Below the pieces are notes generated by a model. The model was not told the DNA's origin. It saw nothing but the letters and a program-made list of their open reading frames with translations, and did not search any database. A DNA stretch of 64,000 nucleotides from Rhizodiscina lignyota. Taxonomy: Eukaryota. Shown in pieces: positions 1-64,000 of this stretch; the first letter of the stretch is position 1; every line of letters starts with the position of its first letter. The position numbers and the translations under genes are program-made. The stretch is from positions 1,550,001-1,614,000 of the forward strand of contig ML978127.1 of assembly GCA_010015805.1 (NCBI GenBank), read 5' to 3'.

Positions 1-229
1 AAAATTTCTAGGGAACGCGTACGGCCATACCCTTTCCCATACTGCTTACTTGACAGAAACATAAGTTGCCCAATCCAGCATCGTTCCACAGAATAGTGCG
101 GAGTAGGCAGCATGCGACATGTTCGTCAGTCCGGCAGACTTTGCGTAGGTGCGTCCAGCCTGAATTTCTATACAACATATCCTGTCTTTGAAACAGTGCA
201 ACAAAGTTGAAGTGTTCCGCCATCTGGTG

Positions 230-2087
<1,858 letters not shown>

Positions 2088-2793
2088 CTAGTAACAGGCT
2101 TGTTCACTACGGCCGAAGGCAGGGAGAACAAGAAACTGAAGCTGTGTACCTCAAAATGTTTTCATGAGGATTATTGGTATGGCGCATGATTGACCATGTG
2201 GTGTACAAATAAGTTTGCTCTGATACTCGTCTTAGCGAGATGCCTGGTGCATCCTTCGGTGAGCTGCGGTGAAGAACTGATCTGCTAGCGGATGGACTCG
2301 GGTCAGACACTGCAACTGGAAATCTACTACAGACACACCTTTGGCCTGATCTGGATACAGTCGCATGTGTCGCAAATGAGGGAGGCGCTAAACTGTCCTC
2401 ATCGCTGACTGGTGGAGGCAGGTGCGCAGGGATACTTCTTTATATCCTAAGCTGTTTCTAATACACTCGCATAAGCCCCCTGCCTGCATAGGCTTACACT
2501 GGCGCGCAACGGGAGAGGTATCGTACTCACTCACTTCCCTCCTTTCGGTCGACTCGCATGTGTTCACACGAAAAGCCCGAATTGCGACACGCGCGATTTT
2601 CAAGTGTAGTCTGTCCGCATGCTATCCAGAAGAGTCCATCCGATCTGCTAGCCACTTCTACGTTTCACTTGCGCCTGCCGCCTATATAATCCATCCTTCA
2701 GCGCCCCTTCCTTACTATCTATACTTAACTCCTATTCTCATCTGTCTTACCTGCGGATTGCTGAAGCTGAATGCTCTGCCGCATCAAGCTATC

Positions 2794-2904
2794 ACGCCCA
2801 TCAGGCCATCAGCCTAGTAATACCGGATAGATCGATGCGTTACGCCCGTTATGCCATCAGCCCAGTAATCTCGGATGGATTTTGTTGATGGCTTATCGAT
2901 GCGT
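2794..2904. repeat. Imperfect direct duplication (~40 bp unit) in the divergent BVMO/PKS intergenic region
   Basis: acgccc.....gccatcagcc(t/c)agtaat..cggat(a/g)gat starts at 2794 and 2842; each copy is followed by atcgatgcgt (2831 and 2895). Confidence 0.7.
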
Positions 2905-3248
2905 CGTCAACGAGGCCGACGTTGCTGAGGCCTGAAAGTACCGACGCTGCTCTAACATCCATCGCATCTGAGCTCAGTCAGTCGCGCCTTGCTACGTGTC
3001 TGCTGCATTCCGGACTTCCGCGAGCCGTCATCTATTGGCCCTCGAGCATCCAGACGTGTTCTGTCTCTCGCTGGGCTGAAGTACCCGTTGAAAGGTTCGC
3101 GCACGAACCATCATCGTAGAAAATCACAGCTCGTCGAAGAGGGTCCGTGCGCTCATCCTTAAGAAACAACTCAAACAAGAAAATACATAAGGGCGCGAAC
3201 TCTCGGTACAATGGCTCAGATATCTCAACTTAGGCAAAGGACGCCGAA

Positions 3249-6200
3249 ATGTCCCGCGATCGATTCAAAAATGAGCCTATTGCCCTCGTGGGCATGGCAT
3301 GCCGATTCTCGGGATCTGCTACGAGCCCGGAGTCTCTCTGGGACATGCTTAGCAAGGGCTCTACTGGATGGACCAAGACTGCGAGCCATCGCTTCAATCT
3401 CAATGCCTTTCTGCATCCAAAAGCGGACAACAAGGGCACTGTAAGTTGGCAGCCCTGTCGTTACTATGCCAATGGACGTCTAACTTGCGACAGTTTAACG
3501 CAAAAGGATTCCACCTCCTCAAACAAGACCCGGCTGTGTTCGACAATGACTTCTTCGGCATCAGTGGCTTGGAGGCCAAGGCAATGGACCCTCAGCAACG
3601 GATGCTGCTAGAAGTTGCCTATGAGGCTTTCGAAAATGCAGGCCACTCTATGGAACAACTCAAGGGCTCGCAGACAGGAGTCTGGTGCTCGGTTTCCAAC
3701 GCAGACTACGAATCGATCCTTGCCCGAGACCCCGACATCTCTCCAAAGTAAATGGTTCACGGTCGTCCTCAAGTGATATAGCTAACAGGATTCAGCTACC
3801 GCATAACAGGGATAGGTAATGCAATTATGTCCAATCGCATATCCTACTTTTTCGATCTCCGAGGTCCGAGCATGACTATCGACACATTTTGCTCTAGTAC
3901 ACTAGTAGGACTTGACGCGGCTGTGAAGTCAATTCGAGCTGGTGTGGTCGACCGAGCTCTCGTCGGTGGATCAAATCTGTGTCTTGATTCGGAGCGAACC
4001 GCAGTCCTCTCTTCCATGGGGTGAGTAATTGACCTGCCACGGGATACAAAAACAATTGCTGATGCGACCCTTTCCAATAGTTTCATGTCACCTGATGGTC
4101 GCTGTTACGCCTTCGATCCACGCGCAAGCGGATACGGTCGCGGCGAAGGGGTTGCAGCAGTCATTCTTAAACCACTCAGTATCGCTTTAGCGGATGGCGA
4201 CTCGATTAGAGCTGTGATCAGGGGTACTGGTGTAAGTTCAGATGGTAGGACCAATGGCATTACTTTGCCCTCTTCTTGGGGCCAGAAGCAAGCTGTGCAA
4301 ATGGCCTATGAGGATGCCGGGCTAAGTCCACAAGACACATATTTTGTGGAAGCACATGGTACACATAAAGAGCGACCCCGTCTGTGGAAAAGTGTCGTGA
4401 TTGACTCTGCTTAGGGACCGGAACGAAAGCTGGTGATCGAACAGAGGCCACTGTGTGGATGGACACGTTTCTGCGAGGCCGACCGCAGGGTATACCGCTA
4501 GTCGTCGGCTCCGTCAAGGGAAACTTAGGCCACACTGAGCCAACCGCTGGTCTGGCGGGTCTTCTGAAAGCAGTTCTAATTTTGGAAAAGGGTGTGATTC
4601 CATCTACACCCACTCACAAATCCTTGAGTCCCGATGTTGCAGAGGTGCTTGGGAGTTCTCTCGTGCAGGTGAGTCCAAGGATCCCAATTCACGCACACAT
4701 GCCTGACAATACGCGGTTCAGATTCCAACCAAAAATTGCCCGTGGCCAGACGGTATCGTCAGACGTATTTCTCTCAATACGACCGGATACGGCGGCACAG
4801 ATGCACATGTTGTTATTGAACATTTGGATGAGACTCTCTCTAAGACGACAAATGGAATAAGGGACAGGATGATCAGCAATTGTCCTAGAATCTTCACAAT
4901 CTCTCATCGCCGGGCAGAAGCGCTTAAAGAAACAGCGCAAGGATTACACCGTTTCCTATCCCAGAAATGGGCTCCAAAACGCGCAAATTTGTTGAGTGAT
5001 TTAGCATTTACACTTTCTAGAAGGTCTCATTTGGACTACCGAATTTCTTTCGTGGCCTCGACACTGCCGGAAGTACAGGAAAGGCTCGACTCTATTGCCA
5101 AAGGCGTCAACCGCATAGACACCGCAGGATCGCAACCTGCCATATGTTTTGCATTCACTGGTATGCGGGATATATCTATTCAATCTACATGCACTGATGA
5201 GACATGCAGGTCAGGGCGCCCAGTGGCCGCGGATGGGATTGGACCTAATATCCCACTACCCCGTCTTTGCAGAGTCGATGCGTCGATCAGAGGCCGAATT
5301 TCTCGCTCTTGGTGCAGACTGGCGTCTTTTCGAGGAATTGAACAAGACGAAAGCCGAATCGTCCATCAAACAGGCCTGGCTCTCCCAACCGTGCTGCACC
5401 GCCATCCAGATTGCCCTTGTCGATCTTCTCGCGACCTGGGGCATACGACCTCAGGCCGTTTGTGGGCATTCGAGTGGAGAGATTGCTGCTGCATACGCTG
5501 CCGGTGTTTTGACTGCAAACGAAGCTCTGAAGGTTGCTTACTTTCGAGGCTTCCATGTCGAAGCTCTGATGAAATCGAGGCCAGACCTGAAGGGAGCTAT
5601 GCTTGCAGTCGGAATTTCTGCCGAGGACGCGCTGGAGTTTATCGAGAGCGGAGACAACGTCGTTGTGGCTTGTTACAACAGTCCCCAGAGTGCTACTCTA
5701 TCGGGCGATGCGGAGGATGTCCTTCGCGTGAAGGCCAAGTTGGATGATAGAGGCATCTTTGCTCGTAAACTGGAGGTTGACGGTGCATACCACTCCTTTC
5801 ACATGAAACCTGTGGAAACCAGCTACCATGCGGCACTGCAGGATATCCGGCCCAAACCTAGCAAAGATGGCGTGCACCTATACTCGTCTGTGACCGAGGA
5901 GAGGTTGGATGGCACAGAAATGGGAGCTTCGTACTGGACCACAAATCTGATCTCACCTGTGCGATTCTCACAAGCTCTGACAAAAGTATTGAAAATGCGG
6001 GACTCTTGGATCGATTCTGGTGTATCTGGGACAACCTTGGTAACAGAGATTGGCCCACACGCCGCCCTGAAAGGTCCTATCACACAGATTGTCAAAGCCG
6101 CTGCCGTTGGAGGTCCAACAATCTATCAGAATTCGCTGAAAAGAGACGAGGATGGCCCGACAAGCCTATTGGAGCTGGCAGGCCAGGCTCACGAGCGTGG

Positions 6201-9200
6201 TGCTGCAGTGTGCTTCTCGAAAATTAACGAACCAGACTTGGGCGCCCAAAAACCTCAGCTTCTCGTTGGGCTCCCGAAATATCCGTGGAATCGCGAGAAG
6301 TCACACTGGGCAGAGTCGCGTCGGAGTGCTGCATACCGGTACAGACCTTTGCCAAAACATGAGATTTTGGGCAGCCCGACCATGGACAGCATCGATACCG
6401 AGCCTTCCTGGAGAGTATATCTCCGCACGTCTTCAATTCCCTGGGTGACAGGGCACGTTCTCCAACAACAGGTCGTCCTCCCGGGTGCGACTTATTTGTC
6501 AATGATTGTCGAGGCGCTCAAAGTGCAATACATGAATCAAAAGCGTGGATGGAAAGATCTCGTAGTCCACTTCCGCGATGTACAGTTCGTTAGAGTGCTT
6601 CTTGTCCCGGATACGGAAGTAGGGATTGAAACGATCACATCGTTGAGACTACTGTCTGAGTCGTCTGCGGATTCTCCTGCTCCATGGTACGAATTCCGTG
6701 TGTTTACTATGACAGCAGAAGGCGGGACTTCCACCGAACACTGCCGTGGTACGGTTTCAGTCGGTTCGGCTCAGATTGCGGACGTGCTTCCAAGTCCCTA
6801 CGATCCACAAGTCCCCAGCGAATTATCGTCGGCAAGCCTCTACAGCGAGCTCGAGTCTCTTGGGGCCAAATATACTGGATATGCTGCCCAACTGAAGGCA
6901 ATTCGAGGTGGCCATGGCTTCGCCAAATGCGAATTCCATATCCCGAACACCAGTGCAGGCATGCCAGAGGAAACCGAGCAGCCATGTGTGGTGCATCCCT
7001 TGACGCTCGAGGCGGCTTTGCAAACGCCGTTTGCCGCACTGAAGTTGGACAACAAGCTAGAGACGATCTTCCTACTTCAAGGCATCGACGAGCTTTACAT
7101 CTCCACGGATATCCCATCTCAACCAGATACCGTATTGAGCACCGAGACAGAAGTGGAAGCCTTCGGTATTCTTAAGACAAAAGCACAAGTGACTGTCACA
7201 CATCCGGGCCAATCGCTTAACTCGGTTTACATCAGAGCGACCGGCGTCCGCTATGCTGGACTTGAGCAGGAAGACGACATTCCTGAAGGCCTGGAGAAAG
7301 AATCTCTCTGCCACTACGTCGATTGGGTCATCGACCCTTTCTATTCTAGCCCGGATTCGTTGGTCCAGTGGATTCAACAAACTGTCGGAAAAAGAGCGGC
7401 TACGACCACCAAGCCCGAGTCCATCATTGAGCAGTATTGCCAGGCCGCCATTAAGCACATGTCAATGGACTGCTCAGTGTATGATGGAAAGAACAAGAGT
7501 ATCCACGATCGTCTGGTGCGATGGAAAGAATCTTTAGAGACGAACACGACTCCCGACATGAGTCTCGCACTAGAAAAAAAGCTCCTGGCCCAAGGATCCC
7601 TTGGGAAATCGATTCTTGGGGTAATTACTGCTCTCAGTCAGCACGCCAACGGACAGGACAGCGACCTGCCGTCGTTGACTCAGGCCAACTTGATCTACCG
7701 GAGCCTGCACGAAGATGCTGCGGTCAAGCGGTCTCTCCATCATGTCGCTTCGTACCTTAAGATCTTGAGGCTAAAGAGACCAAACCTTCGCATCTTAGCC
7801 CTTGGAAACGAACTTGAGACTTTGAAATCTCTCGTCAATGATGTGGTATTTTCATCTAAGCCTGGCCAGGACCTAAGAGACGACGACTGCAGTTGCACCT
7901 ACGCCGAAATCGCCGCAGGCGACCAAGACAGCTCCTCCGAGTGTCTCAAACTGGACCTCATGCGACCACTTGAAGACCAAGACATAGAGCAAGGGCAGTT
8001 TGATGTCGTGCTTATACCGTCGTTCTTGAGCCATCTAGTTACAGACTTGTTGGTTGCATTACCTCGACTGCGGTCATTGCTTAGAGACGGAGGAGCAATG
8101 GTTTCAGTGGATGTCACCAAGCCCACAATCAAATGGGAAGTGATTTCGACCAGCCTCTTGATCCAAGACCGCGAACTCGTCAACTCTAAATTCATGGACG
8201 CAAAACAGTGGGAGGCGATAATGCATAAGTGTGGTTTCGGAGATCTGTCTGCAATACCGGATGTCGAGTCTGCAAAAGATCATGAAACGAGCGTGTTGAT
8301 CGCCCGCACATTTCGCAAGACGTCAATCATGAGCAAATCCGTCACTGTCATTGTACCTCAGGGATGTGAAGAACTCGTGGAACATCTCGCGTCAAAGATC
8401 AAAGCCAACGACATCAATGTAACCACATCCACTGTTGAAAAGGCTGTCCCAGACGATGGTACCTTCATTATTCTTTTGGATTTGTCGAAGCCCTTTTTGA
8501 AAGGCCAGACACCGACTGAGTGGCAAAAGCTACAAGAGATCATGACCCAAGCTAGCCGCGTATTGTGGGTCACCAACAAGGGCGCATTTGAAGCGTCCGA
8601 CCCTGCAATGAGTCTGTCCACTGGTTTCGCTCGAAGCCTGAGAGTCGAGTTTCCAGAATTACAGCTGGTCACGCTGGATATTGAGCTCGCCTCAACATCG
8701 GAAGCTGCGCAGAGTATCTATAACATTTATTCCACGCACCTCGAAAGCGATGTCTCCGCTTGGAAGGCGACAGAGAGGGAGTGGGAATTCGCACAGAGAG
8801 GCAATGCCGTTCTCGTCCAGCGTGCCTTCAGTCACTCTACCGGGAGTGGCTACATCGAAGATTGTACCTCATCCTACCACCCAAGACTGACTCCACTTGG
8901 TACAAAAAGTCGAGCCCTCGGCCTCAGAATACGCACAGCAGGTATGCTCGATTCCCTTCACTGGGCGGACATGGCGGCCCATAGCAAGATTGTGGGTCCT
9001 GAGGAGATCCGTGTGACGATGCAGAACTTTTCTATCAACCCCCTGGATCTGAGCACTATCAAAGGCGATTCCACAAGAGGGTCAACTCTTCTCACCGAAG
9101 GTGTGGGCGTGGTTATGGAAATCGGCTCACAAGTGAAGGATTTCTCCGTTGGGGATACTGTTTATGCTTTTGAGCCAACAGGACTAGCGATCAACAGCAA

Positions 9201-11117
9201 TATCCGGACCCAGAAAGCTGTCAAGATCCCGCAGGGAGTCAACATTACAGAAGCCGTTACTGTACCGCTTGTATATGGAACGGCCCTGTTTTGCCTTCGA
9301 CACATTGCACACATGCAATCTGATGAAACGATATTGATTCATTCCGCGGCCACCTCTGTTGGCCAAGCAGCAATTGCACTGGCAAGATATGTTGGAGCAG
9401 GCGACATCTTGGTCACAGCAAACACAGTTGATGAGCGGGAGTTCCTGGAGAAGCAATGGGGGATCCCTACTGCGAAAATCTTCCTTGCAGCAGATTTTGA
9501 GAATGCACCCGAAATCGTCAAGAGGACCCATGTTCGTGGTGTCGACATTCTGCTCAATTGTACGCTTACCCCGGCCCTTAGCGACATCTGTTCCATCTTG
9601 GCCGTTTTTGGCCGCTTGGTTGATGTTGGCCTGCAAGAGACGCGTCGCACTGCAAGACTGGAGACCAAGGCGCTGGCGAAGAATGCCTCCTACACAGTAG
9701 CGGACATGGCCCTTCTGGCAGAAGCAAAACCAGCACTTTTGAGAGAAGTCTTCACCCGCGCTCTCGATCTTGTCGCAGACTCCAAAGTCCAGCTTTTGCC
9801 GAAGATTATGACCTACCCCCTCAACGCAGCCAAAGAAGCTTTTGAGCTTTCACGGCCAGGGCAGAAAGTTTTGGAAGTTGTCGCAGGCATGTCCTTGATG
9901 ACTCAACCATCACGACCTGCGCAGGCCAAACTCAGACACGACGCCTCGTATCTCGTTGTTGGTGGCACTGGTGGCATTGGAAGAGTTATTACTCGTTATC
10001 TGGTTCAGTTGGGCGCCACACGTATCATCACGCTTTCACCATCTGGGAACGACAAGGCTGAGACTAGACAGCTTGCTGGAGAGTTGTCTCGGCAAGGTGT
10101 TGAGCTCGAAAATGTTAAAGGAACAGCAGCTGACGTCGACACACTCAAAAGAATTGCGCAAGACAACGGAGCACGGCCTGTACGTGGTGTAATTCACGCA
10201 GGAGCTGTCTTCGAGGTAGGTCTTATCTCGTCTCTGCTGCGATATGTAGGACGATGCTAACGATTGCACAGGATGGGCCCTTCGAAAGGATCACATACGA
10301 ACAGTGGAAGCGTGGGACCGGACCGAAGGTAGAAGGCACCATTAATCTTCACGAGGTTTTCGGCACATCTGTCGAATTTTTCACCTTGCTGAGCAGTGTT
10401 GTCGGTGTGCATGGAACATACGGACAGATCGCGTATATCACTGGAAACGCGTTTCAAGACGCGTTTGCGCGATCCTGCGCTACCCGTGGACTCCCCGCAC
10501 GATCACTCGACCTGAGCATGGTGGCTGGTGAGGGCCAGGGAGCTCAAGCAGACTCGGTTGCTTTCTTGCAACGCCACGGCTTACGTAAGGTCGATTTGGA
10601 AACTGTTACAGCCGCCATCAGCTTCACAATCAATCATCCAATCGCCCCTACCCCTGCCGAAGGGCAGATACTCGTTGGTTTGAGGCAGGAACATCCTGAT
10701 TCGGGGTCGAAGGTCGCGGCTTTGCAGCGCCCGGACGCGCGCTTTTCTCATATCTGGTTCAAACCTATTGGCAGCAGTACAAGCGCTGTGAAGCCAGGCG
10801 AATTTGACGTTCAAGCCTCGCTTCGAGAAGCGACAACAGCCGAGGGAGCGACGCAGGCAGCATTCAATGGCCTGAGCGGGCTTGTATCAGAGCTATTGGA
10901 TGTGGAACAGTCCTCGTTGCTTCCGGAGCGGAATGTGATCAGTTATGGGTTGGATTCGCTCACTGCCATGGAGCTGAGAAAGTACGTGCAGACGACGTTG
11001 GCAAGTGCAGTGCAGATGTTGGAGATTATGAATCCCATGTCACTCATGGAGTTTGCGAAATTGGTCGCAAGCCGGTCTGCGCTCGTCAATAGTGATTTAT
11101 TCCCAAAGGAAAAGTAG
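3249..11117 (+). CDS. Highly reducing iterative type I PKS, KS-AT-DH-(pseudo)MT-ER(likely inactive)-KR-ACP; 8 exons
   Basis: Introns ~3441-3493, 3748-3795, 4021-4080, 4359-4414, 4669-4721, 5161-5209, 10216-10271. KS: EPIALVGMACRF, DTFCSS, HGTGT, GHTE. AT: GHSSG, AYHS. DH: HVLQQQVVLPG. ER-like IHSAATSVGQAAI. KR: VGGTGGIG and GQIAYITGN. ACP: GLDSL. Stop follows the ACP. Confidence 0.95.
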
Positions 11118-11280
11118 ATATCGAGGCGGAGATATATACAACCCTTTGTAAAATTCAGAACATTCTTGTCTGTCTGTACACATGGTTTCAAATCTCCACG
11201 CAAAGCCGGGTTCCATTCTTGCCTGCGGTCAGAGAGAGAATGGCAATGGACGATACGGAGATGACTCGTCATCATCGCCT

Positions 11281-11318
11281 CTGCCTTTTGCTGTGGCTCC
11301 TGCCTTTTGCTGTGGCTC
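11281..11318. repeat. Perfect 19-bp tandem duplication upstream of the acyltransferase
   Basis: ctgccttttgctgtggctc x2. Confidence 0.85.
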
Positions 11319-11446
11319 TCACCACACATTGTGCGCTACTCGCGGTGAATCTTTCTCTCCGAGCAACCTTACATAGATATATAGGTCGATTCGCACATCT
11401 CTCTCGTCAGTCCCAGCAGTCCCCTTCACTCACAAACGAATCAACC

Positions 11447-12859
11447 ATGAAATCCAAGAAAACATTGGTGCGTCCGAACGACCCGTCTTTAGGGGATCCC
11501 GACGACTTGTCCCCCTTGGATCAATACATGATACGTATCATAATTCCAATCATGTGTACGTTCAAAATCGAGCGCGACGACCTCCGCCCTACTATTATCC
11601 AGAATTTGAAAACTGGATTGGCGCGTACTATCGACGAAATTCCATTTATTGCATCTGTGATAGTTCCAGATGACGAGGAACGCGGTACCATGAAGTTGCA
11701 TTTCGACGAGGAAGCGACAGGAGTCTGGTTTCATGAGCAAGAGTGTTTGGATTATTCGTACGAAGAACTGGAGAAGCGGAGATTTTCGCCCAGGTGCTTT
11801 CCTGTGACGACTTTTGTGGCCGAGCCGAGAGGGCACTCTGAGAAATGTCCTGTTCTAACCGTTCAGGCAACATTCATCAAAGGCGGCTTGGTTGTCACCT
11901 ACAACGGACATCACGGTGTCATGGACGCCCAGTCACTCGGTACCTTCGCGGCCCTCTGGTCAAGGAACGTACTTGCCGTGTCCGAAGGCTACATGATACC
12001 TCCGAGCGAGCAATTCAAGTCCGAGGACCTCGACCGCACCGATTTCGCCATGGCATCTAGCTCGCGTAGCTTTTCTGATTTCCATACATATCAGCCAGGC
12101 AAAGAAACTCACAACACCGTGGAACGGGACAAGATTCTACGCCTCAGCTCCGCTGGAGAGCATTTGAAGCTTCACGAGCTGGTTCCTATCTCCCACTGGT
12201 TCATGACCAAGGAGAAACTCGACCAGCTGAATCAAAGCGTCCGAGATGCCTTCCCTAGCGAACGAGGCGTCACCGAGGCCGCACTACTGAGCGCACTTAT
12301 CTGGAAGTCAGTCGCTCAGGCCCGTAACCTGAGTGAGAGAGAAATTGATGGGTGTTCCATGTTTACCTCTACGAACATCCGTCGCATGCTTGATCCTCAG
12401 CTGGCACTCACGTACCCTGGCAATGCAATTGCCCTTGCGCGAGCCGACGCATCAACCAAGGAGCTTTATTCTGACGATGAGCTGAGAACGCTCTATAGAC
12501 TGGCCAAGAAGGTGTCTGAGTCGATTGATGAATGGACTGCGGATGAACTTTATGACTTGATGGGTGTAGTTCAAGAGGCTGACGACGTGGTCAATACAAT
12601 GTATCCAAATCTAGACCACGGTTTTTATTGTAGTCAACCGGCTCGGTTTGGCAACCTTGTAGGCGGGTCGCAATGGGGCAATGAGATGGGGGCCATCAGG
12701 GCTTTTCGATTTGCATTTCCGCCACCAGTGGATGGGTTCGGATGCCCGTTGCCGGCTGTGGGAGGTGGCATGGATATCATGATATGGATCAACGAGGAAG
12801 TGCAGACAAAGCTTAGGACTTTGCGGTCGTGGATCAAATGGGTAGAGGAGATCGAGTAA
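11447..12859 (+). CDS. BAHD/Tri101-like CoA-dependent acyltransferase (~470 aa, intronless)
   Basis: Likely ATG 11447 (caaccATG). LSPLDQYM N-terminus, PVLTVQATFIKGGL, catalytic HGVMD (HxxxD), YPGNA; the DFGWG motif is reduced to SQWG. Confidence 0.85.
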   Translation: MKSKKTLVRPNDPSLGDPDDLSPLDQYMIRIIIPIMCTFKIERDDLRPTIIQNLKTGLARTIDEIPFIASVIVPDDEERGTMKLHFDEEATGVWFHEQECLDYSYEELEKRRFSPRCFPVTTFVAEPRGHSEKCPVLTVQATFIKGGLVVTYNGHHGVMDAQSLGTFAALWSRNVLAVSEGYMIPPSEQFKSEDLDRTDFAMASSSRSFSDFHTYQPGKETHNTVERDKILRLSSAGEHLKLHELVPISHWFMTKEKLDQLNQSVRDAFPSERGVTEAALLSALIWKSVAQARNLSEREIDGCSMFTSTNIRRMLDPQLALTYPGNAIALARADASTKELYSDDELRTLYRLAKKVSESIDEWTADELYDLMGVVQEADDVVNTMYPNLDHGFYCSQPARFGNLVGGSQWGNEMGAIRAFRFAFPPPVDGFGCPLPAVGGGMDIMIWINEEVQTKLRTLRSWIKWVEEIE

Positions 12860-13441
12860 AGTCTGATGTCGAGCGTTAGCTAGAATCTGGTATCGACACG
12901 TCTTATACACTTGCGAACATGTCCTAAACATGCCTTAAACAAGCAGATATAGCACAAGGGCTTGGACTTCTTCGTTTCAAGCTGAAGAGTCACTTGTGGT
13001 TATAAAACACGGATGCAAGACAATGTCGAACAAATCTGACATATCATAGTCCCGTGGCTGCTCGAGAACAAATCGAATAGCACTTGTGGCTACGTAGTCT
13101 AAGAAGGGGAATTTTGGAAGCCGAGTGAAGCAATTTTGTTCAGCCCTGTCAACGAGCGAGTTAGATTTGAAGAATTGCTTGCTCGCTCGCTGCAAATCGA
13201 GTCATAGTGGTTGGCCCGCTCGCTCAAACGAGTCAAATTAAGTAGAGTCTATATATATTAGTCAGAAGCCATATCTACACCTCATTCCGACCTCACTCCT
13301 AACCCGGCTAACGAGTGAGCGCAAATCGAGTTACCAGGCGTAGCTCGTTTGTCAGACGAGTGAGGATCTCTTCACATGATAAGTGAGTCAAATCTGTAAA
13401 GTAGCCTCGCTCGACTCGGTGGTTAACAGGTCTGGTTTTGT

Positions 13442-15241
13442 TTACGGAGCGAACTTGGATCTTGCCCGTAACGAGGCACCGTAAAACCATAGGGCGAAAA
13501 TACCAGCGATGCAACCAACAGTCAACCCTCCCAGCAGAGTGACGCCTCTGGCTACTCCGAGATTGTCGTATAAGGGTTGGGAGCAATGGACGATGGCAGC
13601 AGCAAGTACTGATCGAGCGACGGTATTTCCAGCGAATAAAGATGCTGCGTACTTCGGATATCCGAGAGGAAGGTAAAGGAAAATGGGCTGCATAATCAGG
13701 AAGATGCCGCCACTTAATATCGCTAATCCAATGGCGGATACGATCCAGTGAATATCAGGAGTTGCTGTCCACGCGAAGAGGAAAAGTCCTATGGGAAGCA
13801 TGAACGATGCGAAGAGCGCGGGAATTAGGCGGCGTTCCGGGGGCCCAAGGTTTCCAACACGCGCGGCGGGCTCCCATGTAAAGCGAATCCAGGTTAGGTA
13901 CATTACCCAACACAAAAAAATTCCAACGGAGATGGGCAGATAGAGGAGACCTTGCGCTCCGAGCGAAAATCCATATCCGTCTCCGTAAACTAGAGGGAAA
14001 CACTCGAAAAATGAGTAGTAGATCCCGTAGATTAGAGCAACGTAAATTGCTGTGAATCCAATGGAGGGGTCGAGGATCATAGTCTGTATTGGCCGACAGA
14101 GAGCTTCGAAGACGACCTCTCGAGGTTGAAGCTTGGATTGGTCGATTTCGCCCTGGCTCCTGAAGCAAGACTGGCCAGTGCGTGCACGCAATCGTTGGGC
14201 GCGTCGAAGCAGAATAGTTGAAGATGATGTTTCGGGAACGAGAAAGAAGAAAGCTATAAGGAGTGGACCACTAAGCCATAGCAACTCCCAGGAAGACCAT
14301 CGCCAACTAGTGGCCGGCACGCTATAGCCAGAAAGCAAAGGACCGACAGCCGGACCGCTTGTGGCGACGAGAGCCCAGGTCGCTAATGCGTATGGAAGCT
14401 TAGCGAAGGCAAACATGTCGGCTAAAGACGCTGGACCAGTAGCGAGGCAAGGGCTTCCAAAGAATCCCAGGAGAAATCGTAGGACAACCAAGCCCGGAAA
14501 ATCGTTTACTAGCGCCGTAGGAACGAGGAGAATGACGAATATCGTAAAGGAGATAATGTACAGCGGGCCCCGACCAACGGAAGGAATCTCAGTGAGAGGC
14601 GACCAGAGCAAAGGACCGATCCCGTAGGCCAGGACATACATAGAGAGATTGAGAGAAACAACCTGTTGAGAAACACCGAACTGGCGAATCACGCCGCCGT
14701 AGCTTCCAGTAAAGATTGAGGAGCCGAGATAGAACGCAAAGGTGTAGGTGATCACGATCACTGCTGGCACCGATTTTTGACCAGACGTCCAATTCTGTGG
14801 ATTTGCAGGATCGTTAGGACCGTACCAGTTGACGATTATAGTGCCGTCGTCTAACACTTTGGGCTCGAATGAGTCGTCATGATGTGCTTTCTCGTCGAAT
14901 GTCGCGGAGCCCTCCTCGTCTGGTAGGGTAGGATCCGAATGAGTGCCGTTGTTCTCACTAACGATCTCAATTACGCTGGTGTCGCCGCTACTTGAGTTTG
15001 GGTGACCAAGTGTACCGCCTAGCATAAGGCCGGTAGGAACAGAAGGGTCCTTGAGAACGTTATTCTGCGAGCTGGCAGGCAAAGATCTATCTTTTGAGCG
15101 TAACTCAGCTGCTTCGAGGAGCTTGATGTAGGAGTCTTGCAGCCGAAAATCTCGTTGCTCTTCTGGGTATCGCAGAACTTGATTTCGCGTAACCAAGCGG
15201 ACGAATTGTCCAAAGCTCGTGTCGCGGATGAATTTGGACAT
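13442..15241 (-). CDS. MFS multidrug transporter, DHA1 family
   Basis: 599-aa intronless ORF; WYGPNDPANPQNW, GPLLWSPLTEIPSVGR, LRFLLGFFGSP, WRW, PET, PERRL; about 12 hydrophobic segments. Confidence 0.92.
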   Translation of the reverse strand: MSKFIRDTSFGQFVRLVTRNQVLRYPEEQRDFRLQDSYIKLLEAAELRSKDRSLPASSQNNVLKDPSVPTGLMLGGTLGHPNSSSGDTSVIEIVSENNGTHSDPTLPDEEGSATFDEKAHHDDSFEPKVLDDGTIIVNWYGPNDPANPQNWTSGQKSVPAVIVITYTFAFYLGSSIFTGSYGGVIRQFGVSQQVVSLNLSMYVLAYGIGPLLWSPLTEIPSVGRGPLYIISFTIFVILLVPTALVNDFPGLVVLRFLLGFFGSPCLATGPASLADMFAFAKLPYALATWALVATSGPAVGPLLSGYSVPATSWRWSSWELLWLSGPLLIAFFFLVPETSSSTILLRRAQRLRARTGQSCFRSQGEIDQSKLQPREVVFEALCRPIQTMILDPSIGFTAIYVALIYGIYYSFFECFPLVYGDGYGFSLGAQGLLYLPISVGIFLCWVMYLTWIRFTWEPAARVGNLGPPERRLIPALFASFMLPIGLFLFAWTATPDIHWIVSAIGLAILSGGIFLIMQPIFLYLPLGYPKYAASLFAGNTVARSVLAAAIVHCSQPLYDNLGVARGVTLLGGLTVGCIAGIFALWFYGASLRARSKFAP

Positions 15242-15364
15242 GATTCGGCGACAGTGATAAGTTCCGATCGTAATGAATGAGTGACGAGCAGTTAGGAGCG
15301 GGACAAACAGGAGTGCGAAGGCGTAGAGTAGATTAAGAAGAGGGAAGCTTCATGTAGCTCAGTC

Positions 15365-15396
15365 CTGGTCCTGACAGGGGAACCTGTCAGGACCAG
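15365..15396. repeat. Perfect 14-bp inverted repeat with 4-nt loop upstream of the MFS gene
   Basis: ctggtcctgacagg-ggaa-cctgtcaggaccag. Confidence 0.85.
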
Positions 15397-15489
15397 CCGT
15401 TGTTGACCTTGTTCTGGTGGTGTGCTTATGCCCACTTTTCCTCTTTATATCCTCAAGTCGGCCTGTGCATTTTACACTTTCATGGCGTT

Positions 15490-15730
15490 TGAAAAACTAA
15501 CTATATAAGGAGTTAGCAATATCTTAGATTTTCTATGCTAGCTTATAATGGCTAGCGTATTATTCTTAAAGCTAGTTTAAATTTTTTAGGGCTACGTACG
15601 TTCTCTTCCTAGCGTCAGGGGTAAATTTATTTTAGCTTAAAAAGGAGTAGGGCTATTCTAAACTAGTTAATTAGGGCTAGTAACCCTAACCCTAGTAAGC
15701 TCTAGCTTTTCTAAGTATAGTATAAAATGC
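15490..15730. mobile_element. AT/TpA-rich RIP-like repeat relic
   Basis: Abrupt AT-rich, TA/TAG-rich patch (tagcttataatggctag, tttagcttaaaa) with taaccctaaccct at ~15681, set within otherwise roughly 50% GC DNA. Confidence 0.5.
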
Positions 15731-15961
15731 ACGGGCTGACTTGAGGATATGAAGAGGAAAAGTGGGGGGGTGCCTCCGTGATGGCAACGCGTTGTATTGT
15801 ATGTTGTTAAGTATGAATTTGTGTCCTGCGCACCTGCCTTCAGCAGGGGGAAATGGATCATCTGACCATTTCTTAATCATCTGCCTCATTTATCGCTTCA
15901 AAACTAACATCCACTCTTTACGTACACAGCGCAAGAGCATTTGACTGGCCTTTACCACCAA

Positions 15962-18538
15962 ATGAAGGATACATCTACACTTGGAAACCAAATGGAGAAA
16001 GATGGACCATCCACTCGCGCAAGCTTTTCGATATACGGCCCGAACACGTATATTGAGCGGGTCGCGCCAGTCTCCTTTGCACAGGCGCCAGTGTATTTCC
16101 TATCCCAATTTCTCGAAGACTGCACGTCACTCAATGTCACACTCAGTAACCGGATTCAAGGCCCGCTGCGAGTGTCTCAACTCAACCAGGCTTTTCAAAA
16201 GGTCGCACTTCGTCATGAGGCGTTGCGCACATGCTTCTTTCTGGACGAAGAAACATCCGAGCCCATGCAAGGTATTCTCAATGCTCCCACATTTCAGTTG
16301 GAGTGTCGACAGGTCCGCAACGAGGGCGAGGTATTCGAGGAAATAGAGCTTTTCAAGCGTCACAGATACGATCTCGAAACCGGCGAGACTGTAAAGGCGA
16401 CTCTGCTGTCTTTGGAGCCAGAGTCTCATTTTCTCATCTTTGGACACCACCACCTCGTGTTAGATGGCGTCAGCGGTCAAAACATACTGCACGACCTGGA
16501 AAGGGCATATCGATCACAGAGCCTGCAGCCAGTGTACCAATATGCTGACTTTTCCAACATGCAGAGAGCGCTCGTGGAAAGCGGGCTCCCCGAGGAGCTC
16601 TCATTCTGGAGGAGCGAGTTCGCTGAGCTTCCACCCGTGCTGCCTTTGCTGCCCAATGCCAAAGTCCAATCAAGGCAGGAATCGATGGAGCCCCGATCGA
16701 CCGTGCTAAAATTCACTCTCAATGCAGATTTAGCGAGTCAAGTCAAAATAGTCAGCCGCCGTCTCAAGGTCACCTCATTCCAGTTGCACCTCTCGCTTCT
16801 CCAGCTTCTTCTATTCAAGCTTGTTGGCGAGAGAGATCTGTGCATTGGCGTGATGGATGCTAACCGAACGAATGACCTTATTGAAAGCGTGGGCTTTTTC
16901 GTTAATTTGCTGCCGGTGCGCTTCAGAATCCAGGAGAGCGACACCTTTGAGCACCTTGTCACTCAAACCCGACAAAAGGCACTCCAGGCCCTCAAACATT
17001 CTCAGATGCCGTTTGATGTGCTTCTCGGGAACTTGAGCGTGCCTCGATCGTCAGCGCATAGCCCTCTATTCCAAGTTGCAATCAATTACAGGATGGGCAC
17101 ATTTCGAAGGGCATCGTTCGGCGATTGCGAGATGGAATTTTCGAGCATGGATGATGCGAGCACCACCTTTGATCTGATAGTAGACATTGAAGATTGCGAC
17201 GATGGTGTCTGCTGCATGGCGTTCGTGGGACAAGAATATCTGTACCCGGTCGACGCTCTACGTACGCTTGCGAATCAGTACGCCGACCTGCTCAGTTTTG
17301 TGTCACGCCAGCCAACTCTGGAACTCAGCGAGTATACTGTATCCCGCCCTGGTGGAAACGGAATCGCAGAGCTTGTCGACTCTCCAGCCTCCACACCTTC
17401 AAAGCGTCTGCCTTTGCGAGCCCAATCGGCCCTTGTAATGACCAAGCGTGGAACTTGGGAGTTATTGAACACGATGCCTGTGCTGGAGTTGATACCGGAC
17501 TCTGTTCTCATCAAGGTCGAAACGACAGCTCTAAATCCTCTCGACTGGAAATTGCCCGAATTCTCTCTATCTCCAGGATCCGTTGGTGGCTCAGATTTCT
17601 GTGGGACAGTCACGGCCATTGGCAGCGATAGCTTGCCGAAATCACTCCTCGTTGGAGACCGTGTCTGTGGATGGGTTTTTGGCTCGAATCCTCAGCGACC
17701 TGGAAACGGGGCTTTTGCAGAGTACGTTACTGCTTTTAGCGATCTAGTTATGAAGGTCCCCTCGTGGATGTCGTCAGAAGATGCTTGTACCCTTGCACTA
17801 GCTTCTGCGACTGCCGGACAGGCGCTATATTGGTCGTTGCAGTTACCTTTGCCGACAGCGCCGGCTGAGAGCCCTTTCTATGTGTTGGTGAATGGAGGAA
17901 GCACTGCCACAGGGACAATGGCAATTCAACTATTAAAGCTGTAAGCGTGACCAAACTTACATCAGAGAGCTTGCTAATTGCCATGCAGTTCTGGCTTGAT
18001 TCCCATCACGACTTGTTCTCCCCACAACTTTGATGTGGTGCAGTCGTACGGCGCCAAAGCGGCATTCGATTATCGCTCTCCGACCTGCGTGGACGACATC
18101 CAGGCCTACACGAACAATTCCATCACTCATGTTTTAGATTGCATCTCTACACCACCTTCCATGGCCCTCTGTTACAAGGTCATTAAACCCAGCTCCTCCG
18201 GTAGCACAACAAAATCCAAGTACACCGCTCTTGAACCATATTCTACCCGAATCAGCGCTTCTCGTTCGGACGTCACGGCGGATTGGGTGCTGCTATTGAC
18301 TCAATTTGGAGAGTTAGTAGGATTGAGCGGCGTCTATGCAAGGGAAGCGAGGCCACAAGATCGTGTATGGATGAGACATTGGTATGAGGTGGTTGAACGC
18401 CTTGTGTTGGAGAAGAAGCTTCGACCGCATCCTCGGGAAATTTTTGGTAGCGGCGGATTATTGCCAATTGTTGACGGATTGGAGCGTCTGAAGTCTGGAA
18501 AAGTTTCGGGGACCAAGTTAGTCTGTAGAGTCGCTTAA
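15962..18538 (+). CDS. Condensation domain / trans-enoyl reductase (LovC-like) fusion protein, ~842 aa; intron 17941-17988
   Basis: One uninterrupted frame from C-domain motifs (PVSFAQ, RHEALRTCF, HHHLVLDG, VGFFVNLLPVR, PFD, PLFQV) into trans-ER motifs (ALNPLDWK, GSDFCGTV, GDRVCG, GAFAEY, VNGGSTATG). After the GTAAGC..GCAG intron: TTCSPHNF, GKVSGTKLV. Confidence 0.88.
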
Positions 18539-18592
18539 TAACGTATTTAGTTTCTACTCAATAGTTACGAGAGACCACCTTAGATTGTGTTA

Positions 18593-19292
18593 ACGTACTT
18601 AATAAGCGAGCGGTCCGGACAAGCGAATGGCGCGCTTCATATATAATAAAACATTGCCAACGCAATCATAATTAAGTCTGAGTGCCCACGCGCGTAGCTT
18701 TGTAATTTAGGAGAGGGCAATGTCACGTGACTTTGATCACGTGACATGCTTAGTCATAAGGCACGCGACGTGAACGGGATATTGAATTCATTAAGTATAT
18801 GCTTATTCGGTGCGTCTGCGCCTGCTTACTCGGTGCTTATGCGCCTGTTCATTTAGTGCCTCTATGCCTACTTATTCGGTGCTTACTGGCTGGCTAAGTG
18901 CCTACTACTTCGGTGCTTATGGGCTGGTGCTTCGGTGCTTCGGTGCTCGCTAGCTGGCTTCGGGGCTCGCCAGCTGGCTTCGGTGCTCGCTGGCTTGCTC
19001 GGGTGCTAGCTGGCTGGCTTGAGTGCCTGCTGTTTCGGTGTCTATCTCGCTCGGGCGCTTGCTAGCTGGCTTAGGTGCTTATCCCCCTTAGTGCTAGGGC
19101 ATTCCCGGCCTCGGTACAGAAGTACCCCCCAGACTCGGTACGGAGGTACCCACATCATGGGACCCCCTGCACCCAGTCCCACCCAGAGCTGGGTGCAATA
19201 ACCCCCCAGAATTTAGGTACTAAAACCGGGAATGCCAGGTCTAGCGCTAAGGGGGATAAGCTCGCTACTTCGGTGCTCGCTACTTATCACGT
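18593..19292. mobile_element. Probable non-autonomous Tc1/mariner (pogo/Fot1-like) relic with internal short repeats
   Basis: Both ends read TA|ACGT inward, followed by AGCGAG-type repeats. The interior has many cttcggtgct/gctagctggc repeats, TpA enrichment and paired tcacgtga sites at 18721-18746. No transposase ORF; the ends are only loosely similar. Confidence 0.45.
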
Positions 19293-19434
19293 TAAAAGTA
19301 AGCTTATAAGCGTGATATATACATCGAGATAGAACCTACTAAGATAGCCGTAGCTATAAGTTGAAGCGAGCGAGTTGTTGTTGAGAGGGAGGAGGTAGTG
19401 TGTACTTAGTACTTGTCTACAGACCTCAAAAAGT

Positions 19435-19746
19435 TCACTCCAGGAACGCGAGGAACGCGAAAGTAGCATTGTATTTGCCGATGAGCTTGTCCAAATCAAT
19501 ACTCGACGGAACATATGTACCATCGGTCTTCCGGCAATCAGCCTCCAGAATGCTCTTTTGGCGAGGATCGAAGCTGGATGTCGAGCAAAACTGACTGAAG
19601 CCAGAAAGCATGATCAGAGCAGTTGGTAAAAATGAAAGCCGTCAATTACGCCGGTGAGGAATTCATGATTCCAGTTGTTCATGGAGACATATTTGAGGTC
19701 ACAGCGATTTCCACACCGGTATCCTTGGGCACAGGTTCCGGTGAGG
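19435..19746 (-). pseudogene. CVNH (cyanovirin-N homolog)-like gene fragment; 5' end not resolved
   Basis: Exons 19650-19746 and 19435-19590 (intron 19591-19649, GTAATT..CAG) give LTGTCAQGYRCGNRCDLKYVSMNNWNHEFLTG|FCSTSSFDPRQKSILEADCRKTDGTYVPSSIDLDKLIGKYNATF, resembling the CVNH L-A-C...DG...SxIDL..IG.NG pattern. Not in the ORF track. Confidence 0.4.
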
Positions 19747-20496
19747 CTGTGAAATTAAGAGCGAGCCGTGACTGGACAGCTAATAATGCATCCTGAGACG
19801 CAATGCGTCACGATATTTGTGACTTGGCCAACGGTTCTTTGCGATATTTATTAGTGCACATATGCTGCAGTCTCGTGGGATGTCGAGGTTGGCTTGCTTT
19901 TCGCTCCTTTCGCCAACATTTCGGCCCCCAAAACGCCTCTCAGCAAGGATCGATTCCTTAAGCGCCAGGAGTTCCGCAGGACCAGTGCTGGATTCTACTG
20001 TTGGTAGGACATATGCAGACATAAATAAAAGTGCCCTTTCGTAAGCCTGATTTGTAACCGTGGCGATGGGTCTGTCCATTCTTTCCGAAGCCGAGTTTAA
20101 GAGGAGGCGAATCTCTCCGTCCACCATTTTCTGGATCTCGCAAAAGTGCGGCGGGCGTCTCCACAAATGGGCGACTAAGCTTCTGAGGCGGAAGACTTGC
20201 CGCATGTGCATGGGGCGGCCGTGGGTGTGGAGAGTCTCTCAGCCGCAGCTGACTGGCTATGTCTCTGCAGAGCCGCGTCGTATCGTAAATGGTCTAGTCC
20301 TGCCTGTAAAAATGACACGGGGGTGGTGGCTGGACAGGGGAGATATCTGGAAGCATGATGCTGGGGGCAGGATTTATTGTTTAGGTATATCAGGAAGGCT
20401 TCCCCCATCTGATCGGAAACTTGGAAGAAATCGAAATCGAACTTGTTGCATTCTCTGAAACTGAGGACTCTCATTGACCAAAGGAAGCGTGCAGGG

Positions 20497-23367
20497 ATGG
20501 AGAATGGAAACGGCGACGCTCCAGCGCCCACCCCGATCGTTATTCGTCTAGTGCAAGATCCACCTCAAGCGGCACCACAAGCGGAGGCTATCGCTGAGCC
20601 GGCATCAGACCCACCAGTGAAGAACGACGAGTTCTACAAGTACTGGGACCGATTTCTCAGCGAGAAGCCAAGCGGAAAGAACGCGAAGAAAGCCCTTCGT
20701 GATGCGAAGAATAATGCTGGAGTTGTTTCGCTCGATGCGGACCCAGAGGGAAGACCGTCGCATTTGACGCGGAGGAACACGCAAGGCATTGTTACTACGT
20801 AAGTCATTTGGTTTTATTTCGGTTTTTTGCCTTCATTTATTCGAAAAAGTAGCGACAGTGATTGGATATCTACCAATTTTCGCAAGATCCTTGAAGGCAT
20901 ACTAATCGCGACGTGTGCATGCAAAAACATCCATTGGTACTGACACAAACCGCCAGTCAAAAAGCAACATCCTCGTACGAAGAAGCCGCCGCAACATGTC
21001 GCGCCAAGGTTCGGGCGATAGTGAACGAATGCGCGCGGCTGAACATCAAATACACTGACAAGAATTTCTACCTGCCGTACCTCGATGCACTTGTATCTCT
21101 TGACAGCCTTGATGACCCCCCGTCGTCTGTCAAAGGACTCCAAGGCGTCGGATCCGTCAAACGTGTTGAGGACATTTACGAGGAGCCTCATTTCATCGTG
21201 GATGGCGCGACAGCAGACGATGTACGCCAAGGTTACGTCGGAGACTGCTGGTTCCTGGCGGCGATTACAGCACTCAGTGGAAAGAAGGACCTCATAGAAC
21301 GAATCTGCGTCGACAGAGATGAGAAGGTTGGAGTATACGGCTTCGTATTCTTCCGTGACGGAGAGTGGATATCCGAGATCGTGGACGATACGCTCTGCCT
21401 GAAGCGCTCTGACGACCAGAGGCAGTATCCTACAGAGTATCTGCTCAGCGTCTCCGGGGATACAGATGTCTACCGCAGAGGTATTTCATCTGAGATGCGG
21501 TATGGCAGCCAATATGATATCCTGAGGCTTCCGAAGGACTTCCGCGAGTCACTGCGGAAGGGATCAAACTCGCTCTATTTTGCAAGCTGCCGCGAAAGCA
21601 ACGAGACATGGCTCCCGTTACTAGAGAAGGCATATGCAAAAGTACATGGTGATTACCAGGCAATCAGTGGCGGCTTTGCCGGAGAGGGAATCGAGGACCT
21701 CACCGGTGGTGCATCGACGTACATCACTTCAGAGACCGTCTTGGACAAGGACAAACTGTGGTCGGAGCTTATGCAGGTCAACAAGGACTCTGGATTCCTC
21801 TTCGGCTGCGGCTCGCGCGTCGGACGAGACAATGACCCCCATGATGAGGAAGGCTTCGTTCGGGGACATGCATACACTGTGTTGAGTGCACGGGAAGTGA
21901 AGGATCCAATAGATGAGTCGAAAACATTGAGATTGCTGAAGGTCCGTAACCCGTGGGGCAGGCAGGAATGGAATGGTGCTTGGAGCGATGGGTCGAAGGA
22001 GTGGAATGCGAAAATGATTCAGGAATTGGAGCACACGGTATGCCAACGCCGTAAAATCACCATCAAATGGCGCCACTAACATATCATAGTTTGGCGATGA
22101 CGGCATCTTTTGGATCTCCTTCCAAGATTGGCTCAAATACTTCCCCGACTTCGAGCGTACGCGCCTCTTTGGCCCGGAATGGACGGTAACGCAACAATGG
22201 ACGTCAGCCAACGTCCCATGGAACACGGACTATCTTGACGCAACGTTCAAGTTCACGCTCGCCAAGGACGGTCCTGTTGTGCTGGTCCTGAGTCAGCCCG
22301 ACAGCCGTTATTTCTCAGGCCTGCAGGGTCGGTTTCGTTATAGTCTACACTTCCGGCTCTATAAGGAGGGTGAGGACACGTACATTGTTCGCAGCATGCT
22401 GCAAACCGGCTCGGGACGTTCGTGCTCTGCTGAGCTGGACCTGGAGCAAGGAGAGTACTTCGTACGCATCAAGATCGAAGCATCTCGGTATGATTGCAGC
22501 ACCGCCGAAGAAATCATCAAGAAATACAGGTTCCAGAGGCGCGACAAGCTTCTTGCTGTGGGCAAGAACTTTGATCTGCCGCACTCGAAGGGACGACTGC
22601 GGGAGCGAGAGAACCAGAACGTGGTAGACCGTAAGACCACGACTAGGGAAGAGGATAAAGCCGAATTGAAGCGCCAACGGATCTATAAGAAGAAGGAGAG
22701 GGAGAGAGAAAGAGCAAGACAGAGGAGGATCGATGCAGAAACCAAACGCAAGGAGGAGATCAAGAAAGCCGCAAAGAAGAAGGAGAAGGAGGAGGCTGAA
22801 GCTAAGAAAGCTGCAGAGAAGGCAGAGAAGGCTAGAAAAAAGGAGGAGGAACAATCCAAGCCAAAAGAAGAGCAAGACGCCAAGGCAGGCGCAGAATCCG
22901 ATGGCAAAGATCCCAATTCTCCAAAAGAGACAATCGAGAAGCCGGAAGACAAAGACGAAAAGAAGGACGAGGAAGCAGCCGGGCCGACTCCAAAGACGGA
23001 AGAGTCATCTTCGAACGACTCCACCCCTCAGAATACTCCGGATAGTGAGGAATCTTCTTCAAAAACAGAGGAAAAGACAGAGGACAAGGGCAGCGACGAG
23101 AAAACAGAAAAAACAAAAGAGAATACTGACGGGGAGGAGGAGGAAGCAGACGAAGAAGAAGAAGACGAAATCACCGATGTGAGCTCCGTTGCCGACGACG
23201 ACTTTGATTGGGACAGTGACATCGACGGGCCTGCGGATGTCGAAACAGAGGACGAAGACGAACCAGGCATGTACGCGAGTGACCCTTGGAATGCGACGTG
23301 CGTTATTGGCCTCAGAATCTATTCGATGGATAAGGAGGCTCGGATCAAAGTCTCAGAGGCGGCGTAG
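20497..23367 (+). CDS. Calpain-like cysteine protease (peptidase C2) with charged C-terminal tail; introns 20799-20956 and 22038-22089
   Basis: Catalytic triad motifs QGYVGDCWFLAA, GHAY and RNPWG; WLPLLEKAYAK; FGDDGIFWIS after splicing; K/E-rich tail. Confidence 0.92.
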
Positions 23368-23565
23368 TGCAGGTGATGCATAGGGGGTTAAGGTAATCGC
23401 GACTTTGGATTCTCTGCTTTTGTCAGTTGATTATCTGGACATTCTGAAATGGTCCAAGAAGTTTCTTTGTCTCTCAGCTCGATTGTAATGTTATATTCGA
23501 CTTGGATTTTGTAAACATAATCAGTTCTCTGCCACCTACCCCCTCTATCAAGGCTGCGGGAGTGC

Positions 23566-25563
23566 CTATGCCGAGACCTCCTTCTCATGGGTCTCCAACG
23601 CCTTTCGATCAGCCTCCTGCAGTGCCACCGTTTTCTTCGTGTACTTCCTCCCGTCAATGCTTGGAATGAAAAGCGCCGCAATGCATCCGCACAGGCCAAA
23701 TGCCAACGCAACCTCGTAGCTCAGGTGGGCTCCGGTCAAGTACGCCTCCTTATTACCCAATGCAGCGGCTGCCTGAACTTGTGGCGTGATCCCTGGAACT
23801 GCCTCGTACGCCGCTGGAGTACCAAGTTTAGCGGCAGCGATGAGCGCTGTGAGGCTTGACGATGGAAAAGATGATCCGAGCGCCGAGACATTCTTTGTGA
23901 CGGCAGCGGCGAGACTATTTGCGTACTTGTTATTCGTGACGTTCGAGAAAATGGCGGTTGCTACGGCGCCAGCCAGTAGGCGTGCTGTTCCTGCGAGACC
24001 GGCTGCTGTGCCACTGTCTAGTTGTGAGCTATTGCTCAAATTAAGCAAATAAAGAGCTCTCAACTTACATATCTGTTTGGTAAATGATACCAAATCCAAT
24101 GAGGACCAGAGAATTTAAAATGACAAGCGACGTGCAAAGCGAGATGAAGAAAGTCAGAATGATGGATTTGACGGGATTATGAAGAGTAGCGGTAGACATA
24201 GCCCCAACACATGCAGTTTGTAGAGCAATAGCCCCAAAGATCTGCCAGCGTTGATGGCCAAGCCTCTTGCTACCAGTGATGACGATCCCGCCAATAACGG
24301 AACCGAGTGGAAGAACTTCCGAGTAGAGTCCCTTTGAAATCTCGTCGCCCGCGTAAAGCAGCTGGGAAAGTCTCGGCCATAGTGTTGCATTCGAATAATA
24401 TTGCATTCCTGTGATAGCCATGCAAATCATGGGCATAAGGAAACTAGAACGAGTCAGTCATCAGGTCCTGTGAAGGTGGAAGGTACTGACATACTGTCTA
24501 ATCTGGTTGAACAACCTTGGCGGCAGGAGCGGCTCGTTGACTTTACCGTACGCCTCGTAGAGGCCCAAACCAACCAGTGTGAAGAATCCAATAACAATGG
24601 GTGCAATACTGGTTGCACTTGTCCATGGATGTAGAGTGCCACCCCAGCTTACACCACAGATAAACAGGGTGCAACCAGCGATGAACAAGAACAAGCCAAG
24701 CCAGTCGAAACCCATAAAAAGCTCCCTCTTGGACTTCCGGTCTGCCGAATGCTTCGTCTCAAAAGTCGGGGGGTGGTAGAAGATGAACAGGTAGACGAGG
24801 TTGAAACATTGGAATCCGATCATGATATAATATGGAATGCGCCAGTTGGACGTGTTCTTGATAATCGCCCAAGAGATCAAAGGCATGAGTTGCGCGATAA
24901 CAGAGCTTGCATCGAAAAGACCGATTGTGGTCATGCGCCATTCATTCGGTACAATTTCCTGAGGCATGTCAATTCGATCACATCATCTCTATCCGGGTAG
25001 GTGTAAAGACAATACCTGAACAGCTCCAAAGGACATCTCGAGGAAGCCGGATCCAGCACCAAACAGCGCTCCGCCGGCAATCATTTGATTAATAGATTGG
25101 CCCGTTGCAGAAACGATGCTTCCAATGATCAGGATGACGCTTCCGCATAAGAAAAAGTAGCGTCGCCCAAAGATGTCAGAAAGACGCCCGCCGACGGTGA
25201 CAAAGATCGCGCCCCCGAGATTCCATGATATGGTGATCCACGTATAACGAGGATCTGGTCCAAGCTCGGCGTTGATGTACGATAGAATCGAAGGCGGAAT
25301 CAAAAGTGTGAACAAGTAAGCATTGTAACACATGCCCATACCCTATTTTATATCAGCCAAATGCCCATATGGATTATTGCACTTTGTAAACTTACGACAG
25401 CAGCAAGAATTGTACGCCATGTCATCCCAATTTCCTCACCGGTTGTCTCCAACTGACGAATGATTTTCTCGTCAGAGTTGCTGATAACTTCATCATCGCT
25501 AGAGGCTCTTTCAACTGCATCAATATGCGCCGTCTCTATTTTATCTGATGTCGCGTCGGCCAT
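23566..25563 (-). CDS. MFS transporter, TRI12 (trichothecene efflux-like) family; ~5 exons
   Basis: Successive exons: GGRLSDIFGRRYF, EIVPNEWR, FYHPPTF, FDWLGLFLF, SWGG..HPW, PLLPPRLF, GHQRWQ; GT-AG junctions between the ORF pieces. Confidence 0.85.
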
Positions 25564-28500
25564 GTTGAAACAAGATTAATGAAAGAGGATTCCAGCTTAT
25601 GGAGAGGCAGGACGAAACTACGCTTTGTGAATATGAAGATGAAATGAAGTCGAAGGAAATCGAGAACCTATATCCCCATGCTTAAGAATTAGCGTCCCCA
25701 GCTCCAAGCAAGCCGAGACCGTAAAGAATTGCATTTTCCCCGCAAATCCCCAGATTGGAGTCAAAGGAGTTCTTGTCGGCTGCGCTCCGCAGGATGCAGG
25801 CGGATGGACTAACGGCATATCGGAGACTGGACCGATGACACCCGGCACATCTGCAGGGAAAGCTCATCTCTAAATGGCTGTAACTGGGCTTGAAAATGGC
25901 CTGTTGGTCTTGGCTGGGGTGTTACAACCGTGGATACGGAAAACGACAGCCCCAAACTAGAGGCAAACTAAAGTTGAGAGTAACCGAGAACGCCATTAGA
26001 GTAAGGAATTGAAGGGTGTCTACTCCGTAATCCGAGGTGCGAAAGGGATAAGGGGATAAGGACGCCGCGATCCATTCTGCCCAACAGCTCTGAGGACTAC
26101 CTTGATGGAACTAATACGGTGATCAGCTCGTCCGAAAATACCTGGGACGAGGTCTGCCGTGTGGAGTAAGATCGAAAAAGGGTCGTCTAGCTTCAAGGTG
26201 GAGTTGGAAGAGGCTAGCAGGCCGACCGCGTGGCGTTTTCATTTTAGCGCTCGGGTACCCAGTTTTCCGAATTTCCGAACCAGACTTTAGAAAAGGCGTC
26301 TTCTGACGAGCTTGCGGGCTTTGGATTGCAAGTCAATTGAGCAAACACACTTTTCGACTAAGCTGGCTTCCATGCAGTTCGAAGGCGTGGTTGTGGAACA
26401 GTTCCAGCAAAAGGAGACCTTGAACGATCCTCCTCTTCGCAAGGGTTAAAGATCTCTACGACCTCGAGAGGACCCTGTACAAAGTCAGTTCCGCAAGAGA
26501 GGAAAATCGTGACAGCGCATATAGCAAAGACCTGATCGACATGGCCAGTCACTGGCAAAACGAGATATCGCAGAGCTTGCAGCGGTAGGATTTGTTTGTC
26601 AAGGACTTTTCCAGATGGTCTGCTTACTTGCTGTCCCGTCCTGGATTGTTGGCTCTGGATTTGGCCACTCTCAAGTCTGCTTGGCCGATGTATTCGTCGT
26701 AGTTCTCCTACATCTGCTTGTAATGGTGGTTTGTAGCATTTCCGGCTTCCACTCCAAGGCATTTCTGCTCCTCAATGGCTTGGAGTCTTGGGCTTCAAGC
26801 TGCTCGGCAGATACGTCCAAGTCGCCGTGGAACCGATTGGCAGAATTGTAGAACTCGGGTTTAATCCATGCAGTAAAACTACCAAGCCAAGGTTGAACGC
26901 TCTGTATATTCCATGTTCTGGAGCGGAGATCGATAGTCAAACCATCGTTAGAGGCCATGCCGGAGTACCTGCCCTAAACACACATGCATCTTCCGCAGGC
27001 GGGAAAGAAGGGATAGAAGAGTGTTTTCACGAAATGGAGCACAAGAAGTCCTTTAAGCGGACTGGGACCTCGTGAACAAGTGAAGGTCTCTTTAATTGGA
27101 CAGTCTCTTCAAAGGAGGTGAGAGGTAAAGCTGAATTTCTAATTTAGATATGGTTGAGCTAATTGTCGAACCAGTGTACTGCTTGCCGACGACCATCTTG
27201 CACACGGCAGATCCTTTCTTCTCCCTACCCTTTGTGTGCTTGGAGGCCAGGTTCTACATCAACTTCACCGTATGCCGATCATCTGCGAGGAGCTCATCAA
27301 CTAGATTGTCGAATGTCGCGAGCTCCACGACGCCCCCCGCAACGACGTTCAGTAGGACATCCAGGATAATGCTCGACTTCCTCGAGGAGTCGCACGGGAA
27401 GATCGTAATCGCACCGAGTCGAATATGCGGATGGTCATTCGTATCAGCGTAAGCTTTCCAGTGAGAAGATATCTCTGTAGTTTTGCCGTTCCTTCTTCCA
27501 CGGACGTAACTGCTGCACCTCGCTATCCAGCTTGTCAAATCTCTCTTTCAGCATCCCTCACTCAAAACCCAAGTCCAGCTTCGAACCCTCCTCACCACCA
27601 CTTCGCGGTCTTCTTCCGTGGAGGAAGCATACAATAAGTTCGACCACCGAGAGTATTCCTAGCCGGAGGAAAGGGTGCGTGTTGTTCGCCTGTGTCGAGA
27701 GCATCATGACTATGGCCATCGTGGGCGTGAATAGAAGACGTGAAGGTACCGTCCATCAGCTTTTGGCGCTTTGGAGAACGGTGAAATGGATTGCTCTGCA
27801 GAGGAACGCAAGGGATATCGAGCATCGTCTGGCCCGACCAGGCCTCGAATCTGGAGTAGAGTCGCTTGGGAAGCCATGGGTGATCTTCGTACTTCATCGT
27901 TATTTGGGAGAGACTGTGTTTCTTGGAATTGCTGACGGGACAGGAGGTGGTTGAATCGAAGATTTCGGAAGATGCTTGCTGTGGATGTAGTTGGAAGAAG
28001 AAATTCTGAGAGACAATTGGAAAGAAGGCTTGGTCCAACATGAATAGCCCCGCAACTTCCGAATCGAGCGTGTTTCTATGCTGGCATGTTCTATTGTGAT
28101 TCTGAATAGAAAGTCTTGGCATGGTGGAGAAGGCCATTGTCAACACCAAATGACTGCAAATTCTCTGAACAATGAAGAAATGCACCCTGCTCAAAGGATG
28201 TGGCGAAAACATAACCCTAAAATCGTAACAAGGCATATAAGCCGACAATGGCTCTACACAGTACGAGGTACTCAGTGGGAAATGACGGAATACGATAGAA
28301 AATGCAGCCTCAAGCTCTCGGAGATATGAGAAAACCACTGCATTTGACGAGATTTTGTGACATGACAGAAATTATAGTAGAAGTTCATTTGAACGCACAA
28401 GAAGAACGATCCTTAGTTCTTTGTTCCCATCCAAAGGGTGGACAGGAATGCGCTTAACGCATAATGTTAGTACAGCTGAGATTGTCGACGCAGCCACAAC

Positions 28501-28907
28501 GGTATCATTAGCAATAAGGCAGGTTCGGACCTCTGTTGAACTTCGTCATTATGAAGAAGAGCTGTCTGTTGGAAGCCTGGTCATTCCGGTCGATGAGGGA
28601 GCGTGAAAAGATGGGACGATGCCGACTGTTCACTCTCGGGGTTGTTCCGAGACTATGCCGAAGCGTCCCAACCGCCAACGTCCCGAACCATAATCATCTC
28701 GATTGCATAGAGGGCATCGAAGACGTTAAAGAAGTAATATTAAAAAGGCGCTACCAAAAAAGCAATCAAACGAAGAATCGGTTGCTCATAAGAAAGCACG
28801 CCACACGTGAGGAAGGCCGTATGCTGTGGTATCATGAGAGGGGAACGCATCAGAATCCACTGAATAACATGACGAACGTGCCATACTCAACCCTTCCGAG
28901 GGTGGAA

Positions 28908-30573
28908 TCATGCCTTCGCTGCCCCGTTAGTCGCTCCGCCATTAGTCGTTCCAGTTGTCTGTCCCAGGTCTGCCTTCTCGCCTGCTGAAGCCTCTCCGTT
29001 GCCGGCAGTAGGACTTCCACCGCTGCTAGCGGTAAGGCTGCTAAAGCCCGTGCCGGTCTTCTTCACGGTGCCGACAGGACTGTTCGGCTCGCTGCTCGCC
29101 GGTACCTCATTCGTCACCTGTCCCGCCGCTTGGCGGATAACTTCGTACCATCTACTCGCATCGCTTGCGGTGTGCGCCTTGAACTGGAAGTCGTGCGTCA
29201 TCATACCCTTCATCCCAGGCACCTTGCCCTTGGAGACGTCCTTGCCTTTAACCGTGAATTTCTGGCCGTCGAGGTATCCGACGGTGCAGTCAGGCAAGTA
29301 CAGCGAGTTCTCCGGCATAGGGTCCTTTGCAAAGTCGTCATCTGTGTCAAACTCGTGCAGATACTTGGACGGTGTGATGACGTAGTAGGCCGTGTTCCAT
29401 TTCATCTTGAACACCTTGCCCTTACGATCAAGGCTACCGGCAATGAGCGGCTGGGTGGAATTGTGGTTCATGTTGGGGAAGGTAACATTATGGACGTTTC
29501 GTTTTGGGGCGTTGGGGTCGATGAGGACGTTGTTGTTGCGCTTGAGGAAGCCCTGCCACTCAAAATCTGGCGGGACGCGCTGTGCCGTGCCAACCATATC
29601 GGCATACATCCCCTTCGTCTTCTCCGACTGAGTATTCATGGTCTGCAAGAAATTCCCCAGGCCCGTCTGAAAAGTCTGAATGATGTGGGCCTCGAACTGC
29701 GCAAAGCTGTTTTGCACGGCAAGCAGGTCATTTCGATTGTTGTTCTCTTCTATGATTTGTTTGTTAAGGCGGTGCATCACACCTCGCTGTAGGAGATAGG
29801 GGTCCCTGTCAGCGGCAACATGGCCTCCAGAAGAGTCGAAGGTTGCAGTGGTCGAGCCGAGCATCTCAATATGCTTTTGTGTGGTTGCACGCGCCCTGTC
29901 CACAGCTTTCGCGGTCTTGCCCGCACCCTTTGTAAGTTCCTTGTTCTTGCTCTTAATCTCCTGGTGGAGACGCTCGAATATGGGAAGCACCTGGCCTTTG
30001 AGGATCTTCGCAGTTTCGGTGTGGGAATTCGCCATGCCCTGTGTATTCCCTCGAATGTTGTCGAACATGCCTGCAATTCCACCAAGCTGCTGGTCAAAGT
30101 GATTGCCCTCCTTGAGCGGATGTGAGACGGTCTATCCACAAAATTAGCACCCGCATGTATATATTCACGCAGCTAGCTCTGTTACCTTCAAGACCTTCTC
30201 GTACTCCTTGGACTGCGAGTTCTGCAGCTTCTCCGTCGCAACAATGTAGTCTTCCAGATATCCACACGCATGTTTGAAAGCTTGTAGGCGTTCTTGGAAT
30301 AGCTTTGTGACCTATTCGGTTCCATTCGGCTCGTCAGTAACTCTACTCTTCGACAAATGTTCTCCGCGCTTTCGATAGGTATCTTGAAAATCTTCGCGGG
30401 CAACCCCTCCAGCAAGAGAAGGCTAGGACTCTCCTCCACTAAAGACATATCCAAACGCGCGTTGAGAACTCCTGAAGAAGTTTCAAGCTCACCTCACTTG
30501 TGTCCTCCCCACCCATAGCCTCATCATCGCTGCCGTGCGTCATTGCGCGCGAAGGGAGGCTTGTCTCTGCCAT
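28908..30573 (-). CDS. Slm1-like BAR/PH-domain protein; 3 exons
   Basis: Start MAETSLPSR, then spliced ERLQAFKHACGYLEDY and TVSHPLKEGNHF; PH domain YYVITPSKYLHEF, PENSLYLPDC, FKAHT..W. Confidence 0.85.
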
Positions 30574-31803
30574 TGCGCTCCAATTGTGCGCTGATCGTTA
30601 TATGGCTGAAACAATGATGCGTCGAAACGCTGTAGAACGTCGCAAAGGTCAGGGGTTCGGCGATAGGCTACCCTGGGCCGGCGTGGAGGGTCCCGGTCGG
30701 TCGTTGGGTTGTTCGAAAGGAGAAAGCTGGTAACTGCCCGTGGATATCCTTAAAATGCAGAATTTCGAGGAAGGCGGAGTTCGTGCGGAAGAATTGCTGC
30801 ACGACACAGTCAGGGATGTGGGGAAGGAATATATACCTTATGCAAATAAAGGATCGTACGTGATCTCCAGCTCGAGGTGGTGATGATGTCGAAGGGTCTC
30901 CCTTTCCCGCGCTGAGCTTGGGCCCACATGCAGCTTGACGTGCGGGCCAGACCTCCCTTTTTCTCGACGCCATCGACGTCACCGAGATGCGTTTCAGATG
31001 TCTCGAGCCACACACGCCACAGCGATCTGCCACACCCTCGAAAAATTTATGTCGTCTCTTTTCCGCTTGCAGCAGTGCGCGATAGGCCAAATGGCAACCC
31101 AATTGGCCGTTGTGTGGCTCGTGATGGGGCCTCAATCCCGAAGTGGTTCGAGCCTCACGCCTCGCTAGCCCCTGCTTCTCACTGGCTCGATTTCTCTATG
31201 ACGACCACACCTTGTCGGTTGCCTTGAATACTGGGCCTCTAGCCTGCAGAGACACGCGACTAGAGACCTTCACCGGCAATACGGCATACACTGATGAAAC
31301 CTCAAGAATCTCGCGCTGCCTCGAGGATCTTCACGAACCAGTCCGTCTGGTTGCCATCAGGAGCATTTGGCAGTTCACGTGAGTGGCAAAGTCATGCACG
31401 ATAAGGTTGATGGACGTATAATCATTTCTTGCTCGTAGCTATGTACAAGGTCGAATGTGACGCGGTAAGCGGAAAAGTGTCCCATGCAATACTCCCATCC
31501 TCGATGCAATGTGGGTCTTCAAAATATAGACGAACAAAGAGAGGAGTACGTAGGAAACTCGAGCGCCCTCAGAACCATTCCGTGCAACCATCCCATGCCA
31601 TGATGCTCGCGCTGTCATCTAACGTTGAAAGAGACGCGTCTATGGTATAATGAAAATTCAAGTGGTAATAAAATCAATGCCTGACAAACGCCCGCTTTGT
31701 AAGGTGCGAAGGATCCATAACGGTAAAATGGTGTCTAAACGCGATCAAATCGATGTGCTAACTTGACTGTGGAGAGAATCAGCAAATCAAGAAAAGATAT
31801 GCA

Positions 31804-33974
31804 TTATGGGATAGCCCAATGTACAGCTTCTGGTCTTCTAGTTGAACTGCGATCTCTTTCTCGCTCTTCGATCTCCTGTCTCAGACTGGAACCCCGCGAA
31901 CGAGATGTTTCTCTGACCATCGATCCAGTGGCAACTACGGCTGGCGCAGGAGGAGCGAGGGTAATACCCTCTTCTGTGGACGCGCTGCTTCGCGTTGCAG
32001 CACTATTACTCCTGCCAATGCGCGATTGTGAGGTTGATGGCCGCTCGGTTGACGGTCTCTCCATTGACGGTCTGTCGATTATTGTCGATTCCCGTGGTGG
32101 ACTTGTTCCTGGGCTCGGATGTGTACTTGTTGCAGCTGCATAGCTCGGTAGGCCGACTTGTGAATTGTGTGAGCTCATGATAGGTGTTCGGACGGCGGTG
32201 TTGTAGGAGGGTATTCGCGCGAGAGCTGCCATATCGTACTCGAGATTGCCGGTATCTGGGTTTAATGTTGTGGGTGGGAAGTAGCCTGATTGATTGCGAG
32301 AAGGTACTGCGCTAGATTGATGGGACGACGGCTCTGTGCCAGGAGGAGATTCGTCCGGAGCATTGCCTCGGGACATTGGCCGGTTGGGCGTGGCTACTGC
32401 TGAAGGAGGACCACTGTTCCGACTCCATTGGCTGGCTCCATTCTCTTGTAGATGTGCTAAGCGTGTATGAAGTAATGACGCAGATGCTCCATTGCTGTTC
32501 CCATTGGAGTGAGCAATTGCATTGAGAGAAGAAGGAATGTCTTCGTTCGACGGGTTCCGACTGAGACTGTAGAACGGAGTACCGGGGCCGCTATTTGGAG
32601 CACTGGCCCATGGAGCAGGTGTGATGAGGCCGCTCGCGTCAATATCGTTATACAGGAGATCGAGCTGGTGTTCATCGTAGGAAGGAGGTGCAGTTATAGA
32701 TGTTGCTTCTTCATGGAGCTGCGCAGCTGTGATCGGCGAGATGCATACGCATTGGTCGTCGCCAACAGGTAGACGTGGAGAGATGAAAAGGTTAACCATA
32801 TTCTTGACAAGAAGCTGGCTGGTATGACCTTCCGGGTTATGAAGGCTCACGTATATCTTCAGCCGGTGTTCGATTTTGATGTTGTCGCCGTCAAAAGATT
32901 GCCGGCATTTCTTCAAAGAGCGCTCTAACGGTAGCGTCATCTGGAATTTGTATGACTCATCGCAGAGACTCTCGGGATGGATGTCGGTGACCATAACTTC
33001 GCAGTTTTCGGGCATGTCGCCTTCGGTTTTGCATATTACTTCGTCTCGTTTGTTCTTAAGCGTCCTATCGCCGTGTTGATAGCAGACCTGCGTGGTTTCG
33101 ATGAGCTCCAGTTTTATGTTGCCGATTGTAACTCCCTTCTTGATCGGCGTCAGGATGAAATCTGCTGTTATTGCAGTGCCAAAGATATAGTTCACCCGTG
33201 GAACGGTTATCCGATAGCTGATCTTGTTGGACCATACATCCTCATTGATCTGCAACCGGCGTTAGAATTATGACCGAACCGTAAAAGAGGCGATTTGCCT
33301 CTAATCCTGACCACTCACCTGCTCGAGGTTGATCGAATCCAACGAATCAACGCCCAGCGTCCGTACCAATCGTATTCGCTTCGTGGCCGTCAGCGCTCGC
33401 GTCATGTATCCGCGGTCAACCGTCGCATTCAGATTGTAGATGATGTATGACCCTGACATTCCCTCCACACTTTCTGGTAGTGTCGTAGGTAGCTTAAATT
33501 TGAAAGGCCATTTGTGTACGCCGGGGTTGATTTTGTGCGACGTGGAAGCCATCGAGGCATCGGGAGGAAAGAGAGCGGAGTCTTCGGTCAAGAAGGTCTT
33601 CTTGTCGACCATCTGTTGCGGATTTACCGCATTTGTTATCCACCTGCAAATATGATGAGCCAATGAGGTATAAATTTACGTACGGCAGTTGCTTGAGGCG
33701 CATACGAGACTTTCTGCAGGCCTTCCAACTGTATCGTGATCTTCCTTATGTCGACGCCTTCAGTATTCGTGAGGACGACGTTGCCTGTCAGCTCGACTGG
33801 CGGAGATTCGGGGGAGTTGCCATAGAAGACGACAAAGGGTGAATCTGGTCTGCTCGTGCGGTCAGCGAACTGCTTGCAATCCTGTTCTTCCAGGGCAACG
33901 TACACTATGTCGAGAGTCTTCGTCGTGGATTTCGCCTGACCGCCAACTCCGAGCAACTTTGGCGCTCGCACCAT
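31804..33974 (-). CDS. creD: Arrestin-related HECT-ligase adaptor (CreD-like); ~4 exons
   Basis: Arrestin N-domain GVHKWPFKFKLPTTLPESVEG, VWSNKISYRITVP, SLHNPEGHTS; PY-like motifs PPSY, IPSY, LPSY; adjacent to creC. Confidence 0.72.
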
Positions 33975-35816
33975 GGCGACAGACGTTGGATGAATCAGTC
34001 ACGGTGAGGGTTTGCGGAAGGGGTTTGGAAAGATGTTCCGCAGCGCAGGGTCGCCGCTGGTTTTGTTTGTCGACGTTTATTCGTATCGAGCATAAGTCAT
34101 CCGCGAGAGCACGCAAGCAGAAAACAATGTTTCTGGGACCTATGACGGGAAAGGGATCAGACGAGCAGCGGTGATCCTGGTAAGCTGAGATGCAGCGTTG
34201 TTCACACACTCGTCACTGGCGCAGGGAAACTGCTTAGCTGAGATTCCAGTGATTGAAGGGACTGCCAGAAGGACTTTTGTTCGGCAGGCGCTTGCGAACC
34301 TGCGCTGCATGTATATGCGCTGCCACGGCAAAATTATGCCGATACTCTGTCGATGGCGAAGTTGGAGGGCTGAAGATCAGTCGACGAGGGGCGTCAGACA
34401 GACGTGATAGTGATAGTGACAGGCTGTGCACGATCGCAGTGAGGGCGAGAGCGACGACTGCTTGCCCATACCAGAAAATCTCTGCTGGAAAAGAAAAGAT
34501 TATGCAGTTTCAAGGGCGCGAGGCTGTCAAGTACCTGTGTACATGTGCCGGGGATTAGCGCGGCTCCCTGAGAAAAGCTTTCTGTGCCTCTGCGCATTCC
34601 ACCTGAATGCAGTAGTGACGTTCAGCGCCGCCGTTGTCCCACCACGGCCCTTATCCCTTATCGACGCGCTGGACGCCACGCGGGATCGTACAGCGCGTCG
34701 CTTGACTGCCGAATCAGAGCGCGCCTCACGCGGAAATATACTCATGGCGCGATCACTCATTATCCGCGCTCGGCACAATGGCTGCCGGAAATGCCCAGGC
34801 AGCACGGCTGTAATGCCATTCGTGAAGAGTCGGCACCACCGTATCAGCGACATCGGCTTCGAGCCGATTTTCAATCAAACCATAAACAAGAACGGCTCAC
34901 CGCCTCCTCGTTTCGTTTCGTTTCATCGAGCACTGACGCTATTGAAACTGTCAACGTCGGAGCATGTCGGGTTCGGCTACTGTCGGACCAGCATCTTCAG
35001 CATGTGTGAGGGTGACTCTCCTCGCGATAGGTATCGCACTTACGTCCGCCAGGTACAGCCCTGTGAGGTATCTGAGCATATTCCCGAATCCAACCAGGCG
35101 CTCTGTCATAGCCTGCAAGACAGGTAAGTTCCCGTTCGCAGTGCTGTTTGCATCCGGATGGCGGTCCGTTAGGCCCAGTACCAGCCTTGGAACGGCCCTG
35201 CTGCATGATAATGGCGTTACCAAGCGTCCGACCCTTGTGGAAAATCTCGAACTTTGCCATACAGGATCCACTCAAAGACCCATATCTTGGAACAACGCTT
35301 CAAGGGTTTCAGGCTGCGAACCAAGGCGGCCTGTCGACCATCGGTATCTCCCACTTTGGCATGTTTTAGAGGACCCCCACGCGTGGGGGCTGAACATACA
35401 AGCCAGCAAAATGCAGCTCGCTTCTTTTGCCTCTCTTCACGATGTCGAAATTCAAGGCTTACATATCTGCAGGCAATCGAAAGTGATGAAATCATTCAAT
35501 ACACCTATCGTGGTTGAACCTCTTCGTCAGACTGGCCGTATTCGGACCAAGCATGTGACAGTCTCCACTGCGGTTCCAGAAGCGGGAATGAGAAAGTGGA
35601 ATCTTCTGACCGGCCATGGAAGATATGACCAAACTGGAAATGGCTACAGCTGCACAATAGTACTTCCCTAGCACAAAGAGTGCTTAGACGACGCCTTCCA
35701 TGCAGCGCGACATATCCAACATATCCACTCTGGGCAGCATCGTTCCGCTGCAATTCTGAAATGAATGAAACAAGAGCATTTTCCACCAACGGTTCGCGTT
35801 TAAAAGTTGGACTTGG

Positions 35817-38359
35817 TCATGCAGTGCTCCCTGCTGTCGATGGCACGCCATCGCTTGTGCCGCTAGCTCCTTCTTTCGGTCTGTCCCACGTGCGAATATG
35901 GCCTGTCAAGAACATGCGCAAACGCGCGTGTATCAGCCTCAGTTCTTACACCCGGCGCAAAGTGCAGTCGGACCGAGTTTCACGGTCTGTACTCAGACCC
36001 ACAAAACCGGTTGCAGATAAGGATACAAAGGGACAATGGGCCGCTTACCATCTTTGCAAGCCGTGATAATGCAATCTTCCTCAAACTCCAGCCATGCCAA
36101 GGGATGCTCATCCACTTCTTTCGCCTGGTCCACAAATGTCAGCTCAACCAAACCGCTCAGCAAAGTATACAACCGCGTTCACATGTCAAAACACTACGCC
36201 AAAACATTATACCGAAATATGTGCCAGAACATTGTGCCAAAGCACTATGGAAAAACATTGAGCCAGAACATTGAGCCAGAACACTGTGCCAGAACACTGT
36301 GCCAGAACACTGTGCCAGAACACTGTGCCAGAACACTGTGCCAGAACACTGTGCCAGAACACTGGGGCCAGAACACACCGTGCCAGAACACGCTATGCCA
36401 GAACACTGAACGGAAACACTTTGCAGAAACACTGCGAAAACACTCACCATCACAGGAGGTAGCATCGCCGTCCTCGCTCTAGGCTCCACGGGATGCACAA
36501 CCTCATCCACTTCCAAACTCCTCGTGCTGAGATTCGAATTACTCCTCAACCTCGTCGCAGAGCTGTCTCCACGATTCCTCGTGCCCGGTAGCGGCAAATG
36601 GCTTGAGATGCTCCCTCGTTGCCTGACTGACGCTGCTCGTGGCCGGTGCAGCATGCTCACGTTGAAATCCCACAGCAGCAGCCTGCAGTCCTCGCCGACG
36701 CTGCCAAAGCGGTAGTTCCGCTCGTCACAGCGCCACGGGTCGAACGCCACGTGCGTGACCCAGGAATTGTGGCCTTGGCAGCGTGCCACGAGCGCGGAGT
36801 CGGCGAGCGACCAGATGGACACCAGATCGTCCTGGCCGCCTGTGACGAAGTAGCGTCCGTCGGGAGACCAGCAGACTGACAGCATGCCACCGTAGTAGGA
36901 AGTGTAGAGGTCGAGAATCTTCTCGGATAAGAAGTCGATGATTCGCAGCGACCCGTCTTCTGATACGACGGCTAGATGTCGCGCGTCGGGTGAGAATGCG
37001 AAGCTGTTGATTTTCGAGTTGGAGACTTTCCAGAATGCCACGGGGTTTGTCTTCTGGTTCTTCGACTGCACTGATTTCCGTATCTTCAGGGTCGGAATGT
37101 GCTTTGCGGTGCCATTTGCCACACCATTCATCTCATTCTCTGGTTCCTCTGATACGAATGGCGCGTCTTCCTTCTCCTTGTCGTACACAACTAGGGAACC
37201 GTCCATGTGCGCCGCTAAGAACAGGTTCTCGGAATTTGGCATCCACCGAATCGCTGATATCGCTGAAGGATTGATCATTCCGTTCTTGTTTAGTCGTGCG
37301 TACTTTTGCGACATTGGCTCGTACCATATGATATCGCTCGTTGAATAGCCCATTATTACATCGACATGTGATTGCCCTTTGGTGATCGGATTTATATCGT
37401 GGCATAATGCGTGCGCTTTGGTGAAGAGAACTTTCGTCAAGGGCTCGTCCATCTCCGTGGATGACAGATCTAGCCATTGAAATGCGCGATTGACGTTGGC
37501 AAAGGCAAATACGCCCTCAGAAGATCGTTCTTGCAACCGCTTGTTCAAGCTCTCGTGAGGAATGACTCTCGATACGAACGAGGAATTGCTCTTGACGATG
37601 TTGTTCTTCGGCTTCCTTCTCTTGAGAGGATCCTTTGACTCTTTGCCATTGACCATCAGCAATGCCGTATTTCCCTCGCCAAATACTGGAGCCGAGCCCG
37701 CAAAATCGGTTCCAACGCTCTTTCTAGGCGATATTGACGTTTGCTCTTGGCTGCCATTCTGTGAGCTCTGGACTCCTACCGAGCCTCTGCTGTTCGCCGT
37801 GGAGAACCTTGTCAGAGGGTGATAGGACTTTTGTCTGTGTGCGAGAGATACTAGAGAGAGTTTTGTGCCGGCTGTTGGCGGGCCTACGGTTGTTGCGAGC
37901 GGATTGGGATTTGTGATGGGTGCTTCGGAGGGGTGTGGAGGAGGTGTGGCTAGGTGAAGGTCGTCTCGGAGGACATAGGTACCTGTCATGGCGCAGGTTA
38001 TAAAAATGCATTTACCAAGCTTAAGCGATGCAAAGAGCGAATAGCACAGGAGGACGCAGAAGGGAAAAGGTGCGCCAACCTTCGCCAACAACCAGCTGGT
38101 ACTCGGGGCCGCTGGGGTGGCTCAGAGTATTGTTCGTTTCGAGCAGTGGCCCATTCGCGCCTGGTGGGCCCGATGGGTACCGCGGTGGAGGAGGTAGGAC
38201 GCTGCACAGCACCGTTATCAGTCACGTTGCTATTTCTCTTCACCTGGCTCGGTATGCGCCGCTAAGCATCTGCTTGATTGGTGCTCTCTTCGCAGCTATG
38301 CGATTGCGGAATCTGCACGCCGAGAGCGCACACAGAGAGCAAGGGCACACTCACAACAT
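35817..38359 (-). CDS. creC: WD40 catabolite-repression protein CreC; introns 38202-38354, 37983-38079, 36125-36447, 35903-36048
   Basis: Spliced start [68 protein letters not shown]; terminal GHIRTWDRP. Confidence 0.9.
36185..36445. repeat. 13-bp minisatellite inside a creC intron
   Basis: gccagaacactgt x6 perfect (36275-36352), with degenerate copies on both sides. Confidence 0.92.
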
Positions 38360-38977
38360 GGCGCGTTATGTGTAATTAGAGGCGTCGTCGCTGCGCTGCC
38401 TCATCGGCCTGGACGTCGCCAGTTCATAGTTTGGTCGGGGTGAGGTCGCGCGATGCTGGAGAGAGGTGGTTGACGTTGCGCATGAGCTACGGGGGGTTCC
38501 CCGGCGTTTTGTACGATTGCCCACTGAGCGCTTCTTGTGGGGTAAGTAAGTTTGGTCCAGTCTCGCTCGTCCGGCTGAATGAGACCGGGGCGCTTCGTTG
38601 GATGGAGGCGCATTCGCTTTCGACTGGGGTCGCATTTCCCCGTGCAAGACTGGCGTTACACTTGCGGAGCAGCGACGCGTGGAGAAGCGCATCACCAGGC
38701 GATTGGGTAGCTGCAATACGCGAAACAGGCAGGCATTTACAGAGCTGAACAGCCTTCTCCGCGCGCTCGTCACTACGTACCTGCGTGTGCCCGCCTTCAA
38801 CGGCCAGTCATTAGCGGCTCCGGGAGGGGCTTGTGGTTAGTCATCCATCCACCCATGCCATGTTGCCTGGAGCTGGAGCTTGGGAAATTTTATAGACGTG
38901 CAATTGCTGGAAAATACAAGGTCATCGCACATGCGGTCGAGCTGGTGACTTCGATCGCGGGATGAAGTGTTCTGAGA

Positions 38978-40973
38978 ATGGCTACAGGTACGTAATTGCT
39001 CTCCGTCTTCTTGTAATCGTGAGATCCGATCTCTGACGCGCACTGTTGTCAGTTCGCATTTGCGTTTGCGGTGATGAAGGCACTGGCAAGTCGAGCTTGA
39101 TCACAGGCTTCGTAAAGGATGTCTTCGTCACGAATCGAATCCAGCCGGTCCTACCTCACGTAACGATACCTCCTACGCTCGGGACGCCCGAAAATGTCAC
39201 CACGACCATTGTTGACACGTCTGCGCTGCCGCAAGAGCGGAACAACTTGCGCAAGGAACTCAGGAAAGCCAACGTGATACTGTTGGTATACTCGGACCAC
39301 TACAGCTACGAACGGGTGGCTCTCTTCTGGATGCCGTTCTTCCGCTCGCTGGGAGTCAATGTACCGGTGGTTCTATGCGCGAACAAGTCAGACTTGCAGC
39401 CCCACCGCACGACGGCCGAGGTGGTGGCGGACGAGATGCTCCCAGTCATGAACGAATTCAAGGAGATAGACTCGTGTGTCCGAACAAGCGCGAAGGAACA
39501 TCACAATATCAACGAGTTTGTCTTCCTATGCCAGAAGGCGGTCACCCATCCCATCGCGCCGCTATACGATTCAAAGGAAGCCGTCCTCAAGCCGGTTACG
39601 GTCGCTGCACTTCGACGCATATTCTTCCTCTCTGACAAGGATCAAGACGGCTATCTCAATGATCAAGAAATAAACGACTTCCAGATGAAGTGCTTTGACA
39701 GACCGTTGAACGACAATGACTTGGTCACCCTCAAGAGCTCCATCGAGAGAGATGTTCCAGATGCGAATACCGAGCATGGAATCGACGTGAGAGGCTTTAT
39801 ACACCTGAACAAGATCTTTGCCGAAAAGGGACGACATGAAACTATTTGGGCAATTCTTCGCAAGTTCCAATACACGGACAGTTTGAGCCTGAGAGATGGC
39901 TTCTTGCACCCGAAGTTCGACGTCCCGCAATTTGCATCCGCTGAGCTGAGTCCTATGGGCTATCGCTTCTTCGTCGATCTATTCCTCCTCTTTGATAAGG
40001 ACAATGATGGTGGTCTCAGCGATGCTGAGCTTGCCGCACTCTTCGCGCCTACTCCAGGCCTACCCCCGTCCTGGGTCGAATCCGCGTTCCCCTCCTGCAC
40101 GGTGCGAAACGAGGCCGGATATGTGACGCTCCAAGGCTGGCTCGCGCAGTGGAGTATGACCACATTCGAAGATCCAAAGACAACACTCGAATATCTCGCC
40201 CGCCTCGGATTTGAAGGTACAGACCGCGCAGGTACGACGGCAGCTCTCAAAGTTACGAAGTCTCGCAAGAAGCGTAACAAACCCGGCCGAGTTGAACGCA
40301 GCGTCTTCCTATGCTACGTCCTTGGATCAGCTGGTAGCGGAAAATCGTCACTTCTTTCTGCCTTCCTCAACCGACAATTCAGTCCAAACTACAGCCCTAC
40401 AATCAAGCCTCAAGTGGCTGTCAATAGCGTCGAATTACAAGGTGGCAAGCAATGCTACCTGATTCTGCAGGAACTGGGCGAGCTCGAGCCCGCCATTCTT
40501 GAGAATCAGGCGAAGTTGGACGCATGCGATCTGCTTTGCTATACTTACGATTCGAGTGACCCAGATAGCTTTGCTCATATTGTGGAGCTCCAGAAAAAAT
40601 ATCCACATCTCGAGAACCTCCCCGCAGTCTACACGGCGTTGAAAGCGGACCAAGACAAAGCGACGCAGAGATGGGAACAGCAACCTGATGAGTACACGAC
40701 AAGTCGAAACATGGCTGCGCCGCTTCATGTCAGCGTAACGTGGAGTAGCATTTCCGAGCTTTTCGTTCATGTGAGATTGCCGTTGTTGATTTGGAAGAAA
40801 CATGCTAATAGTGGTAGCTTGCTGAATCCGCGACGTTTCCATCGACCGCGTTCCCCAAGAGCGAGGAAGAGGCGCCAGACAGGACGAACTTGTACATTGG
40901 CATTGGGGCGATAGTATGTGTTGCAGCTGCATTAGCCATCACCTGGAAAAAGAATATGGCGCCGGCGACTTGA
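38978..40973 (+). CDS. gem1: Mitochondrial Rho GTPase (Miro/Gem1); introns 38988-39052 and 40771-40817
   Basis: [20 protein letters not shown]-hands DKDQDGYLN and DKDNDGGLS; second GTPase GSAGSGKS; C-terminal TM anchor after splicing. Confidence 0.95.
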
Positions 40974-42168
40974 AGCTCTCACGGAATACAGATCTGCAGC
41001 CCTCTTAAGGCGTTCATGCGAGCGATGTACCAAAAGCTTTTCAGACGACATCAAGCGGCCCAATACGAGCAGCTTGAGACGGACACTGGATCGGACCATG
41101 AGGTCTAATCATTCAGCGGAGAGGACGGCGAGACACTGAGTAGGATGGCGACAATTCGCATAAAGGGCGTGTGACGAGCATCTGAGACCTTGCTCAGCAA
41201 AGCGCCACTTATAGACAGAGCGCGTAGGCCAGCTCCCGAAGGAGAGCTATCGATATGACGGCGTTCTCGAACCAGAGTCTCATGAATCATGCATCTGCGA
41301 ATGACGTCGACGAGGTCAGCTTCAGCGAAATCTTCCATGCTGCAGGTAGGATTAGCGTGGAAGGTTCAGCAGTTTGGATATGGGCATTTATAAGGGGAAA
41401 GGGGGTCGCATGAAGTGGAAGAGCGGCTATTGGACGATCGCGCAATTTCGCTAATCGGCCTTTAAACACTTTTACGGACACAACTCCACTCTGAATGCTC
41501 CCGCTTAATAGGGGCAGCATTGCTCCTAGAAGCTCTGTAGAAGAAACGGCTTATCAAACGCTTCTGTTCCCTGTAAATTGTAGATCCAGAAACAGAAACA
41601 CGCGGCAGTCAGCCTGGGTGTTCCTATTCGAAAGGTGAACGCGGCGGGGGACATTCATGCGCTCTGCCAGCGCGGTCGGGCTGTCAGACGAGACGCGTCC
41701 AGGAAGAAGCAATGGATGGAAGCGTCGGAAGAGGTGGATGTAAGACAGAGAGGTGATGCCTCCCGCGAACAGCTCGGGCTCTAACGCTCCTGTATCCAGC
41801 TCGTGCTACGTGCAAAGAAGCGATTGCTGCAGTGTCCTTAGTGTTCGCGCGTGATGATGCAGGGCGACTGGCGGGAGGGTTGAGTGCTGCTAGCCGCACC
41901 CCTGTCCTCTTCACTGCCAACCTTTCACCTTTGAGAACGTCAAGGCGACCCAGCACACCACCATCTCGACTCCTGGAAACCTCCCCTCTCACCTCCACCG
42001 CAAGACACTGAAAATCCCAGATGCTGCCGCCATATCCCTAGCGCACGACTGATTTATCCGCCGCCTAGCCTTCGATGAGCGGCCCGTTGTCGCTACGAGC
42101 GCCGGGTCGACTCCGCCTATTCTTGCACACCACAGCTGCTGGCCATATCCACTCCTCCAACAGCCGCG

Positions 42169-45100
42169 ATGCAGGTGCGTATCTATCTATTTGTTCTCTG
42201 CCTTGAACTGCAGCCTCCGGCCACGCGTGCATTTCCCCCGTAGCGGCACACGACCACATCGTGCGGACGCATTCCACACCCATACCGCGGACAGTGAAAG
42301 ACCCAGACCACAAATCGCTAACGCCGAGATATGAAAATGCAGTCCGACCGAGCGCGCGAGCTGGAGCGCGTATACCAGAGCCGGCGCGGCCATGCAGCTC
42401 AGCTGTCGATCAGCGACGATAACCATCACGTCACGGAGGCCATTGGTGACATGTACGGCGATACGCCCACCCCCGAATTCAGCCTTCGTAACAATCGACC
42501 GCTGAGCTTCGTCCCCTCACCGCTGGGCGAGAGTTTGGAAACAAACTCATCATATTTTCAGAGGACCCAAGGGGAGCCAGGGAGGCCTCCGTTGGGACGG
42601 GTAGGGAGTAATGAACGGGTACCTCCGCAAGTGAATGGGATAAATGGAAATAGCAAGAGAATGGCGGTTGACGGCATGGATGGGATGAGACAAGATTCGC
42701 CAGTTTCGCCGCAGATGTTGAACAGGAACACCAGCGACACGGCGTCACAGCATTTTCCGATGAATCTAGACTACTCAAAGCCCGAAGATGTGGCTCAAGA
42801 GCTGAGTAATCTGCAGGCAATACGGAGAATGTCTATGGATGTCAACTCGCAAGATCCGGACTTGCCATCTTTCAATCCAGGCTTCAGAGTACCTGCTCTT
42901 GCGCCTCCTACACACGGTGCCGACGAGGGAGACCCATCGCGTTTGTTTTGGGTTCCAGCTAGATTACATCCTGAGTTGGCACCAAAGGAGTTCAAGACAT
43001 TCATAGAGGACAAGGTCAAGACAATCAAGCGGACTTCGGCAGGGGAGGAGTCTCTTCTATCGACTGATGGGCTGCAGCGGCAGCCATCTGCAGGCGGCAG
43101 TTTACGGAGAAAGAAGTCAATGCTCTCACGACAAATAGACAGTGGCGCAAACTATGAAGATGGTGCGGAACGATTGGAAAGAAAAAAGTCTTTGTCAAGT
43201 CGAGCGGGAGCGGGAGCGGTGCCAGAATCTCCGGCTGTAGGACTGAAGGAGCTGGAATCATTAGTGAATGATCCGGCTAAGCTTGCGCGGAGGCTCAGTA
43301 GCGAGGCACACCGTGAATCTCTTGACTCTGGAATTGACCTGCCAACCGAAGGAGATGCGCCAATACTGCCAGCGAAGCCAGCAGGCGGCCCAACTCTGAA
43401 GCGCTCCACTCGAACACAGTACAGGCGAGGAAGCACGCGGAAGGGAGAAAAGTTGCCTTTCTCGAAACGCATTGCTCAAAGGCAAGGGCAAACTGAATCT
43501 GAGGGAGAGGAGTCACCTGCATCACCGAATAATGACATTCCTGAAGTTCCAAGTTTACACCTAAGCCGAATCCAGACGGAGCCCATACCTCCTCTTCCAT
43601 CTTCAGTGGAAAACTTTTCAAGGCCCGGCCGAAAGCAGCCACGAAGCCCACCATCGACTGTTCCAGGATATTTTGGAGAAGCTGGCTCAGCACCAAGAGA
43701 AGAGGGAGGTCCTACGGAACGAGAACAGCAGATATCACCTCCACCCGGCCCCGGCCGACGAGTTTTCCATTCCCGCATTGCATCCAATGGCCGTACCACG
43801 GCCGCCTCAATAGGCGCTGTTCCTGTTCCGCAAATTGTCGAAACACCACCTCAACCAGATCCTTCATACCCGCAAGCAGGCCCTGTTCAGCACCCAGAGC
43901 GCAAATCTTCGAGGAGCCCTACCTCACCAGAACCTCCGCCATCATTACCTCCGCAGCAACCGTTACCTAACAGGCCACGACCTATGCCACAAGCTCCGAG
44001 ACCGAATATTGCACGGCAGGCCCCTCTTCCTCAACCACCAAGACAGTCTTTGGATGATATGGCCGCACATCCATCACCTCTTCCAGGGAGCGGCACCAGG
44101 ACTGACACATTGGCCTTCATTCCCACAATGGCAGAAGACAAGAAACCAGTGGAGAAAGACAAGCGCAAAGGCAAAGAGGACTCGAGGAAGACGAGCTGGA
44201 GTTGGGGTTCGCTGCTCGGCAGTGATGAGAAAGAGAAGGAAAAGGAACGCGAGAGAAGAGAACGAGAAGAGGCAGCCAAGAAGGCGACAAAAAGCAGGCT
44301 TGGACGATCTGGCGAATCGAGTGATAGCACACGGCTTGATGTACTACAACAGTCCATCGACGGCAGACAGCCGCGTGAGAGTCTGGTACTGGATCGGAAT
44401 AGCCTGCGTCTAGAGGAAGAGCGAAAGAAGGAGAGTAATCGTAAATCTGGCGGTGATTCGAAGAAAGAGAAAGACTCGAGCATCTTTTCCTCACTATTCG
44501 GTGGCTCAAAGAAGAAGGCCGAGAAGGAGTCGTCAGGCAAAAAAGGCAGTTCATCACGCGGTCTGTCACCTGAGCCTCCACCACGGATACTCAAACCAGA
44601 TGTCGACTACAACTGGACGCGGTTCTCGATCATGGAAGAGAGGGCGATCTACCGCATGGCGCATATCAAGCTTGCAAACCCGAAGAGAGAATTGTACTCT
44701 CAAGTACTGCTAAGTAATTTCATGTACAGCTATCTCGCGAAGGTGCAGAGTCAGCATCCACAATTACAAGTACCAGCGGCGATGCAGCAGAAGAGGCAAC
44801 AGGGTCCCCCGGGCCAGAAAAAGGAAGGACAGCCTGAGGAGTTTGCGCAGTATCAAAGATATCAGGAGGTAAGTGATACAATCGCAAAGCGAAATAGCTA
44901 ACACAGAGCATAGCCTGACTTTCTTCTCAAACAGCAACAAGCGCGTAGCGAATCGCAGAACCAGCAACAAGAGCCAAGTGGGTCTCAAAACAACAAACCC
45001 TCAACAGACCCTCCCGCAGGACATGAGGACGAAGACGGGCCAGCGGTCGGTAATAATAATGTCAGGCCAGACTCTCGCGTCTCCCAGCATACGCAGTATG

Positions 45101-45363
45101 CGCCTCAACAACAGTATCAGCATCAGCACCAACATCAGCATCAGAATCAGAATCAACATCAGAATCAACATCAGCATCAGCATCAGCATCAGCAACCGCA
45201 GCAATCACAATACGGCGGTGGTGGTGCCGGTCCTCCAAATGGAGCACATGGCGGTGCGCCTATAGCACATGGGCAGCAGAACTATCTGGGACACATGGCA
45301 GCGCACCGGAGTCAGCCGCTGATACAAGACGCAGGGCAGAGAGAAGAGCATATGTGGACATAA
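42169..45363 (+). CDS. zds1: Zds1-like protein (Zds_C domain); introns ~42175-42342 and 44869-44934
   Basis: LFWVPARLHPELAP; C-terminal NWTRFSIMEERAIYRMAHIKLANPKRELYSQVLLSNFMYSYL; last exon Q/H-rich, stop at 45361-45363. Confidence 0.82.
45115..45195 (+). repeat. Coding hexanucleotide repeat (cat/aat-cag/caa), encoding (H/N-Q)n
   Basis: catcagcaccaacatcagcatcagaatcag..., in frame in the last Zds1 exon. Confidence 0.85.
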
Positions 45364-46389
45364 TACGCGAATAAGGAATTTTGCTCAGGCGTTTCTGGAG
45401 ATGGACGATGGTGAGCGTTGAGTGCGAGATGAGCGATGGGTGGACGGGATTCGATATCACGAATGCATAGCGACGGGTCACCTTCTTTCCTTCTTCCTCT
45501 TAGTTGTTACTGGCCCTCTGTCGCACCAGAGGGCTTTTCCTTTGTGTAGACCTGTTGCCACTACGGCTTTCCCGTCCGTCAATGGCTATGACACGGCCGG
45601 CTCCAACATTTTCGTTTTCTTCGGCTCAACACGCTCCCACATCAAGAACTCTCATATGTTTGAATTGATGCGTGTTGAGCGCTTTCCTTACACATTCATG
45701 AGGGGAGATGGATGGAGAAGGAAAGGCTTGTACGAGCTGTATAATATCTATCTCCTTTTCTTTCCAACCTCTTTTTGTCTAATCGGACCGCGCGTGGCTT
45801 CCCAAGAGCTGGCAGTCTCGTACGTTTGCGGAAGGATAGCAAATTCACATTATCCTTGAATTCCCCAGTCTCCGTCGAGGCAAACTTCACGTCTTCTAGA
45901 ATCGGCTCATTATCCAGGTGAACAATCCGAAGCGGCTGTTTTAAAATGTCCACCAATTCCTCCGCAGTTTGTCTGGAGGTGTGTTGTCTGCTCTAAAATC
46001 CGCTCACCAGCCACAGATGAATATCTCCGAACGCGGCGCTTTACGGCCGTCAACTGAGCGAAAACGCTCAGCTCATGCACAGAATCACCAAGCCCCACAC
46101 ACCCGCCCGCACGCCTAATTTGGTCTAGCGCTTACTCCGTACATTTTCGTCCTTATTCATCCTTCGTTCTGCTGTTTAAGGTATGTACAACAACCCAGGA
46201 CCCTGCGTCTAGCAAGCTGCGGCTGCGCACGTCACAGGTAAGAAAGTTATCGCGCGAGCTCCGTTGATTTCGCATCAATTTCTTAACTTCAATATTTAAC
46301 TTCTCGCATCGCTCTCCAATCTGTCGCTCTCGACCCCAAGCTTTTCTTTTATTCTTAATCCGCGCATCAATTACAAGCACTCCATCAAA

Positions 46390-47121
46390 ATGTCCACCGT
46401 CGATCCCACCCTCCCATCTCCCCTCCTTCCAACCTTCCCTCCCCCACCACAGCTCATGGCCGAGCCCTCCACCGAGAAACCCGCCGTGCAGTCCCTCATC
46501 CACACCCTCAAAATGCAATCGCACATCGAGGGCGGGTACTTTGTCGAAACGGACCGCGACCCAGCGCTCGTGCCGAACCCATTCCACCCCTCCACCGACG
46601 CCATCTACCGCAGCACCCAGGCGCGACTCGCAGCCCTGAACCCGACCGTCGCGCTGTACATGAGCACGGTGTTTCCCTCCGACAACGACAACGACACCAC
46701 GCGCAACGCCAGCACCACCATCTTCTACCTGGTCACCGAGAAGAGCCCCATGGGCGCGTTCCATAGGAACAAGGCGCGCACGGTGCATACGCTGCATCGT
46801 GGGCGCGGGAGATACGTCCTGATCCATGCGGACGAGGCGGAGCTGAGCGGCGGCAAGGCGCGCATCGAGACGTTCGTGGTGGGGCAGAACGTTGAGAAGG
46901 GGGAGCGCTTGCAGTGGATTGTGGAGGGGGGGAAGTATAAGTGTAGTTACCTGCTGCCGGATGAGGAGGGCGGGGATAGCAGTAATGGGCTGTTGATTAG
47001 CGAGACGGTTGTGCCGGGGTTTGATTATAAGGATCATGATTTCTGTCCGATGGAGAGGTTCAGGCAGTTGGTGACGGAGGAGCAGGCGAAGGAGATGGAG
47101 TGGATGATTAGGAAGACCTGA
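46390..47121 (+). CDS. Cupin_5 (DUF985) family protein
   Basis: HIEGGYFVET, STTIFYL, FHRN, LQWIVEGG, LISETVVPGFDY. Confidence 0.88.
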   Translation: MSTVDPTLPSPLLPTFPPPPQLMAEPSTEKPAVQSLIHTLKMQSHIEGGYFVETDRDPALVPNPFHPSTDAIYRSTQARLAALNPTVALYMSTVFPSDNDNDTTRNASTTIFYLVTEKSPMGAFHRNKARTVHTLHRGRGRYVLIHADEAELSGGKARIETFVVGQNVEKGERLQWIVEGGKYKCSYLLPDEEGGDSSNGLLISETVVPGFDYKDHDFCPMERFRQLVTEEQAKEMEWMIRKT

Positions 47122-47294
47122 TGGTCGTGAGGAGTGTCTGGTAGGGTGCAGATTGGAACTGGATTTCAGCGAGACCATGGACATGTTGCAAATGAATCAA
47201 TGCCTATTCAGCGGCGGATATACAGCTCGTGACATCGTGATACATACATGAATCTATACAGCTTCTCCGTAACTACCCATTTGCAGTCCTCGTC

Positions 47295-48034
47295 TTAAGC
47301 TTTCGACTCCTTCTTCACCTCTGCATCCTCCGTCTTCACCTCCCCGTTCTCCTTCTTCACCTCCCCATTCTCCTTAGCCGCATCCTCCGCACTAAAGTTC
47401 AAACTGATGCTGTTGACACAATGCCTCTCGTCCGTCGGCGTCGAGTATCCCTCGCCCTTGAACACGTGCCCCAGATGTCCGCCACAGTTGTTGCACGTAA
47501 TCTCCGTCCTCTCCATCCCGAAGGATCGATCCGTGTGCCGCTTCACGGCGCCAGGGACGGCGTCGAAGAAGGCCGGCCAGCCGCAGCCGGACTTGAACTT
47601 GTGGCCCGCTTTGTAGAGAGGCGCGTCGCAGGCGGCGCAAGTGTAGACGCCTTCCTCGGGCATGTGCTTGTCGTACTTGCCGGTGAAGGGGGCTTCGGTG
47701 CCCCTTTCGCGGAGGATGCGGAATTGTTCTGATGAGTCCGATGTTAGTATTTTCTATTTTCTTTCCCGCATGAATCATGCTCGGATGAGGGGCGCGTACC
47801 TTTGTTCAGCACCGCTTGCCACTCCTCCTTCGACTTCTGGACTGGATACGACATGTTGTCTTGCGAACGAGACGAGCTGCTGAACAGAGATCCGAGGAAC
47901 GGGATGGTTGGCATAGACCTGAGGAGCAGTGCTTTCGGTGCCGGGTAAATGCTTGAGATGTTGGCGGGGAACAGGCGAGTTGCGTTGAGGGTGTAGAGCG
48001 TGCGGACGATGTGTGTGAAGTTAGGAAAGCGCAT
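47295..48034 (-). CDS. msrB: Methionine-R-sulfoxide reductase MsrB, possible mitochondrial presequence; intron 47729-47799
   Basis: KSKEEWQAVL, QFRILREKGTE-like junction, CAAC, SGCGWPAF, CNNCGGHLGHVF, RHCVNS. Confidence 0.92.
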
Positions 48035-49187
48035 CAGAAGGAGCACTGGGGAGATGGTTTATATGTTTGGAGGCTTGAGACGGAGGATGAAATGATATGG
48101 AAGCATTGGAATGGCTCGCCTGGGGCTTTGGTCGGATCTGGCTAATGTAGTCGTATTAGAGATGGTGTTGCAGGCGCGTGTGGCGTCATCCGAGGCACAG
48201 GCCGCGCCCAATTATTTGTCAGAGGTCAGTGGGCGCGTCATGCATCTGGAACATGTGCTGCTTATAATGTCGGCCTGATTGCAGTGAGCTTTGACGCTGA
48301 AAATGGATGAAATCCAGATCAGCAGCGGTGGGCAGAGGTGACTCCTGGAGCGTTTGAATGCTTAGTTATAGAACAGCTTGGATAGAAGATGAGCCTTTTT
48401 GAATTTAGCGGAATCATTGAGCAGAAATCTTAGAGGCTTGCGCGAGAAGTCTACATTCAAAGCGAAGTGTCTGCGCTGAAGACACCGGTGAGATTGGGAC
48501 GATAAAGCTCGACATTACAAGCCCTGCCATTTGAGCACGCGGCAGAATCGGGTAGGGCTGAAAACAATCTCAAATCTTTTAGGTTTTAACTGTCACGGCT
48601 GTGCACCTGAGCCTTAACTTCACTGTCATCAACATTTTGGCGGCGTATGCAGCTGGAAGCTTCCAGGTTCTCGAGCAAATGATCACCGTACGATAATACT
48701 TCGCAGTTCAACGCCAAATGACAACACTATGGGCAGGCAGGGGAAGTCATCGGTATCGTACGATGTATCGCACAGCCGACTTCACCTCTCCAGGGGCAAG
48801 AGGACACGGCCGAGACACTTGCGGATTCTTGTGGCTTTGCCGGATGATATGAGAGTTGTCGCGATGCAAGGAGTCCGAAGTCGAGGTACCGCTCCTCAAG
48901 CTGCCGCAGCTACTAAGCAACTGCGCAATGTCGGAAGGGAGTAGTATCGACTTCACTGCGAATCACTAGATCACTTTCGACTCTCTTCGAGGGTGCTAGA
49001 GCCGGTCCTAAAATCCCTAATGCATTCTGCTACTGACTGCCGCCACTGTAGAGAAACTCCACGGACGTCTGAAATTGTGACTGAACCAGTACTTGGCATG
49101 GCGCACCAACTACAGAAGAAGTGGTCACGACATGGGAAATGATAGTCAGCGAATAGAGTCGCAAGCATACAAGAACCACATCTCCTG

Positions 49188-49610
49188 TTGAGACTGATGC
49201 TCATGAAGCAGCGTTGCAAGTGCGGAAGAGGCGTCCCGAAAACCAACAGTATTGACGCATTCGTCGCATATCGACGATTCGCCTTTTACAGAGACTGCGT
49301 CCAGGCGGCCGATGTAGCGTCTCCATTGGTTCTTCAAATGACTGATCGAGCAATATCAAAATTCCTCACAAGACCGGGCACTGCGGCAAACCTACGCGAT
49401 TTCGCGGTTCGACAGGCAGAGCAACCGGAGCTCCGAGAGGAAATGGCTAAATGGGGAGAGCAGAGGCGGGTGGTTATGAAGGCTGCTGTGGTTGCGAAGC
49501 TTACGCATTCCAGCGACGGGGCACAGCCAGCCAAAGAACTCTTAATTAGCACAGGACATTCCCGGCTTACTGTAGAAGACAGCGCATTCAAGGAAGATTA
49601 CTTCTACTAG
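49188..49610 (+). CDS. Hypothetical protein (possibly an exon of a larger gene)
   Basis: 140-codon frame with protein-like composition; true start unresolved. Confidence 0.3.
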   Translation: MRLMLMKQRCKCGRGVPKTNSIDAFVAYRRFAFYRDCVQAADVASPLVLQMTDRAISKFLTRPGTAANLRDFAVRQAEQPELREEMAKWGEQRRVVMKAAVVAKLTHSSDGAQPAKELLISTGHSRLTVEDSAFKEDYFY

Positions 49611-50141
49611 GGTATCAATCGCCAGACCTTCTTAGGGTATAATATAATAGGAGGGATCCTTTAAGAAGTACGTAAGGAAATTTAGGAGCAGGCATAGGAT
49701 GATGATAAATAACGAGTTTCCTACTATTCTCAGTGATATCAAGTCGTAGAAAACGGAGGTGCTACTGGGCTAGAGTTGATTGGTGAAGTGGATTTGACGA
49801 TTTATATCAGGAGATTAAGCTACTATCACCGGCAATGAGATTCTGAACCTACAGGAACAGGCAATTGTGATCAACGCTCGTTGTACAGTGTCACAGGGTT
49901 GGAAGGAGCTCTTTTCTTGCCGAAGTCGACGCTCTTATGACATTGTTGCCCGAATGGAAGGCACATCTGTGCAATAACTATCGACCCTCCACCAATGGGC
50001 GGCGAACGTCTTCGACAGCCTAGCATCGCTCTTTCCTGCAGTTCACTCCCACTTCCATCCGATCTCACCTCTTTAAATGTGGACTTCTTCACCTCATCTT
50101 CACTTTCCGTCCAATTGCAATACAGCGTTGACCGATTCGCA

Positions 50142-50897
50142 ATGGCTCCAGTAACTCACGAGTCTGTCGTCTATAAAACTCTTTGTGACATCGGCTGACT
50201 TACATATAGGGTTATCTCCTGCGGCTTTGCTACTCTCGTCGTTGGCCCAGACAACATCGTCCTCTATGCCTACGTCCGCCTCCTTTGCGATGCCTCGCCA
50301 TTCTTTGCCAAACCGTTGCAGCCCATAGACAACGAGAGGAAGGTTTTCCTGCTGCCTGATGACGAGGTCCCAATCGTTTCTGCGTTCGTCCGATGGCTTT
50401 ATGACCCCTACATGCCGGAAATCCTCGGAAGCGGATCTCAAGGCATCCTGTCGTGGGTTAAGCTATGGGTCTTTGCCGAGAAGGTCGAGGCGGTGAAGCT
50501 GCAAAACCAAATTGTGGATTACTTCATATACAACTGGACGATCACGAGGACACTCAATCCGCTCAACGGGGATATCATCTCATGGCTTTATAGGCACACC
50601 AAAAAGGATTGCATCTTGCGTAGATTGGTCATTGACATGGCGTGGTGTCACATGAGGGACAATGCGGATCCAAACTTCACAGACGAAAGGGTTGCAGCAT
50701 TTCCGCGCGAATTCGTCAACGAGCTCTGCGCCTCTCCCCTCAGATCAAAGTCCTTCGTCATGTCGGATACTTTTGCGGCAAGAAAGTCGGCTTTGAGCAC
50801 CAGCGACATCTACCATGTTAAATCTCAGGTGGCGAGAACTCCTGATGGCAAACAACACGGTCGAGAACCGGAGGTGAAACGGCAGCGCAGGGCTTGA
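50142..50897 (+). CDS. BTB/POZ domain protein; intron 50162-50209
   Basis: TLVVGPD...LLCDASPFF...LPDDE..VSAFVRWLY, LWVFAEK, LQNQIVD, ILRRLVID. Confidence 0.8.
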
Positions 50898-51412
50898 GAA
50901 TTTGGCTCCCAGCAGTGGAAGACGATGGGTGTTGGCATAGTGTCCAGTGAGTTCTGGAGAGGGACCCCGCGGTTTGACTGCTTTACCTCCGTATCAATTT
51001 CGGTTATTCTCATATGTCGGAGAAGCGACTTGTACGTGTGGGAGAATCACTTCCGGTTTATGTATCGATGATATGTGTGGGAACTCTTGCAATAGCAATC
51101 GGTTTCAAAGTGAAGCATTGGCACTCAATTTCATTTCACTTTTGTACCTGTTGCATTGACGTTGGCAACTTCACCGCAACTTTATGGTTGTTCTGAGGCA
51201 CCTTCGAAATTGAGTTACTTTGTTGCCTTCCCATTCACTTGATCCTCTTTCAATTCAATGCACAGTAACGACAACTCTTTCACACTGCGTATTCAACCCA
51301 CTTTACAAATTCTCTTTAAAGAGCGTTGATACTCTTGAATGCCGCACTCCAAACCTCACTCCTGTTCTTTCACATTTGTTTCTCTGCAGAGGAGCTGCAC
51401 CATTCCGACATC

Positions 51413-52091
51413 ATGGTGGCATTGACTCGGCAGCAAGTTAAACCCATATTTCTTCATATGCCTCACTTGACTGACCGGCTGCAGGGTCTTCATAGGCGAG
51501 CTCGCCACCATCGTCGTCGGTCTAACGAAAGACCACTTTCATGTCCATGCGGAACTCCTCATTGCACACTCGCCGTTCTTCAAGAAAGCGCTTCGTAATG
51601 ACTCCACTGAAGGGAAAATTACGACGGTCGAACTTCCGGATCATCTTCCAGCGACCTTCGCGGCGATTTGCAAATGGCTATACTCTGACAAGATCGACTT
51701 GGATCCCGAGACATTTACTTTCGCACACATTGCCCACTTGTGGGTACTGGCCGACAAACTTCAGATCCCGAAACTACAAAACGACGCCATGCGTCTCGCT
51801 CCACTCAGATACGCGAGGTTGCAGCACTCCAACCTCAGAACTACAAACATAGATTGGGTGTACACACACACAGTTCCCGGAAGCCCACTTCGCCGAGTCG
51901 TGGTGGATTTGACGATCGCGAAAGCGGCTGCCATCGTGATACGTCAGGTTCCACAATACTGTCGCGAATATGTGGATGAATTGTGTCAAGAGTTTCTGGC
52001 CCGGCTCGAAGGACAACAGCAGCGGGCCACAATGGAACAAGAACCGGGCTTCGTAAGGAACGTTGACGAATATTTTGTGGACGAGGTCTAG
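51413..52091 (+). CDS. BTB/POZ domain protein; GC-AG intron 51433-51484
   Basis: TIVVGLTKDHFHVHAELLIAHSPFFKKAL, ELPD, KWLY, LWVLADKLQIPKLQNDAM, GSPLRRVVVD. Confidence 0.82.
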
Positions 52092-52774
52092 AACGAGAAG
52101 ACACGATCACTAGACATTGTTGGAAGTTCCAGTCATCGGCGATGTTATCGAACTCTGACTTCTGTGGAAGGAAATCGATTGGCGGAAGACGTTAACAGAA
52201 GTGGAAGTTTGTCTTAGTGAAAGATGGCCGTAGATTTAGTCGCTGGTGTAACTCAGTTCGTATTGTGAAGAGCTGGTGCGGGCGGCAATGGTAGCTGCAA
52301 ACTTGGTTTGTCAATTTCCATAAAAGCCTTTATATCATTCAGAAATTCCCTTTCATTCTCATACTCAATAGCTAAGGGCATTCCTGTTGCTCTTGCTCTT
52401 GTAACGACAAGTCTCTCTTGGGTTACACTTTGGGTATTCTTCATTCCGCGATTAGGCTCTCGATCAAATAGATCACTCATCGACTACGCCCCTTAAAGCT
52501 CGATCTCCATACACAGGCCACAAGCCGAACGAGTGCATTAATTGAAGCAGCGCTCAGTCTACACGTATAAGCGGCAAATTGCGCACCCGTACATGATATA
52601 ATCGAAGCTCAAGCTACACGCGTAAGCCCGAAGCTGAATAGCCACCAAGCAAACAACTACGCTATCTCCACAGCTTGATATCGGCGTCAAGTATAGGAAT
52701 CGTGATGTGCTGGGACCCGTGGAACAGCAAGGTGGCCAGAAAGTCTCGACGGCACTACAAAGACGGCGGACGTT

Positions 52775-53449
52775 GTGACAGGCCCAAATGGAAAGCTTCG
52801 CTACGTTGTCCGAGGCCGTGCAAACGACGCGGGCAGCGGACCTCCCAGTATTGTGGGAAGAGATGAAGAAGAGGAAGAAGAGGAAGTAGAAGAACGACCG
52901 GAATGGTTCATGGGTGACCACAACCCAGCTGGCTTTAGACGTCCAGGATTCCAAGGAGGACCCGCTCGTGTTGGAGTCCCCGGAGGCGCAGAGCGATACG
53001 CATATCATCTTCCGGCTGAAGCAAAAGGCGGTGGTCGCCCAAAGTATAAAGGAAGTCCTGCAGTACCAAGGGCACAAGAAGCATTGGGGCAAGCAGCGGC
53101 ATCGAATCATATGGACACAAATAATTATCTTCAAAGGAGTGATGGCGGACCGGGCCTTGGGGACGGAGGCGATATGTTCGAGGCGTCGCAGTTTCCGAGT
53201 AACAGAGAGCCTCCAGCTCATAAGGCTATAGGCGGAGTATATGGAGAAAACTCGTATGGAGAAGACTCATACGGAGATGTCGCTGCTAGAAGAAGTAGAT
53301 ATGGGCCTCAAGTAGGGACACATGCGATGTATGGAGACGTAGTGTCGGGCAGAGATGCTTTGGGAGGAGGCCCGCACGCAGGATACGGCAACATGGAGTC
53401 CACTTTGAGTCGTAGAGATTTCGCGTACCCTCATAATATGCCGTCGTAG
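52775..53449 (+). CDS. Hypothetical Gly-rich low-complexity protein (5' end unresolved)
   Basis: 224-codon open frame with an acidic stretch and YG-rich segments; no recognisable domain. Confidence 0.4.
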   Translation: MTGPNGKLRYVVRGRANDAGSGPPSIVGRDEEEEEEEVEERPEWFMGDHNPAGFRRPGFQGGPARVGVPGGAERYAYHLPAEAKGGGRPKYKGSPAVPRAQEALGQAAASNHMDTNNYLQRSDGGPGLGDGGDMFEASQFPSNREPPAHKAIGGVYGENSYGEDSYGDVAARRSRYGPQVGTHAMYGDVVSGRDALGGGPHAGYGNMESTLSRRDFAYPHNMPS

Positions 53450-54477
53450 AGAATGGGTGTCAGGTACCTTGTGGCTTATTACGAGGACGGCGATGCCCTT
53501 CTTGAACTGGATGTAGATTTTTGGACACCATGCCGCAGTAACTCCTTTTCCTGATTTAATAAAAAAGGGGCTTTTGTTCATTGCTCAGCTCGGGTTCTCA
53601 CCGATCTTCCAGCATCGTGGACATAGCCTGTTTCAATTACTTCCCACAGTTTGCAACAATCTATCTTTGGATCGTTCAACGGAGAATCAGCTTGCAGAAA
53701 AGACGAGGGCGACATATGAAGAAGATACATACACCAGCATGTCGGTGAAATTATCAATCACCGCCCAGACAGCTGAGTTTTGGAAGCCATCGCACCGATC
53801 GTGGACGCCTCCTCCTTGTACGGCCCCAATTCCGCTCGAGGCTGGAATTCAACCGCCCTGATGCGGCCCCAACCTGAATTGGTCCTCGAGCAGATTCTTC
53901 TGCTACCCAAGCAACATGGCAAAGAACTTAAAAGTGAGGTTATATTTTAACGCATCCAAGGATTACAAAGATCTTGGTGAGCGGAGTCCTGCCGGTCCAG
54001 CTGTTCAAGGTTAATCAGCACATCGCCAAGTACGAATCGGGACGATTCCACGTGATCGGCTGCTCAACTCCTCCCCAGCTACCGACTTGGCAGGAACGGT
54101 GTATACACTGCCTTTTGGCGGTGCCGAGATGAAGCCAAGGCAGCTTGCCAATTGCCCAAGAGTTGTTCGTCAGCATGTTCTATTCTCATCGTTCGGCGTC
54201 GCCTTTCGTTTAAGCATCACCAGCCATTGCCAAGTGCGCCTCCGCTCACAGGTACGGTGCAGGTCGTGTGCTATGTTTGAATTGAGGCGGCCGGGGCATG
54301 CAGCATGGAGAGGTATAAGTACGCGATGCCCTCTCCTTCGAGGAGTGATCATCATCAAACAAACAACAAGCAAAGCAATCAACCAACTTTTCTTACTCTT
54401 CTTTCATTTTTCTCTTTCTCTTATTTCCTAGCATTCACTCTCTCGAGTTTCGCCAATCTTTCAAACAATCTTTCAAA

Positions 54478-54948
54478 ATGCAGTTCACCACTGTCCTCAT
54501 TGCCTCCTTCGCCGCCCTGGCCATGGCCATCCCCACCAAAGACTCCTCCGACAAGGCTACCCCCACCAAGCTCCCTGAGCCGGAGTTCTCGATCCTCCCC
54601 ATCGAGACTCCCAAGGATGCTCCCCTCATCGACCTCTGGCAGGATGAGGACTTCCTCGGCTTCAAGTTCACCGGCTTCTCCACCGCCGGCACGTGCGAGA
54701 ACCTGCACGGCACCGGCTTCAACAACAACGTCAGCTCCGGCAAGTCTCGCCCTGGCTTCCGCTGCACCGTCTGGAAGTGAGTTAATATCTTAAAATGTCC
54801 CAATTGTTTGAGCTGTACTAATCATATTTGCGACTACAGCAAGAAGGACTGCTTCGGCCCTGCATTCAGCTTCAACGAGCAGGGTATAGATGACCTCCCG
54901 AGCTGGATCGACAACAAGGCCAGCAGCTGGAAGTGCGTCAAGAACTAA
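54478..54948 (+). CDS. Small secreted beta/gamma-crystallin-like protein, 135 aa, 4 Cys; intron 54777-54839
   Basis: Signal peptide MQFTTVLIASFAALAMA; LWQDEDFLG, CENL..GFNNNVSS, CTVW..KDCFG, WIDNKASSWKC; strong C-ending codon bias. Confidence 0.8.
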
Positions 54949-55167
54949 GCGCCTGTTAGCGATGATGCGGTGAAGGCAAGATGGAGCATTTTGAGCATTG
55001 TTTGATTTTGATTTAGCGTTCTCGTTTTTGCATAGCGTTGCTTTTTCGGTATATTAGCGGAGGATCGGTCCTTACTGCGTAGATCACAATTCATAAAAAC
55101 TTTCCCAAGGGCAGATCTCCCCAAGTCCATGCGCGATGAATCGTGATGTGAATCATCTAGAAAGGTA

Positions 55168-55566
55168 TCAGACGCACGCCTCTTCAAAAGCCATCCCAGC
55201 CTGCTCCATTGCCATCCTAGCCTGCTCCATTGCCATCCTAGCCTGCTCCATTGCCATCCTCGCATTAAGCACGTCCTGGTTCATTTGCTGTCTCGGGGCC
55301 GCTGGCTGTGCATGCTTTGTCCTCTTGTGCACTCGGCGTGCTTCCTGGTAATTGTTATAGGCCTCCTGGTACGCGATATGATTCCGGCGGTGCTGTTCAG
55401 CGACTGCTCTGCGTTGTGAGTCTTCGTATCCCGATGGCGACTTGTGCACGACGAAGGCTTTGCGTTGAGGATCGTAGGCTGGAGCTCTCAGGTTGGATTC
55501 TTTCTGCCATTTGCGGACCTTGGGAGGCTCGACGAAGCCCGTGTGGATGCTTTGGGCAATGCCCAT
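55168..55566 (-). CDS. Hypothetical 132-aa protein with ARMAMEQ repeats
   Basis: ATG-started ORF; C-terminus encoded by a 21-bp tandem repeat. Confidence 0.45.
   Translation of the reverse strand: MGIAQSIHTGFVEPPKVRKWQKESNLRAPAYDPQRKAFVVHKSPSGYEDSQRRAVAEQHRRNHIAYQEAYNNYQEARRVHKRTKHAQPAAPRQQMNQDVLNARMAMEQARMAMEQARMAMEQAGMAFEEACV
55190..55260. repeat. 21-bp tandem repeat (~3.4 copies)
   Basis: gccatcc(c/t)agcctgctccatt repeated. Confidence 0.9.
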
Positions 55567-55962
55567 TATTGAAATATGGTACGTAGTGACTGTTTAGTGG
55601 TGCTTTGAGTATTATCTGGATGTTTTGTTGGGCCTGAAGAAGGAGAGAAGACGGAGATGGGAAGATCTGAACTAGTGAGATATTCATAAGTGAGGTGTCT
55701 GCGGTGTTCAGTAATTGCGTGAAGGTAGTGCTTGGGAGTTATCGTTATGCCTTTGTAACACATGTGAGTGGAAAGTGTCGAGAGAAGAATGATGAAAAGA
55801 AAGTAAACCGCAGCCTCTCCAACTCGTGTAATGTGGAATTGAGCACGGAGATGAGACAGTCGAATGCAAGTCTTAAACTGCACAGCTCCTCTTTCGATTT
55901 TCGCACTGACGGCATAACGAGCCTGTAAAGTATCTGAAGGGTCTCCGGTCCACGGTTAAAAC

Positions 55963-58815
55963 TCATTCCACCAGCCCAGCAGCCACGGTCTGTCCCTCTG
56001 CCCGCAGTACAACCCTCACACCCTTCTCTAACGGAACAGGAGCCTCCATTTCTATCTCGACTCGAGCTGCCGCACCCGGAGGCACTACCCGCGGTTTCTT
56101 CTTCACGACTTCTCCAGTCGCCTTATCCAACGTCCCTAGTAGCTTCGTGACCTTTCCAGGGACATGAAGGGGGCCTCGATGCACATCCAAGAACATAGGC
56201 ATAACGTGCTCGAAGGCCAGAATCTTCGCTGTGAAAGAGGTAAGATTCTGGATCGGGCTGGATGCGGAACAGACAATGTCTCCAGTTCGCAAGTGTACAG
56301 GATCCATATCCGTAATGTGTAATGTCACGATCTGTCCAGCGACTGCCCATTCTGCAGGATTGTTGTCGGCCTCGAGGGATCTGATAGAAGCTCTCTCGCC
56401 ACTTGGCATGACGATTATTTGCTCACCAGCCTGGAGACTACCGGAATCTATGCGACCGGTCAAGGAAAGCGCATTGTTGGTACCTCCACGGAAAACATCG
56501 GAGATCGTGAGTCGTAGCGGAGAGCTTATGGCCCGTTGGCTAGCATTCATCGAGTCGAGAACTTCAACTAAGCAGCTGCCATGATACCAAGGTGCAGTTT
56601 CCTGTTTGATTGGAGTGACGACGTTTTCTCCTGTGAGACCGGCGCAAGGCACGAATGTGATATTCTTGGACTGAAACCCAGCGGAGGTGAGGAAGTTCGA
56701 CATTTGCTGGCTAATCTCGTCGAACCGCTGTTGTGACCAACAGACATTGTCCATCTTGTTGATAACAATGATCAGCTGCTGGACGCCCATACTGCGAACC
56801 AGGAGCGCATGTTCTTTTGTCTGTCCCCGTAAACCAGATTCGAAGCTATTGGTGCTTGCATCGATGACAAGTACGGCAAAATCGGCCTGACTTGCACCGG
56901 CAATCATGTTTGGTATGAAGTCCTGGTGACCTGGCGCATCTAATATCGTAAACCTAGTTTTGTTGGTTTCGAAGTAATTGGTTGCAAAGTCAACAGTTAC
57001 ACCTCGAGCACGTTCTTCGGAAGTTTCATCCATCACCCATGCGAGCGCAAAGGATGATTTTCCGATATTATCGGCTTCGCGACGGAGTTTATCAATAGAA
57101 CGTTGATCCACGACCTTGAGGTCGTACAATAAACGGCCCATGAGAGTGCTCTTGCCATGGTCGACGTGGCCTGCCAAAGATTAGTCTTTTGAGCATATGC
57201 GGAGTATCTGGTGACCAAGAAATATAGCATACCAATGACTACAAAGCTAGCAGCGTTCTTCTGGTCTGATCTCTCATACTCTTCGAGAACGTTAATATTT
57301 CTGTTTTTCCTCGGCGGACTCGGTTGACGAGAAACTGGATTTGAAGGTGCCGGTGACTCGCTATTTTTGGAAACTTGAGTCTTTGTAGCCTGAGGTTGCA
57401 GCTGCTTTGCTTTTGGGCCTGGGTTGATTCGAGTCAGTCACATTTGCTCCCATCAAGATCGCGCGGAACCTTTCGCCTGCGCAGTCAACACAACGTCATC
57501 CGGGCTTGGTCCTGAGAAGGCATTGGAAATGGAAAAGTCATGGACTTTGATTGAAGATCTGCGGTTGGTATTTCTTGACTGTTGTGGCGATGGAGAAAAG
57601 TCCCCTCGGCTCAATCCAAGCATCGCTTCGGCAAAGGTCGATGGATCGGCCTTTATGTTAGCAATAGGATAAGACTCCACGGGAGAAGCTTCCTCTTGCT
57701 CTTCAATCGATGGGCTTGGCTCCTTTGCTTCCACCGGAGCCGGTTTCGGCCGAAGAGATATTTTTCGTCCCTCTGGCGGAGCTGTCTTAGAAGGAGAATC
57801 TGAGCCACGGATGGGCAAGGCATCTTTCTTGCCAAGTCGATCCAAAAGGGAGATTGCTCGATCCGGACTCTGGTTCTCCACGGATGGACTGGTAGTCTTC
57901 TTGTCCTCCTCTTTCTTCCTACGTGCCGCTGCGAGCGCCGCAAGCTTGGAAGATTTACCACTACCACCAAGAAGACCTCCTTTAGGTATCTGCGGAACTA
58001 GGCTCAGATGTCCAAGCCGTTGATGCGGTACGTGTAGCCAAGGAACATCATAGAAGAAATCTCTAGTGGTCGCGGTGTCTCGTTGATTCGCTGGTGGTAT
58101 TGGGAAAGGAAAAGATATTCTGGGCGCTAATTGATAAGACGAGTCAGATTCATGATATCTTGTGATGCGATTGTAATGTGGGTTTGTGATAAATGACCAG
58201 AAAGATACATACAGGCTGGACTTCCATATGCAGAGTCTTCCTCTTTGGCAGGTAGATTGCGTTGACATGGCTCATTCGGACTTGGATGAAGGAAACAATA
58301 GCGCTCACCTGCGTGTGCATCCACAGCTGAGCTTGCGGCTTTGTCGAACCTCGTTTCCACCTTCGCCTTCGCTTTCTTCGGAGTTGCAGGTTTTACGGCA
58401 TCTATGATCCATATCAACTCTTGCATCCTGCGCTATGCGAGTCTGCCATACTCTTGATGTAAGATACGGACTTCCCCACGTCATAGTAGTAATTCCATAA
58501 CGCGTCTTGTATGACCTTATCTGAGGCCTGGTAGTCCGAGCCTAGCGCTTCGCGTACTTTTATTGTCCCCTGTCGCATTTGTTCTGTGAAGTGGACGCGT
58601 CGTAAGTTTGAGGATCATGTAGGAGCTCGATTTCGAGGGTGGGTACCTTGGTCTTCTGGGCTCAGTTCTATGGAGAAATGCATCAGCGCGTACTCTATGA
58701 ATCATTTGAAGAGATACAGACCTTCTCCTTCTCCTTCTTGTCCGTATTCCTCCTGATCGTAATCGTCCACTTCGTCGTCATCGTAGTCTATGTTCTTGAC
58801 TCGTCGGTGGGCCAT
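55963..58815 (-). CDS. hbs1: Hbs1 translational GTPase (HBS1/SKI7 locus), multi-exon
   Basis: Start MAHRRVKNIDYDDD; HBS1_N IQDALWNYYYDVGKS; GHVDHGKST, RGVT, DAPGH, NKMD; eEF1A-like domains II/III. Confidence 0.92.
57453..58126 (-). CDS. Alternative Ski7-like exon inside the long hbs1 intron
   Basis: Phase-compatible acceptor TTAG at 58127; encodes DFFYDVPWL, GGLLGG, SKLAALAAARR and FSGPSPDDVVLTAQ; in-frame stop at 57453. Confidence 0.7.
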
Positions 58816-59412
58816 GTTTGCTGTCTTTTTGATGTGCTGTGTGTATTCTCGTGTGGGTGAATTGCCGGTGCATGGAGAATGTGATTGCCGAAGATGTAAA
58901 AGGACTTGTGGGATTTTAAACGTTAGAGTGTGTATGTAGTGAGGTTCGGCGTAGCTGCGGTGTCGCATCCCACGATCGAGCTGGGATGGACCCCACATCG
59001 TCATAGAACCCCGCGAGGGATGGGACAGTCAATCACAATATAAACCACACCTTCGTGGACATTTCGTATAAGAAGTCTTTATCGCATGACTTTTGTCTAT
59101 CCTGCAAACCTGGAAGCCTGCTCGAATGAACTATTCCAGTGCTCATTTCCCTACCCAAACTCCGCCAGCGTCTGTCGCTCGCTCGATCCCAAAAGAGCAA
59201 TGCAATGCAATGCAATTCTCCTCTATGCTCTAAGTCTAAGGTCATATCCGCATCTCTATGTTCTTTCTGTGTTGTTCAAAGACACAATAATATGTAGAGT
59301 CTACACTCCAAATCCACCAACCCAGTCCCTGTCCTGTTTTGCCGCTCTGAGCTACTCGTTCATCAGTCATCAGTCATCAGTCTCAAGCCTCCAGTCAAGA
59401 GGTACAGCGGGG

Positions 59413-60306
59413 CTATACCTTTGACTGGATAGAGTATGTCGGCTCCGCCTTCACGTAGCCTACATCTTCCCACGCCTTTGTAGCCGACATCTTCAAGTTC
59501 CGTTGCTCTGCCTCTGTCAGCGGCTTCTCGTCTCCGCGGCGTCGGCGTCGCGACTCGGAGGTCTCGAGGATGGAGGCATTGCTGCCGCTTTTCAGATCGT
59601 AGGTGTAGGCGCGATACTCTGTGTTCGCCCAGCCGGTGCCTGGATATTCACTCATCCAAATCAGAATCCGTTCGTCGACGTCGCTCTCACTTTCCAATTT
59701 TTGCTGAAATTTCTCACCATTGAATGTGTCATATCCGTCAAAATCTTCCGTAAAGTAGTGCAGAAAGCCTCCGTGTGTAACCATCACGATATTCTTCTCC
59801 TTCCTCTCGCGCAGCCATTGTCTAGCTTTCCTGGCTCGAACGGTCATAGGGTCTGCCCAAGGCGCCCAGTCGCCCTTTTTGCTGTTCCAGTCCGGTCGCG
59901 CAGCAACCAAGCCGAAGTCGACGGGCTGTCCTTGGAACTCTTTCTCGAGCTCATCAATATGGCTACCAGTATCACATGGCATATCGCTTGTCTCCTGGGC
60001 TTCGGGCAGTGCGATGACCGTGAGGTTCTTTCTCGCAATTATATCCCTAAAGCTGATAAGAGCGGTATAGACTGTTCGTTTCAACGGGGAGGCTACGATG
60101 AGGTCGATGGAGTCCACGTCAGGGAACGAGTCGTGGAGGATTCGACATTGCTCCTTGCCATATTCTGTCAGGAGAGGATCCGGCATGTGATGATTCTCCA
60201 CCGTGAGGTTGTGGAAGCCCTGCGCATGGCGAACGAGATGAAGGGTCGGCGCGGTCATTTGAGAGGAGGATCTGCTAGAGGTAGCAAACTGTTTTAACGC
60301 CTTCAT
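59413..60306 (-). CDS. Histidine phosphatase (phosphoglycerate mutase-like) protein; probable in-frame intron 59640-59717
   Basis: LVRHAQG (RHG-like), SPLKRT, QETSDMPCDTGS, VTHGGFL, GTGWANTEYR. Start could be 60258. Confidence 0.88.
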   Translation of the reverse strand: MKALKQFATSSRSSSQMTAPTLHLVRHAQGFHNLTVENHHMPDPLLTEYGKEQCRILHDSFPDVDSIDLIVASPLKRTVYTALISFRDIIARKNLTVIALPEAQETSDMPCDTGSHIDELEKEFQGQPVDFGLVAARPDWNSKKGDWAPWADPMTVRARKARQWLRERKEKNIVMVTHGGFLHYFTEDFDGYDTFNGEKFQQKLESESDVDERILIWMSEYPGTGWANTEYRAYTYDLKSGSNASILETSESRRRRRGDEKPLTEAEQRNLKMSATKAWEDVGYVKAEPTYSIQSKV

Positions 60307-61026
60307 CAGAACAGTTGGAGAGACAAGTTGAAATATATATGGAATTACGGTAAGAAAAGTCCCGAAAAGACCGAATCAAAGGAACCTGTTGCAGTGAGAA
60401 GTGAAGTTGTGAAGATAAAGAGGAAGCTTCCAACGATTGGAGCTTTCTGCGTCCAATGTGACAGTCAGAGTCTAGCACGAGCTCCACATGGCCTGCTTAT
60501 TGTGGGCAGGCATTCCGGGTACCGAGAAACCTCAAACACAGCCCAAGATGTGAAGTCCACGAATCCGCGCACCGCGTGTGCAGGAAATTTTCCCGATAAG
60601 AACGCTTGCGGCTCAGGGCCACCTCTTCCGGTAACAACGGACAAGGGGCTCCGGGTAGGCTAAATATTAGTGGCCGCCCCCTTCCGAGCGTCTCTTGGTC
60701 CCTTGGTCCCTGAATGCTGATCGACGAATTTTTGCCATCGTGAACTGACCTTTTTGGCGCACTCCGCACGTCACAGATGTCTGAAGACAATGAAATATGC
60801 TTAGCCTCAGGTGCTAAGAACCACGCTACTTTGGAAGACATGCTCTTCGGTATGAGACGAACAAAAAGAGCTCGGAAAACTTGCCATTTCTATCAGATTA
60901 AATCGCGCAATCATCCCAACACTTTTCCAATCAACTATCGCCACAACTCATTCCCGGCCGCTATCGTACATATGTATACATTCCGTGTTTCCATCCAAGC
61001 ACGCTTTTATTCCTGGGCCAAATGCT

Positions 61027-62100
61027 TCAACTCTTCCCAGTCGTGGCAGTCAAGGCTTCTGGCTGCTGGAGCAGAAGAGCTGGGCCTGCGACCACGCTCT
61101 CCTCCGTAGGTGCACCAACCTCATCAGCAATCACCGCGACTATCAAGCCTCTACCCGCATCAAACTGCGATGGGATCTTCGAACAGTTCGTCTTCGTATC
61201 GAATGGGACACTGATGTTGCTGACAGAATGGAAGAACACCGCATAGTAGTCCTTGCCTTCGTCAAAGTGCGGCTGGTTCTCCGGCTCGGTAAAGATGAAT
61301 GTGATCTCGTCCCCTGGATGGCCCTCACTAGTGGTATCGTTGTACGACGTCTGCGGTAGGTGCTGACTTGGCGATGGGAATTCAGGGTTCTCCTTCGGGC
61401 AGCTGCCAGGTAGGACAAACTGGTTCGTACTATCCAGGATCTGGTTCGCATATGGAAACACAGTGTCCGACGGTCCAGAGAACGGGCCTGTCCTCCATAT
61501 CTCATCAAGCGCCCATGTGTTGTGACGCGTCTCCACTTCTGCGATTGCGAGCAGCGCACCGTGTGTGAATTGTGACTTTGCCTGGTATTCGAGACCAGTT
61601 AGAAACGCCATACTGGCTAACTCAAGTAGAAGCTGTATCGCAAGGAACAGCTCCGCATCCGTTCCAACCCCGAAATCGTACTCGCACTTCCCAGGTTTGA
61701 TGCTCGTCGCGGAAATTTGATCCTGGAAGATGCGAAGGTGCCCGGCTTCGTTGTCACGGATCTCGGTGATGCGGTCGTACGTGTTATTTGGCATTCCGAT
61801 AGCTGTAAAAGAGCTGGCATTGAAGACCTCAACGCCTGTTTGGTAGAAGGAGTAGATGATCCATTCTGCGCTTAAGAGGTTTTGGAACAAGAGGTCGTCG
61901 GGCCCCGGGGGCCCCTTCTTTGTGGGGAGGACGGCGCTAGGAAAGGTCGCTGGGAATGGTGGTGCTTTGCCTCGATAGGTGTTGTAAAGAGCAGACTGCC
62001 CTGGGACAGGCCCGTACGATGGATTGCTGATGGGATTAGGGCGCGCAAAAACAGCGCTGGAAGAGACAAGAACTGAGATGAAAGTCGTTGAGAAATACAT
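61027..62100 (-). CDS. Secreted ferritin-like domain protein (Rds1-like)
   Basis: Signal peptide; QNLLSAEW, IRDNEAGH, IAEVETRH (ExxH pairs). Confidence 0.78.
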   Translation of the reverse strand: MYFSTTFISVLVSSSAVFARPNPISNPSYGPVPGQSALYNTYRGKAPPFPATFPSAVLPTKKGPPGPDDLLFQNLLSAEWIIYSFYQTGVEVFNASSFTAIGMPNNTYDRITEIRDNEAGHLRIFQDQISATSIKPGKCEYDFGVGTDAELFLAIQLLLELASMAFLTGLEYQAKSQFTHGALLAIAEVETRHNTWALDEIWRTGPFSGPSDTVFPYANQILDSTNQFVLPGSCPKENPEFPSPSQHLPQTSYNDTTSEGHPGDEITFIFTEPENQPHFDEGKDYYAVFFHSVSNISVPFDTKTNCSKIPSQFDAGRGLIVAVIADEVGAPTEESVVAGPALLLQQPEALTATTGKS

Positions 62101-62935
62101 CTTTGAATGTCGAGGGATTGTTAAGGCCGTTGCTGGATGTTAAATTGATACCAAGTGAAGCAGCCTACCTTTATACAAATTATGGAATCCACTCTATCGT
62201 ATGTGGCTTATAGCTGCACTTCTGTGTGCAGGTTGTAGTCTGCTCCTCAGTGACGTGGAGTCGGGTTGGTCAACATAAAGAACCCTTTCCCGATTAGGCT
62301 CATTTTTCGAAGCTAGCCAGACTCACGATGTTGCAGCCCACAGTCTTGTGGATAGTTGCCACTTATTTGCCCTAGGGAGCTAAGGACGCAGGACTGCACA
62401 GCCTGGCTGAAAGGCTGGGAGGATCAAATAATGGTCAATTAGCGAGATATTGTGCGCGGACAGACCTCCCCCGCCTTGCACTTTGGTGCTGGCCATGCGC
62501 ATTTTCTCACTTAGGTAAGAAGCGCACTTGTCGAATTCGGCATGCGCGAAGTAGCGCGACAGGGATGATACAGATTTCCGGGCCTGCATGACCAAGGACC
62601 ACTGAATCCTCCTTCAAAATGCTTCGCCTTTGCACGACGCCTCATTAGAGATCCACAGTGGAATAACAAGGAACGTTGTCTCACCGCTGCTTTCACAGTG
62701 CTTCCTTCGGCAACATGACGTCTGGAGGAACAGCCACAATTCAAAAAACGAAATATCCCTCACCTGTCATTCAGGCACGACTTGTCGCGGCTTTGAGCAC
62801 ATGTGGGCTTGGTCATGAGTACTTCGGCATTGTGCTCTCGGGCTTTGGGCCTGCTCAAGATGCGATACTAAATTGGTTGAAATAATACGGGAACCCCGAA
62901 GGCTGAGAGCCCAAAAAGTCATGGGATAATTCACC

Positions 62936-64000
62936 CTACAACTCCTCTACTGCCTTCGCAAGGCCTACCACCTTCGTTTCTACGTTGAAAGTTGAGTAGT
63001 AATGCTTGAGCAAAGATCCTCCGAGTATCCAGAACCCAACGTCGCCGCCATTTATGACTGTCTGACACATTCCAGGATGCCCCTCGATTGGACCGGCGTT
63101 GAAATCCCTCGATGGGATGGTGTACTTGCGTCCCTCAATCTCGAAGTCGAGCGTGGCTGGTAGCTCGCAGATCCTCTCGCACGCAATCCCGAAAACGCCA
63201 GTCTCGTTGAGGAGCTTGATATCTATCGAGATATGCTTATAGATTGCGGCGGCATCATCATTGCTTGGAGCGACGATATTGGACGTGCCGGTGTCAAGAA
63301 CAGCGAAGTTCGCCACGCCGGTGGGCCGGCCGTTCACGAAGATGTTCGTAAAGTTGACGTTCCAAATTGATGCGAGAAGACCATCGGTAACAGCTGGCCG
63401 AATGTAATGTATGTCCCCGACAAACTTGGAATGATCAATCGCACCAAGCGTCAACTCCGCGTGTCCGGTAGATCGTGGCGGTATGTAAAAGCTAACAATT
63501 GGTTCGAGAAGTTCTCCTGCCGCTACCAGCGCTGGTAGTATTGGATTCCTCGCGCCATCGAGATCCGCTGCGGACCCAAGACCGATTACCGCCTGAAAGT
63601 GCTTGAGGAACGGCGCAAAACCCGGCGTCGCACTGTCTACGAGTCCGATTTCCTGGTTATCGACGGTAAGACCGCCAATACTGACTCGGTCGGTATTAAG
63701 AAATCCACTTTGGCTCTCATTGCCTGGTGTAACGCCGCCACCGGTGAAGAAGCTGAATTCAAAGGGTGTGTTGGAGGAGAGGTTAAAGGTCCTTGACCTT
63801 GAAGGATTGAATTTTGAAACATCTTTTGCGCAGCCATTCGCAGGAGTACAATCTGCGCTTGGGATAAGGAAGGTAGGTGAACCGGTGTCGAATACCGCAG
63901 AACTATAATACCGTTTAGCAGAGTATTGCGCGATCGATGGTAGCAGGTTGTTTACAAAGTCTGAGGAGGGGAGCCAATTTCCACATTGCCTATCCACTAC
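62936..64000 (-). CDS. Pepsin-family (A1) aspartic protease; 5' part outside the window
   Basis: Two catalytic motifs AVFDTGS and AVLDTGT; ELTLGAIDHSKF; WILGGSLLK; likely acceptor near 63903. Confidence 0.88.
   Translation of the reverse strand, partial: VVDRQCGNWLPSSDFVNNLLPSIAQYSAKRYYSSAVFDTGSPTFLIPSADCTPANGCAKDVSKFNPSRSRTFNLSSNTPFEFSFFTGGGVTPGNESQSGFLNTDRVSIGGLTVDNQEIGLVDSATPGFAPFLKHFQAVIGLGSAADLDGARNPILPALVAAGELLEPIVSFYIPPRSTGHAELTLGAIDHSKFVGDIHYIRPAVTDGLLASIWNVNFTNIFVNGRPTGVANFAVLDTGTSNIVAPSNDDAAAIYKHISIDIKLLNETGVFGIACERICELPATLDFEIEGRKYTIPSRDFNAGPIEGHPGMCQTVINGGDVGFWILGGSLLKHYYSTFNVETKVVGLAKAVEEL

Follow-up and report, generated by a model that had tools for sequence, protein, structure and literature searches.

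Trans-acting enoyl reductases (trans-ERs) are well-known helpers of fungal polyketide synthases (PKSs), as are the odd condensation (C) domains found at the ends of these synthases; here both occur in one protein. A C domain without an A domain of its own can terminate a polyketide by transferring the acyl chain to a free nucleophile, as in Fum14, a PCP-C protein. The same activity is described, in the available part of PMC11153888, for the C domain of TwmB, which also lacks its own A domain and forms amides with beta-alanine or 5-aminopentanoate. As for the trans-ERs, contact of LovC with the MAT domain of LovB is required for product formation, according to the available part of PMC7870829. 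The C-type domains of LovB-like synthases (CON) have HRxxxDG as their signature and a role other than canonical condensation; the available part of PMC13492342 reports that a LovB-like C domain functions when given in trans, and that the C domain of ClaE is essential and works in trans, the Arg of the motif being dispensable and the Asp required. The same part of that source presents the role of LovB-type CON domains, as well as the action of C domains without an A-T partner, as unsettled.

The window considered here is a stretch of 64,000 nucleotides of Rhizodiscina lignyota DNA. A first-pass annotation had placed in it a C domain fused to a LovC-type trans-ER (C-ER) within an HR-PKS cluster, and an HR-PKS gene is indeed found, adjoining the C-ER gene at 4.8 kb. 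The genes of the cluster are:

230..2033, minus strand: flavin monooxygenase with one intron; 11-residue Baeyer-Villiger fingerprint at 1387-1355
3249..11117, plus strand: HR-PKS with several introns, composed of KS, AT, DH, psiKR, ER, KR and ACP; stop TAG at 11115-11117
9343..9363, plus strand: NADPH motif of the PKS's own ER, SAATSVG, where active ERs have SATGGVG or SAAGGVG
11447..12859, plus strand: BAHD/Tri101-like acyltransferase, a separate gene; HHGVMD at 11909
13442..15241, minus strand: MFS transporter, divergent from the C-ER gene
15962-18538, plus strand: C-ER gene, two exons, 842 codons

The cluster, which is uncharacterised, is small, with the BVMO, the BAHD-like acyltransferase and the MFS pump alongside the PKS and C-ER; its left border lies beyond the window. 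No description of a C-ER fusion was found in the openly available full-text literature; the first-pass annotation, too, knew of no characterised example.

The C-ER gene is organised as follows:

15962..17940, plus strand: exon 1, with the first ATG at 15962 and the second at 15992
16055..17341, plus strand: condensation domain, protein residues ~32-460, from matches to Pfam PF00668, PsoA and LovB
16448..16468, plus strand: HHxxxDG motif, H163 H164 L V L D168 G169
17342..17410, plus strand: variable linker of ~25 residues between the C and ER domains
17411..18535, plus strand: LovC-like enoyl reductase domain of MDR fold, from Pfam and LovC alignment, interrupted by the intron
17549..17551, plus strand: Lys530, aligned with Lys54 of LovC and invariant in four sequences
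17894..17914, plus strand: GGSTATG, nucleotide-binding glycine stretch, aligned with GGSTATA of LovC and invariant in four sequences
17941..17988, plus strand: intron of 48 nt inside the ER domain, GTAAGC ... GCTAAT ... CAG
17989..18538, plus strand: exon 2, the C-terminal half of the ER, with stop TAA at 18536-18538

According to the first-pass annotation, a single frame ran without stop or intron from the C domain through the trans-ER. The frame is open through the C domain, the linker and the first half of the ER, but the ER is then interrupted by the intron. Stop-to-stop frames extend over 15908-17944 (678 aa) and 17978-18538 (186 aa), and splicing 15962-17940 onto 17989-18538 yields 2529 nt, that is 842 codons and one terminal stop. 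In the alignment to 3b6z the intron falls exactly between LovC residues 187 and 188. A contig from run X4, which derives from a related organism (depth 3, run type unrecorded), has only six letters separating 17934 from 17989; since these are synonymous variants of 17935-17940, the contig lacks exactly 17941-17988, and the two differences flanking the intron are both synonymous. The Met at ATG 15992 is common to all four aligned sequences. An upstream exon carrying a carrier domain is ruled out, both by the C-domain match, which begins at residue 26, and by a relative in which 384 nt of the 15431-15816 spacer are missing. The structure predicted for the exon-1 product with a four-row alignment was unusable (mean pLDDT 35.2).

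The first half of the protein contains a full C domain, as initially proposed. Pfam recognises Condensation on the first frame with E 1.1e-68 and 232.5 bits, against a cut-off of 30.6, over profile positions 2-446 of 456, and the GHHHLVLDG stretch lies at 16442-16468. Among solved structures, the best match is to residues 2580-3022 of PsoA, covering the full domain with 287 bits (E 2.4e-84), while LovB and MokA CON domains reach 152 bits. The nearest non-fused relatives among the matches listed (36-42% identity) are ACP-C or KR-ACP-C pieces of hybrids, some of which continue into an A domain. Thirty-three ORF translations scanned across the window contain no AMP-binding domain, and the PKS's own ACP is their sole PP-binding match; the C-ER protein has neither A nor PCP domain by Pfam, as the first-pass annotation had stated, and the usual module context, a carrier upstream and A-T downstream in the same protein, is absent from it. 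Compared with LovB-like CON domains, this C domain is encoded by a separate gene, has HH and not HR, and is closer to PsoA than to LovB or MokA; compared with TwmB-type PKS-C enzymes, it is not located at the HR-PKS end. The C half is nearest to the amide-forming C domains of hybrids, and its joining of a carrier-bound acyl group to a nucleophile, as amide or ester, is a putative activity.

The assignment of the second half to the LovC-type trans-ERs also held. ADH_N is recognised on the first frame (E 4.1e-11), while ADH_zinc_N on the second frame scores 25.4 bits, under its cut-off of 31.8. LovC (3b6z) is covered end to end by the two frames, residues 8-187 with E 2.9e-25 and residues 188-360 with E 1.2e-29. 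Lys530 occupies the position of LovC Lys54, which we take to be the catalytic residue; in chain 3gqv this position is a Ser.

The distribution of the fusion was examined by two protein-level searches over 5.8 billion protein clusters, with 120 matches listed for each. Both domains occur together in two of the 120 listed matches, P0001 (95% identity) and P0002 (63%). The search spanning the junction returned the same two fused proteins among its 120, the other 118 being 116 free ERs, one ER joined to a P450 and one protein with the C domain only; further fused forms are absent from the matches listed from the 5.8 billion clusters. A representative search gave 87,955 matches, and 149 of the 150 listed are multi-module synthetases of 4,052-7,864 aa that share the C domain only, P0002 being the only fused form among them. 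The ESM Atlas provided only generic bacterial condensation clusters, at 0.89, and scans of JGI metagenomes with the four-sequence alignment and with P0393 gave pattern matches, no confirmed relative; P0393 may represent a third lineage. The 95% relative was recovered from sequencing labelled as a lichen metagenome, and among the matches listed many of the closest free ERs have lichen-fungus names; on these two points a lichen-type fungus is the probable origin of the cluster.

The contig of the 95% relative is collinear with the window over 821-18575, and over 15852-18575 it shows 121 base differences and no gap. Set against 34 amino-acid differences in 650 codons, these base differences give, by rough arithmetic, a dN/dS near 0.2, indicative of purifying selection. 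The C domain is 96% identical to that of P0001 and 59% to that of P0388, the relative at 64% overall, and the N-terminal half of the ER 95% and 82%, respectively. The intervening residues 461-487 (17342-17422, running into the start of the LovC match) share 74% identity with P0001 and 30% with P0388, with seven gapped positions and a length change that stays in frame; indeed, the C-to-ER junction is in frame in the window, in the 95% relative and in the 64% relative. Counterparts of exon 2 were found 90% identical on an 18,037-nt contig, the same size as that of P0001 (P0391), and 71% identical on an 878,609-nt contig, the same size as that of P0388 (P0392); the relative's ER is complete. With the same two-domain architecture in relatives of 95% and 64% identity, a one-off rearrangement is ruled out, and the arrangement is real, conserved and rare.

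These data leave little room for the view that the locus encodes two proteins, one with the C domain and the other a free trans-ER initiated at an internal Met such as M493, or that it is a one-off rearrangement, and we regard C-ER as very probably a genuine fused gene. It is true that trans-ERs usually stand alone (116 of the 120 matches listed) and that no RNA run is found among the listed sequencing runs holding the sequence. However, the domains follow each other without an intervening stop, three diverged sequences all keep an open frame over the junction despite the change in linker length, the fusion recurs at both identity levels and M493 falls within the stretch aligned to the N-terminal region of LovC, so that an artefact of the gene model is very improbable.

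The HR-PKS ends 36 nt past the ACP region and has no release domain. Its AT-DH part matches PsoA with 280 bits and LovB with 242 bits, the next match having 141, and on the basis of sequence similarity it belongs to the PKS-NRPS/LovB lineage and is PsoA/LovB-like. The possibility that it is fused to a transferase domain, their frames overlapping at 11096-11117, is ruled out by the TAG at 11115-11117; indels of 1 nt and 19 nt at 11150 and 11282 in the 95% relative and the ATG at 11447, ahead of the transferase domain, are also against it. Because of these two indels the spacer between PKS and acyltransferase is considered non-coding.

Since the ACP is the last domain of the PKS, whose own ER has TSVG in place of GGVG, the ER half of C-ER is most likely the trans-ER of this synthase, predicted to be an NADPH-dependent enoyl reductase; that it serves the neighbouring PKS appears likely, and the cis-ER is probably NADPH-blind and inactive. 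However, the cis-ER may still work, because it is otherwise well preserved and nearest to active ERs: its best solved matches are active enzymes (mycocerosic acid synthase, E 2.4e-44), and the 60 matches listed do not include the decayed psiERs of LovB or PsoA. A working cis-ER would make a role for the trans-ER less obvious.

The reading that we prefer, with a probability of roughly one half, is that C-ER is a single trans-acting helper protein. The ER half would dock on the neighbouring PKS, by analogy with LovC on the AT domain, and would reduce chosen enoyl-ACP intermediates with NADPH in a LovC-like manner. The C half, putatively derived from a hybrid PKS-NRPS C domain, would be tethered at the PKS through its fusion to the ER and could act there on the ACP-bound chain. 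Release of the chain to a free amine or alcohol, as by TwmB, is the favoured variant, since the synthase lacks a release domain and no A-T module can be seen; it speaks against this reading that neither a gene supplying a nucleophile nor an A-T protein is visible.

In canonical C domains the second His of HHxxxDG is the catalytic one, and the intact HHHLVLDG had been taken as an argument for amide or ester formation. The motif is HHLVLDG in the window and in P0001, but HRLVLDG in P0002 and P0388, where H164 is replaced by Arg; D168 and G169 are invariant in the four-sequence alignment. Among the 69 nearest hybrid-type C domains, HH is found in 66 and HN in one, two having no motif. The argument therefore does not stand as it was made: the HRxxxDG of the 64% relative, being the LovB-CON signature, weakens the idea of release by condensation, and this Arg, together with the separate acyltransferase, leaves two readings of comparable likelihood, release by the C domain being one of them. 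Chain release by the C half is accordingly put forward only tentatively. The other reading, which is likewise possible but doubtful, considers C-ER as a CON domain and a LovC in one chain: the C half would shape the ACP-bound chain, by programming or cyclisation, and form no amide or ester, the ER would act as the trans-ER, and release would be performed by the BAHD-like acyltransferase, which could be the off-loading enzyme instead of the C domain, or by an enzyme encoded outside the window. It is consistent with the LovB/PsoA-like character of the PKS, with the presence of that acyltransferase, with HRxxxDG as the mark of LovB-like CON domains and with the behaviour of the ClaE domain, essential in trans and dependent on an Asp, invariant here as D168, and not on the Arg (in the available part of PMC13492342, for both points). 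On the other hand, the window and the 95% relative have the canonical HH, the domain is much closer to the amide-forming PsoA than to LovB and MokA, and no LovG-type thioesterase is present in the window.

It is improbable that the C half is a relic of a broken-up PKS-NRPS cluster, where only the ER works and the C domain is a folded but inert appendage or a docking aid. A relic could explain the variation of the active-site His between lineages and the lower conservation of the C domain than of the ER in the distant comparison, as well as the lack of a carrier or A domain as partner. However, at 64% identity the C domain has no stop, no frameshift and one gapped position in 435, and it matches nearly the whole Pfam profile; moreover, it is conserved well above the linker (59% vs 30%) and keeps D168 and G169.

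A further reading is speculative: C-ER may be a natural single-chain trans module, where docking of the ER delivers the C domain to the ACP and couples reduction with termination or with CON-type shaping. If this were true, the PKS-NRPS lineage would have re-partitioned its domains, the C domain moving from the synthase to the trans-ER, and the HH and HR lineages would be a natural pair for working out the role of LovB-type CON domains. In any case, C-ER is a small, separable test object for comparing the two halves and point mutants, in a family that offers two natural active-site states, HH and HR. It may also represent a new route by which an iterative PKS is supplied with a release or tailoring domain, useful in engineering.

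Among known systems, LovC and the free trans-ERs (ApdC-like, FSL5, UcsL) resemble the ER half, which aligns with LovC 8-360, retains both GGSTAT and the Lys of position 54, and is 40-48% identical to the named free enzymes. The start of one free trans-ER, P0394, at MPCSS-AGYIPITTCSP suggests an intron at the same place as in the C-ER gene. As in LovC-type systems, C-ER accompanies a PKS with an altered cis-ER motif; differently from them, its ER is not free-standing, since ~485 residues of C domain and linker lie ahead of it, while the 116 free ER relatives among the 120 listed have roughly 360-470 residues and are ER-only. The C domains of PKS-NRPS hybrids (PsoA, ACE1-like) match over the full length, share HHxxxDG and include, as ACP-C pieces, the nearest non-fused relatives; conversely, the C half has no ACP upstream and no A-T-R/DKC downstream, and its second His is lost in the 64% relative. 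The LovB-like CON domains (LovB, MokA, ClaE) are likewise C-type domains for an HR-PKS that uses a trans-ER, and the 64% relative shares their HRxxxDG, but they sit at the C-terminus of the PKS, unfused to an ER, and the window protein has HH and a similarity to them about half of that to PsoA. Finally, in TwmB (wortmanamides) and Fum14, compared by description only, the fusion partner of the C domain is the PKS or a carrier domain, while here it is a reductase.

The C-ER gene, which encodes a condensation (C) domain, a linker and a LovC-like enoyl reductase (ER), lies on the + strand in two stop-to-stop frames, 15908-17944 (678 aa) and 17978-18538 (186 aa), separated by a 48-nt intron within the ER half (17941 GTAAGC ... 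GCTAAT ... CAG 17988); after its removal the gene measures 2529 nt, corresponding to 842 codons and one terminal stop. According to the first-pass annotation, C domain, short linker and ER share one frame, and neither an A nor a PCP domain is present; this order is borne out by the frames and by the Pfam and LovC matches, but the frame is not intron-free as proposed. The first ATG is at 15962, the start already assigned there, and the second, at 15992, encodes a Met invariant in the four aligned sequences. In run X4, a sequencing run of a related organism whose kind is not on record, a contig of depth 3 links 17934 to 17989 via six letters, which are synonymous variants of 17935-17940, so that exactly the predicted intron is absent; this hints directly, though weakly, at a spliced transcript. 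P0394, a fragment at ORF level from a gene of the free trans-ER type (46% identical), starts with MPCSS-AGYIPITTCSP, resembling the intron-derived LPCSS-GLIPITTCSP of the window (17978-17992); intron position and 3' end seem to be common to the C-ER gene and free trans-ER genes.

Pfam recovers both proposed domains in the first frame, a full Condensation domain (E 1.1e-68, 232.5 bits with the cut-off at 30.6, covering profile positions 2-446 of 456) and, downstream, ADH_N (E 4.1e-11), while in the second frame ADH_zinc_N scores 25.4 bits, under its cut-off of 31.8. Among solved structures, LovC is matched end to end by the two ER pieces (residues 8-187, E 2.9e-25; residues 188-360, E 1.2e-29) and other MDR proteins far more weakly (E 2.8e-09 or worse); Lys is retained at the LovC Lys54 position (K530), as is the GGSTAT stretch, and both are invariant in 4/4 sequences. 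The C half scores 287 bits with the PsoA C domain and 152 bits with LovB or MokA CON, and the non-fused proteins nearest to it are hybrid fragments with ACP-C or KR-ACP-C, some of which continue into an A domain. Judged by sequence, the C half is a hybrid-type C domain and the ER half a LovC-type ER; both parts belong to families already known.

Homologs with the same architecture were found among 5.8 billion protein clusters, searched with the whole exon-1 product and with the junction alone (residues 330-660): of the 120 matches listed per query, two cover the query with both domains, P0001 (95% identity) and P0002 (63-65%). Of the other 118 listed for the junction, 116 have the ER only, one joins an ER to a P450 and one has the C domain only; two scans of metagenomes gave no further confirmed relative. 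P0388, a cluster-mate of P0002, is encoded on an 878,609-nt contig. Exon 2 has counterparts in P0391 (90% identity), whose contig of 18,037 nt is equal in length to that of P0001, and in P0392 (71%), whose contig of 878,609 nt is equal in length to that of P0388. The JGI protein P0393 (124 aa) shares 73% identity with the C-terminal half of the ER. Free trans-ERs lie far lower, at 34-47%, and P0393 may represent a third lineage of the family, fused or not. A contig of 18,037 nt, which comes from a run with the label lichen metagenome, aligns collinearly with the window over 821-18575; over 15852-18575 it shows 121 differences and no gaps, and rough arithmetic (121 differences against 34 amino-acid changes in 650 codons) gives a dN/dS near 0.2.

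Identity of the window protein to its fused relatives, by segment
C domain: 96.1% to P0001; 59.2% to P0388
Linker: 74% to P0001; 30% to P0388, with 7 gapped positions
ER N-half: 94.8% to P0001; 81.8% to P0388

This is the pattern of a translated fusion: both domains are conserved, and the linker between them changes fast and varies in length yet always stays in frame. Neither separate genes nor a relic in decay would be expected to give it. A C half surviving as a relic is improbable, fitting the conservation data poorly, and an artefact of two genes, which fits them worse still, is very improbable.

The genes to the left of the C-ER gene are:
230-2033, −, flavin monooxygenase with a Baeyer-Villiger fingerprint (motif match found in the sequence), at the left edge of the window
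3249-11117, +, HR-PKS with KS, AT, DH, psiKR, ER, KR and ACP
11447-12859, +, BAHD/Tri101-like acyltransferase, a separate gene (nearest solved structure: trichothecene 3-O-acetyltransferase, E 9.4e-10)
13442-15241, −, MFS transporter

To the right there are housekeeping-type genes (calpain, BAR-PH, arrestin, WD40, Miro-like GTPase and others). The right border of the cluster is probably at 18800-19290, since collinearity with the 95% relative stops at 18575; to the left the cluster may extend past position 1. Within the divergent MFS/C-ER promoter region (15431-15816), 384 nt are missing from the 95% relative, where 34 different letters stand in their place. Just downstream of the C-ER stop, 18800-19290 holds degenerate 20-23-nt tandem repeats and a 21-nt inverted repeat; contig depth there rises about five-fold in the likely source run (793 vs 155), with many alternative joints, which indicates a multi-copy repeat. 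Run X4 has short low-depth contigs on both the PKS (6550-10969) and the C-ER gene (15924-18189); should the run be RNA, both genes would be co-expressed in that organism.

No release domain was found on the HR-PKS, whose stop (TAG) is 36 nt past the ACP region. Its AT-DH part scores best with the hybrid PsoA at 280 bits and with LovB at 242 bits, the next match reaching 141 bits, which places it in the trans-ER-using lineage. Its own ER carries the NADPH motif HSAATSVGQAA (SAATSVG at 9343-9363), compared with HSATGGVGQAA in mycocerosic acid synthase and HSAAGGVGMAA in a modular PKS. TSVG in place of GGVG points to a loss of NADPH binding. This reading is not secure, since the remainder is like that of active ERs, with mycocerosic acid synthase as the best match (E 2.4e-44), and unlike the decayed psiER of LovB, which suggests that inactivation was recent or subtle.

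The ER half is probably the trans-ER of the neighbouring HR-PKS (probability about 0.7). According to PMC7870829, LovC contacts the MAT domain of LovB, and the contact is needed to make product. Since no A-T partner is in view (no AMP-binding domain in any of the 33 ORF translations scanned in the window) and the PKS is without a release domain, the simplest job for the C half would be chain release onto a free amine or alcohol, as the C domain of the PKS-C enzyme TwmB does according to PMC11153888; fusion to the ER would bring it to the ACP. This role, put forward in the first-pass annotation, is retained as a tentative one, and the active-site motif is the chief reservation about it. In GHHHLVLDG, the HHxxxDG motif is H163-H164-LVL-D168-G169, with H164 the canonical catalytic His; P0002 and P0388 have Arg at H164, a change that is unusual in the hybrid-type clade, as 66 of the 69 nearest hybrid-type C domains (P0003-P0071) have HH (one HN, two with no motif visible). 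HRxxxDG is given as the signature of LovB-like CON domains in PMC13492342, which also describes the ClaE CON domain as essential and functional in trans, with Arg dispensable, Asp required and its chemistry unknown. Because of this shared mark, a single chain combining CON and LovC, with the BAHD-like acyltransferase responsible for release, is a reading nearly as likely as release by the C domain, if somewhat doubtful; the HH motif of the window and the closer similarity to PsoA speak against it. The acyltransferase, directly behind the PKS stop and with an HHGVMD motif at 11909, offers a second candidate enzyme that may off-load or acylate the polyketide.

No description of a C-ER fusion was found in the full-text literature searched, whose scope leaves out subscription journals and supplements. 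Compared with a LovC-type ER, the C-ER protein is fused and lacks the defining free-standing state; differently from a hybrid-type C domain, its C half stands outside any module with carrier and A domains; and from a LovB-type CON domain it is set apart by its location off the PKS C-terminus, by HH, and by LovB not being the closest sequence. The fusion is rare and conserved, but not categorically new.
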